DNA of 64,000 nt from Candidatus Latescibacterota bacterium. Lineage in GTDB: Bacteria > Latescibacterota > UBA2968 > UBA8231. Positions 1-64,000 of the stretch are shown here, piece by piece. The notes beneath the pieces were generated by a model, which did not search any database, was not told the DNA's origin, and saw nothing but the letters and a program-made list of their open reading frames with translations. The stretch spans positions 5,408,001 through 5,472,000 of the forward strand of contig OZ244561.1 in assembly GCA_965217585.1 (NCBI GenBank), in the 5' to 3' direction. The position numbers were made by a program, and so were the translations under genes. Every line of letters starts with the position of its first letter. The stretch's first letter is position 1.

Positions 1-164
1 GGTTGATTCGCTTTGCCCGCGAGCGTTCTGAGCGCACCATGGCCGAGCGCTTGGCCAACGAGTTTATCGCTGCGTCAAGGGGCGAAGGTGGGGCTATACG
101 CATGAAGGAAGATATCCACCGCATGGCCGAGGCGAATAAGGCCTTCGCCCACTACAGATTTTAG
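1..164 (+). CDS. rpsG: 30S ribosomal protein S7, 3' end (5'-truncated by window)
   Basis: Frame from base 3 reads ...[19 protein letters not shown] (TAG 162-164), the S7 C-terminus, directly upstream of fusA. Confidence 0.97.
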
Positions 165-180
165 GGAGTTCTCAGGGGAA

Positions 181-2259
181 ATGGCACGACAGTTTTTACA
201 ACAAGACACGCGCAATATCGGAATTGCGGCTCACATCGACGCTGGCAAAACCACTACTACCGAGCGGATCCTCTACTACACTGGCCGCGTTCACCGCATG
301 GGAGAGGTCCACGACGGCACGGCGACTATGGACTGGATGGAGCAAGAGCGCGAGCGCGGCATTACTATCACCTCTGCGGCTACCGCTTGCGAGTGGAAAG
401 ATCACCGTATCAACATTATCGATACGCCCGGCCACGTGGATTTTACCGCCGAGGTCGAGCGTTCGTTGCGCGTCCTCGACGGGGCCATAGGCGTCTTCTG
501 TGCGGTCGGCGGAGTCGAACCTCAGTCCGAGACCGTCTGGCACCAAGCCGACAAATACGGGGTTCCGCGCATTGCTTTTGTCAACAAAATGGATCGCAAT
601 GGGGCTGATTTTTTCCAGGTCCTGAGCATGCTCAAAGAGCGGTTGAACAGCAATTTCGTGCCCGTCCAGTTGCCCATCGGCGTCGGCGAGACGTTCAATG
701 GCTTGATAGACTTGGTCGAGATGAAGGCCATTACCTATGAAGAGGCCAGCCAAGGCGTCAAGTTTTTCGAGGACGAGATCCCCGCGGATTTGCTGGAGAA
801 TGCCTTGCAATACCGCGAAAACCTGCTCGAGGCGGTGGCCGAATTCGACGATGGACTGCTCGAAAAATTCCTCGAAGGGGAGGAAATTCACCCCGACGAA
901 ATCCGAGTTGCGCTGCGCCAAGCCACCATCGCGCTGAAGGCTGTGCCCGTAACATGTGGCAGTGCTTACAAATACAAAGGCGTTCAGCGCTTGCTCGACG
1001 CTGTGCTGCACTATCTTCCATCCCCGGCCGACATCGGCGAAATCAAGGGCATGCTACCCCATTCCAGCGCGGAGGCGGTGCGTCCCGCCCACGACGATGC
1101 GCCTTTTGCCGGGTTGGCCTTTAAAGTTATGACGGACCCTTTTGTCGGGCGCCTCACCTTTGTTCGCGTCTATTCAGGTGTGCTAAGCTCGGGGACTTAC
1201 CTCTACAATGTGCCTACTGAGCGCCGCGAGCGGACCGCGCGCTTGCTGGAGATGCACGCCAATGACCGCACCGAGCTGTCTCATGCCTATGCAGGTGATA
1301 TAGTCGCTGTGGTCGGCCTCAAAAACACGACTACTGGCGATACGCTTTGCGACGAGCAGCACCCCATCGTCTTGGAAAAGATCGAATTTGCCGAGCCGGT
1401 GGTCCACGTGGCAATTGAGCCAAAGACGCGGGCCGACCAGGAGCAGCTATACATTGCTCTGTCCAAGCTCAGCGAGGAAGATCCGACCTTTCAGATCAAG
1501 CACGACGACGAGACGGGCCAGACGATCATGTCGGGCATGGGCGAACTTCACCTAGAGATACTCATCGACCGCCTCTTCCGCGAATTCAAGGTCGAGGCTA
1601 ATGTCGGCAGGCCCCAAGTGGCCTACAAAGAAGGCCTGCGCAAGGCCGTCGAGAGCACGGGCCGATTCGTGCGACAGACAGGAGGTCGCGGCCAGTACGG
1701 GCACGTCGAGTTGGAGATCGAGCCAGGCGAGCCGGGCAGTGGGCTGGTCTTCGAGTCGAAAATTATCGGTGGCAACATCCCCAAGGAATACATCAATCCA
1801 GTGCGCGAGGGCATCATTGAAGCGATGACCACTGGCCCCGTTGCCGGTTATCCGATCGAGGATATTAAGGTCGTGCTGGTAGATGGGTCGTATCACGAGG
1901 TCGATTCATCGGAAGTCGCCTTTAAGGTTGCCGGGACCATGGCCTTCAAAGACGGTGCTCTGAAGGCGGCTCCCTATCTAATGGAGCCGATTATGGAGTT
2001 GGAGGTCGTCGTCCCCGATCAATATATAGGCGACGTAATGGGCGATCTCAATTCGCACCGGGGTGAAATACAAGGCATTAATCCCCGTTCCGATGCCCAG
2101 GTCGTCAAGGCTTTCGTGCCGCTGAGCGAGACTTTTGGCTACGCCACTCGTCTGCGTTCGCTGACCCAAGGACGGGCGCTTTTTACCATGCAGTTTTCCA
2201 AGTACCAAGCTGTCCCCAAGCACATCACTGAAGAAATCGTCGATAACACTAAAAGTTAA
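181..2259 (+). CDS. fusA: Elongation factor G
   Basis: [34 protein letters not shown] motifs; 692 aa. Confidence 0.99.
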
Positions 2260-2307
2260 AGCTGTAACCGCCTTCCCAAGGACTAAGGAAAGGAGAGGAT
2301 TAAGGAA

Positions 2308-3498
<1,191 letters not shown>

Positions 3499-3527
3499 GG
3501 ACAGCCTCGTTAGGGAGATGTAAGCCA

Positions 3528-3836
3528 GTGGCAGTTGACAGAATACGCATTCGCCTCAAAGCCTATGACCACATGGCGTTGGACAAATCTGTGGACGAGA
3601 TAGTCCAGACGGTCAAGCGAAGCGGGGCCCGTATCGCCGGCCCGGTGCCGCTGCCGACGGCTCGCACCATATACACCGTGCTGCGATCCCCACATGTGGA
3701 CAAGAAATCGCGCGAGCAGTTCGAAACGCGCATCCACAAGCGGCTCATCGACATTTACGATTCGACGCCGCAGACTGTGGACGCGCTGATGAAGCTCGAT
3801 CTGCCTGCGGGCATCGGCATCGACATAAAGGTTTGA
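3528..3836 (+). CDS. rpsJ: 30S ribosomal protein S10
   Basis: [31 protein letters not shown]. Confidence 0.99.
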
Positions 3837-3843
3837 TTGGACA

Positions 3844-4485
3844 ATGATGGGTGCGCAGGTAGAAGTGCTAAATAGCGAAGGGCAAGCAGACGGCTCAGTG
3901 GAATTGCCCGAGGATTTGTTCGGCATTGAGGTTTCAGAATACGCCCTCTATCGAGCGGTCGTCGCTAACCGGGCGAATCAGCGGCAGGGGACGGCCTCGG
4001 CCAAGACCCGGTCCGAGATAGCCCGCACGAGCAAGAAGCACCATCGCCAGAAAGGCACGGGTTGGGCGCGTCGGGGTTCGCTGCGCTCGCCTTTGGTGCG
4101 CGGTGGCGGCGTGGCCTTTGGTCCCCGTCCTCGCTCTTATTCTTCCAAGCTGCCCAAGTCCCTCAAGCGTCTGGCATTCCGCTCGGCACTCACGCTCAAA
4201 GGCACGGGGGGGCAGGTCAAGGTCGTCACCGACTTCGACTTTCCGACTCCCAGTACCCGTTCCTTTCAGAAGGTCATTGAAGCGTGCGGTCTCAAAGACC
4301 AGAAGGTTCTGTTTGTCTCTGTGGAAAGCTCTCCGGTGTTGATCAAGTCGAGCCACAATCTACCTAAGGTGAAAATTGCTCATCTCGGGTCGCTATCTAC
4401 CTATGACTTGCTGGCAACGGACGTGGTCTTATTTACTCGCCAAGCCTTTGACCGGCTCGTAGAAACCCATGGCCAAAGGGGCTGA
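3844..4485 (+). CDS. rplD: 50S ribosomal protein L4
   Basis: RQGTASAKTRSE, QKGTG.AR.GS, GGGVAFGPRPR. Confidence 0.97.
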   Translation: MMGAQVEVLNSEGQADGSVELPEDLFGIEVSEYALYRAVVANRANQRQGTASAKTRSEIARTSKKHHRQKGTGWARRGSLRSPLVRGGGVAFGPRPRSYSSKLPKSLKRLAFRSALTLKGTGGQVKVVTDFDFPTPSTRSFQKVIEACGLKDQKVLFVSVESSPVLIKSSHNLPKVKIAHLGSLSTYDLLATDVVLFTRQAFDRLVETHGQRG

Positions 4486-4489
4486 GAAG

Positions 4490-4774
4490 ATGAACCCGCG
4501 AGCGATTATTCAGGAGCCGGTGATCACCGAAAAAGCCTCCATGTTGCGCGAGGGCAATAAGTACGCCTTTCGCGTCCATCCCAAGGCCAACAAACTCCAG
4601 ATCCGCCAGGCAGTAGAATCCATTTTTTCGGTCAAGGTCGAATCCGTCCGCACCATCAAAGTCCCCAGCAAGCCCAAGCGGCAAGGGATGTACCTAGGGC
4701 GGCGTGCTGGTTGGAAAAAGGCCTATGTGACGCTCCGGGCCGGTGACTCCATTGAATTTGCTGAAAATATCTAG
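4490..4774 (+). CDS. rplW: 50S ribosomal protein L23
   Basis: PVITEKA, ANKLQIRQAVE, WKKAYVTL; start moved to ATG 4490. Confidence 0.96.
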   Translation: MNPRAIIQEPVITEKASMLREGNKYAFRVHPKANKLQIRQAVESIFSVKVESVRTIKVPSKPKRQGMYLGRRAGWKKAYVTLRAGDSIEFAENI

Positions 4775-4790
4775 CTAAACTGGACTTGAG

Positions 4791-5642
4791 ATGGCAGTCA
4801 AGAAATTTCGCCCCACAACCCCGACGCTGCGCTACAAGACGGTCAACTCCTTTGAGGAGCTAACGCGCAGCAAGCCCGAGAAGTCGTTGCTCGCTGCTGC
4901 CGTTGGCAAGTCGGGCGGGCGCAACAATCAGGGCCGCATGACCATGCGTCGGCGCGGAGGGGGGCACAAGAGGCGCTACCGCGTCATCGACTTCAAGCGC
5001 ACCAAATTCGACAAGCGCACCAAACTCGGTGTCCCGGGTCGGGTCGCCGCGATCGAATACGATCCCAACCGCTCGGCATTTATTGCCCTTGTCGTCTACG
5101 CCGATGGAGACAAGCGCTACATTCTCGCGCCTTTGGGGCTGAAGGTCGGGGCCGAGGTCATCGCCGGTCCCAATGCCCCAATCCAAGTCGGCAATGCCTT
5201 GCCGTTGGCCAATATTCCCTTGGGGGCGACGGTTCACAATGTCGAGCTCAATCCCGGTCGCGGCGGGCAATTAGCGCGTAGCGCGGGTGCCGAAGTGCAG
5301 CTTCTTGGCCGCGACGGCGGGCGGGCGCAGTTGCGACTGCCTTCGGGGGAAAATCGCGAAGTACCCGTCCAGTGCATGGCGACCTTGGGGCAGGTGGGCA
5401 ATATCGAACACGCCAATATTGTCATTGGCAAGGCTGGCCGCTCTCGTTGGTTGGGGCGCAGGCCCAAGGTGCGGGGCGTAGTTATGAATCCGGTTGACCA
5501 CCCGCATGGCGGAGGCGAAGGCCGATCTTCAGGCGGACGACACCCGGTCACTCCTTGGGGCAAGCCCACCAAGGGGTACAAGACGCGCAAGCGCAAAAAC
5601 CAAAGCAATCAGTGGATCATACGCCGGCGCAACGCGAAGTAG
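4791..5642 (+). CDS. rplB: 50S ribosomal protein L2
   Basis: [30 protein letters not shown]. Confidence 0.99.
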
Positions 5643-5651
5643 CGAGGAATT

Positions 5652-5939
5652 ATGGCAAGATCGATTAAAAAAGGCCCCTTTATCGACGGGCATTTAGCAA
5701 AAAAGGTCGAGCACCTCAATCGCACGGGCGACAAGCAGGTCGTACGGACTTGGTCGCGGCGCTCAACCATTACGCCCGACTTCGTCGGCCATACGCTAGC
5801 CGTTTACAACGGCAATAAGTTCATTCCGGTGTACATCACAGAGAACATGGTCGGGCACAAGCTCGGCGAGTTCGCTCCGACCCGCACCTTCCGCGGCCAC
5901 GGGGGGCGGTTGACCGAGCGCGGCACGAGAGTGCAATAA
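5652..5939 (+). CDS. rpsS: 30S ribosomal protein S19
   Basis: [27 protein letters not shown]. Confidence 0.99.
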
Positions 5940-5941
5940 GC

Positions 5942-6289
5942 ATGGAAGCCAAAGCCGTACTCAAACAAATCGGTGTACCGACGATTAAGGTGCGCCAACT
6001 CATTGACCTGATTCGCGGCAAGCCGGTCGCCGAGGCCCTTACCATTCTTCGGTTTTCGCCTCGCCCAGTGGCCAAGCTGGTCGAAAAGACCCTGCGTTCG
6101 GCCATATCCAATGGGATCAATCAGGACGAAGAAAACCCGGTCGACGCCGACGATCTCTACGTAACGCGCGTCTTCGCCGACGAAGGACGCGATCTCAAGC
6201 GCATTCGTCCGCGGGCCCGCGGCTCGGCTGATCGCATTCGCAAGCGCCACTGCAATCTCACGGTCGTCGTCAGCGACGAGACCAACTAA
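5942..6289 (+). CDS. rplV: 50S ribosomal protein L22
   Basis: DLIRGK, KRIRPRARG..DRIRKR; operon position. Confidence 0.97.
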   Translation: MEAKAVLKQIGVPTIKVRQLIDLIRGKPVAEALTILRFSPRPVAKLVEKTLRSAISNGINQDEENPVDADDLYVTRVFADEGRDLKRIRPRARGSADRIRKRHCNLTVVVSDETN

Positions 6290-6299
6290 GGGGGACAGC

Positions 6300-6956
6300 T
6301 TGGGACAGAAAACACATCCATACGGCTTCCGTCTCGGGGTCATCAAGCCCTGGCGTTCAAATTGGTTCGCCGAAAAGGATTTTTCCGAGTTGCTCAAAGA
6401 AGACCTCATGTTGCGGCGCTACGTGCGCCAGCGCCTACAGCGAGCCGGCGTGTCCCAGATCAACATTGAGCGTCAGCCCAAGCGGGTTACCGTTGAAGTG
6501 CATACGGCTCGTCCTGGTATTGCCATTGGTCGCCGCGGGGCCGAAGTCGATAAGATCCGCGATGAGCTCAAGGCACTGACCAGCAAGGATGTCTCGCTCA
6601 ATATCCAAGAGATTAAGAAGCCCGAACTGGATGCTCAGCTAGTGGCCGATAATCTCGCTCGCCAGCTAGAGCAGCGCGTTTCTTTTCGCCGGGCTATGAA
6701 GAAATCCGTAGCCTCGTCGATGCGCATGGGGGCCGAGGGTATCCGCATCGTCTGTTCCGGGCGCATCGGTGGTTCGGAAATGGGGCGGCGCGAGCGTTCC
6801 GAGCCAGCCGGTCGGGTTCCCTTGCACACGCTGCGCGCCGATATCGACTACGCCATGGCAACGGCCTATACCGTATCGGGGACTGTGGGCGTAAAAGTTT
6901 GGATTTGCCACGGCGAAGTCGTGGCCGAAGAAGAAGGGGCCGCTCGCGCGGTCTAA
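6300..6956 (+). CDS. rpsC: 30S ribosomal protein S3
   Basis: GQKTHPYGFRLG, ARPGIAIGRRG, GRVPLHTLRADIDY; TTG start. Confidence 0.98.
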   Translation: MGQKTHPYGFRLGVIKPWRSNWFAEKDFSELLKEDLMLRRYVRQRLQRAGVSQINIERQPKRVTVEVHTARPGIAIGRRGAEVDKIRDELKALTSKDVSLNIQEIKKPELDAQLVADNLARQLEQRVSFRRAMKKSVASSMRMGAEGIRIVCSGRIGGSEMGRRERSEPAGRVPLHTLRADIDYAMATAYTVSGTVGVKVWICHGEVVAEEEGAARAV

Positions 6957-6974
6957 TTACAGCGAGACACTCTC

Positions 6975-7382
6975 ATGTTGATGCCCAAGAAGTCCAAGTG
7001 GAGGAAGCAGGCGCGGGGCCGCATGCGTGGCCAGACTAAAGGCGGGGACATGGTCTCCTTCGGCGAATACGGTCTCAAAGCCCTCGAGCCCTGTTGGGTC
7101 ACCAGCCGTCAGATCGAGGCTATGCGCGTGACGATCAGTCGGGCGATGAGCCGCACGGGCAAGATGTGGATCCGCATTTTTCCCGACAAACCGATCACCA
7201 AGAAACCAGCCGAAACCCGCATGGGCAAAGGCAAGGGGCCGCCGGAGGGATGGGTTGCGGTCGTCAAACCCGGGCGGGTGATGTTCGAGCTTTCCGGGGT
7301 GCCCGAAGACATGGCCCGCGAGGCATTCCGCCGCGCTGGCCACAAATTGCCCATCAAGACCAAGGTCGTCAAACGAGTTTGA
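6975..7382 (+). CDS. rplP: 50S ribosomal protein L16
   Basis: [27 protein letters not shown]. Confidence 0.99.
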
Positions 7383-7386
7383 GGTT

Positions 7387-7602
7387 ATGAAGGTCAGCGA
7401 ATTGCGCGAGATGAGTTCAGAGGAAGTGCAAAACAGGTTGGAAGAACTGCACGAGGAGTTTTTCAACCTGCGTTTTCAGCACGTAGCCGGCCAGTTGACT
7501 AGCCCCATTCGCTTGCGGCAAGTGCGGCGCGACATTGCCAAGGCGCACACCGTGCTCAAAGAGCACGCCCTCGGGGTGCGTCCCTTGGCCGGTGGGAAAT
7601 AA
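7387..7602 (+). CDS. rpmC: 50S ribosomal protein L29
   Basis: ELREMS, FNLRFQ, VRRDIA. Confidence 0.96.
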
Positions 7603-7607
7603 AGGAA

Positions 7608-7865
7608 ATGGCTAAACAAAAAAGAGGCCGGCGTCAGGCCGAAGGACGAGTGCTCAAGGCCAACAACGTCAAGACGCGCATCGTGGCGGTTGAACAGCGC
7701 ATTCCGCATGCCCTGTACGGCCGGATCATCCGCCGCACCGCCAAGTTCGTCGCCCACGACGAGCGCGAAGAGTCGCAGGTTGGCGATCTCGTGCGCATTG
7801 AGGAGTGCCGCCCCCTGAGCAAGACCAAGCGTTGGCGGCTCGTCGATGTATTAGAGCGGCAGTAA
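7608..7865 (+). CDS. rpsQ: 30S ribosomal protein S17
   Basis: [22 protein letters not shown]. Confidence 0.96.
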
Positions 7866-7892
7866 ATCAAAATTTAGGCTTGTAGGAACAAA

Positions 7893-8261
7893 ATGATTCG
7901 GGAATACAGCGTAGTCAAAATGGCGGATAATGCCGGGGCCCGCACAGGCCGCTGCATTCGCGTACTCGGCGGCTCCCGCAAGCGCTATGCCAGCATTGGC
8001 GACCTGATCGTAGTCGCCGTCCATGGCGTAGCGCCGAACGGGCCTTTAGAGGAAGGGCAAGTCGTCAAGGCCGTAGTCGTGCGGACCAAGAAGGAGTATC
8101 GCCGTCCAGATGGATCCTATATCCGCTTTGACGACAATGCCGCCGTACTGGTCAACGACGACAAGGAGCCAACAGGTACTCGCATATTCGGGCCTGTGGC
8201 CCGCGAGCTGCGCGAAAAGCAATACATGCGCATTGTATCGCTGGCACCCGAGGTAGTCTGA
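7893..8261 (+). CDS. rplN: 50S ribosomal protein L14
   Basis: [34 protein letters not shown]. Confidence 0.98.
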
Positions 8262-8272
8262 GGAAGAGCGCA

Positions 8273-8590
8273 ATGGACATTCGCAAAGGCGATACAATAC
8301 AGGTCATAAGCGGCAACGACAAAGGTCGACGCTCGACGGTGCTCAGCGTGTTCAAGGATCGGGGGCGGATCATCGTCGAAGGCGTGAATATGCGCAAGCA
8401 CCACACTCGTCCCACATCGCGCGATCCCCAAGGGGGTATCGTTGAGCGCGAGGGCCCCATTCACGTTTCCAATGTCATGATCGTCTGCCCCAAGACCGAC
8501 CAACCGACGCGCATCGGGCACAAGAAGCTCGACAACGGAAAACGCGTGCGCGTCTCTATTCGCAGCGGCGAAATGATTGACCCAGAATAA
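8273..8590 (+). CDS. rplX: 50S ribosomal protein L24
   Basis: KOW motif IRKGD..VISG.DKG, EGVN, PIHVSNV. Confidence 0.97.
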   Translation: MDIRKGDTIQVISGNDKGRRSTVLSVFKDRGRIIVEGVNMRKHHTRPTSRDPQGGIVEREGPIHVSNVMIVCPKTDQPTRIGHKKLDNGKRVRVSIRSGEMIDPE

Positions 8591-8593
8591 GCC

Positions 8594-9139
8594 ATGAACG
8601 AAGCCAGACTAAAAAAACAGTACAAAGAAGAGGCGCTGCCTCAGCTCAAGGCCCGCTTCTCGTTTGAGAACGACATGCAGGTACCGCGCTTGGAGAAGGT
8701 CGTCGTCAATATGGGCGTCGGCGAGGCGGTGCAGGAGCCCAAGGTGCTCGAAGGTGCTATATCCGAATTGACGGCTATCACCGGCCAAAAGCCCGCCGTC
8801 CGCCACGCCAAGAAGGCGATCTCAAACTTCAAGTTGCGCGTCGGCATTCCCATCGGCTGCATGGTCACCTTGCGGGGCACCCACATGTACGAGTTTCTCG
8901 ACCGCTTGATCAGCTTCGCTTTGCCGCAGGTCCGAGATTTCCGTGGGGTTTCTCCCAAGAGCTTCGACGGACGCGGCAACTACAATCTGGGCATCAAGGA
9001 ACAGATCATATTCCCCGAGATCAACTACGACATGATCGACCAAGTCCGGGGTATGAATATCACCATCGTCACCTCGGCTAAAAGCGACGAGCAAGGTCAA
9101 GAGCTGCTCCGGTTGTTGGGCATGCCCTTTAGTCAATAG
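8594..9139 (+). CDS. rplE: 50S ribosomal protein L5
   Basis: [35 protein letters not shown]. Confidence 0.99.
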
Positions 9140-9158
9140 AGCCGGAAAGAACCTGCTA

Positions 9159-9344
9159 ATGCCAAAGAAATGCCTGATAGCCAAAGCGCAGCGCAAACCC
9201 AAGTTTTCCTCGCAAGCCTATACTCGCTGCCACCGCTGTGGACGCCCGCGTGCCGTATATCGCAAGTTCGGCCTGTGTCGCATCTGTTTCCGCGAATTGG
9301 CCCTCAGGGGCGAGATTCCGGGCGTTCGCAAGGCGAGCTGGTAG
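9159..9344 (+). CDS. rpsN: 30S ribosomal protein S14, zinc-binding 61-aa type
   Basis: [23 protein letters not shown]. Confidence 0.97.
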
Positions 9345-9362
9345 CGGGCTGGAGAAATCAAT

Positions 9363-9761
9363 ATGAGCATGACGGATCCCATAGCGGATATGTTGACCCG
9401 CATTCGCAATGCCTCGAGTGCCAAGCACTCGAGAGTTGACGTGCCCGCCTCTAGACTGAAGCGAGAAGTGGCCCGCGTATTGGCCGAGTCCCGTTTTATC
9501 GACAACTTCGCCTTTATCGAAGACAGCAAGCAGGGCATTTTGCGGCTCTACCTGCGCTACGATAAGAATGAAAACAGCATCATTCGCGGGATAGAGCGCG
9601 TCAGCAAGCCTGGCTTGCGCCAATATTCGGGCAAAGCCGGTATTCCGCGCGTGCTCCGCGGGCTGGGCATCGCCATCATCTCCACCTCTAAGGGAGTGAT
9701 GACGGATAAACAAGCGAGGATGAACGGCGTAGGCGGCGAAATCCTCTGTAGCGTCTGGTAA
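9363..9761 (+). CDS. rpsH: 30S ribosomal protein S8
   Basis: DPIADMLTRIRNA, SKPGLR, STSKGVMTD. Confidence 0.99.
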   Translation: MSMTDPIADMLTRIRNASSAKHSRVDVPASRLKREVARVLAESRFIDNFAFIEDSKQGILRLYLRYDKNENSIIRGIERVSKPGLRQYSGKAGIPRVLRGLGIAIISTSKGVMTDKQARMNGVGGEILCSVW

Positions 9762-9786
9762 ATGAAGTCACTAGGAGAATGTTAGA

Positions 9787-10344
9787 TTGTCGCGCATAGG
9801 TAGCGAACCCCTTCCCCTACCACAGGGAGTTGAAGTCGCGTTGGCCCCTGCCGAGGTCTCCGTAAAAGGGCCAAAGGGCCAGTTACAGGTGCCGTTTATC
9901 GCCGAGCACCTCGCGGTGGCTCAGCAGGACAGCGCTTTAACTGTGACGCGCAAAGGCGAGAGCAAACATGCTCGCTCCCTACACGGATTGACCCGAACCT
10001 TGATCGCCAATGCGGTCGAGGGGGTCTCTGAGGGTTTTTTCAAGAACTTGGATCTATTCGGCGTAGGGTACCGGGCCGAGGTCCAGGGCAGACAGCTCGT
10101 GCTCCACGTGGGCTATTCGCATCCGGTGATCTACGAAGTGCCCGAGGAGATCCAAGTCGAAGTGTCCGCGGGTGCTGGAGGGGCACAAGCCCGCATCGTC
10201 GTCCGGGGTATCGACAAGCAACTCGTGGGTCAAGTGGCCGCCAATATTCGCTTCAAGCGCCGCCCGGAGCCTTATAAGGGCAAGGGGATCCGCTATGAGA
10301 ACGAGACTATTCACTGGAAACAGGGCAAGACGGCAGGCGAATGA
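9787..10344 (+). CDS. rplF: 50S ribosomal protein L6
   Basis: MSRIG, VKGPKG, GVGYRA, PEPYKGKGIRY. Confidence 0.98.
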   Translation: MSRIGSEPLPLPQGVEVALAPAEVSVKGPKGQLQVPFIAEHLAVAQQDSALTVTRKGESKHARSLHGLTRTLIANAVEGVSEGFFKNLDLFGVGYRAEVQGRQLVLHVGYSHPVIYEVPEEIQVEVSAGAGGAQARIVVRGIDKQLVGQVAANIRFKRRPEPYKGKGIRYENETIHWKQGKTAGE

Positions 10345-10715
10345 AAGACAAAAAACACTTGGTCGAAAATCGCCAGCGGCGGCAGCGGCGGCGGCACCGG
10401 CTGCGCAAGATTGTCTCCGGTACGTCCGCTCGACCGCGCATGGTGGTGCATCGTTCCCTGCGCCATATCGAGGTGCAGCTCGTCGACGACGTGGCGGGTC
10501 ATTCCCTTTTAGGCCTTTCCACTCTGTCTCAGGAGCTAAGGGAGCGGCAGTTTGACAATCGGGTGGTGCAGGGGCACGAGATAGGTAAGATAGTTGCCGC
10601 TAAGGCGCGCGAACAAGGCATTGAGCAGGTCGTCTTTGATCGCGGCGGCTTTCTCTATCACGGGGTAATCAAAGCCGTGGCCGACGGGGCGCGGGAAGCC
10701 GGCTTGAATTTCTAA
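10341..10715 (+). CDS. rplR: 50S ribosomal protein L18
   Basis: [18 protein letters not shown]. Confidence 0.97.
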
Positions 10716-10726
10716 GGGAGAACGGC

Positions 10727-11275
10727 GTGGCGAAAGCAGATACTAGCAGAGCGAAATCCGACAGAGCGAAATCCGATCCCAGTGGTACGGAACTGAGCGA
10801 AGTTGTCGTCCAAAACAGCATCAAGCGAGTTTCGCACGTGCGCAAGGGCGGTCGGCGTTTCAGCTTCAGCGCGATGGTCGTAGTTGGCGACCGCAATGGC
10901 CGAGTGGGGTTTGGCGCTGGCAAGGCCGGCGAGATCGCCGAGGCCATCCGCAAGGGTGCTGAGGCGGCCAAAAAGAACGTCGTCGAGGTCCCGGTGACTG
11001 ACGGGACCATACCGCATGAGATCGTCGGGGTCTTTGGCGCGGCTAAGGTACTTTTTAAGCCAGCTACCCCGGGAACTGGTATCATCGCCAGCGGCGGTAC
11101 CCGCATCGTGCTGGAGCTAGCCGGCGTCCATGATATTCTGACCAAATCCCTCGGCTCCAACAACGTGCAGAATTCAGTGAAGGCGACCGTCAAAGCACTG
11201 GCACAACTGCGCAGTGCCGAGATGATCGCTCGGGATCGCGGCGTGCCGGTGGAATCGCTCCGCGCTTGGGATTAA
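10727..11275 (+). CDS. rpsE: 30S ribosomal protein S5
   Basis: [37 protein letters not shown]. Confidence 0.97.
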
Positions 11276-11281
11276 CAGCCA

Positions 11282-11464
11282 ATGAAACTGGTCATTACAC
11301 AGCGGCGCAGTGCCATCGGCCGCGCCAAAGGGCAAAAGGCGACGATTTCGGCTCTGGGAATCAAGCGTCTATATCAACAGGTCGTACACGACGACACCCC
11401 CCAGATCCGGGGTATGATCGCCAAAGTCAAGCATTTGGTCGCAGTTGAGGAAGTAGAAAAGTAA
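11282..11464 (+). CDS. rpmD: 50S ribosomal protein L30
   Basis: RSAIG, DTPQIRGMI.KVKHLV. Confidence 0.96.
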   Translation: MKLVITQRRSAIGRAKGQKATISALGIKRLYQQVVHDDTPQIRGMIAKVKHLVAVEEVEK

Positions 11465-11477
11465 GCGAGAGCGTATC

Positions 11478-11927
11478 ATGCGTCTAGAAAATATAAAATG
11501 CCCTCCGGGGTCTAAGCGGGACCGCAAGCGGTTGGGGCAAGGACCGGGTTCGGGGACGGGCAAGACTGCGGGCAAAGGCCATAAAGGTCAGCGGGCTAGG
11601 TCCGGTGCTAGGCGCGGTAACCGCATTGGGTTCACTGGCGGTACGCTACCGCTGTTCCGCCACATTCCCAAGGTGGGTTTTTCCAACCACAAATTCAAAA
11701 CGATCTATCAGATTGTCAATCTGCGAGATCTCGAAGAGAGGGGACTCAGCGGGGAAATCGGGCCAGAGGAAATGGCTGCTGCTGGCTTAATCGCCAAGCC
11801 ATCGGGACTGCTGAAGGTCCTAGGCGAAGGGGAACTGAGTCAGTCCCTGACGGTCAAAGCGCACAAATTCTCCTCTACGGCAGCAGAGAAAATCGCCAAA
11901 GCGGGCGGTCAGGCCGAGGTAATTTGA
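11478..11927 (+). CDS. rplO: 50S ribosomal protein L15
   Basis: GSGTGKTAGKGHKGQRAR, KVLGEGEL, KAGG. Confidence 0.97.
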   Translation: MRLENIKCPPGSKRDRKRLGQGPGSGTGKTAGKGHKGQRARSGARRGNRIGFTGGTLPLFRHIPKVGFSNHKFKTIYQIVNLRDLEERGLSGEIGPEEMAAAGLIAKPSGLLKVLGEGELSQSLTVKAHKFSSTAAEKIAKAGGQAEVI

Positions 11928-13270
11928 TGCAATTGCTGCAGAGTTTTCAAAACTGCTTCAAAATTCCCGATTTGCGGCGTCGCATCCTCTTCACCTTAGG
12001 GCTTTTGATCGTCTATCGCATCGGTGGTCAGATCACGGTCCCCGGCGTCGAGTTGGTCGTGCTCAAAGAGTACTTTGAAAGCGCCGGCAACACCCTTTTT
12101 GGGCTATACGACATGTTTGTGGGTGGTGCCTTTACCCGCGGGACGATCTTCGCTTTGGGCATCATGCCCTATATCAGCGCCTCGATTATTTTGCAGTTGC
12201 TGGGCGCGGTTATTCCCCACTTCCAGAAACTGCAGCGCGAAGGCGAAGAGGGACGCAAGAAAATCACTCAGTACACGCGCTATGGCACAGTCTTCCTAGC
12301 GGCCGCTCAGTCCTACGGCGTCAGTTTCTTCATTACCAGCATCAAGGCCCCGTACTCGGGTCAGCCGGCCGTTGCCGACCCGGGCATTGGCTTTACGCTG
12401 GCGACTATGCTGACGATCACCACTGGTACGATCTTTATCATGTGGTTGGGTGAGCAGATCACGGAGCGCGGCATTGGCAACGGCATTTCCCTGATCATAT
12501 TCATCGGTATCATCGCCGAGTTGCCCTATGCGATCAATCAGGAGTACAAGTTCTTCATCATCAATCGCGGTTTCAGCAAAAACATCATTGAAGAGATCTT
12601 CCTCGTCGCGCTAATGTTCGCCGTAGTGGCCTTTGTGATCTTGCTGACCCAGGGCTTGCGCAAAATTCCCGTTCAGTACGCCAAGCGCGTCGTCGGGCGG
12701 CGGGTTTACGGCGGCCAGACCACGCACATTCCGCTGCGGATCAACACGGCGGGCGTGATTCCGATCATATTTGCCCAGTCGATCATGTTTCTGCCCGGCA
12801 CGATCACTCAGATGTTCCCAGGCCATGAATTCATGCTGGCGATTGGTTCGTTTTTCTCGACCGAATCCATGTTTTATTGGTTCGTCTATGGGCTAATGAT
12901 CATCTTCTTTTGTTATTTTTATACTGCCATCGTCATGGATCCCAATCAGCTCTCTGACAACATGAAAAAGCACGGGGGATTCATCCCGGGCGTCCGCCCC
13001 GGTCCCCGGACCGCCCAGTACATTGATGGCATTATGACGCGCATTACCCTGCCGGGTTCTATTGCCCTCGCTATGGTGGCGATTTTTCCCTTCTTCGTCA
13101 CGAGGCAGTTCAACGTGGCCCCTTCGTTTGCCCAATTTTTTGGCGGGACAGGGCTTTTGATCGTCGTTGGCGTGGCTTTAGACACCTTGCAGCAGTTGGA
13201 GTCCCAGCTAATGACTCGCCACTACGAGGGATTTATGAAGCGGGGCAAGATCCAGGGACGCCGCAGCTAG
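11924..13270 (+). CDS. secY: Preprotein translocase SecY
   Basis: [50 protein letters not shown]. Confidence 0.99.
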
Positions 13271-13302
13271 GGCGAACTTCAACCCCATTTGGAGCGAGTA
13301 CC

Positions 13303-13419
13303 GTGAAAGTTAGAGCATCCGTCAGCAAGCGCTGTAACGAGTGTAAGATCGTCCGTCGGCGCGGGGTCGTGCGCGTTATATGCAAGCGCAATCCCCGCCA
13401 CAAGCAGAGACAAGGCTGA
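13303..13419 (+). CDS. rpmJ: 50S ribosomal protein L36 (not in ORF track)
   Basis: GTG 13303 reads [42 protein letters not shown] upstream. Confidence 0.97.
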
Positions 13420-13430
13420 GGAATAACCCT

Positions 13431-13817
13431 ATGGCGCGCATAGCAGGTGTAGATTTACCCCGCGACAAGCGGGTCGCCATCGCATTGACCTATATCTTTG
13501 GCATTGGGCACACGATGGCCAATCGCATCGCTGCCCAGGCGAGGATTGACTCTCAGACTCGGATCAACGAGCTGAGCGAAGACCAAGTCAACAGTTTGCG
13601 CTCGATCATTGAGGTCAGCCACAAGGTCGAAGGTAGTCTGCGCGGCGAAACCACCATGAATGTCAAGCGGCTGATGGATATCGGCTGCTATCGGGGTTTG
13701 CGGCATCGCCGCGGGCTGCCGGCCAACGGCCAGCGCACCAAGACCAACGCCCGCACGCGCAAGGGGCCGCGGCGGGCTATTGCCGGCAAGAAAAAGGCCC
13801 CCGCCCCCGCCCAGTAG
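13431..13817 (+). CDS. rpsM: 30S ribosomal protein S13
   Basis: [35 protein letters not shown]; start moved to ATG 13431. Confidence 0.98.
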
Positions 13818-13845
13818 ATCAACCCAAAACGGAGAGGATTGACCT

Positions 13846-14235
13846 TTGCCGCCCGAAAGACGCAAGAAACACAAGAAAGCAAAACAGGTAGAGGCTGTGG
13901 GCGTGGCTCACATTCTGGCCACGTTCAACAATACGATTATCACGCTTACCGATACTAGTGGCAATGTGATTTCTTGGGCGACCCCAGGGAAAATGAGTAT
14001 CAAGGGCAGTCGCAAATCTACGCCCTTTGCCGGCCAGCTCGCCGCTGAAAAGGCCGCCCAAGAAGCCATGAATATGGGGTTGCGCCGCGTGGAGGTCTGG
14101 GTCAAGGGGCCGGGGGTAGGGCGCGAGTCCGCAATCCGCGCTCTGCAAAACGCCGGGCTCGAGATTTCTGCAATCCGCGACGTGACGCCCATGCCGCACA
14201 ACGGCTGTCGGCCGCCCAAGCGTCGCCGCGTTTAG
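13846..14235 (+). CDS. rpsK: 30S ribosomal protein S11
   Basis: [36 protein letters not shown]. Confidence 0.98.
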
Positions 14236-14252
14236 AAGGAGTTAACCACATT

Positions 14253-14882
14253 ATGAGCAGGCATACAGGTCCCAACTGTCGCTTCTGCCGCCGGGAAGGA
14301 GCCAAACTCTTCCTGAAGGGCGAACGCTGCAACCTCGAAAAATGCTCCTTTGAGCGGCGCAGTTATGCCCCGGGTCAACACGGCCAGGGCTTGCGGCGCA
14401 AGCAGCCGTCCGACTACAACGTGCAGCTGCGGGCCAAGCAAAAATTAGCTCGACTCTACGGAATCCGCGAAGGCCAGTTCAGGGGCTACTACAAGGAGGC
14501 GTCGCGAGTGCCGGGCGTCAGTGGCGAAAATCTGTTGCGCCTGTTGGAGCGCCGCCTCGACAACATTGTCTATCGGCTCGGTTTCGCGCCGTCGCGCAAG
14601 GCCGCGCGCCAGTTAGTGCGCCACAACCACATCGTGGTAAACGGCAAACGGGTCAATATCCCTTCGTTCCTGACCCGGATGGGCGATGTGGTGCAGGTCG
14701 CCGAGCGCAGTCGCCAGCTAGAGGCCATTCACGAATCGCTGCGGCGCTCGCGGGAGACCGTGCCTTGGTTGGCCATAGATAAGGTTAACCTGACTGGGAC
14801 CGTAGCAGAGATCCCCGGACGCGAAGACATTCCCACGGTCGCCGAAGAACAACTGGTCATTGAGTTTTATTCTCGCGTCTGA
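14253..14882 (+). CDS. rpsD: 30S ribosomal protein S4
   Basis: CRFCRREG.KLFLKGERC, PGQHG, LERRLDNIVYRLG. Confidence 0.98.
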   Translation: MSRHTGPNCRFCRREGAKLFLKGERCNLEKCSFERRSYAPGQHGQGLRRKQPSDYNVQLRAKQKLARLYGIREGQFRGYYKEASRVPGVSGENLLRLLERRLDNIVYRLGFAPSRKAARQLVRHNHIVVNGKRVNIPSFLTRMGDVVQVAERSRQLEAIHESLRRSRETVPWLAIDKVNLTGTVAEIPGREDIPTVAEEQLVIEFYSRV

Positions 14883-14925
14883 AGTTTTACTCCGCCCAAT
14901 CCAGCAAGGGGCAAGAGGCTAAAGT

Positions 14926-15942
14926 ATGAAATTAGAAGGTCTCCAGATGCCGAGGCTAGCCGAGGTAGAAAAAGAAAGCCTCAGCGAGACGTATGGCATG
15001 TTTATTGTCCAGCCGCTCGAGCGCGGTTTTGGCGTCTCTATAGGGCACGCGCTGCGCCGCGTATTGCTGTCCTTTATCCAAGGAGCCGCGATCAAGCAAG
15101 TCAATATCGAAGGCGTACATCACGAGTTTTCCACGATTGCCGGGGTGCGCGAGGATGTGCCGGAGATCGTGCGCAACTTCAAGGAAGTGGCGATCCGCTA
15201 TCGCGGCGAGGAGGATCGCGTCTTGCGCGTCGAGCGCACGACAGAAGGAGCCTTGGTGGCCAAGGACCTAGAAGTGGACCCCAGCGTCGAGGTGATGAAT
15301 CCCGATCTGCACATCGTCACCTTGGATAAAGGGGCCTCCCTGAAAATGGAACTGACGGTCGGCTGCAGCCGCGGCTACCAGTTCGCCGAGGAGAACAAAA
15401 TCCCCGATCAGCCCATAGGTGCTATTCCGCTCGATACGAACTATTCGCCGGTTCTCAAGGTCCACTACGAGATCGAGAACGCACGCGTCGGGCGGCGCAC
15501 CGACTACGACAAGCTGATTATGAAAGTCTGGACCGATGGCTCCGTGCATCCCGAAGACGCCATGTCCCAGGCCGCCCGGATCCTGACCGAACATCTGAGC
15601 CTTTTTATTAGTTTTAAAGAAGAGCCTGAAAGCACGGAGGAGAAGGAAGTTGACGAGGAGGCCAAGAAAATCGCCCAACTCTTGCAAACGCCCGTCGAAG
15701 AGATTGAGTTGACGGTGCGCTCGGCCAACTGCCTCAAAGCCGCAGGGATCACCCATCTCAGGGACTTGGTATCGCGCACGGAGGCTGAGATGCTCCAGTA
15801 TCGCAACTTCGGCCGCAAATCGCTCAACGAGTTGGAGAAAATACTCGAGGAGAACAATCTTAGCTGGGGCATGGACCTGAGTCCATACGCCGACATTGAG
15901 ATCGACCAAAAAGCAGACAACCCGCTGGCGGAAGAATTCTAG
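14926..15942 (+). CDS. rpoA: RNA polymerase subunit alpha
   Basis: [36 protein letters not shown]. Confidence 0.98.
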
Positions 15943-15944
15943 CC

Positions 15945-16367
15945 ATGAGACACGGCAAAAAAATAGCCAAGCTGGGGCGCACGGCCCCGCACCGCAAGGC
16001 CATGTTGTCCAACATGATGACCTCGCTCTTTATCAACGAGCGCGTCACCACCACCCAGACGCGCGCCAAAGAGCTTAAGCGCACGGCCGAGCGGGTGCTG
16101 ACCTGCGCCAAGAAAGGCGACTTACACGCCCGGCGCCAAGTGTTGCGCGTCATAGCCGACAAGCAGGTGGTCGCCAAGCTCTTTGACGAACTGGGTCCTC
16201 GCTACAAAAGTCGCAATGGAGGCTATACTCGCTTGATCAAGTTAGGGCCACGGCGCGGCGACGGGGCATTTATGAGCATCGTCGAGCTCGTGGACCGCCC
16301 TGGGGCGGTCGCAGAAGAGACTCAGGAGTCCGCGGCCGCAGAAGAGGCTCAGCAGGCCGAAGAATAA
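15945..16367 (+). CDS. rplQ: 50S ribosomal protein L17
   Basis: MRHGK...LGR, RNGGYTR, RRGDGA. Confidence 0.98.
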
Positions 16368-16390
16368 GGTGGGCGTCCAAGGTAGTAGCG

Positions 16391-16423
16391 ACGGGGCAAG
16401 ATGATGACCATCTTGCCCCGTTT
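16391..16423 (+). terminator. Hairpin ending the alpha operon (probable intrinsic terminator)
   Basis: 13-bp stem ACGGGGCAAGATG/CATCTTGCCCCGT, 5-nt loop, short T tail. Confidence 0.65.
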
Positions 16424-16442
16424 GCATTGTAGATAGGGGCAC

Positions 16443-17801
16443 GTGAAACGAGGAGATCGCATCGAGGTCGAGGTCGCTGCGCTCACCGCCAAGGGCGACG
16501 GGCTAGCTTATGTCGGGCACCGCGAGGTCGTCGTGCACCAGTCTGTTCCCGGGGACCGGGTCGCCGCCCGGGTCGTAAAGAAGCGCAAAGGGCGCTTCGA
16601 GGCCGAGGTGGAGGAGTATCTCGCAGAGGGCTACAAGCGCGAGGAGCCTCGCTGCGCCCATTTTGGGCGTTGCGGCGGCTGTCGCTGGCAGGAATTGCCC
16701 TACGCGGCTCAGCTCGTCGTCAAGGAGCAGATGGTCGCCAGCGCATTGGCGACTAGTGGGCTATCGCTGCCGCCCGCAGCGCCGATTTTGCCCAGCCCGA
16801 CTCCCTTTTTTTATCGCAACAAGATGGAATTTTCCTTTGGCACGGATCGCGAGGGCTTGCTGCAACTGGGCTTGCACGTACGCGGGCGTTTCAATTGGAT
16901 CTTCGACGTCGAAGAGTGCCACCTACAGTCGCGCATTTCCAACCGCATCGTCGGAGCGGCCCGCCGCATCAGCCAAGTGTTGGGCCTGAGCGCTTACGAC
17001 TTGAAGCGGCACCAAGGACTGTTGCGCTTCTTGGTCGTCCGCGAGGGCAAGCGGACCGGAGAAGTGATGGTCAACCTCGTCGTGTCCTCGTATCCCGACC
17101 TAGGGGTCCAACAACTCGCCGAGCAACTGTTGGATGCCATACCCGAAATTGACGTCTTGCTCGTTACCTTACACACCGGCAAGGCCCAAATCGCAGCCGG
17201 GGAGCGCGAGTTTGTGCTCAAGGGGAGCGGGCGCATCGCCGAAGTGTGCGCTGGTCTCGAATGCGACATTTCTCCCCAGTCCTTTTTTCAAACGAATTCA
17301 CTGCAAGCCGAGCGGCTCTACGAGGTCATAGCCCGCGTGGCCGGGCCGCAAAAGGCGGTGCTGGATTTGTACTGCGGCACGGGCAGCATCAGCCTGCTTT
17401 TGGCGCGCCAGTCCCAGTTCGTGTTGGGCATCGAAGTGGTCGCTGAAGCGGTGGAGGACGCCAGACGCAACGCCGTGCGCAATCGGATAGAACACTGCGA
17501 GTTTATGGTCGGCGCAGCCGAGGGTATACTTGGGGAATTAGCAGTACAAGGCCGGCGATTTGACTTGGCCGTCGTCGATCCACCGCGGCCCGGGATCCAC
17601 AAAAAGGCGCTGGCCGGTCTGTGTGCGTTGGCACCGCCACGCATCATCTACGTCTCCTGTAATGTCCACGCGCTAGCCGGCGATTTGTGCGCCTTGGGCC
17701 AAGCTGGCTACGGCGTCCGCAGTGTGCAGCCCGTAGATATGTTCCCCCAAACGCCGCACTGCGAGGTGGTCGTCGAGTTGTGCAAGCAGGTCGCCCCGTG
17801 A
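16443..17801 (+). CDS. rlmD: 23S rRNA m5U methyltransferase, RlmD/RumA family
   Basis: TRAM N-terminus, CAHFGRCGGC Fe-S motif, YRNKMEF, SFFQTN, DLYCGTG, DPPR, YVSCN, DMFPQT.H.E. Confidence 0.9.
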   Translation: MKRGDRIEVEVAALTAKGDGLAYVGHREVVVHQSVPGDRVAARVVKKRKGRFEAEVEEYLAEGYKREEPRCAHFGRCGGCRWQELPYAAQLVVKEQMVASALATSGLSLPPAAPILPSPTPFFYRNKMEFSFGTDREGLLQLGLHVRGRFNWIFDVEECHLQSRISNRIVGAARRISQVLGLSAYDLKRHQGLLRFLVVREGKRTGEVMVNLVVSSYPDLGVQQLAEQLLDAIPEIDVLLVTLHTGKAQIAAGEREFVLKGSGRIAEVCAGLECDISPQSFFQTNSLQAERLYEVIARVAGPQKAVLDLYCGTGSISLLLARQSQFVLGIEVVAEAVEDARRNAVRNRIEHCEFMVGAAEGILGELAVQGRRFDLAVVDPPRPGIHKKALAGLCALAPPRIIYVSCNVHALAGDLCALGQAGYGVRSVQPVDMFPQTPHCEVVVELCKQVAP

Positions 17802-19168
17802 GTGAGAAGCGCCATACGCAGCCGCGGCTGTTGGTCGTGCTACCCGAATCCCAGCAAGCCCGGGCGCTGATTTTCTATCTAGAACAGCGAGCGTACGAAG
17901 TGCTCTGGGCGCATGAGGGCCAGAGTGCGTACGACATACTCGACGCCGATGCGGTTGACGCGCTGATCTACGCCCTGCGCGAGAAGCGCATCGACGGGTT
18001 GCGGATTCAGCAACTGGCCCACAAGCGCAATCCGGCCATCTGCGCGATTGCCATCGCCGGGCCTGAAGACATTGAGCTAGGGGTTGAAGCGATGCGCCAA
18101 GGGGCCTACGACTTTCAGCTACAGCCGCTGAATTTGGCCAAGGTCGGCGCAGTGTTGGAAAAGGGCCTGCGCTACCAGCAGCTAGTAGGGGAAGTATCGG
18201 ATCTACAGCGCCGCTTGGACGAGCGCTACCGCTTTGACGACATCGCCCGCCGCTCGTCGCCTTGGCAGCGTATTTACCTCCAGATCGAACAGGTGGCTCA
18301 ATCGCGCACCAGCGTTCTGATTGCCGGCGAGACCGGCACGGGTAAGGGCGAGGTGGCAAAGGCCATCCACCAACGGAGCCGACGGCGGGAAAACGCCTTC
18401 GTCGAAATAAACTGCGGTGCCCTGCCAGAGAGCTTGGTCGAAAACGAGCTTTTCGGCCACGAAAAGGGGGCCTATACCGGGGCCGTAGGAGCGCGCAAAG
18501 GGCGCTTTGAACTGGCCGATCAAGGGACCTTGTTCCTCGACGAAGTCGGGGACATTCCCCTGCCGACGCAAGTGAAGCTGCTGAGGGTGATTCAGGACGG
18601 CCGCTTTGAGCGGGTCGGCGGCACCCAGACCCGGCGGGCCGATGTGCGCTTGATCGCAGCGACGCACCGCGATCTCGAAGCTATGGTGCGGGAGGGAACC
18701 TTCCGGGCGGATCTCTTCTACCGGCTCAACGTGATCAAGATCGAAGTGCCGCCGCTGCGCGAATGCTGGGAGGACATACCCATTCTGGCCGATGCGTTCA
18801 TCCAGCAGTTCGCCGCCGAGAACAACAAGCGCATCGAGGGCATTCGGCCGCGGGCTTTAGACGTGTTGCGCGATTACGACTGGCCGGGCAATGTGCGGGA
18901 ATTGAAAAACTGCATCGAGGGCATGGTCGTCATGTGCACTCGCGATGGCGTGCTCGAGGTCGGGGACATCCCGCGCTACATAAACCGCCAAGAGCGCGTC
19001 TTTCCCGGGTTGGGTTTTCGCGTCGGCATGAGCATGGCCGAGATCGAACAGATGGCGATTGCCGAGACCTTGAAGGCCGTTGGCGACGACCGGCGGCGGG
19101 CGGCCGAAATCCTGCAAATCGGCCTTAGTACGCTCTACCGCAAGGTAAAGCAGTACGGCGGGATTTAG
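17798..19168 (+). CDS. Sigma-54-dependent activator (NtrC-like) with degenerate receiver domain
   Basis: GETGTGK, ELFGHEKGAYTGA, LFLDEVG, FRADLFYRLN, WPGNVREL, C-terminal Fis HTH; GTG start overlaps rlmD stop. Confidence 0.9.
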   Translation: MSEKRHTQPRLLVVLPESQQARALIFYLEQRAYEVLWAHEGQSAYDILDADAVDALIYALREKRIDGLRIQQLAHKRNPAICAIAIAGPEDIELGVEAMRQGAYDFQLQPLNLAKVGAVLEKGLRYQQLVGEVSDLQRRLDERYRFDDIARRSSPWQRIYLQIEQVAQSRTSVLIAGETGTGKGEVAKAIHQRSRRRENAFVEINCGALPESLVENELFGHEKGAYTGAVGARKGRFELADQGTLFLDEVGDIPLPTQVKLLRVIQDGRFERVGGTQTRRADVRLIAATHRDLEAMVREGTFRADLFYRLNVIKIEVPPLRECWEDIPILADAFIQQFAAENNKRIEGIRPRALDVLRDYDWPGNVRELKNCIEGMVVMCTRDGVLEVGDIPRYINRQERVFPGLGFRVGMSMAEIEQMAIAETLKAVGDDRRRAAEILQIGLSTLYRKVKQYGGI

Positions 19169-20670
19169 CTGCGTTGATTGTAGTGGTATTTGATGAGCGC
19201 GTTGAGTGCCTCTTGGGGAGCGGCGACTACATCCGCGTCAATGCAGAACTGGCTCAGACCGGCCAGTTTCAGGCCGTGTCCGTAGTCGCTGAACATTTCT
19301 TCGCACAATTCGCCGGGTGCCATGTTCCGCGTACTGGCTAGAGACTCAATTTGTGCGGAGGCTTCCGGCGTAATCTCCAAGGCGATGTCGTGTTCGCGTT
19401 GAAAGTTGTCGAGGAAGCGGCGCAGCGAGGTGTCTTGCAGCAAGCGCTCCAGACCGGCCGCAGGGTCGAGTACGGTATCGGCCTCGACGGCAAAGCGCTC
19501 GATGCCGACGGAAGGGAGCTTTTTTTCGTAGTTGAGCAACACCTTTTCAATGGCGCTGACCAAGCCGCGGGCACCGATGTGCTCGGTGTGTGCGCGCTCG
19601 GCTAAAAGGGCTAGGGCCTCGTCGGCAAATTCGACCTCAATGCCATAGGCGCGGAAGTCGCGCTTTTTGGATAGGATGACGCTGCTTTTGGGGTTGCGGA
19701 GGATTTCGAGGAGATCTTCGGGGCCGAGGCCGTGCAATACGGCGATGATGGGCAAGCGGCCGATGAACTCGGACTCAAACCCATATTCGATCAGGTCCTC
19801 AGCCCGCACGTGAGACAGGAGCTGGTCGGCGTTGAGGTGGGCCGGGTCGGCTTGGGAGTGGAACCCCATGGTGCCTTTGTTGAGCCGGCGGCCGATGATT
19901 TCGTCAAGCCCGGAAAAGGCTCCGCTAACGATAAAGAGGATGTTGCGGGTGTTGACCTTTTGGCGTTCGATCTTGCCCGTCTGCTGCATCTGGATGACGG
20001 ATTCCATTTGCGAGGCAATGTCGTGCGGGGCCTTGAGGTCGACGTCGGTTTCCTCCATCAGCTTGAGCAGGTTGCGCTGGACGCCAGAGCGCGAGACATC
20101 CGGGCCGTGTACTCCCTGCGCGGAGGCGATTTTGTCGATTTCGTCGATGTATATGATGCCGCACTGGGCGCGTTCAATATCGCCGTTGGCCTCGCGGACT
20201 AGGTCGCGCACCAAGTCTTCGACATCGCCGCCGACATAGCCGGTCTCGCTGAATTTGGTGGCATCGCCCTTGACGAAAGGGACGCCGATTTTGCGGGCGA
20301 TGAGGCGGATTAAATAGGTTTTGCCCACGCCGGTAGGGCCGATCATCAGCACGTTGTTCTTGATGTTGCCGACGAGCCCCTCGTCTTCCTCCGGGGGCAG
20401 TTTTAGGCGGTTGAAGTGCGTGCAGATCTTGGTGGCGAGAATGGCCTTGGCTTCTTGCTGCTTGATGACGTATTGATCGAGATAGGACTCTAATTCTTCC
20501 GGTTTGAGGTCGAAGTGGAGGGCCTCGGACTCGGAGGTCTCTGTACCTTCGCCTTGGGTGGAGGAAGCCTCGGGCTGGGCTGGCGCTTGCTCTTGTTCTT
20601 CGATTTGTCTAGCTAGGAGACGGCGCAGTTTTTCTGGGTCAATCTCCACTTTTTCAGCACGCGGTTGCAT
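19165..20670 (-). CDS. ClpX-like AAA+ ATPase without N-terminal zinc finger
   Basis: LDQYVIKQ, GPTGVGKT, DATKFSETGYVGGDVE, IIYIDEIDK, EFIGRLP, GARGL. Confidence 0.85.
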   Translation of the reverse strand: MQPRAEKVEIDPEKLRRLLARQIEEQEQAPAQPEASSTQGEGTETSESEALHFDLKPEELESYLDQYVIKQQEAKAILATKICTHFNRLKLPPEEDEGLVGNIKNNVLMIGPTGVGKTYLIRLIARKIGVPFVKGDATKFSETGYVGGDVEDLVRDLVREANGDIERAQCGIIYIDEIDKIASAQGVHGPDVSRSGVQRNLLKLMEETDVDLKAPHDIASQMESVIQMQQTGKIERQKVNTRNILFIVSGAFSGLDEIIGRRLNKGTMGFHSQADPAHLNADQLLSHVRAEDLIEYGFESEFIGRLPIIAVLHGLGPEDLLEILRNPKSSVILSKKRDFRAYGIEVEFADEALALLAERAHTEHIGARGLVSAIEKVLLNYEKKLPSVGIERFAVEADTVLDPAAGLERLLQDTSLRRFLDNFQREHDIALEITPEASAQIESLASTRNMAPGELCEEMFSDYGHGLKLAGLSQFCIDADVVAAPQEALNALIKYHYNQRS

Positions 20671-20695
20671 ATATTACCTTAAGGAGAGGTTGGAA

Positions 20696-22675
20696 ATGCA
20701 GTGGCGTAAAAAATATACTCGCCCTCTCAAATACGGACAACCTAGGCCCTGTGCCTTTTCCCGGCCTGCTGCCATACAGTGCATTGCTCGCTACGTATGC
20801 GTGATCCTCGCGGCGGTGCTGGCACCGAACTTCGCAGAAGGGCAGGCGCACACGTGGACGTACTCGGCCGACGCCGAAAAGGCCTTTGGCAACGGGCTTG
20901 AGGCATATCAGCAGGGGCGTTTCGATGAGGCACTCAACCACCTGCGGCAGCTAGCGGAGTTCCCGCTCAATCAGCGGTCCAGCGAAGGCCAGTTCCTCTT
21001 GGGAAAAGCCCTGTACCGCTTAGGGCATTTTGCCGAAGCTATCGACGCGGCCTTGGTCTTGCAGCGCAGGTTTCCCTCGAGCCGCTACCTGCCCAATGCC
21101 CGGCTGTTGATCGGCGACTCGTTTTTCAATAGCAAGGACCACCGCGAGGCCGCGTCCCAGTACGGCCGTTTGTTGGCCACTCAGGCCCCCCTCGGCATCC
21201 AAGCCCAAGCGGCCGAGCGGTTGGCGGCCATGGATTGGAACGGACAGGTAAAAGAGCAAGAGCTGACGCGCCTGCGTCAGTCCGTAGGGGCCGGGCGGCT
21301 GCGCGAGGCCCTGTTCTACGGCCGGGCGCGCTGGTATCAGCGCCTCGGCTGGGAAGGGGAAGCTGCCCAGGCGATGCAGACCTATCGCGATAGCGTTGTC
21401 AATGGCATATTCGCTCCGTTAGCCGCCGTCTGGAGGGGCGGTCAGTCCGCATCTCGCCCGCGCGTTGGCTCGGGACCGCCCCGGCTGGGCTTACTGCTGC
21501 CGGTGACCGGGCCCGGGCCGGACAGCCGAATCGGCGAGGAGCTCCGCCAGGGGGTGCAATTAGCCAATCTGGAAGCCGGCAGTCCCTTCGAACTTGTAAT
21601 CGCCGACACTGGGGTTGACTACGGTAATTTGCCCATCGGCACCGACCGCGGCAGCGACCTTAGCGAAAGCCCGGCCACCGGTTTGTTGCGCGTGGCATAC
21701 GGTGCCCAGCAGCTACTGGACCAAGGGGTCGTGGCCATCGTCGGTCCTCTCCATAGCAGCTCTAGCGTAGTGGCGGCCACAGTCGCCGGGCGCGCTGGTG
21801 TTCCCCTGTTGGTGCCGCTGGCTCAACAGAGCGGCTTGGATTCGCTCGGCCACAGCATCTTCCAGTTGAGCACGGTCTCGAAAACGCAGGCGCGTCTATT
21901 GGGCGAGTACGCGACCCTCGTCCTCGGCTTGGAACACTTAGCGATTATTTCTCCCCTCAGCGACTACGGCTGGGATTTCGCGCGCGAATTCACCCGCATT
22001 GCCGAGCGCAACGGCGGCCAGATCGCGCACAGAGATTGGTATGTCCCCAATAAGACAAAGGATTTTCGCCGCGTCTTCGAGGAGATCCGCGCGGCCGGTT
22101 TTGCGCTGAGGCCGCCACCGCCAGATACGCTTGAAGTGGTCGAGGAAGAGCTAGAAGCGGATATGTTTATCGACACCATCGACGGGGTGGTGGTCGTCGT
22201 CGAGAGCTTTGCGGACGCCAAGACGATCGCGCCGCAGGTGCATTTTCACCGTTTGCAGACCCAAGTCCTCGGCAATGATGCTTGGTGGGATCCCGAAGCC
22301 ATTCGGCAGATGCGTCCGGGCGAGCGCAAGAATTTCGACGGAGTCATTTTCGTTTCCGCGCGGCAGGTCGAGTCCGCTGCCGCGCGGTCGTTTGTCAGCA
22401 CCTTTCGCAAACAATTCCGCCGCGACCCGCACTACGCGGCGGCTGGCTATGACGGCGCCCGCTTGCTCATCGAAGGGTGGAAGCAGGGGCACCGCGATCC
22501 GGCCGCGCTGGTCGAGTGGTTGACCACGGTCCGTTTCTACGAAGGGGCCTCGGGCGTCATCTCTCTGTCGCCGGACGTGCGCTCCAACAGCGCGCTGACC
22601 TTGCTCAAAATCGAGCGCGACAAAGTGCGTTCCCTCGGCACGGGCGATCTCCCGAAAATGGGCACCGCCGAGTAG
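20696..22675 (+). CDS. TPR plus periplasmic-binding-fold protein (LpoA/LppC-like)
   Basis: N-terminal TPRs, LGLLLPVTG, AIVGPL, AAGYDG, YEGASG; start uncertain (ATG 20696 with SD, or GTG 20801). Confidence 0.65.
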   Translation: MQWRKKYTRPLKYGQPRPCAFSRPAAIQCIARYVCVILAAVLAPNFAEGQAHTWTYSADAEKAFGNGLEAYQQGRFDEALNHLRQLAEFPLNQRSSEGQFLLGKALYRLGHFAEAIDAALVLQRRFPSSRYLPNARLLIGDSFFNSKDHREAASQYGRLLATQAPLGIQAQAAERLAAMDWNGQVKEQELTRLRQSVGAGRLREALFYGRARWYQRLGWEGEAAQAMQTYRDSVVNGIFAPLAAVWRGGQSASRPRVGSGPPRLGLLLPVTGPGPDSRIGEELRQGVQLANLEAGSPFELVIADTGVDYGNLPIGTDRGSDLSESPATGLLRVAYGAQQLLDQGVVAIVGPLHSSSSVVAATVAGRAGVPLLVPLAQQSGLDSLGHSIFQLSTVSKTQARLLGEYATLVLGLEHLAIISPLSDYGWDFAREFTRIAERNGGQIAHRDWYVPNKTKDFRRVFEEIRAAGFALRPPPPDTLEVVEEELEADMFIDTIDGVVVVVESFADAKTIAPQVHFHRLQTQVLGNDAWWDPEAIRQMRPGERKNFDGVIFVSARQVESAAARSFVSTFRKQFRRDPHYAAAGYDGARLLIEGWKQGHRDPAALVEWLTTVRFYEGASGVISLSPDVRSNSALTLLKIERDKVRSLGTGDLPKMGTAE

Positions 22676-22696
22676 CTCTCGACGCGCCGCCAAGTA

Positions 22697-22725
22697 TTGC
22701 GTCCCTAGTTGACCGAATTTATATT
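22697..22725 (+). promoter_or_regulatory. Putative sigma-70 promoter
   Basis: TTGCGT-N17-TATATT in an AT-rich gap upstream of the FmdB gene. Confidence 0.4.
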
Positions 22726-22764
22726 AGTAAGTTTGTATTTTTAGTTATAGCAAGAGTCAAAGTC

Positions 22765-23046
22765 ATGCCCACATACGAATACGAATGCCAGCAGTGCGGC
22801 TACCGATTTGAAGAGTTTCAGAGCATCACCGCCGAGCCGCGTCAAACCTGCCCGGAAGCAGAATGTCAAGGCCCGGTCAAGCGGCTCATCGGCATGGGCG
22901 GCGGTCTGCTCTTCAAGGGGACGGGCTTTTACACAACCGACTATCGCAGCGATGGATATCAGAAGGCGGCTAAGGCCGACAAAGACAGCGGCAAGACGGG
23001 CGACAAAAAGGGCGGCGGCAAAGCGGATGCCGCCAAAGCCGATTGA
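22765..23046 (+). CDS. FmdB-family zinc-ribbon protein
   Basis: MPTYEYECQQCG..FE, CPEAEC, FKGTGFYTTDY. Confidence 0.9.
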   Translation: MPTYEYECQQCGYRFEEFQSITAEPRQTCPEAECQGPVKRLIGMGGGLLFKGTGFYTTDYRSDGYQKAAKADKDSGKTGDKKGGGKADAAKAD

Positions 23047-23080
23047 GGAACTTTCCCACGCGATGCGCGGTTAAACATAA

Positions 23081-23572
23081 ATGGTATCGAGGATACTACT
23101 GGGAATTTTTGTCGCCGGGTCTTGGTGGGGAGGTTGCGTCCAGCAAGGCGCTGAGGAGTTGTTCGCGGCCGGTGAAGCCGCTGCGGCCGACCCCGCCACG
23201 GCCGACCAAGCGGTCGCGCATTTTACGGCTTTTCTCGAGCGCTTTGACGAATCTCCCAAAGCCCCGGAGGCGCTGAGAAAACTCGCCGGCTTGGCCCAGC
23301 AGCAAGGGAAAATGCAGGAAACCATCGGTTATTACGAGCGCGTGTTGGCCGAGTATCCCGATAGCGGGCACGGCGACGAAGCCCAATTTATGATCGCCTT
23401 TATATACGAGGAGTACATCCGCGACCTAGAAAAGGCGCGGCGAGCCTATCAGCGCGTAATCGAGCGCTACCCTGATTCCGAGCTCGCGGCTAGCGCCCGG
23501 CACCTGTTGCCCAACGTCGGACGCACTCCCCAAGAATGGGTCCAATTTCAGGACGAGGTCGCCGCTCCTTAA
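23081..23572 (+). CDS. TPR lipoprotein (BamD/YbgF-like repeats)
   Basis: Signal peptide ending GGC; repeated YERVLAEYPDS / YQRVIERYPDS. Confidence 0.75.
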   Translation: MVSRILLGIFVAGSWWGGCVQQGAEELFAAGEAAAADPATADQAVAHFTAFLERFDESPKAPEALRKLAGLAQQQGKMQETIGYYERVLAEYPDSGHGDEAQFMIAFIYEEYIRDLEKARRAYQRVIERYPDSELAASARHLLPNVGRTPQEWVQFQDEVAAP

Positions 23573-23613
23573 CACATTAGAAGTCGCCATAGAGGTTTGA
23601 GGCAGATAGGCCC

Positions 23614-23647
23614 AGCCGCTTGCGAATCCGCAGGGCGGTTTTTTATT
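23614..23647 (+). terminator. Intrinsic terminator-like hairpin between the TPR gene and moxR
   Basis: AGCCGCTTGCG-AATC-CGCAGGGCGGTT followed by TTTTATT. Confidence 0.6.
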
Positions 23648-23681
23648 GGCTGAGGCCCAGAGCATGTCGAGAGTACATCCG

Positions 23682-24680
23682 ATGACGCAAACAACAATAG
23701 ACATCCACGCCATTAGCGAGCAGGTCCAGCGCGAGAGTTTGGTGGTGGAGCGCATTTTGCAGGAGATGGACCGGGTCATCGTCGGCCAACGCGCCATGGT
23801 GGAGCGGATCCTGATGGGTTTGTTGTGCAACGGCCACATCCTCCTCGAAGGGGTGCCCGGACTAGCCAAGACCCTGACGGTGGCGACGCTGGCGAGGATT
23901 GTGGCCGCTCGTTTCAAGCGGATCCAGTTTACCCCCGATCTTTTGCCCGCCGATCTGACCGGTACCACCATCTACAACCAGCACCAAGGGGTGTTCATAC
24001 CCAAGAAAGGCCCGATTTTCGCCCATTTGATTTTGGCCGACGAGATCAACCGGGCACCGGCCAAAGTGCAGAGCGCACTCTTGGAGTGCATGCAGGAGCG
24101 GCAGGTTACTATCGGTGAGGAAACCTATGCACTCGACGACCCGTTTTTGGTCATGGCCACTCAGAATCCGATTGATCAAGAGGGAACCTATCCGCTGCCC
24201 GAGGCCCAGGTCGATCGCTTCATGCTCAAAGTGAGAGTCGATTACCCGTCGCGCGCCGAGGAGCGGCTGATCTTGGACCGCATGGCCAACGACAATCCGA
24301 TAGAGGTGGAGCAAACAGTGAGCATCGAAGAAATACGCCGCCTGCGCGAGGTGGTGGAGATCGTCTATATCGACGACAAGATCAAGGATTACGTCGTCGA
24401 TCTCGTCCAGGCCACCCGGCGACCAGCCGACTACGGACTAGCCGACATGGCACCGCTGATCGAGTACGGAGCCTCGCCGCGGGCCACTATTTTCCTCGTC
24501 CGCACGGCGCGTGCCCACGCCTTCATCCAGCGGCGCGGCTACGTCACCCCGGAAGATGTCAAGGCCGTGGGGGTCGATGTGCTCAGGCACCGAATCATCG
24601 CCTCGTACGAGGCCGAGGCCGAGGAAATCGACAGCGACCACATCGTGCAGCAGCTCTTCGACCACATCGAAGTTCCCTAA
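23682..24680 (+). CDS. moxR: MoxR-family AAA+ ATPase
   Basis: LLEGVPGLAKT, RIQFTPDLLPAD, LADEINRAPAKVQSALLE, ATQNPI.QEGTYPLPEAQ.DRF; start approximate. Confidence 0.93.
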   Translation: MTQTTIDIHAISEQVQRESLVVERILQEMDRVIVGQRAMVERILMGLLCNGHILLEGVPGLAKTLTVATLARIVAARFKRIQFTPDLLPADLTGTTIYNQHQGVFIPKKGPIFAHLILADEINRAPAKVQSALLECMQERQVTIGEETYALDDPFLVMATQNPIDQEGTYPLPEAQVDRFMLKVRVDYPSRAEERLILDRMANDNPIEVEQTVSIEEIRRLREVVEIVYIDDKIKDYVVDLVQATRRPADYGLADMAPLIEYGASPRATIFLVRTARAHAFIQRRGYVTPEDVKAVGVDVLRHRIIASYEAEAEEIDSDHIVQQLFDHIEVP

Positions 24681-24694
24681 AGCCAAGGCGAGCC

Positions 24695-25570
24695 GTGATT
24701 CCCAAAGAGATACTCGACAAAGTTCGCCTGATCGAGATCCACACCCGCAGCATGGTGAATAATCTCTTCGCCGGCGAATACCACTCGGCGTTCAAAGGGC
24801 GGGGGATGGAGTTTGCCGAGGCGCGTGAATATCAGCCCGGCGACGACGTGCGCCACATCGACTGGAACGTGACGGCGCGGGTGGGCGCGCCCTTCATCAA
24901 AATATTCGACGAGGAGCGCGAGCTGACCGCCGTGCTGGTGGTAGATGCTAGCGCGTCCGGGGCCTTTGGCTCACAGCAGCAGATGAAGGGGGAAATTGGG
25001 GTCGAGGTCTCGGCGCTGTTGGCCTTTAGCGCGATCAAGAACAACGACCGCGTGGGCCTGCTCATCTTCACCGACGAGGTCGAAGTTTTCGTGCCGCCGA
25101 AAAAGGGACGCAAGCACGTGCTACGCGTCCTGCGCGAGTTGCTGTACTTTCAGCCGCAGGGGCGCCAGACCTCCATCGCCGGGGCCTTGGAATACCTCAG
25201 CCGCGTCCTGCACCGCCGCAGCGTGATCTTTGTCATCTCCGACTTTCTAGACCAAGGCTACGAGCCAGCGCTGCGGCACTTGAGCCAGCGCCACGACTTG
25301 ATCGCCGTGGTGGTGAGCGACCCGCGCGAGTGGGAGCTACCCGATGTTGGTTTTATCAACCTGCAAGATGCCGAGACCGGCCAACAGGTGCTCGTCGATA
25401 GCGGCCACGAGGGCATGCGCGCGTTTTTCGCCGCCGAACAGCGGACCGCGGCCGAGCGCCGCAGCACCCTATTGCACAAAGCGGGCGTCGACGAAATCGC
25501 GATTGACCTGTCGCGCCCTTATGTCGAACCCCTCATTCACTTTTTTCGCGCGCGGATGCAGCGACACTAA
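24695..25570 (+). CDS. DUF58 (vWA-like) MoxR partner
   Basis: FKGRGMEFAE.REYQPGDDVRHIDWNVTAR, EEREL, ISDF. Confidence 0.92.
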   Translation: MIPKEILDKVRLIEIHTRSMVNNLFAGEYHSAFKGRGMEFAEAREYQPGDDVRHIDWNVTARVGAPFIKIFDEERELTAVLVVDASASGAFGSQQQMKGEIGVEVSALLAFSAIKNNDRVGLLIFTDEVEVFVPPKKGRKHVLRVLRELLYFQPQGRQTSIAGALEYLSRVLHRRSVIFVISDFLDQGYEPALRHLSQRHDLIAVVVSDPREWELPDVGFINLQDAETGQQVLVDSGHEGMRAFFAAEQRTAAERRSTLLHKAGVDEIAIDLSRPYVEPLIHFFRARMQRH

Positions 25571-25582
25571 GGAGGAAGTACC

Positions 25583-26515
25583 GTGATTGAAGTACGCGAA
25601 CTGTCCAAATACTACGGAGATGTGGTCGCCGTGGAGAATGTGTCCTTCAGCGTTGAGAAGGGCGTCATCCTCGGGTTCCTCGGGCCGAATGGCGCGGGCA
25701 AGACCACGACGATGCGCATGCTTACCTGTTATCTGCCGCCTTCGCAGGGCGGAGCCAAAGTCGCTGGTTTCGATATTATCGAGGAGTCCATGGAGGTGCG
25801 CAAGCGCATTGGCTACCTACCCGAGCAGCCGCCGCTCTACCACGATATGACGATAAACGCCTATCTGCGCTTCGTGGCCAAAATCAAGGGCGTGCCCAGC
25901 GCTGCGCTCAACAGCCGGATCGACGACACCATGGAAAAAACCGGCATCGCCGACCACCGCCACACGGTGATCGGCCACCTGTCCAAGGGCTACCGGCAGC
26001 GCGTCGGTTTGGCCCAGGCGCTCGTCCACGAGCCGGAGGTACTCATCCTCGACGAGCCGACGGTGGGCCTCGACCCCAAGCAGATCATCGAGATCCGCGA
26101 GGTCATCAAGGGCTTGGGGGGCGACCACACGGTCATTCTCAGCACCCACATCCTGCCAGAGGTCAGCATGACCTGCGGGCAACTGGCGATCATCCACAAC
26201 GGCCGCATCGCCGGCCAGGGCACGCCCGAAAGCCTCATGGCCCAGCTCAAGGAGGGCGAGGTGCTGCGCGCCCACATAGACGGCCCCAGCGAGCAGGTGC
26301 TGGGCATGATCGGCCAGCTAGAGGGCGTGCTGGAGGTAGAAGTCAGTGGCGAGGAGGGCGCGTACGTGGTGACGAGCGCCCCCGGAGCCGACGTGCGCGA
26401 CGACTTGACCCGCAAGGTCGTGGAAAGCGGCTTCAGCCTCCGCGAATTGCGGCCGCTCGACATGACCCTCGAAGACATTTTCCTGAGCTTGACTAGTGAG
26501 GAGGTAGCAGCTTAA
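25583..26515 (+). CDS. ABC transporter ATPase, GldA-like
   Basis: GPNGAGKTT, LSKGYRQRVGLAQAL, ILDEPT.GLDP. Confidence 0.9.
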   Translation: MIEVRELSKYYGDVVAVENVSFSVEKGVILGFLGPNGAGKTTTMRMLTCYLPPSQGGAKVAGFDIIEESMEVRKRIGYLPEQPPLYHDMTINAYLRFVAKIKGVPSAALNSRIDDTMEKTGIADHRHTVIGHLSKGYRQRVGLAQALVHEPEVLILDEPTVGLDPKQIIEIREVIKGLGGDHTVILSTHILPEVSMTCGQLAIIHNGRIAGQGTPESLMAQLKEGEVLRAHIDGPSEQVLGMIGQLEGVLEVEVSGEEGAYVVTSAPGADVRDDLTRKVVESGFSLRELRPLDMTLEDIFLSLTSEEVAA

Positions 26516-26516
26516 A

Positions 26517-27299
26517 ATGCGCAATTTTGCCGCCGTGTACACCAAGGAGATGCGCTCCTATTTTGTTTCGCCGGTCGCCTATGTGATCGCCGGCGTGTTC
26601 CTGTTTCTCTCGGGCTATCTGTTTCGCAATATCCTGATGCAGTTCAACCTCTGGTGCTTGCAGTTTGGCCAGCGGGCGCAGATGGGCATGGGGGGGATGC
26701 CAGCGCTCAATCTCAACGAGATGGTCGTCACCCAATTCTTCGCGGTCATGGACTTCATCTGGCTCTTGGTCATCCCGATGCTGACCATGCGGCTCTTTGC
26801 CGAGGAGAAGAAATCCGGCACCATCGAATTGCTGATGACCTCGCCGCTGCGCACCATCGAGGTGATGCTGGGCAAGTTCTTGGCCTGCTTTTCGCTCTAC
26901 GGCATCATCGTCAGCCTGACGCTGATCTACTTTGTTATCCTCGAAGTGTACGGCTCGCCCGACTGGGGGCCGATTTTTTCTGGCTATCTCGGCTATTTGT
27001 TCCTCGGCGCGACCTTTATCTCTGTGGGCATCCTAGCCTCGGCGCTGACTGAAAATCAGATCGTCGCCGTGCTGTTGACCTTTGGCATGTTGCTCCTTTT
27101 TTGGCTCATCGATTGGTCGGCTAGCTTTGCCGGCCCGACGGCCGCCAAAATCTTGCAGTACCTCTCCTTTATAGATCACCTCGAAGATTTCCAGCGCGGA
27201 GTCATCGACACCAAGGACGTGGTGTTCTACCTGAGCTTTACCTTTTTCTGCTTGTTTTTGACCACGCGCGTCATTGAATCGCGGAGATGGAGGCGCTGA
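26517..27299 (+). CDS. ABC-2 permease, GldF-like
   Basis: KEMRSYFVSP.AY, P.LTMRLFAEEKKSGTIELL.T.P, TENQIVA; 6 TM. Confidence 0.88.
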   Translation: MRNFAAVYTKEMRSYFVSPVAYVIAGVFLFLSGYLFRNILMQFNLWCLQFGQRAQMGMGGMPALNLNEMVVTQFFAVMDFIWLLVIPMLTMRLFAEEKKSGTIELLMTSPLRTIEVMLGKFLACFSLYGIIVSLTLIYFVILEVYGSPDWGPIFSGYLGYLFLGATFISVGILASALTENQIVAVLLTFGMLLLFWLIDWSASFAGPTAAKILQYLSFIDHLEDFQRGVIDTKDVVFYLSFTFFCLFLTTRVIESRRWRR

Positions 27300-27301
27300 G
27301 C

Positions 27302-30300
27302 ATGAAGGCATATACCACGCCCTTGGGGCTGGTCGGCGCGGCGCTGATGGTCGCGGGTGGCTCGGCCTATCTGCTCAATGCCGAAAGCGGCTCAATCGGG
27401 CTTTTCAACTTGGCACTCGGTGCCCTGATGGTGGCCGCGGCCGGGCTGCTTAACCCAACGCTCTTCCGCCAGTACGGCCGTTGGCTCAACGCCTTTTGGG
27501 GCGGCATCATGGTCTTCGGTATTGTGGCCATGATCAATTTTTTGGGCAATCGCTATCCCGAGCGCTTCGACCTGACCGAAGGCCAGCTACACAGCCTCGC
27601 CGACCTGACAGTGGAGACGCTCAAGGCGCTGGACAGGGATGTCCACGCCCTCGCCTTTATGGAGGGGGGGGAGAACGCCGGACTCGAACTGCTGCTGGCC
27701 GAGTTAGAAACGTACAGCACCCGCTTTAGCTACGAGTTCATCGACCCGGACCGCGACCCGAGTCGCACCGAGGACTACGGCATCCGCCGCTACGACACGC
27801 TGGTGTTGGAAAGCGGCGACAAACAACAGCAAATCACCGAACTCGCAGAGCGCGAGATCGTCAACTCGCTACTCAAGCTGACGCGAGAGCGCCAAGACCG
27901 GATCTACTTAACGGTGGGGCACGGCGAGCGCCGGCTCGTCAACCAACCCGAGGGACTAGAACAGCTACAGGCCCAATTGGGGGAGATCGACTACGCGGTC
28001 GAGGATTCGCTGTTCCTCGCCCGCGAGGGAGCGGTGCCCGAAAATTGCGCCGTGCTGGTCATAGCCGGCCCGCGCACGCCTTTCTTCCCGGTGGAGGTAG
28101 AGGCCATACGCTCCTACCTAGCAGCAGGCGGTGCCCTGCTGTTGCTTTTGGACCCGCTCGCCGACAGCGGCTTAGAAGAGCTGTTGGGCGAGTGGGGCGT
28201 GGTGGTCGGCGACGACTTCGTCATCGACACCAGCGGCGTTGGCTCGCTCTTTGGCCTCGACTTTACCACGCCGGTTGCCCTCTCCTACGGCGACCATCCA
28301 GTCACGCGCAAGCACCAGGGCCTGATGACCTTCTTCCAACTCGGGCGCTCGGTGCGCTTTGACGAGCGCAGCGGTCGCGAGGGGGCCACCTTGGTCCAGA
28401 CGTCGGAGGCCGGTTGGGCCGAGACCGACTTGAGCGTGCTCACCAGCGAGGGCAATCAGACGGTCAAGCTCGACGAGGGCGTCGATCAGCCCGGGCCGGT
28501 GTCCTTGGCCGTCGCCGTCCTAGACACCGAGGCCGGGGGCCGCTTGGTGGTCTTTGGGGATTCGGACTTTGCCACCAACCAGTACTTCGGTGTCCAGGGC
28601 AACGGCGACTTGGCCCTCAACGCCCTGAGCTGGCTGGCCGAGGACGAAGCCCTGATCTCGATTCGCCCCCGTGAGCCAGGCCACAATCCCATCGCCCTGA
28701 CCGAGAGCGACAGCGAGTGGATTTTCTGGCTCAGCGTGGTGCTCTACCCAGGGCTGATCGCCTTGGTCGGCATTGTAGTCGTCTCGCGCAAGGGGCGCTG
28801 GAGCTTGGCCGACTTGAGCGCGGCCGGGTTGGGCATTGTGATTTCGCTCGGCATTGCCGCGCTGGTCAACTTCCTCGGCGACCGCTACCACCTCCGCAAG
28901 GACCTGACCGCCGACGCGCTCTTTACCCTCTCCGACGACACCCACCGACTCCTCGCACCGCTCGAAGACAACGGCCAGTACGTCAGCGTCAAGACCTTCA
29001 TGGGCGAGATGGAGAACGTGCGCTTTGAGGACCTCTTAAAAGAATACAGCTATCTATCGCCCAACTTCGACTACGAGCTGCTGGACCCGCAGAAGAACCG
29101 GCTGCGCGTTGAGCAGAACAACATCCGCGAGCGCGGGACCTCGATTATTGAAGTGATCGAGGAAGGGCAGGTGCGCAGCGAGCGCATTACCGCCCAAAGC
29201 GAAGAGGCGTTGAGCAATGCCATTCTCAAGGCGCTCAAAGGCCGCGAGCTAAGGGCCTACTTCACCAGCGGCCACGGCGAGGCCGAGCTGGACCAAGTGG
29301 ATGAGTTGGGCTATTCCACCCTCAAAGGCCGCCTCAAGGAGCTAAATTTCGCGGTCGAGGGAGGGCTGACGCTCGCCGAGCCGGTGCCCGACGACGCCAC
29401 GTTAGTGGTGGTTTTGGGACCAAAGGAGCGCTTTGCCGCGGCTGAGGTCGAAGTGCTGCGGCAATACTTGGCCGGCGGGGGCAGTGCGCTGTTCTTGCTG
29501 GATCCGGGCCAGCCGACCGGGCTCGAAGCGCTGCTGAACGAGTACTCGGTCGAGCTGGGGCAGGACTTTGTCGTTGATCTGAGCGGCTTGGGCCAGCTCT
29601 TTGGCGCGGATGTCTCGGTCCCGGTGGTCATCAACTACGGCGATCACCCGATCACCCAAAAGCTATCCGCCGGAACGATGAGCTTCTTCCCACTGGCCCG
29701 CTCGGTGCAGTTGACCGAACACCGGCTCAAGGAGCCGGACATCGCCGCGTTGGCGTACACCCACAAAAGCAGTTGGGGCGAAACCGACCTAGCGCCTATA
29801 GTGGGCGAGGGCGGCGAGGTGGAGTTCGACCCAGAAGTAGATATGCGTGGCCCAGTGCCACTGGGCGTGGCGGTTTCCGCAGCCGCTGATACTAGCTTAG
29901 CGCCCGAAGGACGGACGCGACTGGTGGTCATCGGCGACGCGGATTTTGCCTCCAACCAGTACTTTGCCCAACAGGCCAATGGCGAGCTATTCCTCGGCAG
30001 CGTCAGTTGGCTAACCGAGGATGAAGACCGCCTGACCATCGCCGACAAGCAACCCGCCTTTAACCCTATCAACCTGATCGGCAATCAGGGCGCGGTCATT
30101 CTCTGGATCTCGGTGTTCATCGTGCCCTTTGCGGTCGCTTTGTCGGGCATGGTCATGGTGCTCAGGCGCGGCTATCAGACCTATGTCGACGGCTTTGTCT
30201 CGTGGCTGGTGTACACCTTTTGGGGCAATGCGATGTTCTTCTTCATCAGCGGCATCATTGCCACTAGCGAGGGGGCGATCTTTGAGGGCGAGGTCAAGTT

Positions 30301-30553
30301 GATCGCGGCCTTGGCCTCGGCGGCTATTGGCTACGGTCTCTATCGGCACGCGGCGTGGGCTTGGCAGTCCGGCTTGGCGTTTTCGGCGTTGTGTGCCGGC
30401 GTGGTCGCGCTGACGATTTTTACCGGTGCCAGCCTTGGTTTCTCGCTGATTCCCAACGAGACGGTCCAACTGCTCTACGCCGCGGTCTTCGTGGTCAACG
30501 CGGCCATTCTCGTGTGGATTAAAAAGGTCTTTGTACAAGAGGAGCTAGTATGA
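27302..30553 (+). CDS. GldG-like ABC auxiliary protein with two tandem GldG modules
   Basis: Each motif occurs twice: DLT, GHGE, DFV.D.SG.G.LFG, YGDHP.T, RLVV.GD.DFA.NQYF; extra C-terminal TMs. Confidence 0.8.
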   Translation: MKAYTTPLGLVGAALMVAGGSAYLLNAESGSIGLFNLALGALMVAAAGLLNPTLFRQYGRWLNAFWGGIMVFGIVAMINFLGNRYPERFDLTEGQLHSLADLTVETLKALDRDVHALAFMEGGENAGLELLLAELETYSTRFSYEFIDPDRDPSRTEDYGIRRYDTLVLESGDKQQQITELAEREIVNSLLKLTRERQDRIYLTVGHGERRLVNQPEGLEQLQAQLGEIDYAVEDSLFLAREGAVPENCAVLVIAGPRTPFFPVEVEAIRSYLAAGGALLLLLDPLADSGLEELLGEWGVVVGDDFVIDTSGVGSLFGLDFTTPVALSYGDHPVTRKHQGLMTFFQLGRSVRFDERSGREGATLVQTSEAGWAETDLSVLTSEGNQTVKLDEGVDQPGPVSLAVAVLDTEAGGRLVVFGDSDFATNQYFGVQGNGDLALNALSWLAEDEALISIRPREPGHNPIALTESDSEWIFWLSVVLYPGLIALVGIVVVSRKGRWSLADLSAAGLGIVISLGIAALVNFLGDRYHLRKDLTADALFTLSDDTHRLLAPLEDNGQYVSVKTFMGEMENVRFEDLLKEYSYLSPNFDYELLDPQKNRLRVEQNNIRERGTSIIEVIEEGQVRSERITAQSEEALSNAILKALKGRELRAYFTSGHGEAELDQVDELGYSTLKGRLKELNFAVEGGLTLAEPVPDDATLVVVLGPKERFAAAEVEVLRQYLAGGGSALFLLDPGQPTGLEALLNEYSVELGQDFVVDLSGLGQLFGADVSVPVVINYGDHPITQKLSAGTMSFFPLARSVQLTEHRLKEPDIAALAYTHKSSWGETDLAPIVGEGGEVEFDPEVDMRGPVPLGVAVSAAADTSLAPEGRTRLVVIGDADFASNQYFAQQANGELFLGSVSWLTEDEDRLTIADKQPAFNPINLIGNQGAVILWISVFIVPFAVALSGMVMVLRRGYQTYVDGFVSWLVYTFWGNAMFFFISGIIATSEGAIFEGEVKLIAALASAAIGYGLYRHAAWAWQSGLAFSALCAGVVALTIFTGASLGFSLIPNETVQLLYAAVFVVNAAILVWIKKVFVQEELV

Positions 30554-31962
30554 AATTCAAGACCAATGCAGTGATCGGCGCAGTCTTCTTGGCACTGCTG
30601 GCCTTTGTCTATTTCTACGAGATCAAGGGCGGCGAGGAGCGCCGCGAAGAAGCAGAAAAATCCAAGCAGCTATTCGCCTTCCAAGACGGCGACGCACAGC
30701 GGCTTGAGCTGTTGCGCGGCAGCGATGCCTTGGTGTTGGACAAGGGGGCGAGCGGCTGGAACCTGAGCGCACCCATGACCGATGGCGCAGACCAAGAGGC
30801 CGTGGAGCGCTACTTGCGCAATCTGCGCGAGTGCGAACGGGAAAAGGTGGTCGTCGATAGCGCGGCGGCGAGCGCAGACGAAGCCGCCCAATACGGACTG
30901 GACGCGCCGAGGCTCAAAGTGCGGCTGCAAACCGAGGACGGCACCGAGCAGGTGGTGGCTTTCGGGTCGGACAGCCCCACCGACCGCTTCACCTACGTCC
31001 AACTACAAGGCGACAATCCCGAGATCTTTGTGGTGCGCGCTTGGCGCTTCGACAACCTCGACAAGCGCGCGTTTGACCTGCGCGACCGCCGGGTGTTGGC
31101 CTTTGCCAAAGACGAGGTCATGCAGGTGCAGCGGTGGGGCGCAGGCGGCGCGGCCTTGCTGGCGCGGGCCGAGCCTGGCTGGCAATTGCGCGAGCCGGTA
31201 GCTGCCCGGGCCGACGCCGACGCGGTGGGCGGCCTACTCGACAAACTCGACCAAGCCGAGATCGAGGCTTTTGTCGCCGAAGATCCAGATGCCGACGCCT
31301 TGGCCACCTATGGCTTGGGGAGTGCGCCGCAGGTGGAGATCGCCCTGCTCGTCGGCGAAGACCGGGCCGAGAAGCGCTTGGCCATTGGCGGCGCAGACGA
31401 ACAGGGCCGTTGGTACGCGCGCGACGCCAGCCGGCCGCAAGTGTTCTTGGTCGATTCGACGCTGGTGCAAGAGCTTGCCAAGGACATCGCCGACCTGCGC
31501 GACAAAAAGCCCTTGCGCTTTGAGCGCGAGCAGGTCGAGCGCATCGTCCTGACCCGAGGGGCCGCGCCTGAGTTTGCGGCCGACAAGGACACGAGCGGTG
31601 TGTGGCACCTGTCCGAGCCTGTGGGGCGCAACGCCAAATCGTGGAAGCTCAACAGCCTCCTGAGCGATTTGGAGCAACTCGAAGTCGAAGGTTTTGCCGA
31701 GGAGCTGCCTGCCGAGGCCGCTCACGCCTTCAGCATCCAGCTCCTCGGCGGAGAGCAAGCTCTGCTGACCGCTCGCTTCAGCCAAGCCGCTGGGCCCTCG
31801 TACCTGCAACAGGAAGGCGACGGCGCGGTGTACGTCGTTAGTGCCGACGACTTCGCCGAGTTGGACTTGGGCCTAGACGATGTGGCACAAGCCCCCAAAA
31901 AGCCGGCTGCACCCGCCGCCAGCAGCGAAGACCCCAACGACGGCGGCGCTGACAGTCCGTAA
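30550..31962 (+). CDS. DUF4340-domain protein
   Basis: N-terminal TM, repeated W.L..P...AD, YGL..P, DLRD.. units; usual position after GldG. Confidence 0.75.
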   Translation: MKFKTNAVIGAVFLALLAFVYFYEIKGGEERREEAEKSKQLFAFQDGDAQRLELLRGSDALVLDKGASGWNLSAPMTDGADQEAVERYLRNLRECEREKVVVDSAAASADEAAQYGLDAPRLKVRLQTEDGTEQVVAFGSDSPTDRFTYVQLQGDNPEIFVVRAWRFDNLDKRAFDLRDRRVLAFAKDEVMQVQRWGAGGAALLARAEPGWQLREPVAARADADAVGGLLDKLDQAEIEAFVAEDPDADALATYGLGSAPQVEIALLVGEDRAEKRLAIGGADEQGRWYARDASRPQVFLVDSTLVQELAKDIADLRDKKPLRFEREQVERIVLTRGAAPEFAADKDTSGVWHLSEPVGRNAKSWKLNSLLSDLEQLEVEGFAEELPAEAAHAFSIQLLGGEQALLTARFSQAAGPSYLQQEGDGAVYVVSADDFAELDLGLDDVAQAPKKPAAPAASSEDPNDGGADSP

Positions 31963-32894
31963 TGCGTATCGGCGGTCTGTTCGCCGCGCTAGTCGTCCTC
32001 GCCGGGGGGCTGCACGCCCAAGTCCCTCGGGCCGAGGCGGTCTTGGACACCGCGGCTGCTCGGGTCGGCGATCCCATCCGCCTGACGTTGACGCTCCACC
32101 ACGATGCCACCGCGCGTCCCGAGGCCCCGGACCTGTCCCAGATACTCCGGGATTTTGCTCCCCGTTGCGCCGGCTGGCACCAGCGCGAGACCGAGGCAGG
32201 CTTTGAACTATCGCAAGTATGCGAACTGCGTCTCTACGAGCTGGGGCGACACGAGGTGCCGGTCGTGCCCGTGCCCTTTGTCACCGTTGCGGGCGACACG
32301 CTCCTGCGCGCGACCCAACCCCTAGCCATAGAGGTCATCAGCGCCCGGAGCGAAGGGGAGGACCAACTGCGCGACATCAAACCGCCCGTGCTCGTCAGCG
32401 GGGGGGTGCCGTTGTGGGTGGTCGTAGTGATGGGACTGCTGGCGTTGGCGCTTTGCGCGCTCGGCGGCGTTTGGCTCTGGCGTCGTCGCACCCGCACCCC
32501 AGAGCCTCCGCCCCCGCCCGAGCCGATAGACTACGCGGCTGAATTCGCGCGCATTGCCGAGAGCGGCCTGTTGGAGCGCGGTGAGTTCAAAACATACTAC
32601 TCGCTGCTGGCGGAAAACCTGCGCCGCTTCTTGGAGCAGAGCTTGACCATTGAGGCGATGGAGCAGACCACGTCCGAGCTGGCGGACGCACTGCGGGAGG
32701 TCGAGGTCGATGCCGCGCTTAGGCAGCGGATACTCGACTATTTGGGCGAGGCCGACTTGGTGAAGTTCGCCCGCTTCCATCCGGCGCTGGACGCGGCCCG
32801 GTGCGCACCGGATGTCGGCCTCGCCCTATTGCGTGCTATTGAGGAGGCGGTCGCAGCCCGCGCTGCTGAGACTCATGCAGAACATCCGGTTTGA
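31962..32894 (+). CDS. Bat-operon associated membrane protein
   Basis: Signal peptide, Ig-like region, LRDIKPP, TM, EQTTSEL, ADLVKFA. Confidence 0.7.
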   Translation: MRIGGLFAALVVLAGGLHAQVPRAEAVLDTAAARVGDPIRLTLTLHHDATARPEAPDLSQILRDFAPRCAGWHQRETEAGFELSQVCELRLYELGRHEVPVVPVPFVTVAGDTLLRATQPLAIEVISARSEGEDQLRDIKPPVLVSGGVPLWVVVVMGLLALALCALGGVWLWRRRTRTPEPPPPPEPIDYAAEFARIAESGLLERGEFKTYYSLLAENLRRFLEQSLTIEAMEQTTSELADALREVEVDAALRQRILDYLGEADLVKFARFHPALDAARCAPDVGLALLRAIEEAVAARAAETHAEHPV

Positions 32895-33879
32895 AAACCC
32901 CGAGTGGCTGTTGTTGCTCTTGCTGTTGCCCGTCTTGCTCTACAGCTATGTGCGCGCGCACCGGGGCCGCCAGAGCAGCGTGCAGTTTTCCGACCTCGGC
33001 GTGTTGCGCCGCGCCACGGCGTCGCTGTGGACCAAGCTCCGGCACGGCCTCTTCGTCTTGAAGATACTCGGCTTGGGCTGCCTCATCGCGGCCATGGCCC
33101 GCCCGCAAGCCGGGCGCGAGGTGCGGGAAATATCGGGCGAGGGCATCGACATCATGCTGACCTTAGACATCTCGTCGAGCATGGAGCTGAACGACCTAGA
33201 CGAGGGCCAGAAGAATCGCTTACAGGTGGCCAAGGAAGTGGTGGCCGACTTTATCTCCGGCCGCCACAGCGACCGCATCGGCATGGTCGTCTTTGCCGGC
33301 GAGAGCTTCACCCAGTGCCCGCTGACCCTCGACTATCGAGTGCTGTTGGAGTTTCTCGAGGGCGTGGAAATCGCCGGTGAGGAGTGGGATGGCACCGCCA
33401 TTGGCATGGCGCTGATCAACGCTTGCAATCGCCTGCGCGACTCGGAGGCCGCAAGCCGGGTGATTATCCTACTGACCGATGGCGTGAACAACTCCGGTGA
33501 GGTTGAGCCGTTGACCGCGGCTGAGGTGGCCGCGGCCGTGGGCATCCGGGTCTATACCATTGGCGTGGGCAGCGACGGGGAGATTCGCCGGCCCGTGCGC
33601 GGGATTTTCGGCACCCGCTATCAGACCGTACAGGTGGAGATCGACGAGGAGACCTTACAGGAGGTGGCTGCGCGCACTGGCGGCCAGTACTTTCGGGCGA
33701 CCAGCGAGGAAAAGCTAGAGGCCATCTACCGCGAAATCGGCGAGTTAGAGGCGACCGAGATCAAATCCGCAATCCACCTGAACTACTCGGAGCGCTTCGC
33801 CTATTTTCTCTACATGGGCTTGGGCCTGCTGTTGGTGGAGATGCTGTTGGCCCATACCCGTTTCCGCTCTCTGCCCTAA
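32875..33879 (+). CDS. batA: BatA-like vWA protein
   Basis: RFENP, ARPQ, MIDAS DISSSM, DRIGMVVFAG, PLTLD, GTAIG, LLTDGVNN. Confidence 0.85.
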   Translation: MQNIRFENPEWLLLLLLLPVLLYSYVRAHRGRQSSVQFSDLGVLRRATASLWTKLRHGLFVLKILGLGCLIAAMARPQAGREVREISGEGIDIMLTLDISSSMELNDLDEGQKNRLQVAKEVVADFISGRHSDRIGMVVFAGESFTQCPLTLDYRVLLEFLEGVEIAGEEWDGTAIGMALINACNRLRDSEAASRVIILLTDGVNNSGEVEPLTAAEVAAAVGIRVYTIGVGSDGEIRRPVRGIFGTRYQTVQVEIDEETLQEVAARTGGQYFRATSEEKLEAIYREIGELEATEIKSAIHLNYSERFAYFLYMGLGLLLVEMLLAHTRFRSLP

Positions 33880-33885
33880 GTTTCT

Positions 33886-34911
33886 ATGCGCTTTGCGAAC
33901 TTGGACAATTTTTGGTTGCTGTTGCTGCTGCCCTTTATGGCGGCCTTTTTTGCCTGGGCGCTCTGGGCACGCCGCCGCGCCTTGGCGCATTTTGCCCGTA
34001 GCGCTCTGGCCGAGAAGCTGACCCGCAACCTGAGCCGGGGCCGCCAGATGGGCAAGTACGTCCTCTTGGGGCTGGGGACCTTCTTTGCGATCCTCGCGTT
34101 GACCGGCCCCCAATTCGGCACCCAACTCGAAATGGCCCAGCACAAGGGCGTGGACGTGATGCTGGTGCTCGACGTGTCGCGCAGCATGCAGGCCGAGGAC
34201 GTCAAGCCGAGCCGCTTGGCGCGGGCTAAATACCAAATTCGCAGCCTCTTGGACTTGCTTAGGGGCGACCGGGTCGGGCTGGTGGTCTTTGCTGGTCAGG
34301 CCTTTGTCCAATGTCCGCTGACGACCGACTACGGGGCCGTGGAACTGTTTCTCGACGTGCTGGACGCCGGGGTTGTACCCGTTCAGGGGACGGCCATTGG
34401 CGACGCTGTGCGGCTGGCCACGCGCTCGTTTGAGGAAGGCGAGGGCCAGCACAAAGCCATTGTCCTCTTCACCGATGGCGAGGATCACATTGGGCAGCCG
34501 CTGGCAGCGGCGCAGGCGGCCGCCGGACAGGGCGTGCGCATTTTTGCCGTGGGGCTGGGGACGCCCGACGGCGAACTCATTCCCACCGAAGAGGAGGATG
34601 GAGGTGTGAGCTTCCACAAAGACAAGCGCGGCCAATACGTCAAAACCCGGCTCGACGAGAGCACCTTGCAGGACATGGTGCTGGAGACGGGGGGCGATTA
34701 CTTTCGCAGCACTTTGGGAGGCGCGGAGTTAGCAGCCTTATACGACCAGATCGCCGAGATGGATCAGCGCGAAATCGGCTCGACTCGCCTCACCCGCTAT
34801 CAGGAGCGCTTCCAATGGCCCCTATTGTTGGCCCTTTGCTGTTTCTTTGCCGAGGCTTTCTTAGGCGATGCGCGGGTGCAGGCCCGCGAGTGGAAGGGGC
34901 GGTTCGCCTAA
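33886..34911 (+). CDS. batB: BatB-like vWA protein
   Basis: DVSRSM.AEDVKPSRL, DRVGLVVFAG, TDGEDH, GLGT..G, TRLDE..L. Confidence 0.85.
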   Translation: MRFANLDNFWLLLLLPFMAAFFAWALWARRRALAHFARSALAEKLTRNLSRGRQMGKYVLLGLGTFFAILALTGPQFGTQLEMAQHKGVDVMLVLDVSRSMQAEDVKPSRLARAKYQIRSLLDLLRGDRVGLVVFAGQAFVQCPLTTDYGAVELFLDVLDAGVVPVQGTAIGDAVRLATRSFEEGEGQHKAIVLFTDGEDHIGQPLAAAQAAAGQGVRIFAVGLGTPDGELIPTEEEDGGVSFHKDKRGQYVKTRLDESTLQDMVLETGGDYFRSTLGGAELAALYDQIAEMDQREIGSTRLTRYQERFQWPLLLALCCFFAEAFLGDARVQAREWKGRFA

Positions 34912-35642
34912 TGAGTACACTATGGGTCGTCTTGGGGATCTGGCTGATCGTCTGCGGAGCGACCGTGGGCGATCCCGTGGCCAGCAAGAGCGCCGAGGCT
35001 TTGGAGCACTACCTGCGCGGCGAGTACGAGCAGGCCCTGCAACTCTACCGCGACGCTCTCCTCGACCGGCCCGACGCGCCCGAGCTGCACTTTAACGTCG
35101 GGGACGCGCTTTTTAAGCGCGGTGAATACGACCAAGCTCTGCGGGAATTCGAGCGGGTGCTCAATGCCGAGGAGAAAAAAATCCAGGCGCAGGCCCATTA
35201 CAACATGGGCAATAGCTTCTTTCAGCAGCAGGCGTTTGAACAGGCCGTCGCCGCCTACAAGCAGGCGCTGGAGCTAGACGCCGCCGATGAGGATGCAAAG
35301 GTGAACTTGGAGCTGGCGCTGGAGAAATTGCAGCAGCAGCAACAGCAGCAGCAACAGGACGATTCGGAACAAGACCAACAGCAGCAACAGCAGCAACAAA
35401 ATCAACAGGAACAGCAGGACGATTCAGAGCAGGATCAACAGGACCAACAGCAGCAACAAAATCAACAGGATCAACAGCAGGATTCAGAGCAAGACCAACA
35501 GCAGCAGGAGCAGCCCGCCGAGCAGCAGTCCATTAGTCCCGAAGAAGCTCAGCAGCTTATGGATGCCCTCAAAAACCGCGAGCTGGAAGCCCAGCAGCGC
35601 CGGTTTCGCGCCACCGGCAAAGCGCAGGCCAGGGACTGGTGA
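34911..35642 (+). CDS. batC: BatC-like TPR protein with Gln-rich linker
   Basis: AHYNMGN, YKQAL, DAKVNLELA, Q-rich tract, EEAQQLMDAL, ends RDW. Confidence 0.8.
   Translation: MSTLWVVLGIWLIVCGATVGDPVASKSAEALEHYLRGEYEQALQLYRDALLDRPDAPELHFNVGDALFKRGEYDQALREFERVLNAEEKKIQAQAHYNMGNSFFQQQAFEQAVAAYKQALELDAADEDAKVNLELALEKLQQQQQQQQQDDSEQDQQQQQQQQNQQEQQDDSEQDQQDQQQQQNQQDQQQDSEQDQQQQEQPAEQQSISPEEAQQLMDALKNRELEAQQRRFRATGKAQARDW
35331..35520 (+). repeat. About three tandem 60-bp units encoding QQDDSEQDQQ-type low-complexity sequence
   Basis: GATTC(A/G)GA(A/G)CA recurs at 35361, 35421 and 35481. Confidence 0.8.
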
Positions 35643-37420
35643 GCGCGCGTCTGACTATCCCGCTAGTACTCTGGGTGTTTGCGGCATCCGGCGTTGCGGC
35701 GGCGACGATTCAGTTTGAGGCGTCCGTCGATCGCACGCGTGCTAGTCAGGGCGAGCCGATTCGCCTGACGCTTCGCATCGTTTCCGACGAGCAATTGGGC
35801 CAGGTGACGCCAGCGTTCGACCTAAAGGATTTCCACGTTGAGGGGCCCGCGACTAGCACGCGGATGGAGATGAGCAACTTCTCCAACGTCAGCTTCACCC
35901 GCGAGTTAACGTACGTCCTCTATGCCAAGCAGGCTGGTACCTTCACAATCGGCCCGCTCCAGCTGGAGATGGGCGACGAGCGCTATGAGACCAAGCCCAT
36001 TACCGTCGAGATCGTCCGCGGTGATAGCCGTTCGCAAGCAGGCCAGGCAGACGACCCCCCCATATTCGTATTAGCGCGCGCCGACCACGAGCAAGCGTAT
36101 GTGGGGCAGCAGGTCACCGTATCCTACGACCTGTTCTACCGCATCCAACCGCACAACGTCAGCTTCAACAAGCTGCCGACCTTTGTCGGGTTCTGGACCG
36201 AAGATATCTTTGTCGCCCAACAGCTAGATTCGCATCAGGAGATGCGCGGCGGCGTGTCCTTCAACGTCGCGCCGCTGCGGCGCGTGGCCCTTTTTCCCAC
36301 CGGCGCGGGAACCCACGCCGTCGGTACGTTGGCCGTTTCCTGTGACATTCCCCAACAGCGCTCGCGTCGCGGCGGCGTGCTCGACGACTTCTTCGCCGGC
36401 GATCCGTTTTTTGGTCGCTCGCGCTCGGTGCTGCTGCAAAGCGAGGAACTGCAAGTAGAGGTTCTACCGCTGCCCGAGCAGGGCCGTCCCGCGGAATTTA
36501 CCGGCGCGGTGGGGCGCTTCCAACTCAGCGTCGAGGCTCAGCCGACCCAAATTGCGGTCGGGGACCCGGTGACGCTGCGAGTGCTGGTCGAGGGGGAGGG
36601 CAACATGGCCGCGGTGCAGCCTCTGCAAGTCGATGCCGCCGCTGGCGTCAAGCTCTACGATCCCAAGGTCGAGGAAGAAGAGCGAATCACCAACGGCGTG
36701 TACGGGGGCCGCCGCCTCTTCGAGTACATCTTGATTCCCGAGCAGGGCGGCACCCTAAACATCCCGCCGTTGCGCTTTGCGTACTTCGACCCACACCAAG
36801 CGCGCTACGAAGTCCTCAAATCCGCTCCCATCACCATTCACAGCGAGGGGAGCGTCGAGGAGGAAGGGGTGAACTACGGGTTGAGCCGGCGCGACATCGA
36901 GGCCGTAGGGGAGGACATTCGCTACATCAAGCCCGACGTCGAAGCCCTCGGCGCGGCCTCCATGTTATACAACAGCTATTGGTTTTGGACCTTGCAGGGC
37001 GCGCTGCCCCTCGCCTTCTTTGCCCTGCTTTTGTGGCAACGTCACCAGCGGCGCTTGCAGGGCGATGTTGCGTATGCGCGCCAGCGCCGGGCCAAAGGCG
37101 AGGCTGGACGCCACCTAGCCCGCGCCGATGCCTTGCTCGCGGCTGGCACCGAGGCCGAGTTTTACGGCGAGGTCCGCGCCGCGGTGCTGGAGTTCGTGGC
37201 CGACCGCCTCAACCTCGCCGCCGCCGGCCTGACCATTGAGGTCTGTACCGAGGCCCTGACGGCGCGCCAAGTGGATGCCGAGACGATTGCTGCGTTGCGC
37301 GACCTGCTGACGCGCTGCGACTTTGCGCGCTTTGCGCCCGCGGGCGGCCCGCCGACGGATCGGGTTGCGGCGCAGCGCTTGGCCGGGGAGGTGATCGCGG
37401 GTTTGGAGAAGCGGATATGA
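35639..37420 (+). CDS. batD: BatD-like protein
   Basis: ASVDR, AYVGQQV, FTGAVGRF, VGDPVTL...GEGN, YFDP, DIRYIK. Confidence 0.83.
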   Translation: MSARLTIPLVLWVFAASGVAAATIQFEASVDRTRASQGEPIRLTLRIVSDEQLGQVTPAFDLKDFHVEGPATSTRMEMSNFSNVSFTRELTYVLYAKQAGTFTIGPLQLEMGDERYETKPITVEIVRGDSRSQAGQADDPPIFVLARADHEQAYVGQQVTVSYDLFYRIQPHNVSFNKLPTFVGFWTEDIFVAQQLDSHQEMRGGVSFNVAPLRRVALFPTGAGTHAVGTLAVSCDIPQQRSRRGGVLDDFFAGDPFFGRSRSVLLQSEELQVEVLPLPEQGRPAEFTGAVGRFQLSVEAQPTQIAVGDPVTLRVLVEGEGNMAAVQPLQVDAAAGVKLYDPKVEEEERITNGVYGGRRLFEYILIPEQGGTLNIPPLRFAYFDPHQARYEVLKSAPITIHSEGSVEEEGVNYGLSRRDIEAVGEDIRYIKPDVEALGAASMLYNSYWFWTLQGALPLAFFALLLWQRHQRRLQGDVAYARQRRAKGEAGRHLARADALLAAGTEAEFYGEVRAAVLEFVADRLNLAAAGLTIEVCTEALTARQVDAETIAALRDLLTRCDFARFAPAGGPPTDRVAAQRLAGEVIAGLEKRI

Positions 37421-38172
37421 TGCGCACACTGGCGCTGTTGCTTCTGTTGGGTACCCAACAACTCCATGCTGGAGCCGCGGCTGGTCAGTACAACGAGGCC
37501 AACGCGCTCTATCGGGACGGGGATTTTGCGGCGGCGCGGCGCAGCTACTTGGAGGTGGTGGACGCTGGGGTGCAAGACGCTCGGCTCTACTATAACCTAG
37601 GCAATGCCTGCTTCAAGTCCGGGAAGCTGGGCGCGGCGATTCTCTGGTACGAGCGGGCGCGGCGTTTGCTGCCGCACGACGAGGACATCGAGGCCAATCT
37701 GCGCTTCGCCAACCTCGTGAAGCAGGACCGCGACCCGCAAGCCGAGGCTGGCCTCAGCGCGCTGGTAGCCGCGCTGGTGGCCGCCTATTTTTGGCCTACG
37801 TTCAACCAGCTCAGCCTGTTGTTCGCCGTGGCGTTTTTCGCGGTCTTTGTCTTGGGGGTGCGCTGGTTGTTTGCGCAGACGCGCCCCGGAGCGCTGTGGC
37901 TAGCTGGGGTTTTGCTCTGTGCGGGGCTGAGCGTTGGATCCGCGCTCTGGTTGGGGACGCGCCTGCGCCATCAGGCGCAGACGAGCGAAGCCATCGTCAC
38001 AGTTGCCGCGGCGCACGCGCGCTCCGGCCCCGACCTCGGGCAGACGGAGGTTTTTGTCGCGCACGAGGGTACCAAGGTGCGCTTGGTGCGGCAGGAAGGG
38101 GGGTGGATGCTGGTGCGGCTGGCCAATGGCCTCGGCGGATGGATGCCAGCGGAAGCCCTGACGCGGATCTGA
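37417..38172 (+). CDS. batE: BatE-like TPR plus SH3 protein
   Basis: YYNLGNA.FK.G..G.AILWYERA, HEGTKV, GW. Confidence 0.83.
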   Translation: MMRTLALLLLLGTQQLHAGAAAGQYNEANALYRDGDFAAARRSYLEVVDAGVQDARLYYNLGNACFKSGKLGAAILWYERARRLLPHDEDIEANLRFANLVKQDRDPQAEAGLSALVAALVAAYFWPTFNQLSLLFAVAFFAVFVLGVRWLFAQTRPGALWLAGVLLCAGLSVGSALWLGTRLRHQAQTSEAIVTVAAAHARSGPDLGQTEVFVAHEGTKVRLVRQEGGWMLVRLANGLGGWMPAEALTRI

Positions 38173-38227
38173 ACCGAACACGCAACTCTTTCGCGTATAT
38201 CAAACCACAACCAAAAAAGGATAAGCC

Positions 38228-39283
38228 ATGAGCACGCTCAAAGTAGGTATCGTCGGCGTTGGCGGAATCTCCCGCACGCACATTCCCGGCTGGGAGGCTT
38301 CTAGCGAGGCCGAGCTAGTCGCTGGCAGCGACATTAGCGAGGATGCGCTGCAGCGCTTTGGCGCAGAAAACGGGGTCACCAAGCTGCACACCGACCCCGA
38401 GGCGCTGTTCAGCGATCCCGACATCGACATTATCGACATCTGCACGCCCAACATGTATCACGCCCCGTTGGCCATTGCCGCGCTGTCGGCTGGCAAGCAC
38501 GTGATCTGCGAAAAGCCTTTGGCTCCCAGGCCCGAGGATGTTCTCCAAATGATCGCGGCGCGCGATGCCTCGGGCAAGGAGCTGATGACGGCGCAGCACG
38601 TTCGCTTTCAGGGCTCGTCCCGCGCGCTGAAGGCCGAAATAGACACGGGCGCGCTCGGCGACATCTACCACGCCCGCAGTTGGATGCTGCGCCGGGCCGG
38701 TGCGCCGGTCAGCGGCGGGTTTATTCTTAAGGAGCACAGCGGCGGTGGCCCCTGCATCGACATTGGGGTCCATATCCTCGACCTGACCTTGTGGTTTATG
38801 GGGCATCCCGAGCCAGTGGCTGTTTCGGGCGTGGCGCGCGCTGAATTGGCGCACCAAGAAGGGGCTTTCAGTCAATGGGGCCGCCAGCCGATCCCATCTC
38901 ACTACGATGTCGAGGATTTTGCCGCGGCCTTTGTGCGCTTTGACAACGGCGCAATACTGATCTTAGAGGTGAGCTGGCTTTTGCACCACCCGGTCCAAGG
39001 CGAGGCCATGCAGATGTGGCTCTACGGCACCCGAGGCGGCGCGCATTGGCCCCAGTGCTCGATTTGCGAGAGCAACAACCAGACTCGCCAGCAGTACGAC
39101 CGCAAGCTCATGCTGATGTACGACGGCCTCGAAGCCCACGCGCAGGAATGCGTGGAGTTCGCCGCGGCGATTGCCCAGGGGCGGCCCTCGCCGGTGCCGC
39201 CTGAACAATCCTTACAGGTGATGAAAATCCTCGATGGGATCTATCGGAGCCAAGAGGCGGGCGGGGAGATACGGCTGGACTGA
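38228..39283 (+). CDS. Gfo/Idh/MocA oxidoreductase
   Basis: KVGIVGVGGI, ICTPN..H, KHVICEKP, GGG..IDIGVH.LD. Confidence 0.92.
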   Translation: MSTLKVGIVGVGGISRTHIPGWEASSEAELVAGSDISEDALQRFGAENGVTKLHTDPEALFSDPDIDIIDICTPNMYHAPLAIAALSAGKHVICEKPLAPRPEDVLQMIAARDASGKELMTAQHVRFQGSSRALKAEIDTGALGDIYHARSWMLRRAGAPVSGGFILKEHSGGGPCIDIGVHILDLTLWFMGHPEPVAVSGVARAELAHQEGAFSQWGRQPIPSHYDVEDFAAAFVRFDNGAILILEVSWLLHHPVQGEAMQMWLYGTRGGAHWPQCSICESNNQTRQQYDRKLMLMYDGLEAHAQECVEFAAAIAQGRPSPVPPEQSLQVMKILDGIYRSQEAGGEIRLD

Positions 39284-39417
39284 GGAGAAGCTGACGGCTA
39301 GGAGGGAAATCGGATAAACGCATCCACCTTGGCGACGGTTGAAGCAGTTCGAGCAGTTCGCGTATATTGTCGCAAGATGAAGGAACGGACGAAGTACCCT
39401 AGTGAAAGGGGAATGCA

Positions 39418-40527
39418 ATGAGCCTCAAAATTGAGAGCATAACGCTGGAGCGATTCCGCGTATTCCGCGAGTTGACCATCCGCGGCTTGGGGCGCGTGAA
39501 CCTGATTACAGGAAAGAACAGCGCCGGAAAATCATCTGTTCTTGAAGGGCTGCGTCTTCTGGCAAGCAGTGCCACGTCTGACGTGATTTACGACATACTC
39601 AGACACCGTGAAGAAAATATCGAGGAAGCAAAGGAAGAAGGGCACCCCGCCGACCCCGATAGCTTGTTTCAGGTCTCTGGGCTGTTCCACGGATTTCCCT
39701 TGCTTTCAGAGGACCCTGAGCCGATTGCCATTTCAACTAGTGGTAGGTTGAGCCCAATGAGTATGAGAATACGCTTGGATTGGCTATCAGAGCAACTCGA
39801 CTCGGACGGAGAATATCGGTTGCTCCCTCTTGGTAAACTAGAACCAGACGGTATAGCTGCTTTGATCGTCAAGACACAAGACACAACAAAAATCCATCCA
39901 CTTGAGCGTTTTAGATATCCTTATTCAATGCGCAGGGGTCTTTTTGAACCATCTAACGAAACCCGGATGTCCTGTATCTTCATCAGCCCTTACGGCGGCG
40001 GCGGCACAGGAATGTTGGGGCCATTGTGGGATAAAATCGCGCTATCTGACGGGGAGAAGGATGTCGTTGAAGCGTTGCGCATAATCAACCCTCAGATCTC
40101 TGCCGTTTCCATGGTTGGCAGTACTCGCAGAAAGCCTACCGCCATTGTACGCACAGATAATATCGAGCGACCTGTTCCACTGCGCTCGTTTGGCGATGGA
40201 TTGAATCGGCTATTTGGAATCATTCTCTCGCTTGTCAACGCTCGCGGAGGACTTTTGCTGGTGGACGAATTTGAAAATGGTCTGCATCACACCGTGCAGT
40301 TGGATGTGTGGCGCACGATATTCCGATTGGCGCAAACGCTCGATATTCAAGTTTTCGCTACGTCTCATAGTTGGGACGCGGTCGAGGCGTTTCAGGAAGC
40401 GGCGGCCGAAGCGCCTGAAGAAGGGGTGCTTATACGCTTGGCCCGCAGGGGTGAGGACATTATTCCCACTGTGCTATCAGAAGACGAACTTGCCATAGCA
40501 ACTCGTGACCAAATCGAGGTGCGCTGA
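39418..40527 (+). CDS. ABC-type (AAA_15/AAA_21-like) ATPase
   Basis: GKNSAGKS, SFGDG signature, LLVDEFENGLH, ATSHS. Confidence 0.85.
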   Translation: MSLKIESITLERFRVFRELTIRGLGRVNLITGKNSAGKSSVLEGLRLLASSATSDVIYDILRHREENIEEAKEEGHPADPDSLFQVSGLFHGFPLLSEDPEPIAISTSGRLSPMSMRIRLDWLSEQLDSDGEYRLLPLGKLEPDGIAALIVKTQDTTKIHPLERFRYPYSMRRGLFEPSNETRMSCIFISPYGGGGTGMLGPLWDKIALSDGEKDVVEALRIINPQISAVSMVGSTRRKPTAIVRTDNIERPVPLRSFGDGLNRLFGIILSLVNARGGLLLVDEFENGLHHTVQLDVWRTIFRLAQTLDIQVFATSHSWDAVEAFQEAAAEAPEEGVLIRLARRGEDIIPTVLSEDELAIATRDQIEVR

Positions 40528-40528
40528 T

Positions 40529-41179
40529 ATGGCAAATGGGAGGAAAATCCTCTTGGTGGAGGGCACTGACGATAAGCACGTCCTAAAGCATATCTGTGGA
40601 AATCGAGACATTCCTCACCTCGACGAAGTGGAGAACTGTGGCAGTGTCGAAAAACTCATTGAGAATCTTGGGGTTCGACTCCCATTATTGATCCAGGAAG
40701 GCGACGCTATTGGGGTAGTCATTGATGCCGATACGGACATAAGCGCCCGTTGGCAGTCGATACGAGATCGAATCACCGATTTCGGATACCAAAATGTGCC
40801 TGATCAACCAGACCCGGACGGAACGATCCTCGATCCTCCGGCAGGAAGTTATCTACCGCGATTGGGCGTCTGGATTATGCCAGATAACCAGACAAGTGGA
40901 ATCTTGGAGGATTTCCTGCGCTTCCTCGTTCCGCAACCCAATATTCTTTTTGACCATGCTAAGGCCAGTGTGGCAGCTATCCCTGAAGGCGAGAGGCGTT
41001 TCAAACCACTAGACGAGCCAAAGGCGGTCATCCATACTTGGCTTGCTTGGCAAAAAGACCCAGGACTGCCTTTCGGAACGGCCATTACCGCCCGCTTCCT
41101 TGATCCCAGTGTTACAGAAGTAGATGTTCTCGTTGCTTGGTTGAAGCGGTTGTTCTTTCCCAACAGCCAAAGCTCTTAA
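40529..41179 (+). CDS. TOPRIM-like protein (DUF3226-like), partner of upstream ATPase
   Basis: LLVEGTDD, VVIDAD, GVWIMPDN...G.LEDF, KA.IHTWLAWQ..PG. Confidence 0.75.
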   Translation: MANGRKILLVEGTDDKHVLKHICGNRDIPHLDEVENCGSVEKLIENLGVRLPLLIQEGDAIGVVIDADTDISARWQSIRDRITDFGYQNVPDQPDPDGTILDPPAGSYLPRLGVWIMPDNQTSGILEDFLRFLVPQPNILFDHAKASVAAIPEGERRFKPLDEPKAVIHTWLAWQKDPGLPFGTAITARFLDPSVTEVDVLVAWLKRLFFPNSQSS

Positions 41180-41204
41180 CTACTGGAGATTGTGAAGATA
41201 GGAT

Positions 41205-42437
41205 ATGCTCATTCGTCGTATCAAACAGACCAACCTGCTCTCATTCGGCCCCGACTCCGGAGGACTCGAACTCAAGCGACTAAATGTATTAATCGGCCCC
41301 AATGGTTCGGGGAAGTCCAATCTTCTAGAGAGCATCGATATCCTCCGGTCGGCTCCGCGAGATTTGGCCGCACCTATCCGCGAGGGCGGAGGCATCCATG
41401 ATTGGATCTGGCGAGGAAAACCGGAAGGTACTGGTACTGCCCGCATCGAGGCCATTGTGGAAAACCCGCAAGGACCGCAGGCGTTGCGATATCGGCTGGG
41501 TTTTGCCGAACGCGGCCAGCGATTTGAGCTGATCGAAGAGCGGATAGAGAACGAACAGAGTTATGCAGAACATGAGGAGCCGTATATCTATTATGATCAG
41601 ACGGACGGACGGGCGTTTCTCACTTTTAAGGATGAGGATGACTTGAGTCCGGAGATACTGGCTACCGTAAAGGCGAAGTTCCCTCATGTTCGTCTTCGGC
41701 TGGGCCGGTACGACTTGCGTCCCGAGGAGATTAAACCGGACCAGTCCATTCTGTCCCAACGCAAAGATCCCGACCTCCCCGAACTGACGTACCTCGGCGA
41801 GGCCCTGAGCCGCATTCGCATTTATCGCGAGTGGTCGCTTGGGCGCGATTCCCCACTGCGTTTGCCACAGAAGCCCGATCTCCCCAACGATTTTCTGCAA
41901 GAGGACGGGAAAAACCTAGCCTTGGTGTTAAACAGCTTCCAAGGTAAGCCAGCGGTAAAGCGGCGTCTGCTGGACGCTTTAAGCAAATTCTACGAAGGCA
42001 TAACCGATTTCCACGTCAAGATTGAAGGCAGTACGGTCCAACTGTTCTTAGAGGAAGGCGACGTGGTCATACCGGCGACGCGTCTTTCAGATGGTACGCT
42101 GCGGTACCTCTGTTTGCTCGCCGTTCTCTGTCACCCGCAGCCGCCGCCTCTCATCTGTATCGAGGAACCCGAACTGGGCCTGCACCCGGATATATTGCCG
42201 ACGGTGAGCAAGTTGTTGCTCGAAGCGTCCGAACGCAGCCAGTTGATTGTAACGACCCATTCGGACATGCTCGTCGATGCCCTGACCAATGAATGGTGGA
42301 GTATTGTAGTTTGTGAAAAGCGCGACGGGCAGACTGTGATGCGCCGTCTCGATGAAGAGAAAATGGCCGCTTGGTTGGAGAACTACCGGCTCGGTGAACT
42401 CTGGAGCAGTGGTGAGATCGGGGGGAATCCTTGGTGA
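41205..42437 (+). CDS. ABC-type (AAA_21-like) ATPase
   Basis: GPNGSGKSN, LSDGTLR, CIEEPELGLHP, TTHS, LGELW..GEIGG. Confidence 0.87.
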   Translation: MLIRRIKQTNLLSFGPDSGGLELKRLNVLIGPNGSGKSNLLESIDILRSAPRDLAAPIREGGGIHDWIWRGKPEGTGTARIEAIVENPQGPQALRYRLGFAERGQRFELIEERIENEQSYAEHEEPYIYYDQTDGRAFLTFKDEDDLSPEILATVKAKFPHVRLRLGRYDLRPEEIKPDQSILSQRKDPDLPELTYLGEALSRIRIYREWSLGRDSPLRLPQKPDLPNDFLQEDGKNLALVLNSFQGKPAVKRRLLDALSKFYEGITDFHVKIEGSTVQLFLEEGDVVIPATRLSDGTLRYLCLLAVLCHPQPPPLICIEEPELGLHPDILPTVSKLLLEASERSQLIVTTHSDMLVDALTNEWWSIVVCEKRDGQTVMRRLDEEKMAAWLENYRLGELWSSGEIGGNPW

Positions 42438-42658
42438 GCGTCAGGGTATATGTTGAGGGCGGTGGAGACTCTAATCAATTAAAAAGACAATGTCGCGATG
42501 GCTTCAGGGAGTTTTTTAGCAAGGCCGGGCTTGAGGGCCGCATGCCGCGCGTCGTCGCTTGCGGTTCTCGGCAAAGAGCTTATGACCGATTTTGTACCGC
42601 CATTAATGAAGCCTCTCCTCATGCGCGACGGCTCATTGACATGCTGCGACAGTCTTAA
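42434..42658 (+). pseudogene. DUF4276-like TOPRIM protein, internally deleted
   Basis: YVEGGGD...ACGSR...AYDRF joined directly to a C-terminal-like ASPHARRL; 74 aa, no DxD-type motif. Confidence 0.6.
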
Positions 42659-42733
42659 AGTTTCTCGTGCCGTCCTCTGCCGACAGGTTTCGATGCTGCG
42701 ATTCGCACTCGGATAGGTAGTGGTTCGTCGCGC

Positions 42734-43204
42734 TTACCGAACCTTCCCCAAACCTATCACAGCACCATCCAGCCAATCGACAAAAGCCGCTGGCGACTCG
42801 ACCACCACGCGGCCGTTGAGCGACTCGTGTTCAAATCCGCACATTTGGTCGCCGACAAAGGCGAATGCGCCGGAGGTCTGTGGAGTAAAGGCCAGCGAAA
42901 AGGTCAAATCGGGCACGGCCACCTGGTGTATGTCGAGATGGGGCAGGGCGAAGGTGTAGATGTAATCTCGACTCGTCAGTTCGAATTCAACCGCTATGCC
43001 AAGCGGAAGGTGTAACTCCTTCCCCGGCTTGATGATATCGTCGTCGGTCTGCAACTCGCCGTCGGGGCCTGGGTAGCGGAATTGCCAGATGTACTCTTCT
43101 CCGGTGATTTGGATGCGCAGTGGTCCTGGGGGCAGGGCGGGCGTGCAACCGGCCGCCCCCAACAGGACCAGTCCCCAGAGCAAGAACCGGATATAGCTGC
43201 TCAT
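42734..43204 (-). CDS. Cytochrome c oxidase subunit II-like cupredoxin lipoprotein, CuA ligands altered
   Basis: LGAAGC lipobox, W.FRYPGPDG, ELHLP, LTSRDYIYTF, GDQMCGFEHESL, F..WL. Confidence 0.7.
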   Translation of the reverse strand: MSSYIRFLLWGLVLLGAAGCTPALPPGPLRIQITGEEYIWQFRYPGPDGELQTDDDIIKPGKELHLPLGIAVEFELTSRDYIYTFALPHLDIHQVAVPDLTFSLAFTPQTSGAFAFVGDQMCGFEHESLNGRVVVESPAAFVDWLDGAVIGLGKVR

Positions 43205-43385
43205 GGCTTATTCCTCTCTCGAACAGCCGTTTTAGTCCACGTCTTAAGACGAAGTACTTTCGATCAAGCGCAAATAAACCGCCTCATTCCGCTCCGTCAA
43301 GCTGCTTTACACGCGCTCTTTATCTTCCTAAAATCACCCGCGCAGAAGCGGCAACCCCGCCGCAACTACTCAGGAGCACTACCGC

Positions 43386-45323
43386 ATGAAAAGCCTAACC
43401 GCCAATATCCCGCTCAACGCGCCGGCCCACTGGGCCGTGTGGCAGCGTCGTCTCTTCGACGCCTTGGACCAATCGGTGCAGCCCTTCCTCGATCACTTCA
43501 CCCGCGAGGACGGCGAATTTATCTGGCAGGACGAATGGGGCGGCGGCAGCCCCGACGATTTCTACGAGCCATTTTTCAACTGGCCGCTCGTTTATCTGAT
43601 GGGCGGCGGCGAGCACCTGTTGCACTTGGCCGACCGCCAGTGGGAGGCCATCACTTGCCAACTGACCCGCTTAGGCACGGTCAGCAAGGAATACGGCATC
43701 CGCGAAGACCAGATGCACCAAGCCGAAAGCGACATCTGCTTTTACCATTTGTGCTTGGCCCACCCCAACGCCCCCCGGCGCGTCGAACGGGCCTGCCGCT
43801 TTGCCGGCTTTTACCTCAACGAAGACCCTGAAGCGCAAAACTACGACCCCGAGCACAAAATCCTGCGCTCGGGTCTCAACGGCAGCCACGGCCCCTATTT
43901 TGCCCCGCTGGCCGAGCGCGACCACCAAAGCTACAACCCCTTGGGCGGCAGCATGGAAGTGTACAACCTACCCTTTTTCGACCTGCCTAGCATCACCTGC
44001 GTGCAGGACTTGGCCGACCCGGCCAAAGCCCGCTTGATGGGGCAGACCCTGTTCGACCGCTGGCGTCAGGGCGACACCCCGACCAACTTGGCCGTCACCT
44101 CGCTGGCTACCAACGCCTTCCTAATCACCGGCGACGAAAAATACCGCGCTTGGGTAGTAGAATACACCGACGCTTGGGTGGAGCGAGCACAGGCCAACGG
44201 CGGCATGTTGCCGGACAACGTCGGCCTGTCGGGCCAAGTGGGCGAATACTGCGCTGGCAACTGGTACGGCGGGCGCTACGGCTGGACCTTTCCACATGGC
44301 TTTTTGACCTTGCAGAAAGCCACTCTCGACGCGGCGGCCAACGCCTACCTGTTGACCCGCGACCGCGCCTATCTCGACCTGCCGCGCCAGCAGATGGACC
44401 GCATCTTGGAACAAGGGCGCATGGAGGATATTCGCGACCAGTACATGAGCGTGGCCGAGCGCTGGGCAAGCCAATTTGCCGCTATGGGTGAAAAGCGCGA
44501 AACCTTGCTGGTGCCCTACCGCTACGGCGACGCTGGCTGGTTCGACTGGCAGCCCATGAGTCCGGTGTATCCGGTGACGCTGTGGAATTTGTCTATGGAC
44601 GAGGGCGACTGGGAGCGCATGGAGGCCATTCGGCAAAAAGAAGCATTCGACTGGGCCGCGGTGTTCCCCTTCCACAACAAAGAGGACTCGGGCCACGAGG
44701 CTCCTTGGGTGCGCTTTCTGGCCGGAGCCAACCCGACCTATCCAGAGCAAATGTTGCAGGCCACGTACCAAGTGGCCGGCCGTCGCTTGGCCCAAATGCG
44801 TGCCGACCAAGACGTGGGTACCCGCCACCACGTACACCACTGGCAATGGGGCAATCCGGTCTCCTCTGAAGCACTCATCCAGCTAACTATGGGCGGCCCA
44901 CAGCCTATCTACAACGGCGGCCTGCTGCACGCCCGCCTGCGCTACTTTGACGCCCAGCGCCGCCGTCCCGGCCTACCCGCAGACGTCGGGGCCTTGGTGG
45001 AAAAGCTCGCCGCGGACCGCACGGTCGTGCGCTTGGTCAATTTGAATCACAACGAGGGCCGGGAACTGGTCATTCAGGGCGGGGCCTTTGGCGAGCACCG
45101 CTTTGGCCGGGCTACCTATCAAAGCCGCACCAGCGAGTATCCGGGCTGGATGGGTGGCTACGCCGGCACGTACGCGGCCCCGCCCTTGGAGACCGCAGAG
45201 CGCCAAATAGCCGTTGACGGCAAACACTTGAGCATCACCTTACCGCCCCATTGCGAAATCACCCTCGACCTAGAGACTCAGCGCTACGTCAACGAGCCTT
45301 CACACCACGCCGGGCCGTTTTAG
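43386..45323 (+). CDS. Hypothetical protein (645 aa)
   Basis: Long ORF, AGGAG SD, host-like codon use; no motif recognised with confidence. Confidence 0.8.
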   Translation: MKSLTANIPLNAPAHWAVWQRRLFDALDQSVQPFLDHFTREDGEFIWQDEWGGGSPDDFYEPFFNWPLVYLMGGGEHLLHLADRQWEAITCQLTRLGTVSKEYGIREDQMHQAESDICFYHLCLAHPNAPRRVERACRFAGFYLNEDPEAQNYDPEHKILRSGLNGSHGPYFAPLAERDHQSYNPLGGSMEVYNLPFFDLPSITCVQDLADPAKARLMGQTLFDRWRQGDTPTNLAVTSLATNAFLITGDEKYRAWVVEYTDAWVERAQANGGMLPDNVGLSGQVGEYCAGNWYGGRYGWTFPHGFLTLQKATLDAAANAYLLTRDRAYLDLPRQQMDRILEQGRMEDIRDQYMSVAERWASQFAAMGEKRETLLVPYRYGDAGWFDWQPMSPVYPVTLWNLSMDEGDWERMEAIRQKEAFDWAAVFPFHNKEDSGHEAPWVRFLAGANPTYPEQMLQATYQVAGRRLAQMRADQDVGTRHHVHHWQWGNPVSSEALIQLTMGGPQPIYNGGLLHARLRYFDAQRRRPGLPADVGALVEKLAADRTVVRLVNLNHNEGRELVIQGGAFGEHRFGRATYQSRTSEYPGWMGGYAGTYAAPPLETAERQIAVDGKHLSITLPPHCEITLDLETQRYVNEPSHHAGPF

Positions 45324-45328
45324 GCCAT

Positions 45329-45357
45329 TTGACAGGCTATTGCCGCTTTAGTTTATT
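45329..45357 (+). promoter_or_regulatory. Putative sigma-70 promoter
   Basis: TTGACA (45329-34)-N17-TTTATT (45352-57). Confidence 0.5.
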
Positions 45358-45367
45358 CCGGCTAAGT

Positions 45368-45480
45368 GCTCAAAGGGAGCCCTCAAGTCCGCGGTAAGGG
45401 TCAAACCCACCTTCTCAGCAAATAACAGCCTTCTTTCAGCCTGCTACGCGGACGTCAGGCATTAACGAGAGAGGGTTGGC
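45368..45480 (+). ncRNA. Candidate structured cis-regulatory 5' leader
   Basis: Complementary blocks AGCCCTC/GAGGGTT, GTCCGCG/CGCGGAC, GCCTG/CAGGC, GGGT/ACCC. Confidence 0.5.
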
Positions 45481-46191
45481 ATGTCTAGAGCACTTCCCCG
45501 TAAGCCCCATATAGATTCTCTCAAAAAGCAGGCCCGGCAGCTACTCCAGGCGCACCGCGAGGCCCGTCCGGAAAGCCTCCGCAGTATTCGGACCTATATG
45601 CCCCACTTGGGCTCATTGTCCGACGAGGCCATCCTGCAAAGGCCATTTACCTTGCAACAGGCCCAATGCGTCCTCAGCCGCGAGTATGGGTTTGGCAATT
45701 GGTCCGAATTGGTCCGAGCCGTCGAGATTATCCGCCAAGCCGAGTCGGCCATGCTGAACCAAGTCGATGCCGCTCTGCGCAAAGGTCAAGCTATCCATGT
45801 ATTGATCCCCGAGCGCATGGCGGCGGACATCGCTAAAAGGCTGATCGCCCATTGCGGCCAAGATCGGGTACTCTTGGTGCCTCGCATAAGCCAAGAGCCG
45901 ATCAATGTATGGATTGACCGGGTCGCGGAGGCGGCAGTCGTAGTTAGTCATCCTGGAGAGTTGGGCTTTCTCCACATGCGTGAACGCTTGCAAAAACCCG
46001 AAGGGCCATTGGATTTCGAGCGGCTTTTATCTGGAGCTCACGCCTTCGTGAACGTGCCGTTCAGAGATGAAAAGACGCCTTCGATTATCTCCGGCCTGGA
46101 TGAAGAGACAGGGGTTGTCCGCGAGCTGATTTCCATGTATCTGACGGAGTTCTATGGATTATACGGTTCGATAACAGATCATCGCTACTGA
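45481..46191 (+). CDS. Hypothetical protein: LPxxP..LKKQA..AQ..REYGF..W module plus degenerate SecA NBD1-like fragment
   Basis: SecA-like words GQAIHVL, ELGFLHMRE, DEKTPSIISG, EFYGLY in SecA order. Confidence 0.6.
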   Translation: MSRALPRKPHIDSLKKQARQLLQAHREARPESLRSIRTYMPHLGSLSDEAILQRPFTLQQAQCVLSREYGFGNWSELVRAVEIIRQAESAMLNQVDAALRKGQAIHVLIPERMAADIAKRLIAHCGQDRVLLVPRISQEPINVWIDRVAEAAVVVSHPGELGFLHMRERLQKPEGPLDFERLLSGAHAFVNVPFRDEKTPSIISGLDEETGVVRELISMYLTEFYGLYGSITDHRY

Positions 46192-46210
46192 CCTCTGGCA
46201 GTCAGATAAA

Positions 46211-46237
46211 TTGTAGGGGCAACCCTTGTCCCTACAA
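46211..46237. repeat. GTAG-type REP-like palindrome between convergent genes
   Basis: TTGTAGGGGCAA-CCC-TTGTCCCTACAA, 12-bp stem with one G:T. Confidence 0.45.
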
Positions 46238-46852
46238 AGCGTCTAGGACAGCCGCGACCTGTTCTTCGGTGGGCGTGCTGCCGTCGAGGATCAGGTCTGC
46301 GTAGCGGGCGGTGGGCTGGACGTGGCGGCGGTACATTGGGCGGACCTGCTCTTGGTACTGGGCGCGGATTGAGGCGGGGGAACGGCCGCGCTCGACGCGG
46401 TCGCGGGCGAGGCGGCGCGCCAAGCAGAGCGCGTCGGCGGCGGCGACGAAGAGGCGCAGGTGGTAGAGGGCGTTGATGTCGGGCCAGTAGAGGGCAAAGA
46501 GGCCCTCGACGAGCAGGAAGTCGGTGGGGGTGAGGTGGCGTTGGGTCGCTTGGCGCGTGTGGGTGGCAAAGTCGTACACGGGAATTTCGACGCGGTGGCC
46601 GGCGGCGAGTTGGCGAAGATCCGCGGCGAGGCGCTGGTGATCCATGGCCTCGGGTGCGTCGAAGTTTACTCGGGCCCTTTCAACTGGGGAGAGATCGGCC
46701 AAGTCGCGGTAGTACGCGTCTAGGGAGAGGACGGTCGCGGAGCTGGGTAGGCGGGTCTGGAGGGCGCGGGCGAGCGTGGTCTTGCCGGCGCCGGATGGCC
46801 CGGCCAAGCCGATGAGGCGGGGCGGCCCTTTAGCTTTGGAATGGGGCTGCAT
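46232..46852 (-). CDS. udk: Uridine kinase
   Basis: IGLAGPSGAGKTT, LDAYY, NFDAPEA.D, PVYDF..HTR, VEG, RRL.RD..ERGR. Confidence 0.88.
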   Translation of the reverse strand: MQPHSKAKGPPRLIGLAGPSGAGKTTLARALQTRLPSSATVLSLDAYYRDLADLSPVERARVNFDAPEAMDHQRLAADLRQLAAGHRVEIPVYDFATHTRQATQRHLTPTDFLLVEGLFALYWPDINALYHLRLFVAAADALCLARRLARDRVERGRSPASIRAQYQEQVRPMYRRHVQPTARYADLILDGSTPTEEQVAAVLDAL

Positions 46853-46986
46853 TCTTGACTCGTAAGATACCGTCTATAAGTTCAAAAAGAGAGGGTTGTG
46901 GGAACGGTCCGATGCGTGTAATTCCTCCACCGACGCGATTCCCACTCCCATTGGTGTTCAAAAAATTATGAAGAAAGGAAGAGCCA

Positions 46987-47925
46987 ATGAACCAAATCGG
47001 GCCTTTCCCGATCAATAAGACCCACGAAGGCGATTGTTTAGAACTGATTCCGCAACTTCCAGACGAGTCCGTGAATATAGTTGTGACAAGTCCGCCCTAT
47101 TGGGGGCAAAGGCACTCAGAAGGGATCGGTATCGAAAAAGACCCGAGGGATTATCTACGGTTTCTCACGAAAGCCTTTGTAGAGATTTTACCGAAGTTGA
47201 GGCCGGAAGGGATTCTTTGGATTAATATGGGAGACGCTTACAACACCCCTGTGAACTGGAATCAAAAAGCGTGGAAGTTCAGCACCCTAGGTGAGAAAAA
47301 ACAAGGTTTTTCGGAGGACAATTCAGCATACACCAAACCACGGGCGCGACGAAAAGCGTTTATCGACAAGGATGAAACGTGGCTTCAGTATGGCAATCTT
47401 CTGGCGCTCCCATATCGTCTTATTATTTCTCTTTGCGACGCGGGCTACTTGTTCCGGGGAGAAGTGATCTGGCGAAAAAAAAATGCCATGCCAGAGGGCC
47501 GTTGCCGACGCCCGCATCGTCAACACGAATCGATTTACTTGCTGACAAAGAGCGAGCGGCATGGTTTTCGCGTAACGCCTCCGATTAAGAGCGTGTGGGA
47601 GTTCGCAAACGAGAAAATTGACGGGCTCAAGCATTTCTCACGCTTTCCAAAGGAATTGCCAATTCGCTGCATTAAGGCGTACGGAACCTGTGGAGAAGAC
47701 GTCGTGATCTTGGACCCGTTCTCTGGCTCGGGCACTACAGGAACCGCGGCGTTGACCCTTGGCTGTTCCTACATAGGATTTGAAGTTGACCCTGAGCAAG
47801 TTCGGGCCTCCAACAAACGCTTGGAGGAAAGCGAAGGGCCAAATTTGGAATTATTTCCGAAATCGGCGACTCTCCGAAACGACGAACCTAGTGAAAGCAT
47901 CGTCTGGGTCGATGAAGTCACATGA
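46987..47925 (+). CDS. Beta-class amino DNA methyltransferase, probably m4C
   Basis: Motif IV TSPPY before motif I DPFSGSGTT; GDCLE; H..RFP.EL. Confidence 0.9.
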   Translation: MNQIGPFPINKTHEGDCLELIPQLPDESVNIVVTSPPYWGQRHSEGIGIEKDPRDYLRFLTKAFVEILPKLRPEGILWINMGDAYNTPVNWNQKAWKFSTLGEKKQGFSEDNSAYTKPRARRKAFIDKDETWLQYGNLLALPYRLIISLCDAGYLFRGEVIWRKKNAMPEGRCRRPHRQHESIYLLTKSERHGFRVTPPIKSVWEFANEKIDGLKHFSRFPKELPIRCIKAYGTCGEDVVILDPFSGSGTTGTAALTLGCSYIGFEVDPEQVRASNKRLEESEGPNLELFPKSATLRNDEPSESIVWVDEVT

Positions 47926-49014
47926 ATAAATCCGTGCCTTTGCTAGGGGGGTATCGGGAGGAGTCGGATGAGTGTTCTTATTGTAGGAAAAGCACGCTGA
48001 GAAAAAGCCGTCATTTTCTATGTCTTTTCTCTTTGCGTTCCTTTGATCCTGATCTTCTGCGGTGAAGATTTTGCCCAATTCTCCGCGATTGATGGGCTCA
48101 GGACCAGGGAAACTCTTGCAGTCCATCGTCCATAGTGGGGAAATGTAGCTAGCATCAACAAGTGCTTGACTCATAGGAACATCGTCTGTCCGGCGTTCCG
48201 CAAAACTCGCCTTGACGTGAACGACCCCAATCATCCGTTCGTTTGCGCCCTCGCCGACCGTTAGCATAATATCCACTTTGTCTGCTTCAAGGCGGTGACC
48301 AACGTTGATACCGTGAAGAATCCTCTCCTTACGCTCGGAATCTTTACGTACCATGTTGATCCCTTGCTTCGCCAGGGTAGCACCGTAATGTTTTTCGAGA
48401 ACCAACTCCAAGGCCCAACCAGCAGTTCGTTTCCAGCTTTGCGCAAAGTCTAAGCGAGCATACTGGGCAGGATGGTTGTATGGGTCACAGTAGGCGCGAT
48501 ATACGAGAAACCACCAGAGATCGGAGGGGTTAGCTTGGGGCCAGAGTTCAACGGCTTTCATGAATGCATTGGCCACACTTTCCATCTTAATCGTCTCGAC
48601 TCGCTGGTCTTCAATCCCAGAGTTAGCAAGCTGAGCGAGCCCATTTCGCAACGTTAGAACTATTTCTGTGAACTGCTCCACGGTAACACCTTCAAGGCGG
48701 TACGTAGCGTCGTATTCACCATAGGGAAAGTGAAGAATGAGATCATTGTCGACTTCTTCTGGGGTAATTGAGCGTTTTATGGACGGAGCGTTCCCTTCTA
48801 TGCCTTCTGCAAGGTCGCGCAGGGTTTTGCCATAGAGTGAGAGCAGAGACATAACCACATCAAGACCGGGGAGGGCCGCGCCGCTCTCGAGCGCATGGAT
48901 CCAGCCTGGCCCCAAAACAAGGTTACTTTCGACCTGCTCAGACTCAAGTTGGGCTTCCTGACGAAATGTATGCAGTCGCCGAAAAAGCTGTGAGAGGTAA
49001 TCGCTACGGGTCAT
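47851..49014 (-). CDS. Putative type II restriction endonuclease with N-terminal XRE-like HTH
   Basis: QSWKRTAG..LE, DKVD, VHVKASFAER resemble the CCGG-family PD-(D/E)xK variant; next to the MTase. Confidence 0.7.
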   Translation of the reverse strand: MTRSDYLSQLFRRLHTFRQEAQLESEQVESNLVLGPGWIHALESGAALPGLDVVMSLLSLYGKTLRDLAEGIEGNAPSIKRSITPEEVDNDLILHFPYGEYDATYRLEGVTVEQFTEIVLTLRNGLAQLANSGIEDQRVETIKMESVANAFMKAVELWPQANPSDLWWFLVYRAYCDPYNHPAQYARLDFAQSWKRTAGWALELVLEKHYGATLAKQGINMVRKDSERKERILHGINVGHRLEADKVDIMLTVGEGANERMIGVVHVKASFAERRTDDVPMSQALVDASYISPLWTMDCKSFPGPEPINRGELGKIFTAEDQDQRNAKRKDIENDGFFSACFSYNKNTHPTPPDTPLAKARIYSCDFIDPDDAFTRFVVSESRRFRK

Positions 49015-49016
49015 GT

Positions 49017-50711
49017 TTAGCTTTGGAACCAAGCGGCAATGGCTTCGCGGCCGAGTGCGTTGGGGATGTCGGCAGCGCGGAGCCAGCCCTTGCGGGCGAT
49101 GCCGATGCCGTAGCCGAGATGATCCAAGCCGGCGATGCTGTGGGCGTCGGTGTTGACGGCGATTTGGACGCCGTGGTCGCGCGCCTTTTTGACGTGCCGC
49201 CAGTCGAGGTCGAGCCGCGCCGGATGGGCGTTGATTTCGAGGGCCACCCCATAGCGGGCGGCGGCTTCGATGATCGAGTCGATATCGACGGCGTAGCCTT
49301 CGCGGTTGAGGAGCAAGCGCCCGGTTGGATGACCGACGATGGTGGCAGCCGGGTGCTCGATGGCGCGGACGATGCGGGCGGTCATGGCGTCGCGGCTCAG
49401 GTTGAACTGCGAATGGACCGAGACGACCACGAAGTCGAATTGCGCAAGCAGGTCGTCTTCGTAGTCCAGCGAGCCGTCGCCGAGGATATCCGACTCAATG
49501 CCCTTGAAGATGCGAAAGGGGGCCAATTCCTCGTTGAGCCGGTCGATTTCCTCCCACTGACGCTGGACTTCCGCAACGCGAAGCCCCCCGGCGTAGGCCG
49601 CAGTCTGGCTGTGATCGGCAATGCCCATGTACTCAAAGCCGCGTTCTTGCACGGCACGGGCCATGGCCTCTAGGCTGTCGGCCCCATCCGAATAGGTCGA
49701 ATGCATGTGGAGCATGCCGCGAATGTCGGCGGTCGTTACTAGCTCGGGCAGCGCGTCGTCGGCCGCGGCTTCGACTTCGCCCTGGTTCTCCCGTAACTCC
49801 GGCGGAATGTAGGCGAGTCCCAAGGCAGCAAATAAGTCCGCTTCATCCGCGCACTCGATGCGCTCATCGTCGCGCCAGAGCCCGCGTTCGTCGAGGACTA
49901 GCCCGCGCTCTGCGGCCCTAGCGCACAATGCGGCGCGGTGTTCCTCGCTGCCTGTGTAGTAGTGTAAAGCGGTGGGAAAGGCATCGTCTGGAACCACGTG
50001 CAAGTTGGCTTGCAGCCCGTTGGACAGCCGCCCCACGCTCGGGGCGAGGATTTCGGCGATATCCGGGTGGGCGACAAAGGCCGCAGTCGCAGCCTCAGCG
50101 TCGGTGGTGCTGAGTACGAAGTCGAGCTGTTGGACTGTCTCCCGCGCTCGGCGCAGCTCTCCGGCGACGGCGAGGCGCTGCGCGTGGGAGCCCAAGGCGG
50201 CGAGCAGACTTTGAGCGCTTTGGTGCGCGGTATCGGCGTGGCAGTGGCCCTCGTGGGCGCGGATGTACTCGACGCCTTTGAGGATGGTTGCTTGGGTCTT
50301 GGAACCAAACCCCTTGAGGGCGGCGAGTTGGCCGGCGCGGCAGGCTTGTTCGAGGGCATCGAGGGTCTCTATGCCGAGGGCCTTGCGGATGGCGTTGATC
50401 TTGCGCGGCCCCAACCCGGGGACCCGCAGCATGTCGAGCAGGCCCTCGGGCGTTGCGGCCCGCAGCTTTTCATAGGCTTGAGCCGTGCCGGTGTCGGCGA
50501 ACTCGGCGACCAGTTCGGCCACGCTGTCGCCGATGCCCTTGACCTCGGTCAGGGTCCCGGCGGCGAGGAGCTCGTCGAGGGGGGACGTTAGGGTTTCGAG
50601 GGCGCGCACGGCATTGGCATAGGCGCGGACCCGGAAGGGAGAGGCCCCGCTGAGTTCGAGGAGGGTGGCGTACTCTTCGACAAAATCCGCTGCGTTGCGG
50701 GCCGTTATCAT
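49017..50711 (-). CDS. polX: PolX-PHP protein with non-canonical polymerase site
   Basis: PFRVRAY, HhH motifs KGIG/PGLGP/KGFG, YIPPELRE; PHP HMHSTYSDG, DHS, GHPT, EIN, TDAH. Confidence 0.9.
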   Translation of the reverse strand: MITARNAADFVEEYATLLELSGASPFRVRAYANAVRALETLTSPLDELLAAGTLTEVKGIGDSVAELVAEFADTGTAQAYEKLRAATPEGLLDMLRVPGLGPRKINAIRKALGIETLDALEQACRAGQLAALKGFGSKTQATILKGVEYIRAHEGHCHADTAHQSAQSLLAALGSHAQRLAVAGELRRARETVQQLDFVLSTTDAEAATAAFVAHPDIAEILAPSVGRLSNGLQANLHVVPDDAFPTALHYYTGSEEHRAALCARAAERGLVLDERGLWRDDERIECADEADLFAALGLAYIPPELRENQGEVEAAADDALPELVTTADIRGMLHMHSTYSDGADSLEAMARAVQERGFEYMGIADHSQTAAYAGGLRVAEVQRQWEEIDRLNEELAPFRIFKGIESDILGDGSLDYEDDLLAQFDFVVVSVHSQFNLSRDAMTARIVRAIEHPAATIVGHPTGRLLLNREGYAVDIDSIIEAAARYGVALEINAHPARLDLDWRHVKKARDHGVQIAVNTDAHSIAGLDHLGYGIGIARKGWLRAADIPNALGREAIAAWFQS

Positions 50712-51493
50712 CCTTTTTGCTCCTGCATCAGGCAGAGAATATGCGCCACCAACGACGCGTTGCCCGCGGCGAGTCCACCCGGGATAAGGGGATCGGCTTG
50801 GTTATAGGTCCGCACTTGATGGTCGCATGTGTGCATGAGGCCGCCGGCCTCGCGCACCAGCAGGTCGCCAGCGCAAACATCCCACTCGTTTTTGTCTTGG
50901 ATACTAAAGTTGAGGTCGCAGCCCCCCGCAGCGACTAAGGCCAGCTTGTAGGCGACACTGCCGACGGGGCGGATTGCGCCGAGGTGCGAGTGAAAGGGGT
51001 CGATCCCGCCGCGTTTGGTCTCGCTGCGGCTGACGACGGCCGTGGCTTGGCTGAGGGATTGGACCTCGCTGCAAAACACGCGCTGGCCGTTGCGGAAGGT
51101 ACCGCTACCGGACACGGCGGCGAAGACTTTCTCCTGCACGGGGTTGTAGATGACCGCTAGGGTCGGCTCACCGCCTTCGACTAAGGCCACGGCGATCACG
51201 TATTCGGGGATGCCTTCGACAAACTCGCGGGTGCCGTCTATTGGATCGACGATCCACACGGCTTCCTTGTTTAGGCGTTGGCGGTCATCGACGGTCTCTT
51301 CGGAGAGCCAGCCGCAGTCTGGGCGCAGATCCCGCAGAGCTTCTTTGAGATAGGCGTCGGCCTGGAGATCCGCCTCAGTCAGCGGGTCGTTCCTGTCTTT
51401 GTATGCGACCTTCAGGGGTCCGCCGAAGTACTGCAAGGTCAGCGCCCCGGCCTCGCGGGTGGCTGCTATGGCTTGTTGGAGTTGGGTCTGCAT
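50708..51493 (-). CDS. Inositol monophosphatase family, CysQ-like
   Basis: PLTEAD, LSEE, WIVDPIDGTREF, GSVAYKL, EWDVCAG; start moved to ATG 51493. Confidence 0.85.
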   Translation of the reverse strand: MQTQLQQAIAATREAGALTLQYFGGPLKVAYKDRNDPLTEADLQADAYLKEALRDLRPDCGWLSEETVDDRQRLNKEAVWIVDPIDGTREFVEGIPEYVIAVALVEGGEPTLAVIYNPVQEKVFAAVSGSGTFRNGQRVFCSEVQSLSQATAVVSRSETKRGGIDPFHSHLGAIRPVGSVAYKLALVAAGGCDLNFSIQDKNEWDVCAGDLLVREAGGLMHTCDHQVRTYNQADPLIPGGLAAGNASLVAHILCLMQEQKG

Positions 51494-51636
51494 AATGAGG
51501 GGTGGAAAATAGGGGTTGGCGTTGGGGGGAGCAATGGGCTGTGCGGCGCTGCGTGGGGGCCATGGCGGCTTGACAAGACGAAGAGGCGTCGGGTAGATTG
51601 AGAAAGCAGAATCGACAATTTCAAACGAGGTGGAAC

Positions 51637-52332
51637 ATGCGTTGGATACTATGGATTTGGCTACCGACGATCCTGCTGGCAACAGGCGGGGCCGAGGCAA
51701 CTATGGAGACAGAACAGGTGCGGGGGCTGCTGGAGAAGATGCAGGCCGAAGAGGCGTGGGGCGAAGCCGTGTTTACCGATGGCCGGGTGCGCTCGTTGCG
51801 CGTGGAGGAGATTGAGGCGGATTCGGTGGCGGTCGTCGAGGTCGTCGGTGCCTTGCAGGAGCGGGAGGCCGCGTATGCACTGGCTGAATTTCGCTCGTTG
51901 CGCACGCTGGGGACGCATCGCATTCAGTCGCGCCGCGCCGCGTTCCAACAGTCAAAGTCCGGGCTGTTGGCCTTTCTGCTAGAAGTAACACCGCTGGCCG
52001 TAGGTCCGGGGTATTATTTTTCTAGCTACGAAGACCCGAGGTGGCTAGCACTGATGTGGCTGGGAGGTCCGGGTTATTTCTATATTGGGGAGCACAAACA
52101 GGGGCTCGCACTCATGGGCTTGATGACAGCGGCTATGGGAACGGCCATTCTGACGGGCGAGGAGGGCGCGGCCGGTTGGGTGCCTCTGGCCGCGTGGATC
52201 AAGATCGCGTCGTTGTTCCATCTGCGCGACCAAGTCCAAACTATCAACAAGTTGGCCAAGAACGTAGAACTGGGCGCTTTGCCCGGGCGCGAATCCACCG
52301 TCCCTGCCCTGCGGCTGAAGCTGTCTTTTTAG
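51637..52332 (+). CDS. Hypothetical exported/membrane protein
   Basis: GAGG SD, signal peptide, hydrophobic GPGY-containing segments. Confidence 0.65.
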   Translation: MRWILWIWLPTILLATGGAEATMETEQVRGLLEKMQAEEAWGEAVFTDGRVRSLRVEEIEADSVAVVEVVGALQEREAAYALAEFRSLRTLGTHRIQSRRAAFQQSKSGLLAFLLEVTPLAVGPGYYFSSYEDPRWLALMWLGGPGYFYIGEHKQGLALMGLMTAAMGTAILTGEEGAAGWVPLAAWIKIASLFHLRDQVQTINKLAKNVELGALPGRESTVPALRLKLSF

Positions 52333-52376
52333 CGGCTGCAAGAGGGGCCGTGCTGGCCCTGTGTTTGACTGGATAG

Positions 52377-52403
52377 ACCGGCCCTTGCGGGGGCCGGTTT
52401 TTT
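52377..52403 (+). terminator. Intrinsic terminator between convergent genes
   Basis: ACCGGCCC..GGGCCGGT stem followed by TTTTT. Confidence 0.7.
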
Positions 52404-55400
52404 CATGCCCTCCAGACGCGGCCGATCCAAGCTCTTAGATCCATGGCCAAGCTGAGGAAGGTAGGCACTAGGAAGAGCGTGAATAGCGTGGACAGCATCA
52501 GGCCGCCGATGACGACGCTGCCCAAGCCTCGGTAGAGTTCGGAGCCAGCACCGGGGAAGACGACCAGTGGCAGCATCCCCAAGGCACTGGTAATCATGGA
52601 CATGAAGATCGGCCGCACGCGGCTGAACACTGCGTCGCGGATGGCCTCTTTGATCGGGGTTTGAGGCGCGTCGCGCAGGATGTTGAGCGTCTGGTGGACG
52701 ATGAGGATGGCGTTGTTGACCACCACGCCGACGAGGATGACGAAGCCGAGCATGGTGAGGATATCGAGCGGCTGATAGGTCAGCGTGAGGTTGACGACCT
52801 CCAGCCCGAGAATGCCGCCGGCCAATGCCGGGGGTACGCTGAGCATGATGACGAATGGGTAGAGGAAGCTCTCGAAGAGCGCGGCCATCAGCAGATAGGT
52901 AATCACCAAGGCCAACAGGAAGTTCCACTGGAGGGCTTGGCGAGTGCGCCGCAAGTCGTCGGCCGAGCCAGAAAGCTGGATCTGGTAGGGCGGGGCCAAC
53001 TCGCCCGAATCGATGAGGGGTTGGACGATCTGGGCTTGGATAGAATCGAGGGCCGTCTCCAAGGGAATGGTTTCCGGCGGGATGACTTGGACGGTAATGG
53101 CCCGGTTGCGCTCGATGTGGTTGATCTGCTCGGGGCCGGTGGTTACTTCGATGCGGGCCACGGCGCCGAGTGGCACCAGTTGGCCGCGCGGGGTGTAGAT
53201 GGGCAGGGCCGCAATGTCCTGAGTGCGGAACCAATCCTCCTCGCCCCGCAGCACCAAGTCGATCTCCTCGCCTTGAAACTGATAGCCATCGATGAGGGCA
53301 CCGTCTAATAGCGCGTTGACCGCCGAGCCGATGTCCCGGGCCGAAAGCCCGCTATCGGCGGCGCGCACCCGGTCGGGGTGGATGCGGACTTCTGGATTGC
53401 CCAGGTCGAGGCTGGGAATGGGGCGGGCTTGGGCACCGGGCACGACTTGGCTGACTTGGCCAAAGACCCGCCCCCCCAGCCCGATGAGGCGGCCCAGATC
53501 GGGACCGGTGATCTCGATGTCGATGGCCCGTCCGCTGCCCCCGCCGCGCTGGAAGAGGCTCGATTGCTGCACGATGGCGAAGGTGCCGGGCACCCCGCCG
53601 AAGACCGGCCCTTGGATGAGCGGAATCAGCTCGCGCACCCGCGCCGGGTCGGCCGAGCGCGCGCCCATGAAGGCCGAGCGCCCAAAGGCCACGAAGAACA
53701 TGTTGTCAACCGGCGGCCCCGATAGCGCTTGGGCTTGGGGGCTGTCGGGGGCCGCGGCCGCTTCCCAGTGGGGCCGTAGGACGTCCTCAATGGTCTGGCC
53801 GACTTGGATCAGCTCGTCGAGGTTGTAGCCGGGCGGCGGCAAGATGATGCCGAAGACTAGGTTGCGATTGCCGGTGGGCAGGTATTCGGATTTGGGCAGC
53901 AGGGTCCAGGCGATGCCCAGCGAGAGGCCGATCAGCCCGGTGATGACTCCCAAGCGCAATGCTGTGCTGCCGCTGATGTGGAAGACGCTTTGGGCGATAA
54001 AGGTCCGTACCCGGTCGCCCCAAGCGGCCAGCGTATCCCCGCGCTGCTTGTCGCTGCCGAGAATTTTGTTGGCTAGGCTGGGGATGACGGAGATGGCCAC
54101 GACCAAGCTGAGCACCACCGAACAGGAGACCGCGATGGCGATGTCGCGGAAGAGCTGACCGGCCTCGTCCTCGACGAAGACGATGGGCAGGAAGATGGCC
54201 ACTGTGGTCAAGGTGCTGGCTAGGAGCGCCCCCCAGACCTCCGAAACCCCGTCCAAGGCCGCGCGGGCGCGGGTTTTGCCCATCTGCTGGTGGCGGAAAA
54301 TGTTTTCGAGCGCGACGATGGCGTTGTCGATGACCATGCCCACCGCAAAGCTCATCCCGGCCAAGCTAATGACGTTGATGTTGCGGCCCAAAAGCCACAT
54401 GGCCAAAAAGGTGCCGACGATCGAGATCGGGATGGCCGTGGCGATGATCGCCACCGAGCTGACGCTGCGCAGAAAGATAAAGAGCACCATCACGGCCAGC
54501 GCGCCGCCGACGATGATGTTGGAGCGCACCAAGCCGATGGCGCTTTCTATGTAGTCGGTCTCGTCGTACACCTGAGTGAGGGAGAGGCCCTCGCGGGCCA
54601 GCGGCCCCTCGTTGAGTTCCCGGATGGTGCGGCGGATGCCGTCCATGACTTCGAGGACGTTGGCCCCGGTCTCGCGCTGGGCGTTGATGGCAATGGCGGG
54701 TCGGCCCTTTTGCCGCACTGCGGCCCCGGCGCGGACGTAGCCAAGGCGGGTGCGGGCGATCTCGCCGACGGTGACGCGGGTGCCATTGGCCGAGCGGACG
54801 ACGACCTGCTCGATGTCGCTGGGCTGTTGGTACTGGCCGACGGTGCGCACGATGTAGCGGCGCTTGCCCTCGTCAAAGGCCCCAGCGCTGGTATTGGCGT
54901 TTTCGCGGGTGAGGGCCTGGGCTAGGTCTTGCACGGTGAGCTGGCGGGCGGCCATAGCCTGCGGATCGACGATGACCTGTAGCTGGCGGTCGTAGCCGCC
55001 ATAGACGTTGCTGCGGGCCACGCCGGGCACGCGCTCGAGGGCGGTTTTGACGACTTCCTCGGCGTAGTCGCGGTAGCGCTCGACATCCCGTTCGTCGCGG
55101 TCGGGCAAGGTGTCGAGGATCAGCCAAGTGATGGCCCTGCCTGGGCCGGTGCCGCCGGCCGAGAGCACGGGTCGCTCGGCGTCGAGCGGATAGCCGAAGA
55201 CTTGGTCGAGCTTGTTGGAGACCAACAGCAGCACTGCGTCTGGATCGACGCCGACGTTGAATTCGAGGGAGACGACCCCGCGACTGTCGTTGCTCTCGCT
55301 GGTCATAAGCACCAGTCCCTCGACGCTTTTGAGCTGTTCCTCTTGGCGCTGGACGATCTCTTGTTCGACTTCTTCTGGGCTAGCGCCCGGCCACAAGGTG

Positions 55401-55543
55401 GTGACCGTGACTATGGGCCGATCGACGTCTGGGGTGAGCTGAACGGGGATGCGGAAGAGGGATATCAGGCCGAAGAGCGCGACAAAGAGCACGCCGACGA
55501 CCACGCTGACGGGCCGCTTGATGGCCGTATCGACTAGGCGCAT
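52403..55543 (-). CDS. RND efflux permease (AcrB/HAE1-like)
   Basis: 1046 aa; PGASPEEVE, GMVIDNAIV..ENI, GVVVNNAIL, RVRPIFM. Confidence 0.93.
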   Translation of the reverse strand: MRLVDTAIKRPVSVVVGVLFVALFGLISLFRIPVQLTPDVDRPIVTVTTLWPGASPEEVEQEIVQRQEEQLKSVEGLVLMTSESNDSRGVVSLEFNVGVDPDAVLLLVSNKLDQVFGYPLDAERPVLSAGGTGPGRAITWLILDTLPDRDERDVERYRDYAEEVVKTALERVPGVARSNVYGGYDRQLQVIVDPQAMAARQLTVQDLAQALTRENANTSAGAFDEGKRRYIVRTVGQYQQPSDIEQVVVRSANGTRVTVGEIARTRLGYVRAGAAVRQKGRPAIAINAQRETGANVLEVMDGIRRTIRELNEGPLAREGLSLTQVYDETDYIESAIGLVRSNIIVGGALAVMVLFIFLRSVSSVAIIATAIPISIVGTFLAMWLLGRNINVISLAGMSFAVGMVIDNAIVALENIFRHQQMGKTRARAALDGVSEVWGALLASTLTTVAIFLPIVFVEDEAGQLFRDIAIAVSCSVVLSLVVAISVIPSLANKILGSDKQRGDTLAAWGDRVRTFIAQSVFHISGSTALRLGVITGLIGLSLGIAWTLLPKSEYLPTGNRNLVFGIILPPPGYNLDELIQVGQTIEDVLRPHWEAAAAPDSPQAQALSGPPVDNMFFVAFGRSAFMGARSADPARVRELIPLIQGPVFGGVPGTFAIVQQSSLFQRGGGSGRAIDIEITGPDLGRLIGLGGRVFGQVSQVVPGAQARPIPSLDLGNPEVRIHPDRVRAADSGLSARDIGSAVNALLDGALIDGYQFQGEEIDLVLRGEEDWFRTQDIAALPIYTPRGQLVPLGAVARIEVTTGPEQINHIERNRAITVQVIPPETIPLETALDSIQAQIVQPLIDSGELAPPYQIQLSGSADDLRRTRQALQWNFLLALVITYLLMAALFESFLYPFVIMLSVPPALAGGILGLEVVNLTLTYQPLDILTMLGFVILVGVVVNNAILIVHQTLNILRDAPQTPIKEAIRDAVFSRVRPIFMSMITSALGMLPLVVFPGAGSELYRGLGSVVIGGLMLSTLFTLFLVPTFLSLAMDLRAWIGRVWRA

Positions 55544-55549
55544 GATGGA

Positions 55550-56560
55550 CTATGGCTGCCGGCGGATGATGCGCACGGCTTGGCCGTCCATCAGTCGCTC
55601 ATTGCCGCGCACCACGGCCAGATCGCCGGGCGCGAGTTCGCCCGTAACGGCCACGTAGCCCTTGTGCGCCAGCCCGGTCTCGACGGGATGGCTGACGGCT
55701 TTGCCGTCGCGGGCGAGGTACACGACCTGCCCTTGTGGACCGGAGACTAGGGCGTCTTTGTGCACCAGGAGCGATGCCTTGGCCTGCGCGATCTGGAAGC
55801 GCACTCGTGCGGACATATTGCTGCGCATCCGGCCGTCTGGGTTGAGGGCCCCGACGACGACCGGAAAGGTGCGGGAGGAGGCGTAGCCCTCGGCGAGGAT
55901 GACGGCCACGCGGCCGGCGATGGGGTCGCCGCCGAGGGCATCAACGGAGATGTCAGCGCGGTCGCCCAAGGCGAGCTGCGGCACGTAACGTTCGGGCACC
56001 TCGACGATCACGCGGACGGTGTCGATGGAGATTACTTGGGCAATCTCGCCGCCGCGCCCGACCCATTGGCCGACCTCGGTAAAGGTCTGGATGATGTGCC
56101 CGGAGAAGGGGGCGCGGACGAAGAGGTCTTCTACTTGGGCCTGGAGACCGGCTAGCTTGGCTTGGGCGCGGGCCAGTTCGTAGGCGTCGTCGCGCAAGTC
56201 TTGCTCGGAGACCGCGTCGGTGGCGCGCAACTGGCGGCTGCGGTCGTGGTTGAACTGGCGCAGCGCGAAATCGGCCTGTGCTTCAGCTAGCGCGGCTTGA
56301 AGCGGATCGTTGGCTAACTTGAAGAGGGGGTCGCCAGCGCGCACGGCTTGACCGGCTTCCTTGAAGCGCTTGACCACTCGCCCCTCGGTCTCGGTGGCGA
56401 CGCGGCTGGAGCGCCGGGGCTGGATGCGTCCGACAAAGGAGAGGTCTTCGACGAGCGGTTGTTCGAGGACTTCGGCGACGATGACCGGCGTTGGCGGACG
56501 CTCTTGGCTTAGGAGCGCGCTGGGCAGCAAGGTCAGGAGCAGGAGGAAGACGAGGAGCAT
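55550..56560 (-). CDS. RND membrane fusion protein
   Basis: EGRV...G..V.AG, VRAPFSG, EVPE, SRTFPV, VETG; start moved to ATG 56560. Confidence 0.88.
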   Translation of the reverse strand: MLLVFLLLLTLLPSALLSQERPPTPVIVAEVLEQPLVEDLSFVGRIQPRRSSRVATETEGRVVKRFKEAGQAVRAGDPLFKLANDPLQAALAEAQADFALRQFNHDRSRQLRATDAVSEQDLRDDAYELARAQAKLAGLQAQVEDLFVRAPFSGHIIQTFTEVGQWVGRGGEIAQVISIDTVRVIVEVPERYVPQLALGDRADISVDALGGDPIAGRVAVILAEGYASSRTFPVVVGALNPDGRMRSNMSARVRFQIAQAKASLLVHKDALVSGPQGQVVYLARDGKAVSHPVETGLAHKGYVAVTGELAPGDLAVVRGNERLMDGQAVRIIRRQP

Positions 56561-56630
56561 TTGGATTTCCTTGGCGGAGTGAAAAAGCGCCAAGAAGGTA
56601 GGAATTGGATTGAACCGGGACAATGGGGCG

Positions 56631-57425
56631 CTACTTGCGCCGCAGGACTGCGGTCTCCCGCACAAACCGCGCGCGGTAGTTCTGACCCCCGCTGGCTCCG
56701 TACTGGTCAATCAGGCGCTCGATGCGACGGATCCGCTCGCCGGTGGGAGGATGGCTGGAGAAGAGTTTTTCTAGGTCGGAGCGCCGGCGTGCTTCCAGCT
56801 TTTTCAGTTTTTCAAAAAAGCGCAGCAGACCGCGTGGGTCGTACCCGGCGGCGATGGCGTAGCGGACGCCGAAGGTATCGGCTTCGCGCTCGTCGTCGCG
56901 GCTGAAGCGGGCACTGCCGAGCTGGGAGGCGATCTGGCCGAGTTGGTAGGGATCTTCGCCGAGGGCGAGGCTGGTGAGGACGTCCATGCCGAAGCGGGCG
57001 GCGAGTTGGTTGGCGGAGTGGCGGCCGACGATGTGGCCGATCTCGTGGGCTAAGACCCCGGCGATCTCAGCCTCGTCTTCGGCGATCAGCAACAGGCCGC
57101 TATAGACGTAGAGATACCCGCCGAGGACGGCGAAGGCGTTTATTTCTTCGGGGTCGTCGAGCACCTTAACATGGTAGTGGATGCCGGGGCGGTCTTCTAG
57201 GGCAAAGGGGATCAGGGCCGCGGCGACGCGCTGGATATAGGACTGGAGGCGGCGGTCGGGATGGAGGCGTTGTTGGTCTTCGATTTGGGCGGCTAGCTGG
57301 GTGCCGAGTTTGATTTCGGTTTCGTCGGGAACCAAGACATAGCCCAGCACGCGGCGGCTGGTGTCGCAGCCGGACGAGAGGGCGCAAGTGGCGATGAGCA
57401 AGACGATAAGGGTGCGTTGGGGCAT
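56631..57425 (-). CDS. M48-family zinc metalloprotease, lipoprotein
   Basis: LSSGC, INAFA..GG, VLAHEIGH, FSR..E.EAD, SSHP. Confidence 0.88.
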   Translation of the reverse strand: MPQRTLIVLLIATCALSSGCDTSRRVLGYVLVPDETEIKLGTQLAAQIEDQQRLHPDRRLQSYIQRVAAALIPFALEDRPGIHYHVKVLDDPEEINAFAVLGGYLYVYSGLLLIAEDEAEIAGVLAHEIGHIVGRHSANQLAARFGMDVLTSLALGEDPYQLGQIASQLGSARFSRDDEREADTFGVRYAIAAGYDPRGLLRFFEKLKKLEARRRSDLEKLFSSHPPTGERIRRIERLIDQYGASGGQNYRARFVRETAVLRRK

Positions 57426-57480
57426 GGCCGTTGGCTTCCTTGCGATGGGTACAGGTTAAACACCAAACAGCTAACGCCCG

Positions 57481-58191
57481 TTACTTTTTCTTTCGCGCGC
57501 CAAACTCGATCACTTTTTTTTGCGGCGAGAGGTTGATTTCGTCGAGTACCGTGCCGTCGCGCGCTGTCAGGGCTTGGACGATGACCTCGGCGACGTCTTC
57601 CGGCAGGATGTAGTTGTCAGAGGCCGGGCCGTGCCGGAAGTCCAATTCGTCGAAAAAGGGCGACTGGACCATGCCGGGGTTGACCAACGTGACGCGGATG
57701 CCAGCGCGGGCGCACTCGGCGCGCAGGGCTTGGGCGAGGCCGCGCAGGGCGAATTTAGCCGCGCAGTACAAGCTGCCTTGGGCCGTGCCGGCGAGCGCAG
57801 CTTCCGATCCCATAAAGACCAAGTGCCCACGCCCGGCTTTTTTGAGGGTGGGCAAGAAGGCGCGGGCGACGAAGACGTGACTGGTGAAGTTGAGGTCAAT
57901 CAGGGCGCGGATTTGGCTGTAGGAGAATTGCTCTAGGGCACCGAAGCGGCCGACGCCGGCGTTGAGGACTAGGGCGTCGAGGGCTGGATAGGCGGCGACA
58001 AGTGCTTTTAGGTGCTCGGGGAGTTCGTCGAGCGCGGCTAGGTCGATGGCATGAGCCTGATAACGAGCGTGGTCGCAGGAGAATTTACCCAAGTCGCGGG
58101 CAATGCCGATGGCGCTATGGCCGTCGGCGAGCAGCTTCTCGCAGATGGCGCGGCCAATGCCGGAACTGGCACCAGTGACGAGGACGCGCAT
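57481..58191 (-). CDS. SDR-family oxidoreductase
   Basis: VTGASSGIG, LNAG, YCAAK, PG.V; start moved to ATG 58191. Confidence 0.92.
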   Translation of the reverse strand: MRVLVTGASSGIGRAICEKLLADGHSAIGIARDLGKFSCDHARYQAHAIDLAALDELPEHLKALVAAYPALDALVLNAGVGRFGALEQFSYSQIRALIDLNFTSHVFVARAFLPTLKKAGRGHLVFMGSEAALAGTAQGSLYCAAKFALRGLAQALRAECARAGIRVTLVNPGMVQSPFFDELDFRHGPASDNYILPEDVAEVIVQALTARDGTVLDEINLSPQKKVIEFGARKKK

Positions 58192-58192
58192 A

Positions 58193-59200
58193 TCAGACCT
58201 GTAGAGTGGTGGAGGGGCAGGGGAAGAAAAGCTCTGCGGGAATGTACTGGAGCAATTGATCCGCGCAAAAGTCGTGTAGCTTTTGGGCCAAGGCGGGCCG
58301 GTAGGAGACCATGCCGTCTTTTTCCTCCAAGCCATAAGCGAGGAGCTTTTCGTCCGGGTAGAGTTTGTGCATGGTTTTGTACATGCCCTGCGGCAGGCGG
58401 AACTGGCCCAGGCTGACTGAGTGCAGGCCGTCGCGGCGGATTTGCGAGAACGCGAGGGCGAACAGGTCGCGGTAGCGCTCCTCGTAGGCGCGGTCGTAGA
58501 TCAGCGGATCAAAGCGCAGCCCAATGGGCCAGCCGCGCTTTTGCAGGGCAGCGATGGCCTCCAAGCGCCGGGCTACTGGCGGTGCGCCGGCCTCGAATTG
58601 ATCGGCTAGGGCCGGAGGGGTCATGCTGAAGGCGACGACGCAGTTGGGCAGGGGCTCGGCGGCGAGTAGGGTCTTGATGCGCACGCTCTTGGTACGCAAC
58701 TCGAAGTACGCCTGCGGGTGGTCGGCAAAGAAGGAGAGGAAGTCGGCTGTAAAGTGGGTAATGCCCTCTAACGCGAGGCTGTCGCAGTCGTAGCCGGAGA
58801 AGAAATAGGGCGTATCGGGTGCGTCCGCGGTGATGTGCGCGGCGATGTCCTGCTGGAAGTCCTCGTAGTTGACAAAGAGGACCAAGTGCGCCGAGCGATA
58901 CAGGCCCTGGAGGAAGCAGTAGCGGCAGTCGTAGGGGCAGTTGAGTAGATGCGAAAAATAGTAATTGCGCTCGCCGCCGATGCCGTAGCCGTCGGGTGCG
59001 GGGAGGACGCGCCGCCCGGCCTTGTGGGCGAGGATGAGCGCGGGGCGGCGCTTTTGCAGGCGGAAGTTTTGCGCCGTGCGGTTGAAGACTTCGCCGTAGC
59101 GGGCACAGGGGACTAGCTGAGCGCGGGGGAAGCGGTCGAGCAGGGCGCGGGTGCGCGGGTGGTCGAGGATGGACTCTTCGGCGTAGATGAAATCGAACAT
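58193..59200 (-). CDS. Spore photoproduct lyase-like radical SAM protein
   Basis: NCPYDCRYCFLQG, DSLALE, ELRTKS, GLRFDP; start moved to ATG 59200. Confidence 0.82.
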   Translation of the reverse strand: MFDFIYAEESILDHPRTRALLDRFPRAQLVPCARYGEVFNRTAQNFRLQKRRPALILAHKAGRRVLPAPDGYGIGGERNYYFSHLLNCPYDCRYCFLQGLYRSAHLVLFVNYEDFQQDIAAHITADAPDTPYFFSGYDCDSLALEGITHFTADFLSFFADHPQAYFELRTKSVRIKTLLAAEPLPNCVVAFSMTPPALADQFEAGAPPVARRLEAIAALQKRGWPIGLRFDPLIYDRAYEERYRDLFALAFSQIRRDGLHSVSLGQFRLPQGMYKTMHKLYPDEKLLAYGLEEKDGMVSYRPALAQKLHDFCADQLLQYIPAELFFPCPSTTLQV

Positions 59201-59413
59201 GCTTATACATACGGGGAAAAAAGTCCTCACGCCAAGGAAGGTCTCCCTCACGCACCGTCATTAGAGCTCGCCGGTGAGGTTAAGCCGCGTCACAAAGTGA
59301 GAAGGACAGATGAGATATTTTGCTTGATATTGCGACGTACATTGGGCAATCTCTCCCGAGGCGTATTCAACGCCGAGGGCTAGCACCCTACCTATAGGAG
59401 AGGGATCGGCAGG

Positions 59414-60319
59414 ATGGGGATCGGGATACTGTGCATGCTGGGGGTGTTCGCGTTGTGGAGCGTCATCCCGGTGCTGGTGAAACTGCTATTTCCCGTTTTC
59501 GATCCGTTCACGATCGCCTTTCTCCGGTTGCTGCAAGGAGCGGCGGTCGTGTCGGTCGCCTTTTTCGCGCGCGGCCATACCCTGCGGGATATTCAATGGT
59601 CTTGGTGGCATGTGATCGGAGGGCTGGGCATAAGCCTGAACTTCTCGCTCTATGCGTTGTCGCTGAGTTATACCACGGCCAGCGCTGGCTCGTTGGTCGT
59701 CCAGGTGCAATACGTCGCGCTGACGGTGCTGGCCGTCGCCGTGCTGCGCGAGCGGTTGGGCGCGGGGAAAATGGCAGGTATGGCGCTGGTGCTGGCCGGA
59801 GTCGCGGTGGTCGTGGGGGCGCGCGAGGATGTGGGCCACCTGTTCGCACCGCGCTATGTACTGGGCAATGTGCTGATGCTGTTCTCGGGGCTGGGCTGGG
59901 GGATATACGCGCTCGCCAACAAGGCACTTGCGCAGCGGGCGGGGACCGCGGCGATACTGATCCCAATGATGACAATGGGTGTGGTGGTCACGGGCGCACT
60001 CGCCGCGACCCATTTCCAACTTCGCTCGGAGCCGACGGCGGACACGTGGATTGTGGTGCTCGTGCTGGGCGTGTTGGCCACTGGCTGTGCGTTTGTTTTG
60101 GTCTCGGAGGGCATGAAGCGGTTCAGTGCCGTGCTGGTCGGTACGCTGACCGCTACGACGCCCATCGGGCAGATCGCGCTGGCCCACTGGGTCTTGGGGG
60201 AACCAGTGACTTGGAGCCTGACTGGCGGTGGGGTTTTGATCTTGGCCGGCGTGCTCGGCATGGTGTACGCCGAGCGATTCCAGGCCAGACAGCGAGCTCG
60301 CGGCTTGGATCTCGCTTAA
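59414..60319 (+). CDS. DMT/EamA-family transporter
   Basis: About 10 TM in two EamA repeats (FLR, YT.A, LRERL, LGEP). Confidence 0.88.
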   Translation: MGIGILCMLGVFALWSVIPVLVKLLFPVFDPFTIAFLRLLQGAAVVSVAFFARGHTLRDIQWSWWHVIGGLGISLNFSLYALSLSYTTASAGSLVVQVQYVALTVLAVAVLRERLGAGKMAGMALVLAGVAVVVGAREDVGHLFAPRYVLGNVLMLFSGLGWGIYALANKALAQRAGTAAILIPMMTMGVVVTGALAATHFQLRSEPTADTWIVVLVLGVLATGCAFVLVSEGMKRFSAVLVGTLTATTPIGQIALAHWVLGEPVTWSLTGGGVLILAGVLGMVYAERFQARQRARGLDLA

Positions 60320-60342
60320 TACGATATATGGTTCGTTTAGTC

Positions 60343-61125
60343 CTAAGCCACTAGGTGCGCCCGTTCGGGCCGCAGAAGCTCTCTTAGTTTAGCGTCGTAT
60401 TCTTGCTTGGTCGCCGCCTGATTTTCGGGCAGGCCGATCGCGACCCCTGCCGCAGCATAGGTCATAACCAGCGCCTTGCGAGGCTCGTTGTCTATGTTGG
60501 TTGATCCGCCGTGGACCATCGACGTCGTCAGCACGGTCACCTGTCCCGCTTGCGCCAAAACCGGCTGCGGCGCGGCGTATTCCGGCGGCAGGTCCACCAT
60601 TTTGATTCCCTGGACCCCCGGTAGCGCGTCTTTTAGCACTGGATCGGCCGAACGCGCAGCGGCTACGAGGCGGTGGCTGCCTGGCCGGTGCATCATCGGC
60701 GCACGTCGTTGGTTGACGTCGGTCAACCACAGAAAAAAACTGCATACGACCCGCCGTGGCGTCGCGGCCCAATCCTCCAGGCTGTACTGGATATCGGTGT
60801 GCTGGTCGTAGCTGAACTCGCTTGCCGGCTGGGGATAAGAGGCCAGAATCGCCGTCTGGAAGAAGCGGATCGCATCGGCTCGTAGCACTCGTTTGGCGAC
60901 CGCTTCAAAGAAGGGATGCTGGATCAGGTCCAGTAGGGCCGGCTCGTAGTAATTGCAGGTCGCCCCGTAGCGAAAACGCGGTGCCTGGTCCGGTTCGGCT
61001 GCTTTAAAAGGCAGCAGTGCGTCGATGGCGGCCGCGGCCGCGGCGATTTCTTTGGTAGTCAAAGGCGTGTCGATGGTGACAGCACCCCGCTCCTCAAAGA
61101 CCCTTAATTGTTCTACGTCGATCAT
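60343..61125 (-). CDS. PhyH-family Fe(II)/2OG dioxygenase
   Basis: HTD, WLTDV, PGSH, AG.V, HGG..N....R. Confidence 0.8.
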   Translation of the reverse strand: MIDVEQLRVFEERGAVTIDTPLTTKEIAAAAAAIDALLPFKAAEPDQAPRFRYGATCNYYEPALLDLIQHPFFEAVAKRVLRADAIRFFQTAILASYPQPASEFSYDQHTDIQYSLEDWAATPRRVVCSFFLWLTDVNQRRAPMMHRPGSHRLVAAARSADPVLKDALPGVQGIKMVDLPPEYAAPQPVLAQAGQVTVLTTSMVHGGSTNIDNEPRKALVMTYAAAGVAIGLPENQAATKQEYDAKLRELLRPERAHLVA

Positions 61126-61220
61126 AGCTCCTTCCTTTCCAAAGCGGCTGTCAAGCTAGGCATGGACGGTCGAACGGGATACCCGCCAGAGCCGGCAGAC
61201 CCGTTGGAGCCCATAGCGCT

Positions 61221-61327
61221 GCCGTAGCGGTCGCAGGGGACTTGTTGGGCACGGGGAAGCGGTCGGGTAGGGCGCGGGTGCGTGGGTGGTCGAGGATGGA
61301 ATCTTCGGCGTAGATGAAATCGAACAT
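61221..61327 (-). pseudogene. Frameshifted duplicate of the first ~36 codons of the SplB-like gene
   Basis: Reads MFDFIYAEDSILDHPRTRALPDRFP; aligns with 59093-59200 with one 1-nt deletion. Confidence 0.85.
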
Positions 61328-61348
61328 AGCTATATGCTGTCAGCCAGT

Positions 61349-61666
61349 TCAGGGAGTGCTTGTATTGCCCGATAGTTTGGCCGCTAGCACATGGGCCGGC
61401 ACGACTTTGACAGCATTCATCATTTTTCCCATAGAACCTTTTAGAGTACCTGATAAACGGGTTTTCAGACGACCAAAAATTCTATAATCCTTCCTTTTAT
61501 ATGGGCCACTGACGACGAGCCAAAAATCGTATCTTTTATTTTGTAGGAGAAGCTCTACATCGTTATATGCAGTACCCAAGCGGCATAGTACGAGCATTGA
61601 TCCATAAACTTTCAGTTTGTTTTCTTGGAGGATACATTTATCGACAAACTCAGCGAGTGTGATCAT
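61349..61666 (-). CDS. Small hypothetical protein, coupled downstream of ATPase fragment
   Basis: AT-rich ORF with 4-nt overlap to the ATPase stop; may be a fragment. Confidence 0.45.
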   Translation of the reverse strand: MITLAEFVDKCILQENKLKVYGSMLVLCRLGTAYNDVELLLQNKRYDFWLVVSGPYKRKDYRIFGRLKTRLSGTLKGSMGKMMNAVKVVPAHVLAAKLSGNTSTP

Positions 61667-62009
61667 ATCCCCTCTATGTAAAGATCGGAGAAGGGCTTGG
61701 TTAATTCTTCGCTTATTTTTGCCATCTTGGTTTCGAAATCTTCATCGACGTTACTGTCATTGACCGGAAATTTATTTAGCGCGACGAGCTTCTCATCGTT
61801 TGGATATTTCTTTATGTGCACTTCTAGCCACTGCAGGATGTCCACGCTATGTGTGGCAATGACAACCTTAACGCCTTGACGAGATAGCTCGAAGAGAATT
61901 TTTGCCATGGTTACCTGCCAAGCCGGGTGCAGATGCGCTTCGGGTTCGTCTATAAACAGGAAAGTTCCTCTATCTAAGATGCTTTTTTCGATTAGCAAGC
62001 CTAGCAAGC
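61663..62009 (-). pseudogene. C-terminal part of an ABC-type ATPase interrupted by ISAs1
   Basis: Walker B FIDEPEAHLHP and ATHS present; Walker A half cut off by the IS. Confidence 0.85.
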
Positions 62010-63275
62010 CAGGGCAATCGCATTATAAATGGCCATGCGACAAAAGTTTAGCCAGATATTTGTGGTCCCAGCCAGCCTTGAGCCGTTTGGTTTGGATGCC
62101 AGCTTTGGTTGTTTTGTCTTGCTGGAGTAGATTGAGCGCGATGTGGCGTATAACGGCCATATTTTCGGGGCCATGCCCCCGGCGTATGCGGGACTGATCT
62201 TCGTTGAAGACGACATCAAGGATCCAGTGTAATGCATTCTCAATAGCCCAATGCCCGCGCACGGCCTGCCCCAACCGTTGGGCGTTGTTGTCCAGCGTGG
62301 AGATATAGTAACGTCGTTCGACCGAAACAGTATCGCCGCAGCGCCGGGTGGCCTCGACCATACCAAACAGGCGTAAGCCCGGCCACAGGGCATGCCCGGC
62401 AAAATCCTCGATCTGGTCGGTGGTCCAGTACTGCCGCGTTTCGCAACGCCCGTGGTTTTCGTCCTGAGTACCCCAATAATCTACGGCGGGATCAGCGTGG
62501 AGTTTCGAGTCGGAACGGTCAAAAAGCTGTTGGAGATGGGCGTGGAGTTTGGGTTGATTGGCCTTGACGGCCAGCACATAGTCGGCCTCTTGTTCGACGA
62601 CCTGTTCGGCCGTGCTCGTATGACACCCCAACGCATCGGTGGTGACCAGGCAGCCTTTGAGGCCTAACACGCGTAATAATTCGGGGATAATCGAGATTTC
62701 TTCCAAGGCTTCTTCACCATGGAATTGTCCCAAGACCAGCCGATTTTTTACCGCCCAAGCATGCACCATGTGGATGGCGGCTTGGCCCGAGCCTGTATCG
62801 TAGGAGCGGCGCAGCGTCTTGCCATCCAGCGGCACGATCTCGCCTTCGTCGGCCAACTTCGGCATCAGCGATTGCACCCAAGCGGTGAAACAGTCTTGGA
62901 AATGCCAAGGCGAAATACGGGCCAACACGCGACCGAAGGTATCATGCGAGGGGATGCCGTTGGGCAAAGCCAAGAACGTCTTAAGCCAGTCGGTTTTAGC
63001 CCGGCCAAATTCGGCGATCGCCACCCAGTTGTCGGCCCCGCAGATAGAGCCACACACCGCAATCATGAGAATATCAATCAAGCGATGCGCCCGACAACGC
63101 TCCATACGCGGGTCGGGGATATCGGCCAGATAATCCAGCAACCCTGAAGACGATGAGGGCATGAAGAAACACTCCGAGCAAGAGGGAAATGGGAGGACAT
63201 GAAGCTAATCTCCATAGAACGGCCAAAAGTAACATAACCGCATGGTAAAAATCAACTTATAATGCGATTGCCCTG
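62010..63275 (-). mobile_element. Complete ISAs1-family insertion sequence (1266 bp)
   Basis: 19-bp perfect TIRs CAGGGCAATCGCATTATAA (62010-28, 63257-75); 10-bp TSD CCTAGCAAGC (62000-09, 63276-85). Confidence 0.95.
62023..63162 (-). CDS. ISAs1-family transposase
   Basis: IPDPR, GIPSHDTF, DGKTLR, TDALGC, VKANQ, HGR.E.R, R.HW.IEN.LHW.LDV.F.ED. Confidence 0.95.
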   Translation of the reverse strand: MPSSSSGLLDYLADIPDPRMERCRAHRLIDILMIAVCGSICGADNWVAIAEFGRAKTDWLKTFLALPNGIPSHDTFGRVLARISPWHFQDCFTAWVQSLMPKLADEGEIVPLDGKTLRRSYDTGSGQAAIHMVHAWAVKNRLVLGQFHGEEALEEISIIPELLRVLGLKGCLVTTDALGCHTSTAEQVVEQEADYVLAVKANQPKLHAHLQQLFDRSDSKLHADPAVDYWGTQDENHGRCETRQYWTTDQIEDFAGHALWPGLRLFGMVEATRRCGDTVSVERRYYISTLDNNAQRLGQAVRGHWAIENALHWILDVVFNEDQSRIRRGHGPENMAVIRHIALNLLQQDKTTKAGIQTKRLKAGWDHKYLAKLLSHGHL

Positions 63276-63290
63276 CCTAGCAAGCCTAGA

Positions 63291-64000
63291 CAGGGCAATC
63301 GCATTATAACTGTCCATGTGCCAACAGGTTAGCCAGATATTTGTGGTCCCACCCGGCCTTGAGCCGCTTGGTTTGCATGCCGGCTTTGGTCGTTTTGTCT
63401 TGCTGGAGTAGATTGAGCGCGATGTGGCGTATAACGGCCATATTTTCGGGGCCATGCCCCCGGCGTATGCGGGACTGATCCCCGCGTACGCGGGGACGAC
63501 ATCGAGGATCCAGTGTAATGAATTTTCAATGGCCCAATGACCGCGCACGGCCTGTCCCAATCGTTGGGCGTTGTTGTCCAGCGTGGAGATATAGTAGCGT
63601 CGTTCGACCGAGACCGTATCGCCGCTTTGCCGGATCGCCTCGACCATACCGAACAGGCGTAAACCCGGCCAGTGGGCATGTCCGGCAAAGGTCTCAATCT
63701 GGTTCGTAGTCCAGTAGTGCCGCGTTTCGCAACGTCCGTGGTTTTGGTCTTGAGTAAACCAATAATCTACGGTAGGATCGGCGTGGTGTTTCGAGTCGGA
63801 GCGGTCAAAGAGCTGTTGGAGATGGGCGTGGAGTTTGGGTTGATTGGCCTTGACGGCCAGCACATAGTCAGCCTCTTGTTCGACGACCTGCTCGGCCGTG
63901 CTCTTATGACACCCCAACGCATCGGTGGTGACCAGGCAGCCTTTGAGATCTAACACGCGCAATAACTCGGGAATGATCGCAATTTCTTCCAAGGCTTCTT
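63291..64000 (-). mobile_element. Second, diverged ISAs1 copy (runs off window; transposase frameshifted near 63481)
   Basis: Same TIR at 63291-63309; paralogous transposase; 9 nt replaced by 14 nt after LDVV. Confidence 0.9.

Follow-up and report, generated by a model that had tools for sequence, protein, structure and literature searches.

Positions 45364-45480 of the window (the whole stretch of DNA that was analyzed, 64,000 nucleotides) are a member of a large, uncatalogued family of pseudoknotted 5′ leaders of about 125 to 140 nt that carry their own promoter. The conserved fold of these leaders locks the Shine-Dalgarno (SD) sequence into an 11-bp helix, P3, just before the start codon. 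Promoter, leader, and the first ~82 codons of the gene are inherited and shuffled as one cassette, which sits before at least a dozen unrelated C-terminal domains. There is hardly any doubt that the leader is a real cis-regulatory structured RNA, and it very probably acts via sequestration of the SD sequence.

Promoter and conserved fold of the leader

The leader precedes a 236-aa ORF on the forward strand, with its ATG at 45481 and its end at 46191, and every coordinate of the original prediction was found to be exact. The functional element comprises approximately 45364-45480 (~117 nt) and the start codon. The features of the site are the following.

45329..45357, forward strand: sigma-70-like promoter (-35 box TTGACA at 45329-34, 17-nt spacer, -10 box TTTATT at 45352-57)
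45362..45486, forward strand: leader RNA, matched by covariance models R1 (140.6 bits) and R2 (121.4 bits)
45368-71 (GCUC) with 45377-80 (GAGC), forward strand: P1 hairpin, 86.5% paired, both-side changes at 4/4 pairs
45387-45392 (GUCCGC) with 45448-45453 (GCGGAC), forward strand: pseudoknot of 6 bp, 98.4-99.1% paired, compensatory changes at 5/6 pairs
45393-94 (GG) with 45410-11 (CC), forward strand: outer stem of P2, 91.3% paired
45398-401 (GGGU) with 45405-08 (ACCC), forward strand: inner stem of P2, 98.8% paired, compensatory changes at 4/4 pairs
45427..45437 (AGCCUUCUUUC), forward strand: 5′ strand of P3, anti-SD, 95.3% paired, compensatory changes at 9/11 pairs
45439-43 (GCCUG) with 45456-60 (CAGGC), forward strand: P4 hairpin, 98.1% paired, compensatory changes at 5/5 pairs
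45467..45477 (GAGAGAGGGUU), forward strand: 3′ strand of P3, SD region, 4 nt before the AUG
45481..45735, forward strand: N-terminal helical module, aa 1-85, with the pattern MSxxLPxxP..L.KKQA+.L ... AQ.V.AREYGF..W (alignments A1 and A7)
45736..46191, forward strand: C-terminal ~150 aa and stop codon, no assigned fold, with a weak ankyrin-like signal at aa 170-218

The neighbors of the ORF are unrelated and give no sign of an operon. The upstream neighbor is a 645-aa ORF that matches no family, and the opposite strand carries a PRK gene of the uridine-kinase type and, after it, a paired DNA methylase and restriction enzyme.

The TTGACA-N17-TTTATT promoter that had been proposed is present, and its position is conserved, since the best TTGACA-N16-18-TATAAT-like pair ends 8 to 12 nt 5′ of P1 in 53 of 63 homologous leaders. 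The RNA is therefore predicted to begin at the leader motif, with a transcript start that would lie at approximately 45362-45365. RNA-library contigs, from four runs in three studies, span 45336-45577, with 45870-46148 covered in addition by one of the runs; the ends, strand, and level of transcripts are not readable from such contigs, the libraries possibly contain DNA, and no conclusion follows from the gaps in coverage of the gene. Two of the contigs start at 45336 and 45349, i.e., upstream of the predicted transcript start.

Within the fold, the P1 loop (AAAGG) is purine rich and SD-like, P2 has a conserved UAA/A internal loop between its stems and a variable triloop at its tip, and the loop of P4 carries the 3′ strand of the pseudoknot (GCGGAC, 45448-53). 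P3 is also present in the MFE fold of the leader and in the RNAalifold consensus, and the AUG is located 4 to 6 nt downstream of P3 across the leaders. In an alignment of 63 distinct leaders made with the second model, R2 (alignment A8), 95.4% of 2,005 cells were paired and compensatory changes were found at 28 of the 32 pairs; none of 500 shuffles reached these scores on any of five measures, and slid controls were 41.7 to 54.9% paired, numbers to be read with the knowledge that the alignment was fitted to the nested helices and that the kinship of the sequences inflates the shuffle test. Alignment A6, of 54 sequences, agrees, and the range over both alignments was 95.4 to 95.8% paired cells and 24 to 28 of 32 pairs with compensatory changes. 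The pseudoknot had been left out of both search models, R1 and R2, yet it covaries. Over the 63 leaders, which range from 124 to 143 nt in length, conservation is ≥90% at 45 of 125 positions, with variation in stem sequence and linker length around this near-invariant core. The fold of the single sequence is modestly better than that of shuffled sequences (z, -2.14; 5 of 200 shuffles were equally good), and the case for the predicted structure rests mainly on the comparison of homologues, not on the single-sequence fold. The leader is a conserved, covarying structured 5′-UTR domain that is overlapped by its expression platform, the SD sequence in P3.

These data bear on several features of the original prediction. 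The structured, SD-sequestering, and pseudoknotted 5′ UTR that it described is borne out by the covariation over the 63 leaders, with P3 paired in 95.3% of cases. The pairing of GTCCGCG with CGCGGAC was recovered as a 6-bp core (GUCCGC:GCGGAC; 98.4% paired; 5/6 pairs with compensatory changes), and comparison of the homologues likewise upheld the GCCTG/CAGGC hairpin (98.1%; 5/5 pairs) and the small GGGT-CAA-ACCC hairpin at 45398-45408 (98.8%; 4/4 pairs). Two helices had not been noticed, namely, P3 (45427-37/45467-77) and the 5′ hairpin P1 (45368-71/45377-80). The one pairing that had to be given up is that between AGCCCUC (45378-84) and GAGGGUU (45471-77), by which the SD sequence was thought to be covered. 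The two segments are complementary in the window, but in the homologues, they are paired in 72.3% of cases as compared with a mean of 73.1% in shuffled sequences, and since 399 of 500 shuffles scored as high, we rejected this pairing as a conserved helix. According to the alignments, the predicted partner of the SD sequence is CCUUCUUUC (45429-37) in place of AGCCCUC.

Two further readings of the leader were considered and rejected. A pairing of AAGUGCUC with codons 4 to 6 (GAGCACUU) occurs in the window's close orthologues; it is not a family feature because the paralogue group lacks the complement and synonymous sites vary. A K-turn or a T-loop in P2 was excluded by eye, the covariation fixing a 4-bp stem with a triloop. 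In a search for rRNA or tRNA mimicry with core patterns and blastn-short in the window's own genome, the exact matches were the two leaders only, accompanied by many chance near-matches.

It has also to be considered that there is no functional RNA at all and that the upstream similarity stems from recent duplication or gene conversion among paralogues. The family is multicopy, as this explanation would have it, but several observations led us to rule it out. Locus L013 encodes a protein of only 51% identity next to a different upstream gene, and its leader is nearly invariant from AAGUGCUC to the start codon and contains a compensatory change within the pseudoknot. Members of a paralogue group of ~235 aa, one copy of which is found in the window's own genome, are 36 to 39% identical over the module and possess the same leader with further compensatory differences. 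In codons 1 to 16 of 43 distinct genes, third positions are free to vary; a conserved Leu codon, for example, ends in T in 16, A in 18, C in 7, and G in 2 genes. The constraint thus extends no further than the start codon, beyond which synonymous sites are saturated, in contrast to the invariant leader core. Considering also the compensatory changes in 28 of 32 pairs and the conservation of the element across phyla, recent duplication or gene conversion is an extremely improbable explanation.

Association of the leader with an N-terminal protein module

The module is ~82 aa long and net basic, as read from its sequence. The 236-aa ORF matched no family of Pfam or NCBIfam, the sole Pfam score being one to OST-HTH (E = 0.089) below the cutoff, and a comparison of the module with PDB sequences gave nothing below E = 0.057. 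At E ≤ 1e-3, the A7 profile retrieved 9,515 representative clusters; the match begins within the first 20 residues for 145 of the best 150, and a cluster look-up of 10 top module proteins returned no names. Modules are 30 to 45% identical to one another, and stand-alone module ORFs of ~100 to 140 aa exist. Relatives of the entire ORF amount to ~49 full-length proteins of 47 to 96% identity (50 of 1,374 candidates at E ≤ 1e-3). A PADLOC screen for defense systems gave nothing for the window protein and generic AAA+ or Ank matches only, in 2 of 8 module proteins, and a search of viral contigs gave 23 pattern matches and no relatives.

The domains that follow the module at leader loci are FliM, FliG_N, FliG_C (once with a MotA-loop fragment), sigma-54 AAA+, ankyrin, Clp_N, bifunctional nuclease (BFN), or nothing recognizable, and the wider protein search adds a ClpX zinc finger, the Lon N-domain, STAS/SpoIIE, a T2SS-type ATPase, and glyoxalase. 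Many module entries are named "ankyrin repeat protein," some of them from Gemmataceae and Pseudomonadota. In line with the original prediction, the domain scans of module proteins show the module joined to C-terminal domains of unrelated kinds, ankyrin repeats among them. As for the window ORF itself, its C terminus had no match above the cutoff to the Pfam Ank families, and the best match of the A1 profile to PDB sequences was to designed ankyrin repeats (E = 0.0035), which we regard as a lead only. No pathway or transport theme was found among the controlled genes, the module being their only shared part.

The 54 distinct leaders comprise 43 with a full module directly behind them, 4 with a frameshifted or truncated module, and 7 with none. 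Four of the latter seven genes still begin with an MSKxLP-like sequence, and the other three represent one SnoaL/DUF4440-like gene family; at one locus (L051), such a gene is followed by a second leader and then by a 104-aa module-only ORF. Model R1, built from 11 leaders, gave full-length matches ending at ATG+6 in 39 of 45 loci, these being all of the loci that contain a module N terminus or a leader; of the six without a match, three are protein matches due to chance, two are ORFs truncated at residue 23, and one is a fragment of the C terminus. Many of these loci had been fetched via the module, and the association was therefore determined in both directions, and with both models, in two whole genomes. 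In genome G157, 18 module matches fall within 17 ORFs, and 16 leaders are present; each of these leaders stands before a module ORF, which leaves a single module ORF without a leader (16/17). For one ORF of this genome, the detected modules are located ~380 nt into the ORF. The agreement in genome G161 was 12/12 in both directions, which brings the totals to 28/28 leaders that stand before a module ORF and 28/29 module ORFs that are preceded by a leader. The window's own 7.3-Mb genome contains exactly two leaders according to R1, one before each of its two module genes.

A number of loci depart from this association. (i) The leader at locus L092 precedes a FliG protein that keeps only ~11 module residues, and no module was detected at E ≤ 0.01 in the genome that holds it (G065, 88% complete). 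(ii) In this genome and genome G100, neither of which has a detectable module, three of the four leaders (L097, L101, and L102) have decayed and lack either a start codon or an ORF; the leaders of these two genomes do not decide between the models of leader function. (iii) A shortened module fused to glyoxalase (VOC) had no leader in four of four cases. This VOC-type module differs from the leader-linked module also in that it starts at about residue 9 and lacks LPxxP. Module copies of Rhizobium and Phyllobacterium are annotated as VOC family proteins, and the module of locus L020 aligns weakly, below the cutoff, to positions 5 to 56 of PF20066, Glyoxalase_8 (E = 0.0043).

As to its distribution, the leader gave 161 matches at E ≤ 1e-3 in 57 of 151 sampled genomes of the phylum, with up to 16 copies per genome. 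In PLSDB, a full-length module was found in four records, namely, Burkholderia cenocepacia, Burkholderia arboris, Variovorax paradoxus, and Methylosinus sp., and in all four, the leader directly precedes the module (R2, 42.3 to 47.5 bits; E, ~1e-9 to 1e-11). A blastn search with the Methylosinus leader gave matches confined to the B. cenocepacia, B. arboris, Variovorax, and Methylosinus records. Ankyrin-repeat Pfam matches were present in all three proteobacterial module proteins scanned, the one in B. cenocepacia being weak. The leader core is hence common to Latescibacterota-type genomes and Alpha- and Betaproteobacteria. Taken together, the 43 full and 4 broken modules behind 54 distinct leaders, the counts of 28/28 and 28/29 in two genomes, and the 4/4 PLSDB records bear out the proposal that leader and module form a portable unit.

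Candidate effectors of the leader

The folded state is presumably translationally OFF, and a trans-acting effector that stabilizes the core formed by the pseudoknot, P2, and P4 would set how often P3 opens. Judging from the sequences, the module is the most likely effector, a view that we hold with somewhat less than even confidence. It is favored for the following reasons. (i) The link between leader and module is near 1:1 from both sides and survives very deep divergence. (ii) Module-only ORFs exist, one of which lies beside a leader-controlled non-module gene (L051). (iii) The module is basic. Furthermore, the leader is located directly upstream of the gene of the presumed binder, as autoregulatory leaders require, in the 43 cases (and 4 broken ones) of 54 given above, and riboswitch regulons are usually less tightly 1:1 with one protein part than this leader-module pair. 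The module protein would bind the leader of its own and of sibling mRNAs, resulting in autogenous translational feedback that would be inherited by any domain fused behind the module. This feedback may be released when the protein engages a partner, as with ribosomal-protein leaders, because many of the fused domains bind partners (FliG, FliM, Clp_N, Lon N, ankyrin, and sigma-54 AAA+). The full scheme would be a transferable autoregulatory cassette in which free module clamps its own and sibling leaders, so closing the ribosome-binding site, and a fused partner-binding domain gains partner-titrated translation feedback; as a whole, it is a tentative and rather doubtful reading.

Several observations speak against the module as the effector. 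It matches no known RNA-binding family, and cross-talk of every module on every leader would be expected in genomes that have as many as 16 copies. Leaders occur before genes without a module (the SnoaL/DUF4440-like genes, 3 of 54, and the FliG gene of L092), and modules occur without a leader (the VOC type, 4/4, and one G157 ORF). The start of the RNA-library contigs at 45336 and 45349, upstream of the predicted transcript start, also counts against it. In addition, 45 near-invariant nucleotides across phyla are typical of small-molecule aptamers, which would fit an orphan riboswitch, in which the core of pseudoknot, P2, and P4 would bind a small molecule or ion and lock P3 over the SD sequence, the module being related to the same signal, for example by sensing the same ligand. 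The complex fold with ≥90% conservation at 45 of 125 positions and with variable stems and linkers, the retention of the core between Latescibacterota-type genomes and Alpha- and Betaproteobacteria, and the occurrence of the leader before non-module genes (the L051b family and L092) are consistent with a riboswitch, and a number of up to 16 copies per genome is also seen for some signaling riboswitches. Against it, the controlled genes include none that is typical of a metabolic or transport regulon, all 28 leaders of the two whole genomes precede module ORFs, no Rfam riboswitch matches, and the C-terminal domains suggest no ligand. On these sequence comparisons, we consider a riboswitch unlikely.

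Co-inheritance alone is no proof of interaction, since fusions drag along the upstream region of an N-terminal domain. The link could accordingly be positional only. The leader would then regulate translation in a generic way, be it as an SD trap that resembles a thermometer, as the target of an sRNA or of an unrelated RNA-binding protein, or as an element for stability or standby, and fusions that keep the 5′ part of the gene would automatically keep promoter and UTR. P3 contains several G-U and A-U pairs, as might be expected of an RNA thermometer, but the fold comprises five helices, a pseudoknot, and 45 near-invariant positions and is far more elaborate than those of known thermometers. 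A helix in which the P1 purine tract would alternatively pair with the anti-SD strand, which would suit a generic regulator, is energetically possible (mean, -6.7 kcal/mol) but does not go beyond what composition gives, 56 of 500 shuffles being as high. Moreover, the pair is retained from both sides despite modules that are only 30 to 45% identical, the leader is kept by 28 of 29 module ORFs, and the association crosses phyla. A purely positional link thus appears distinctly unlikely, and the module continues to be our preferred candidate for the effector.

Relevance and relation to known systems

The original prediction had named no matching riboswitch, and a scan of positions 45200-45600 of the window with the 4,227 models of Rfam 15 agrees with it, giving no match at E ≤ 10; an Rfam scan of the proteobacterial loci L094-L096 gave an unrelated group II intron fragment only. 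A literature search that included PMC11109978, PMC8632094, and PMC5737381 found no description of the motif, with the proviso that supplementary motif lists could hold one; the words ankyrin, Burkholderia, glyoxalase, and Gemmatimon* have no occurrences in the main text of these three articles. A passage of PMC11109978 describes autoregulation by ribosomal proteins.

It is usual for a structured leader or a riboswitch to belong with one gene or one pathway, whereas the leader described here is tied near 1:1 to a protein domain and moves with it to positions before many different proteins. If the module binds the leader, the two would constitute a natural plug-in autoregulatory cassette, of interest for the evolution of gene regulation and for synthetic biology parts. 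If the cassette reading is true, it would represent a general, modular way in which the synthesis of a binding protein is adjusted to how abundant its target is, and one that has been employed hundreds of times and in different phyla. If, alternatively, a small molecule is bound, the leader would define a new class of riboswitch that is widespread, one phylum containing at least 161 copies and the Proteobacteria further ones, and its ligand would hint at the function of an unnamed module present in ~9,500 protein clusters. The question can be tested directly with an RNA of ~120 nt and a protein of 85 aa, and Variovorax paradoxus and Methylosinus are culturable, nonpathogenic hosts of the pair.

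Two kinds of known systems are closest to this leader. SAM-II/SAM-V, preQ1-II/III, and guanidine-III are translational OFF riboswitches with the SD sequence within a pseudoknot. The leader resembles them in its 5′-UTR pseudoknot, in the location of the SD sequence inside a conserved helix, in a conserved junction core between variable stems, and in having no terminator; it differs from them in that it is larger (five helices and ~117 nt), matches no Rfam model at E ≤ 10, has no assigned ligand, and precedes genes that share an N-terminal module, not a pathway. Ribosomal-protein leaders (the S15 and L20 pseudoknots) and the ThrRS operator are autoregulatory, protein-binding mRNA leaders. As in these, a structured and often pseudoknotted leader lies over the ribosome-binding site directly upstream of the gene of the presumed binder; unlike in these, the presumed binder is a promiscuous N-terminal module without a recognized RNA-binding fold, present in up to 16 copies per genome before different proteins. 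We regard the leader as a new and widespread class of RNA that belongs to a known kind, the translational leader, and is unusual in traveling near 1:1 with a protein domain.

Genes flanking the leader in the window

Genes noted around the leader-module gene (window positions):

41205-42437, + strand, AAA_21 (AbiEii/OLD-like) ATPase
42431-42658, + strand, 75-aa ORF, its start overlapped by the stop of the AAA_21 ATPase gene
43386-45323, + strand, 645-aa ORF, directly upstream of the leader promoter
46987-47925, + strand, N6/N4 DNA methylase
47851-49032, - strand, HTH_31 and BsaWI-like restriction endonuclease, adjoining the methylase gene
49017-50711, - strand, PolX-type DNA polymerase with HHH, pol-beta thumb and PHP domains

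On the upstream side, the AAA_21 ATPase and the 75-aa ORF may form a defence-type two-gene unit. The 645-aa ORF matched no Pfam family at E<=1e-3, and its C-terminal end is conserved among the close relatives L006-L012. Downstream, the methylase and the endonuclease probably constitute a type II restriction-modification pair.

Variant and incomplete loci, and a nearby intron fragment

At L051, a leader variant precedes a gene that lacks the module:

L051 1987-3123, - strand, leader variant and 337-aa SnoaL/DUF4440-like protein without module

This variant reads GUCCGCC-AAAA in place of GUCCGCGG-NAA. Approximately 100 nt past the SnoaL/DUF4440-like gene there is a second leader, followed by a 104-aa module-only ORF, and the same layout is shared by L044 and L048. 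Gaps of ~1 kb between leader and module are a repeated feature within the window's genus, where at least seven genomes have them.

Among the leader-module copies from MAGs, many were frameshifted, shortened or without a start codon (L049, L073, L077, L078, L080, L089, L017, L097, L101, and L102); either these sequences are misassembled or members of the family often become pseudogenes. In the Burkholderia cenocepacia module-ankyrin ORF (L104 1630-2913), there is an apparent frame change after ~330 aa in this assembly, and ankyrin-like sequence is carried on by overlapping long ORFs. The Methylosinus locus, L096, contains an intron fragment ~1 kb upstream of its leader, which is unrelated to the leader-module finding:

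L096 1-49, - strand, group II intron fragment (RF01999, 36.9 bits)

Fusions to flagellar motor domains

At L092, positions 1630-2691 encode a FliG-like protein (FliG_N and FliG_M) in which the leader is kept and the module is reduced to its first ~11 residues; the module was not found at E<=0.01 in the genome of this locus (G065, 88% complete). The module ORF of L059 (1501-3165) encodes a 555-aa module protein that carries FliG_C together with a MotA-like fragment; residues 316 to 378 of the protein align to positions 71 to 133 of MotA, in the cytoplasmic loop of this stator protein. L058 and L053 were noted alongside L059. In the flagellar motor, the FliG_C surface and the MotA cytoplasmic loop contact one another. 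A module protein of the L059 type may act as a motor decoy or brake.
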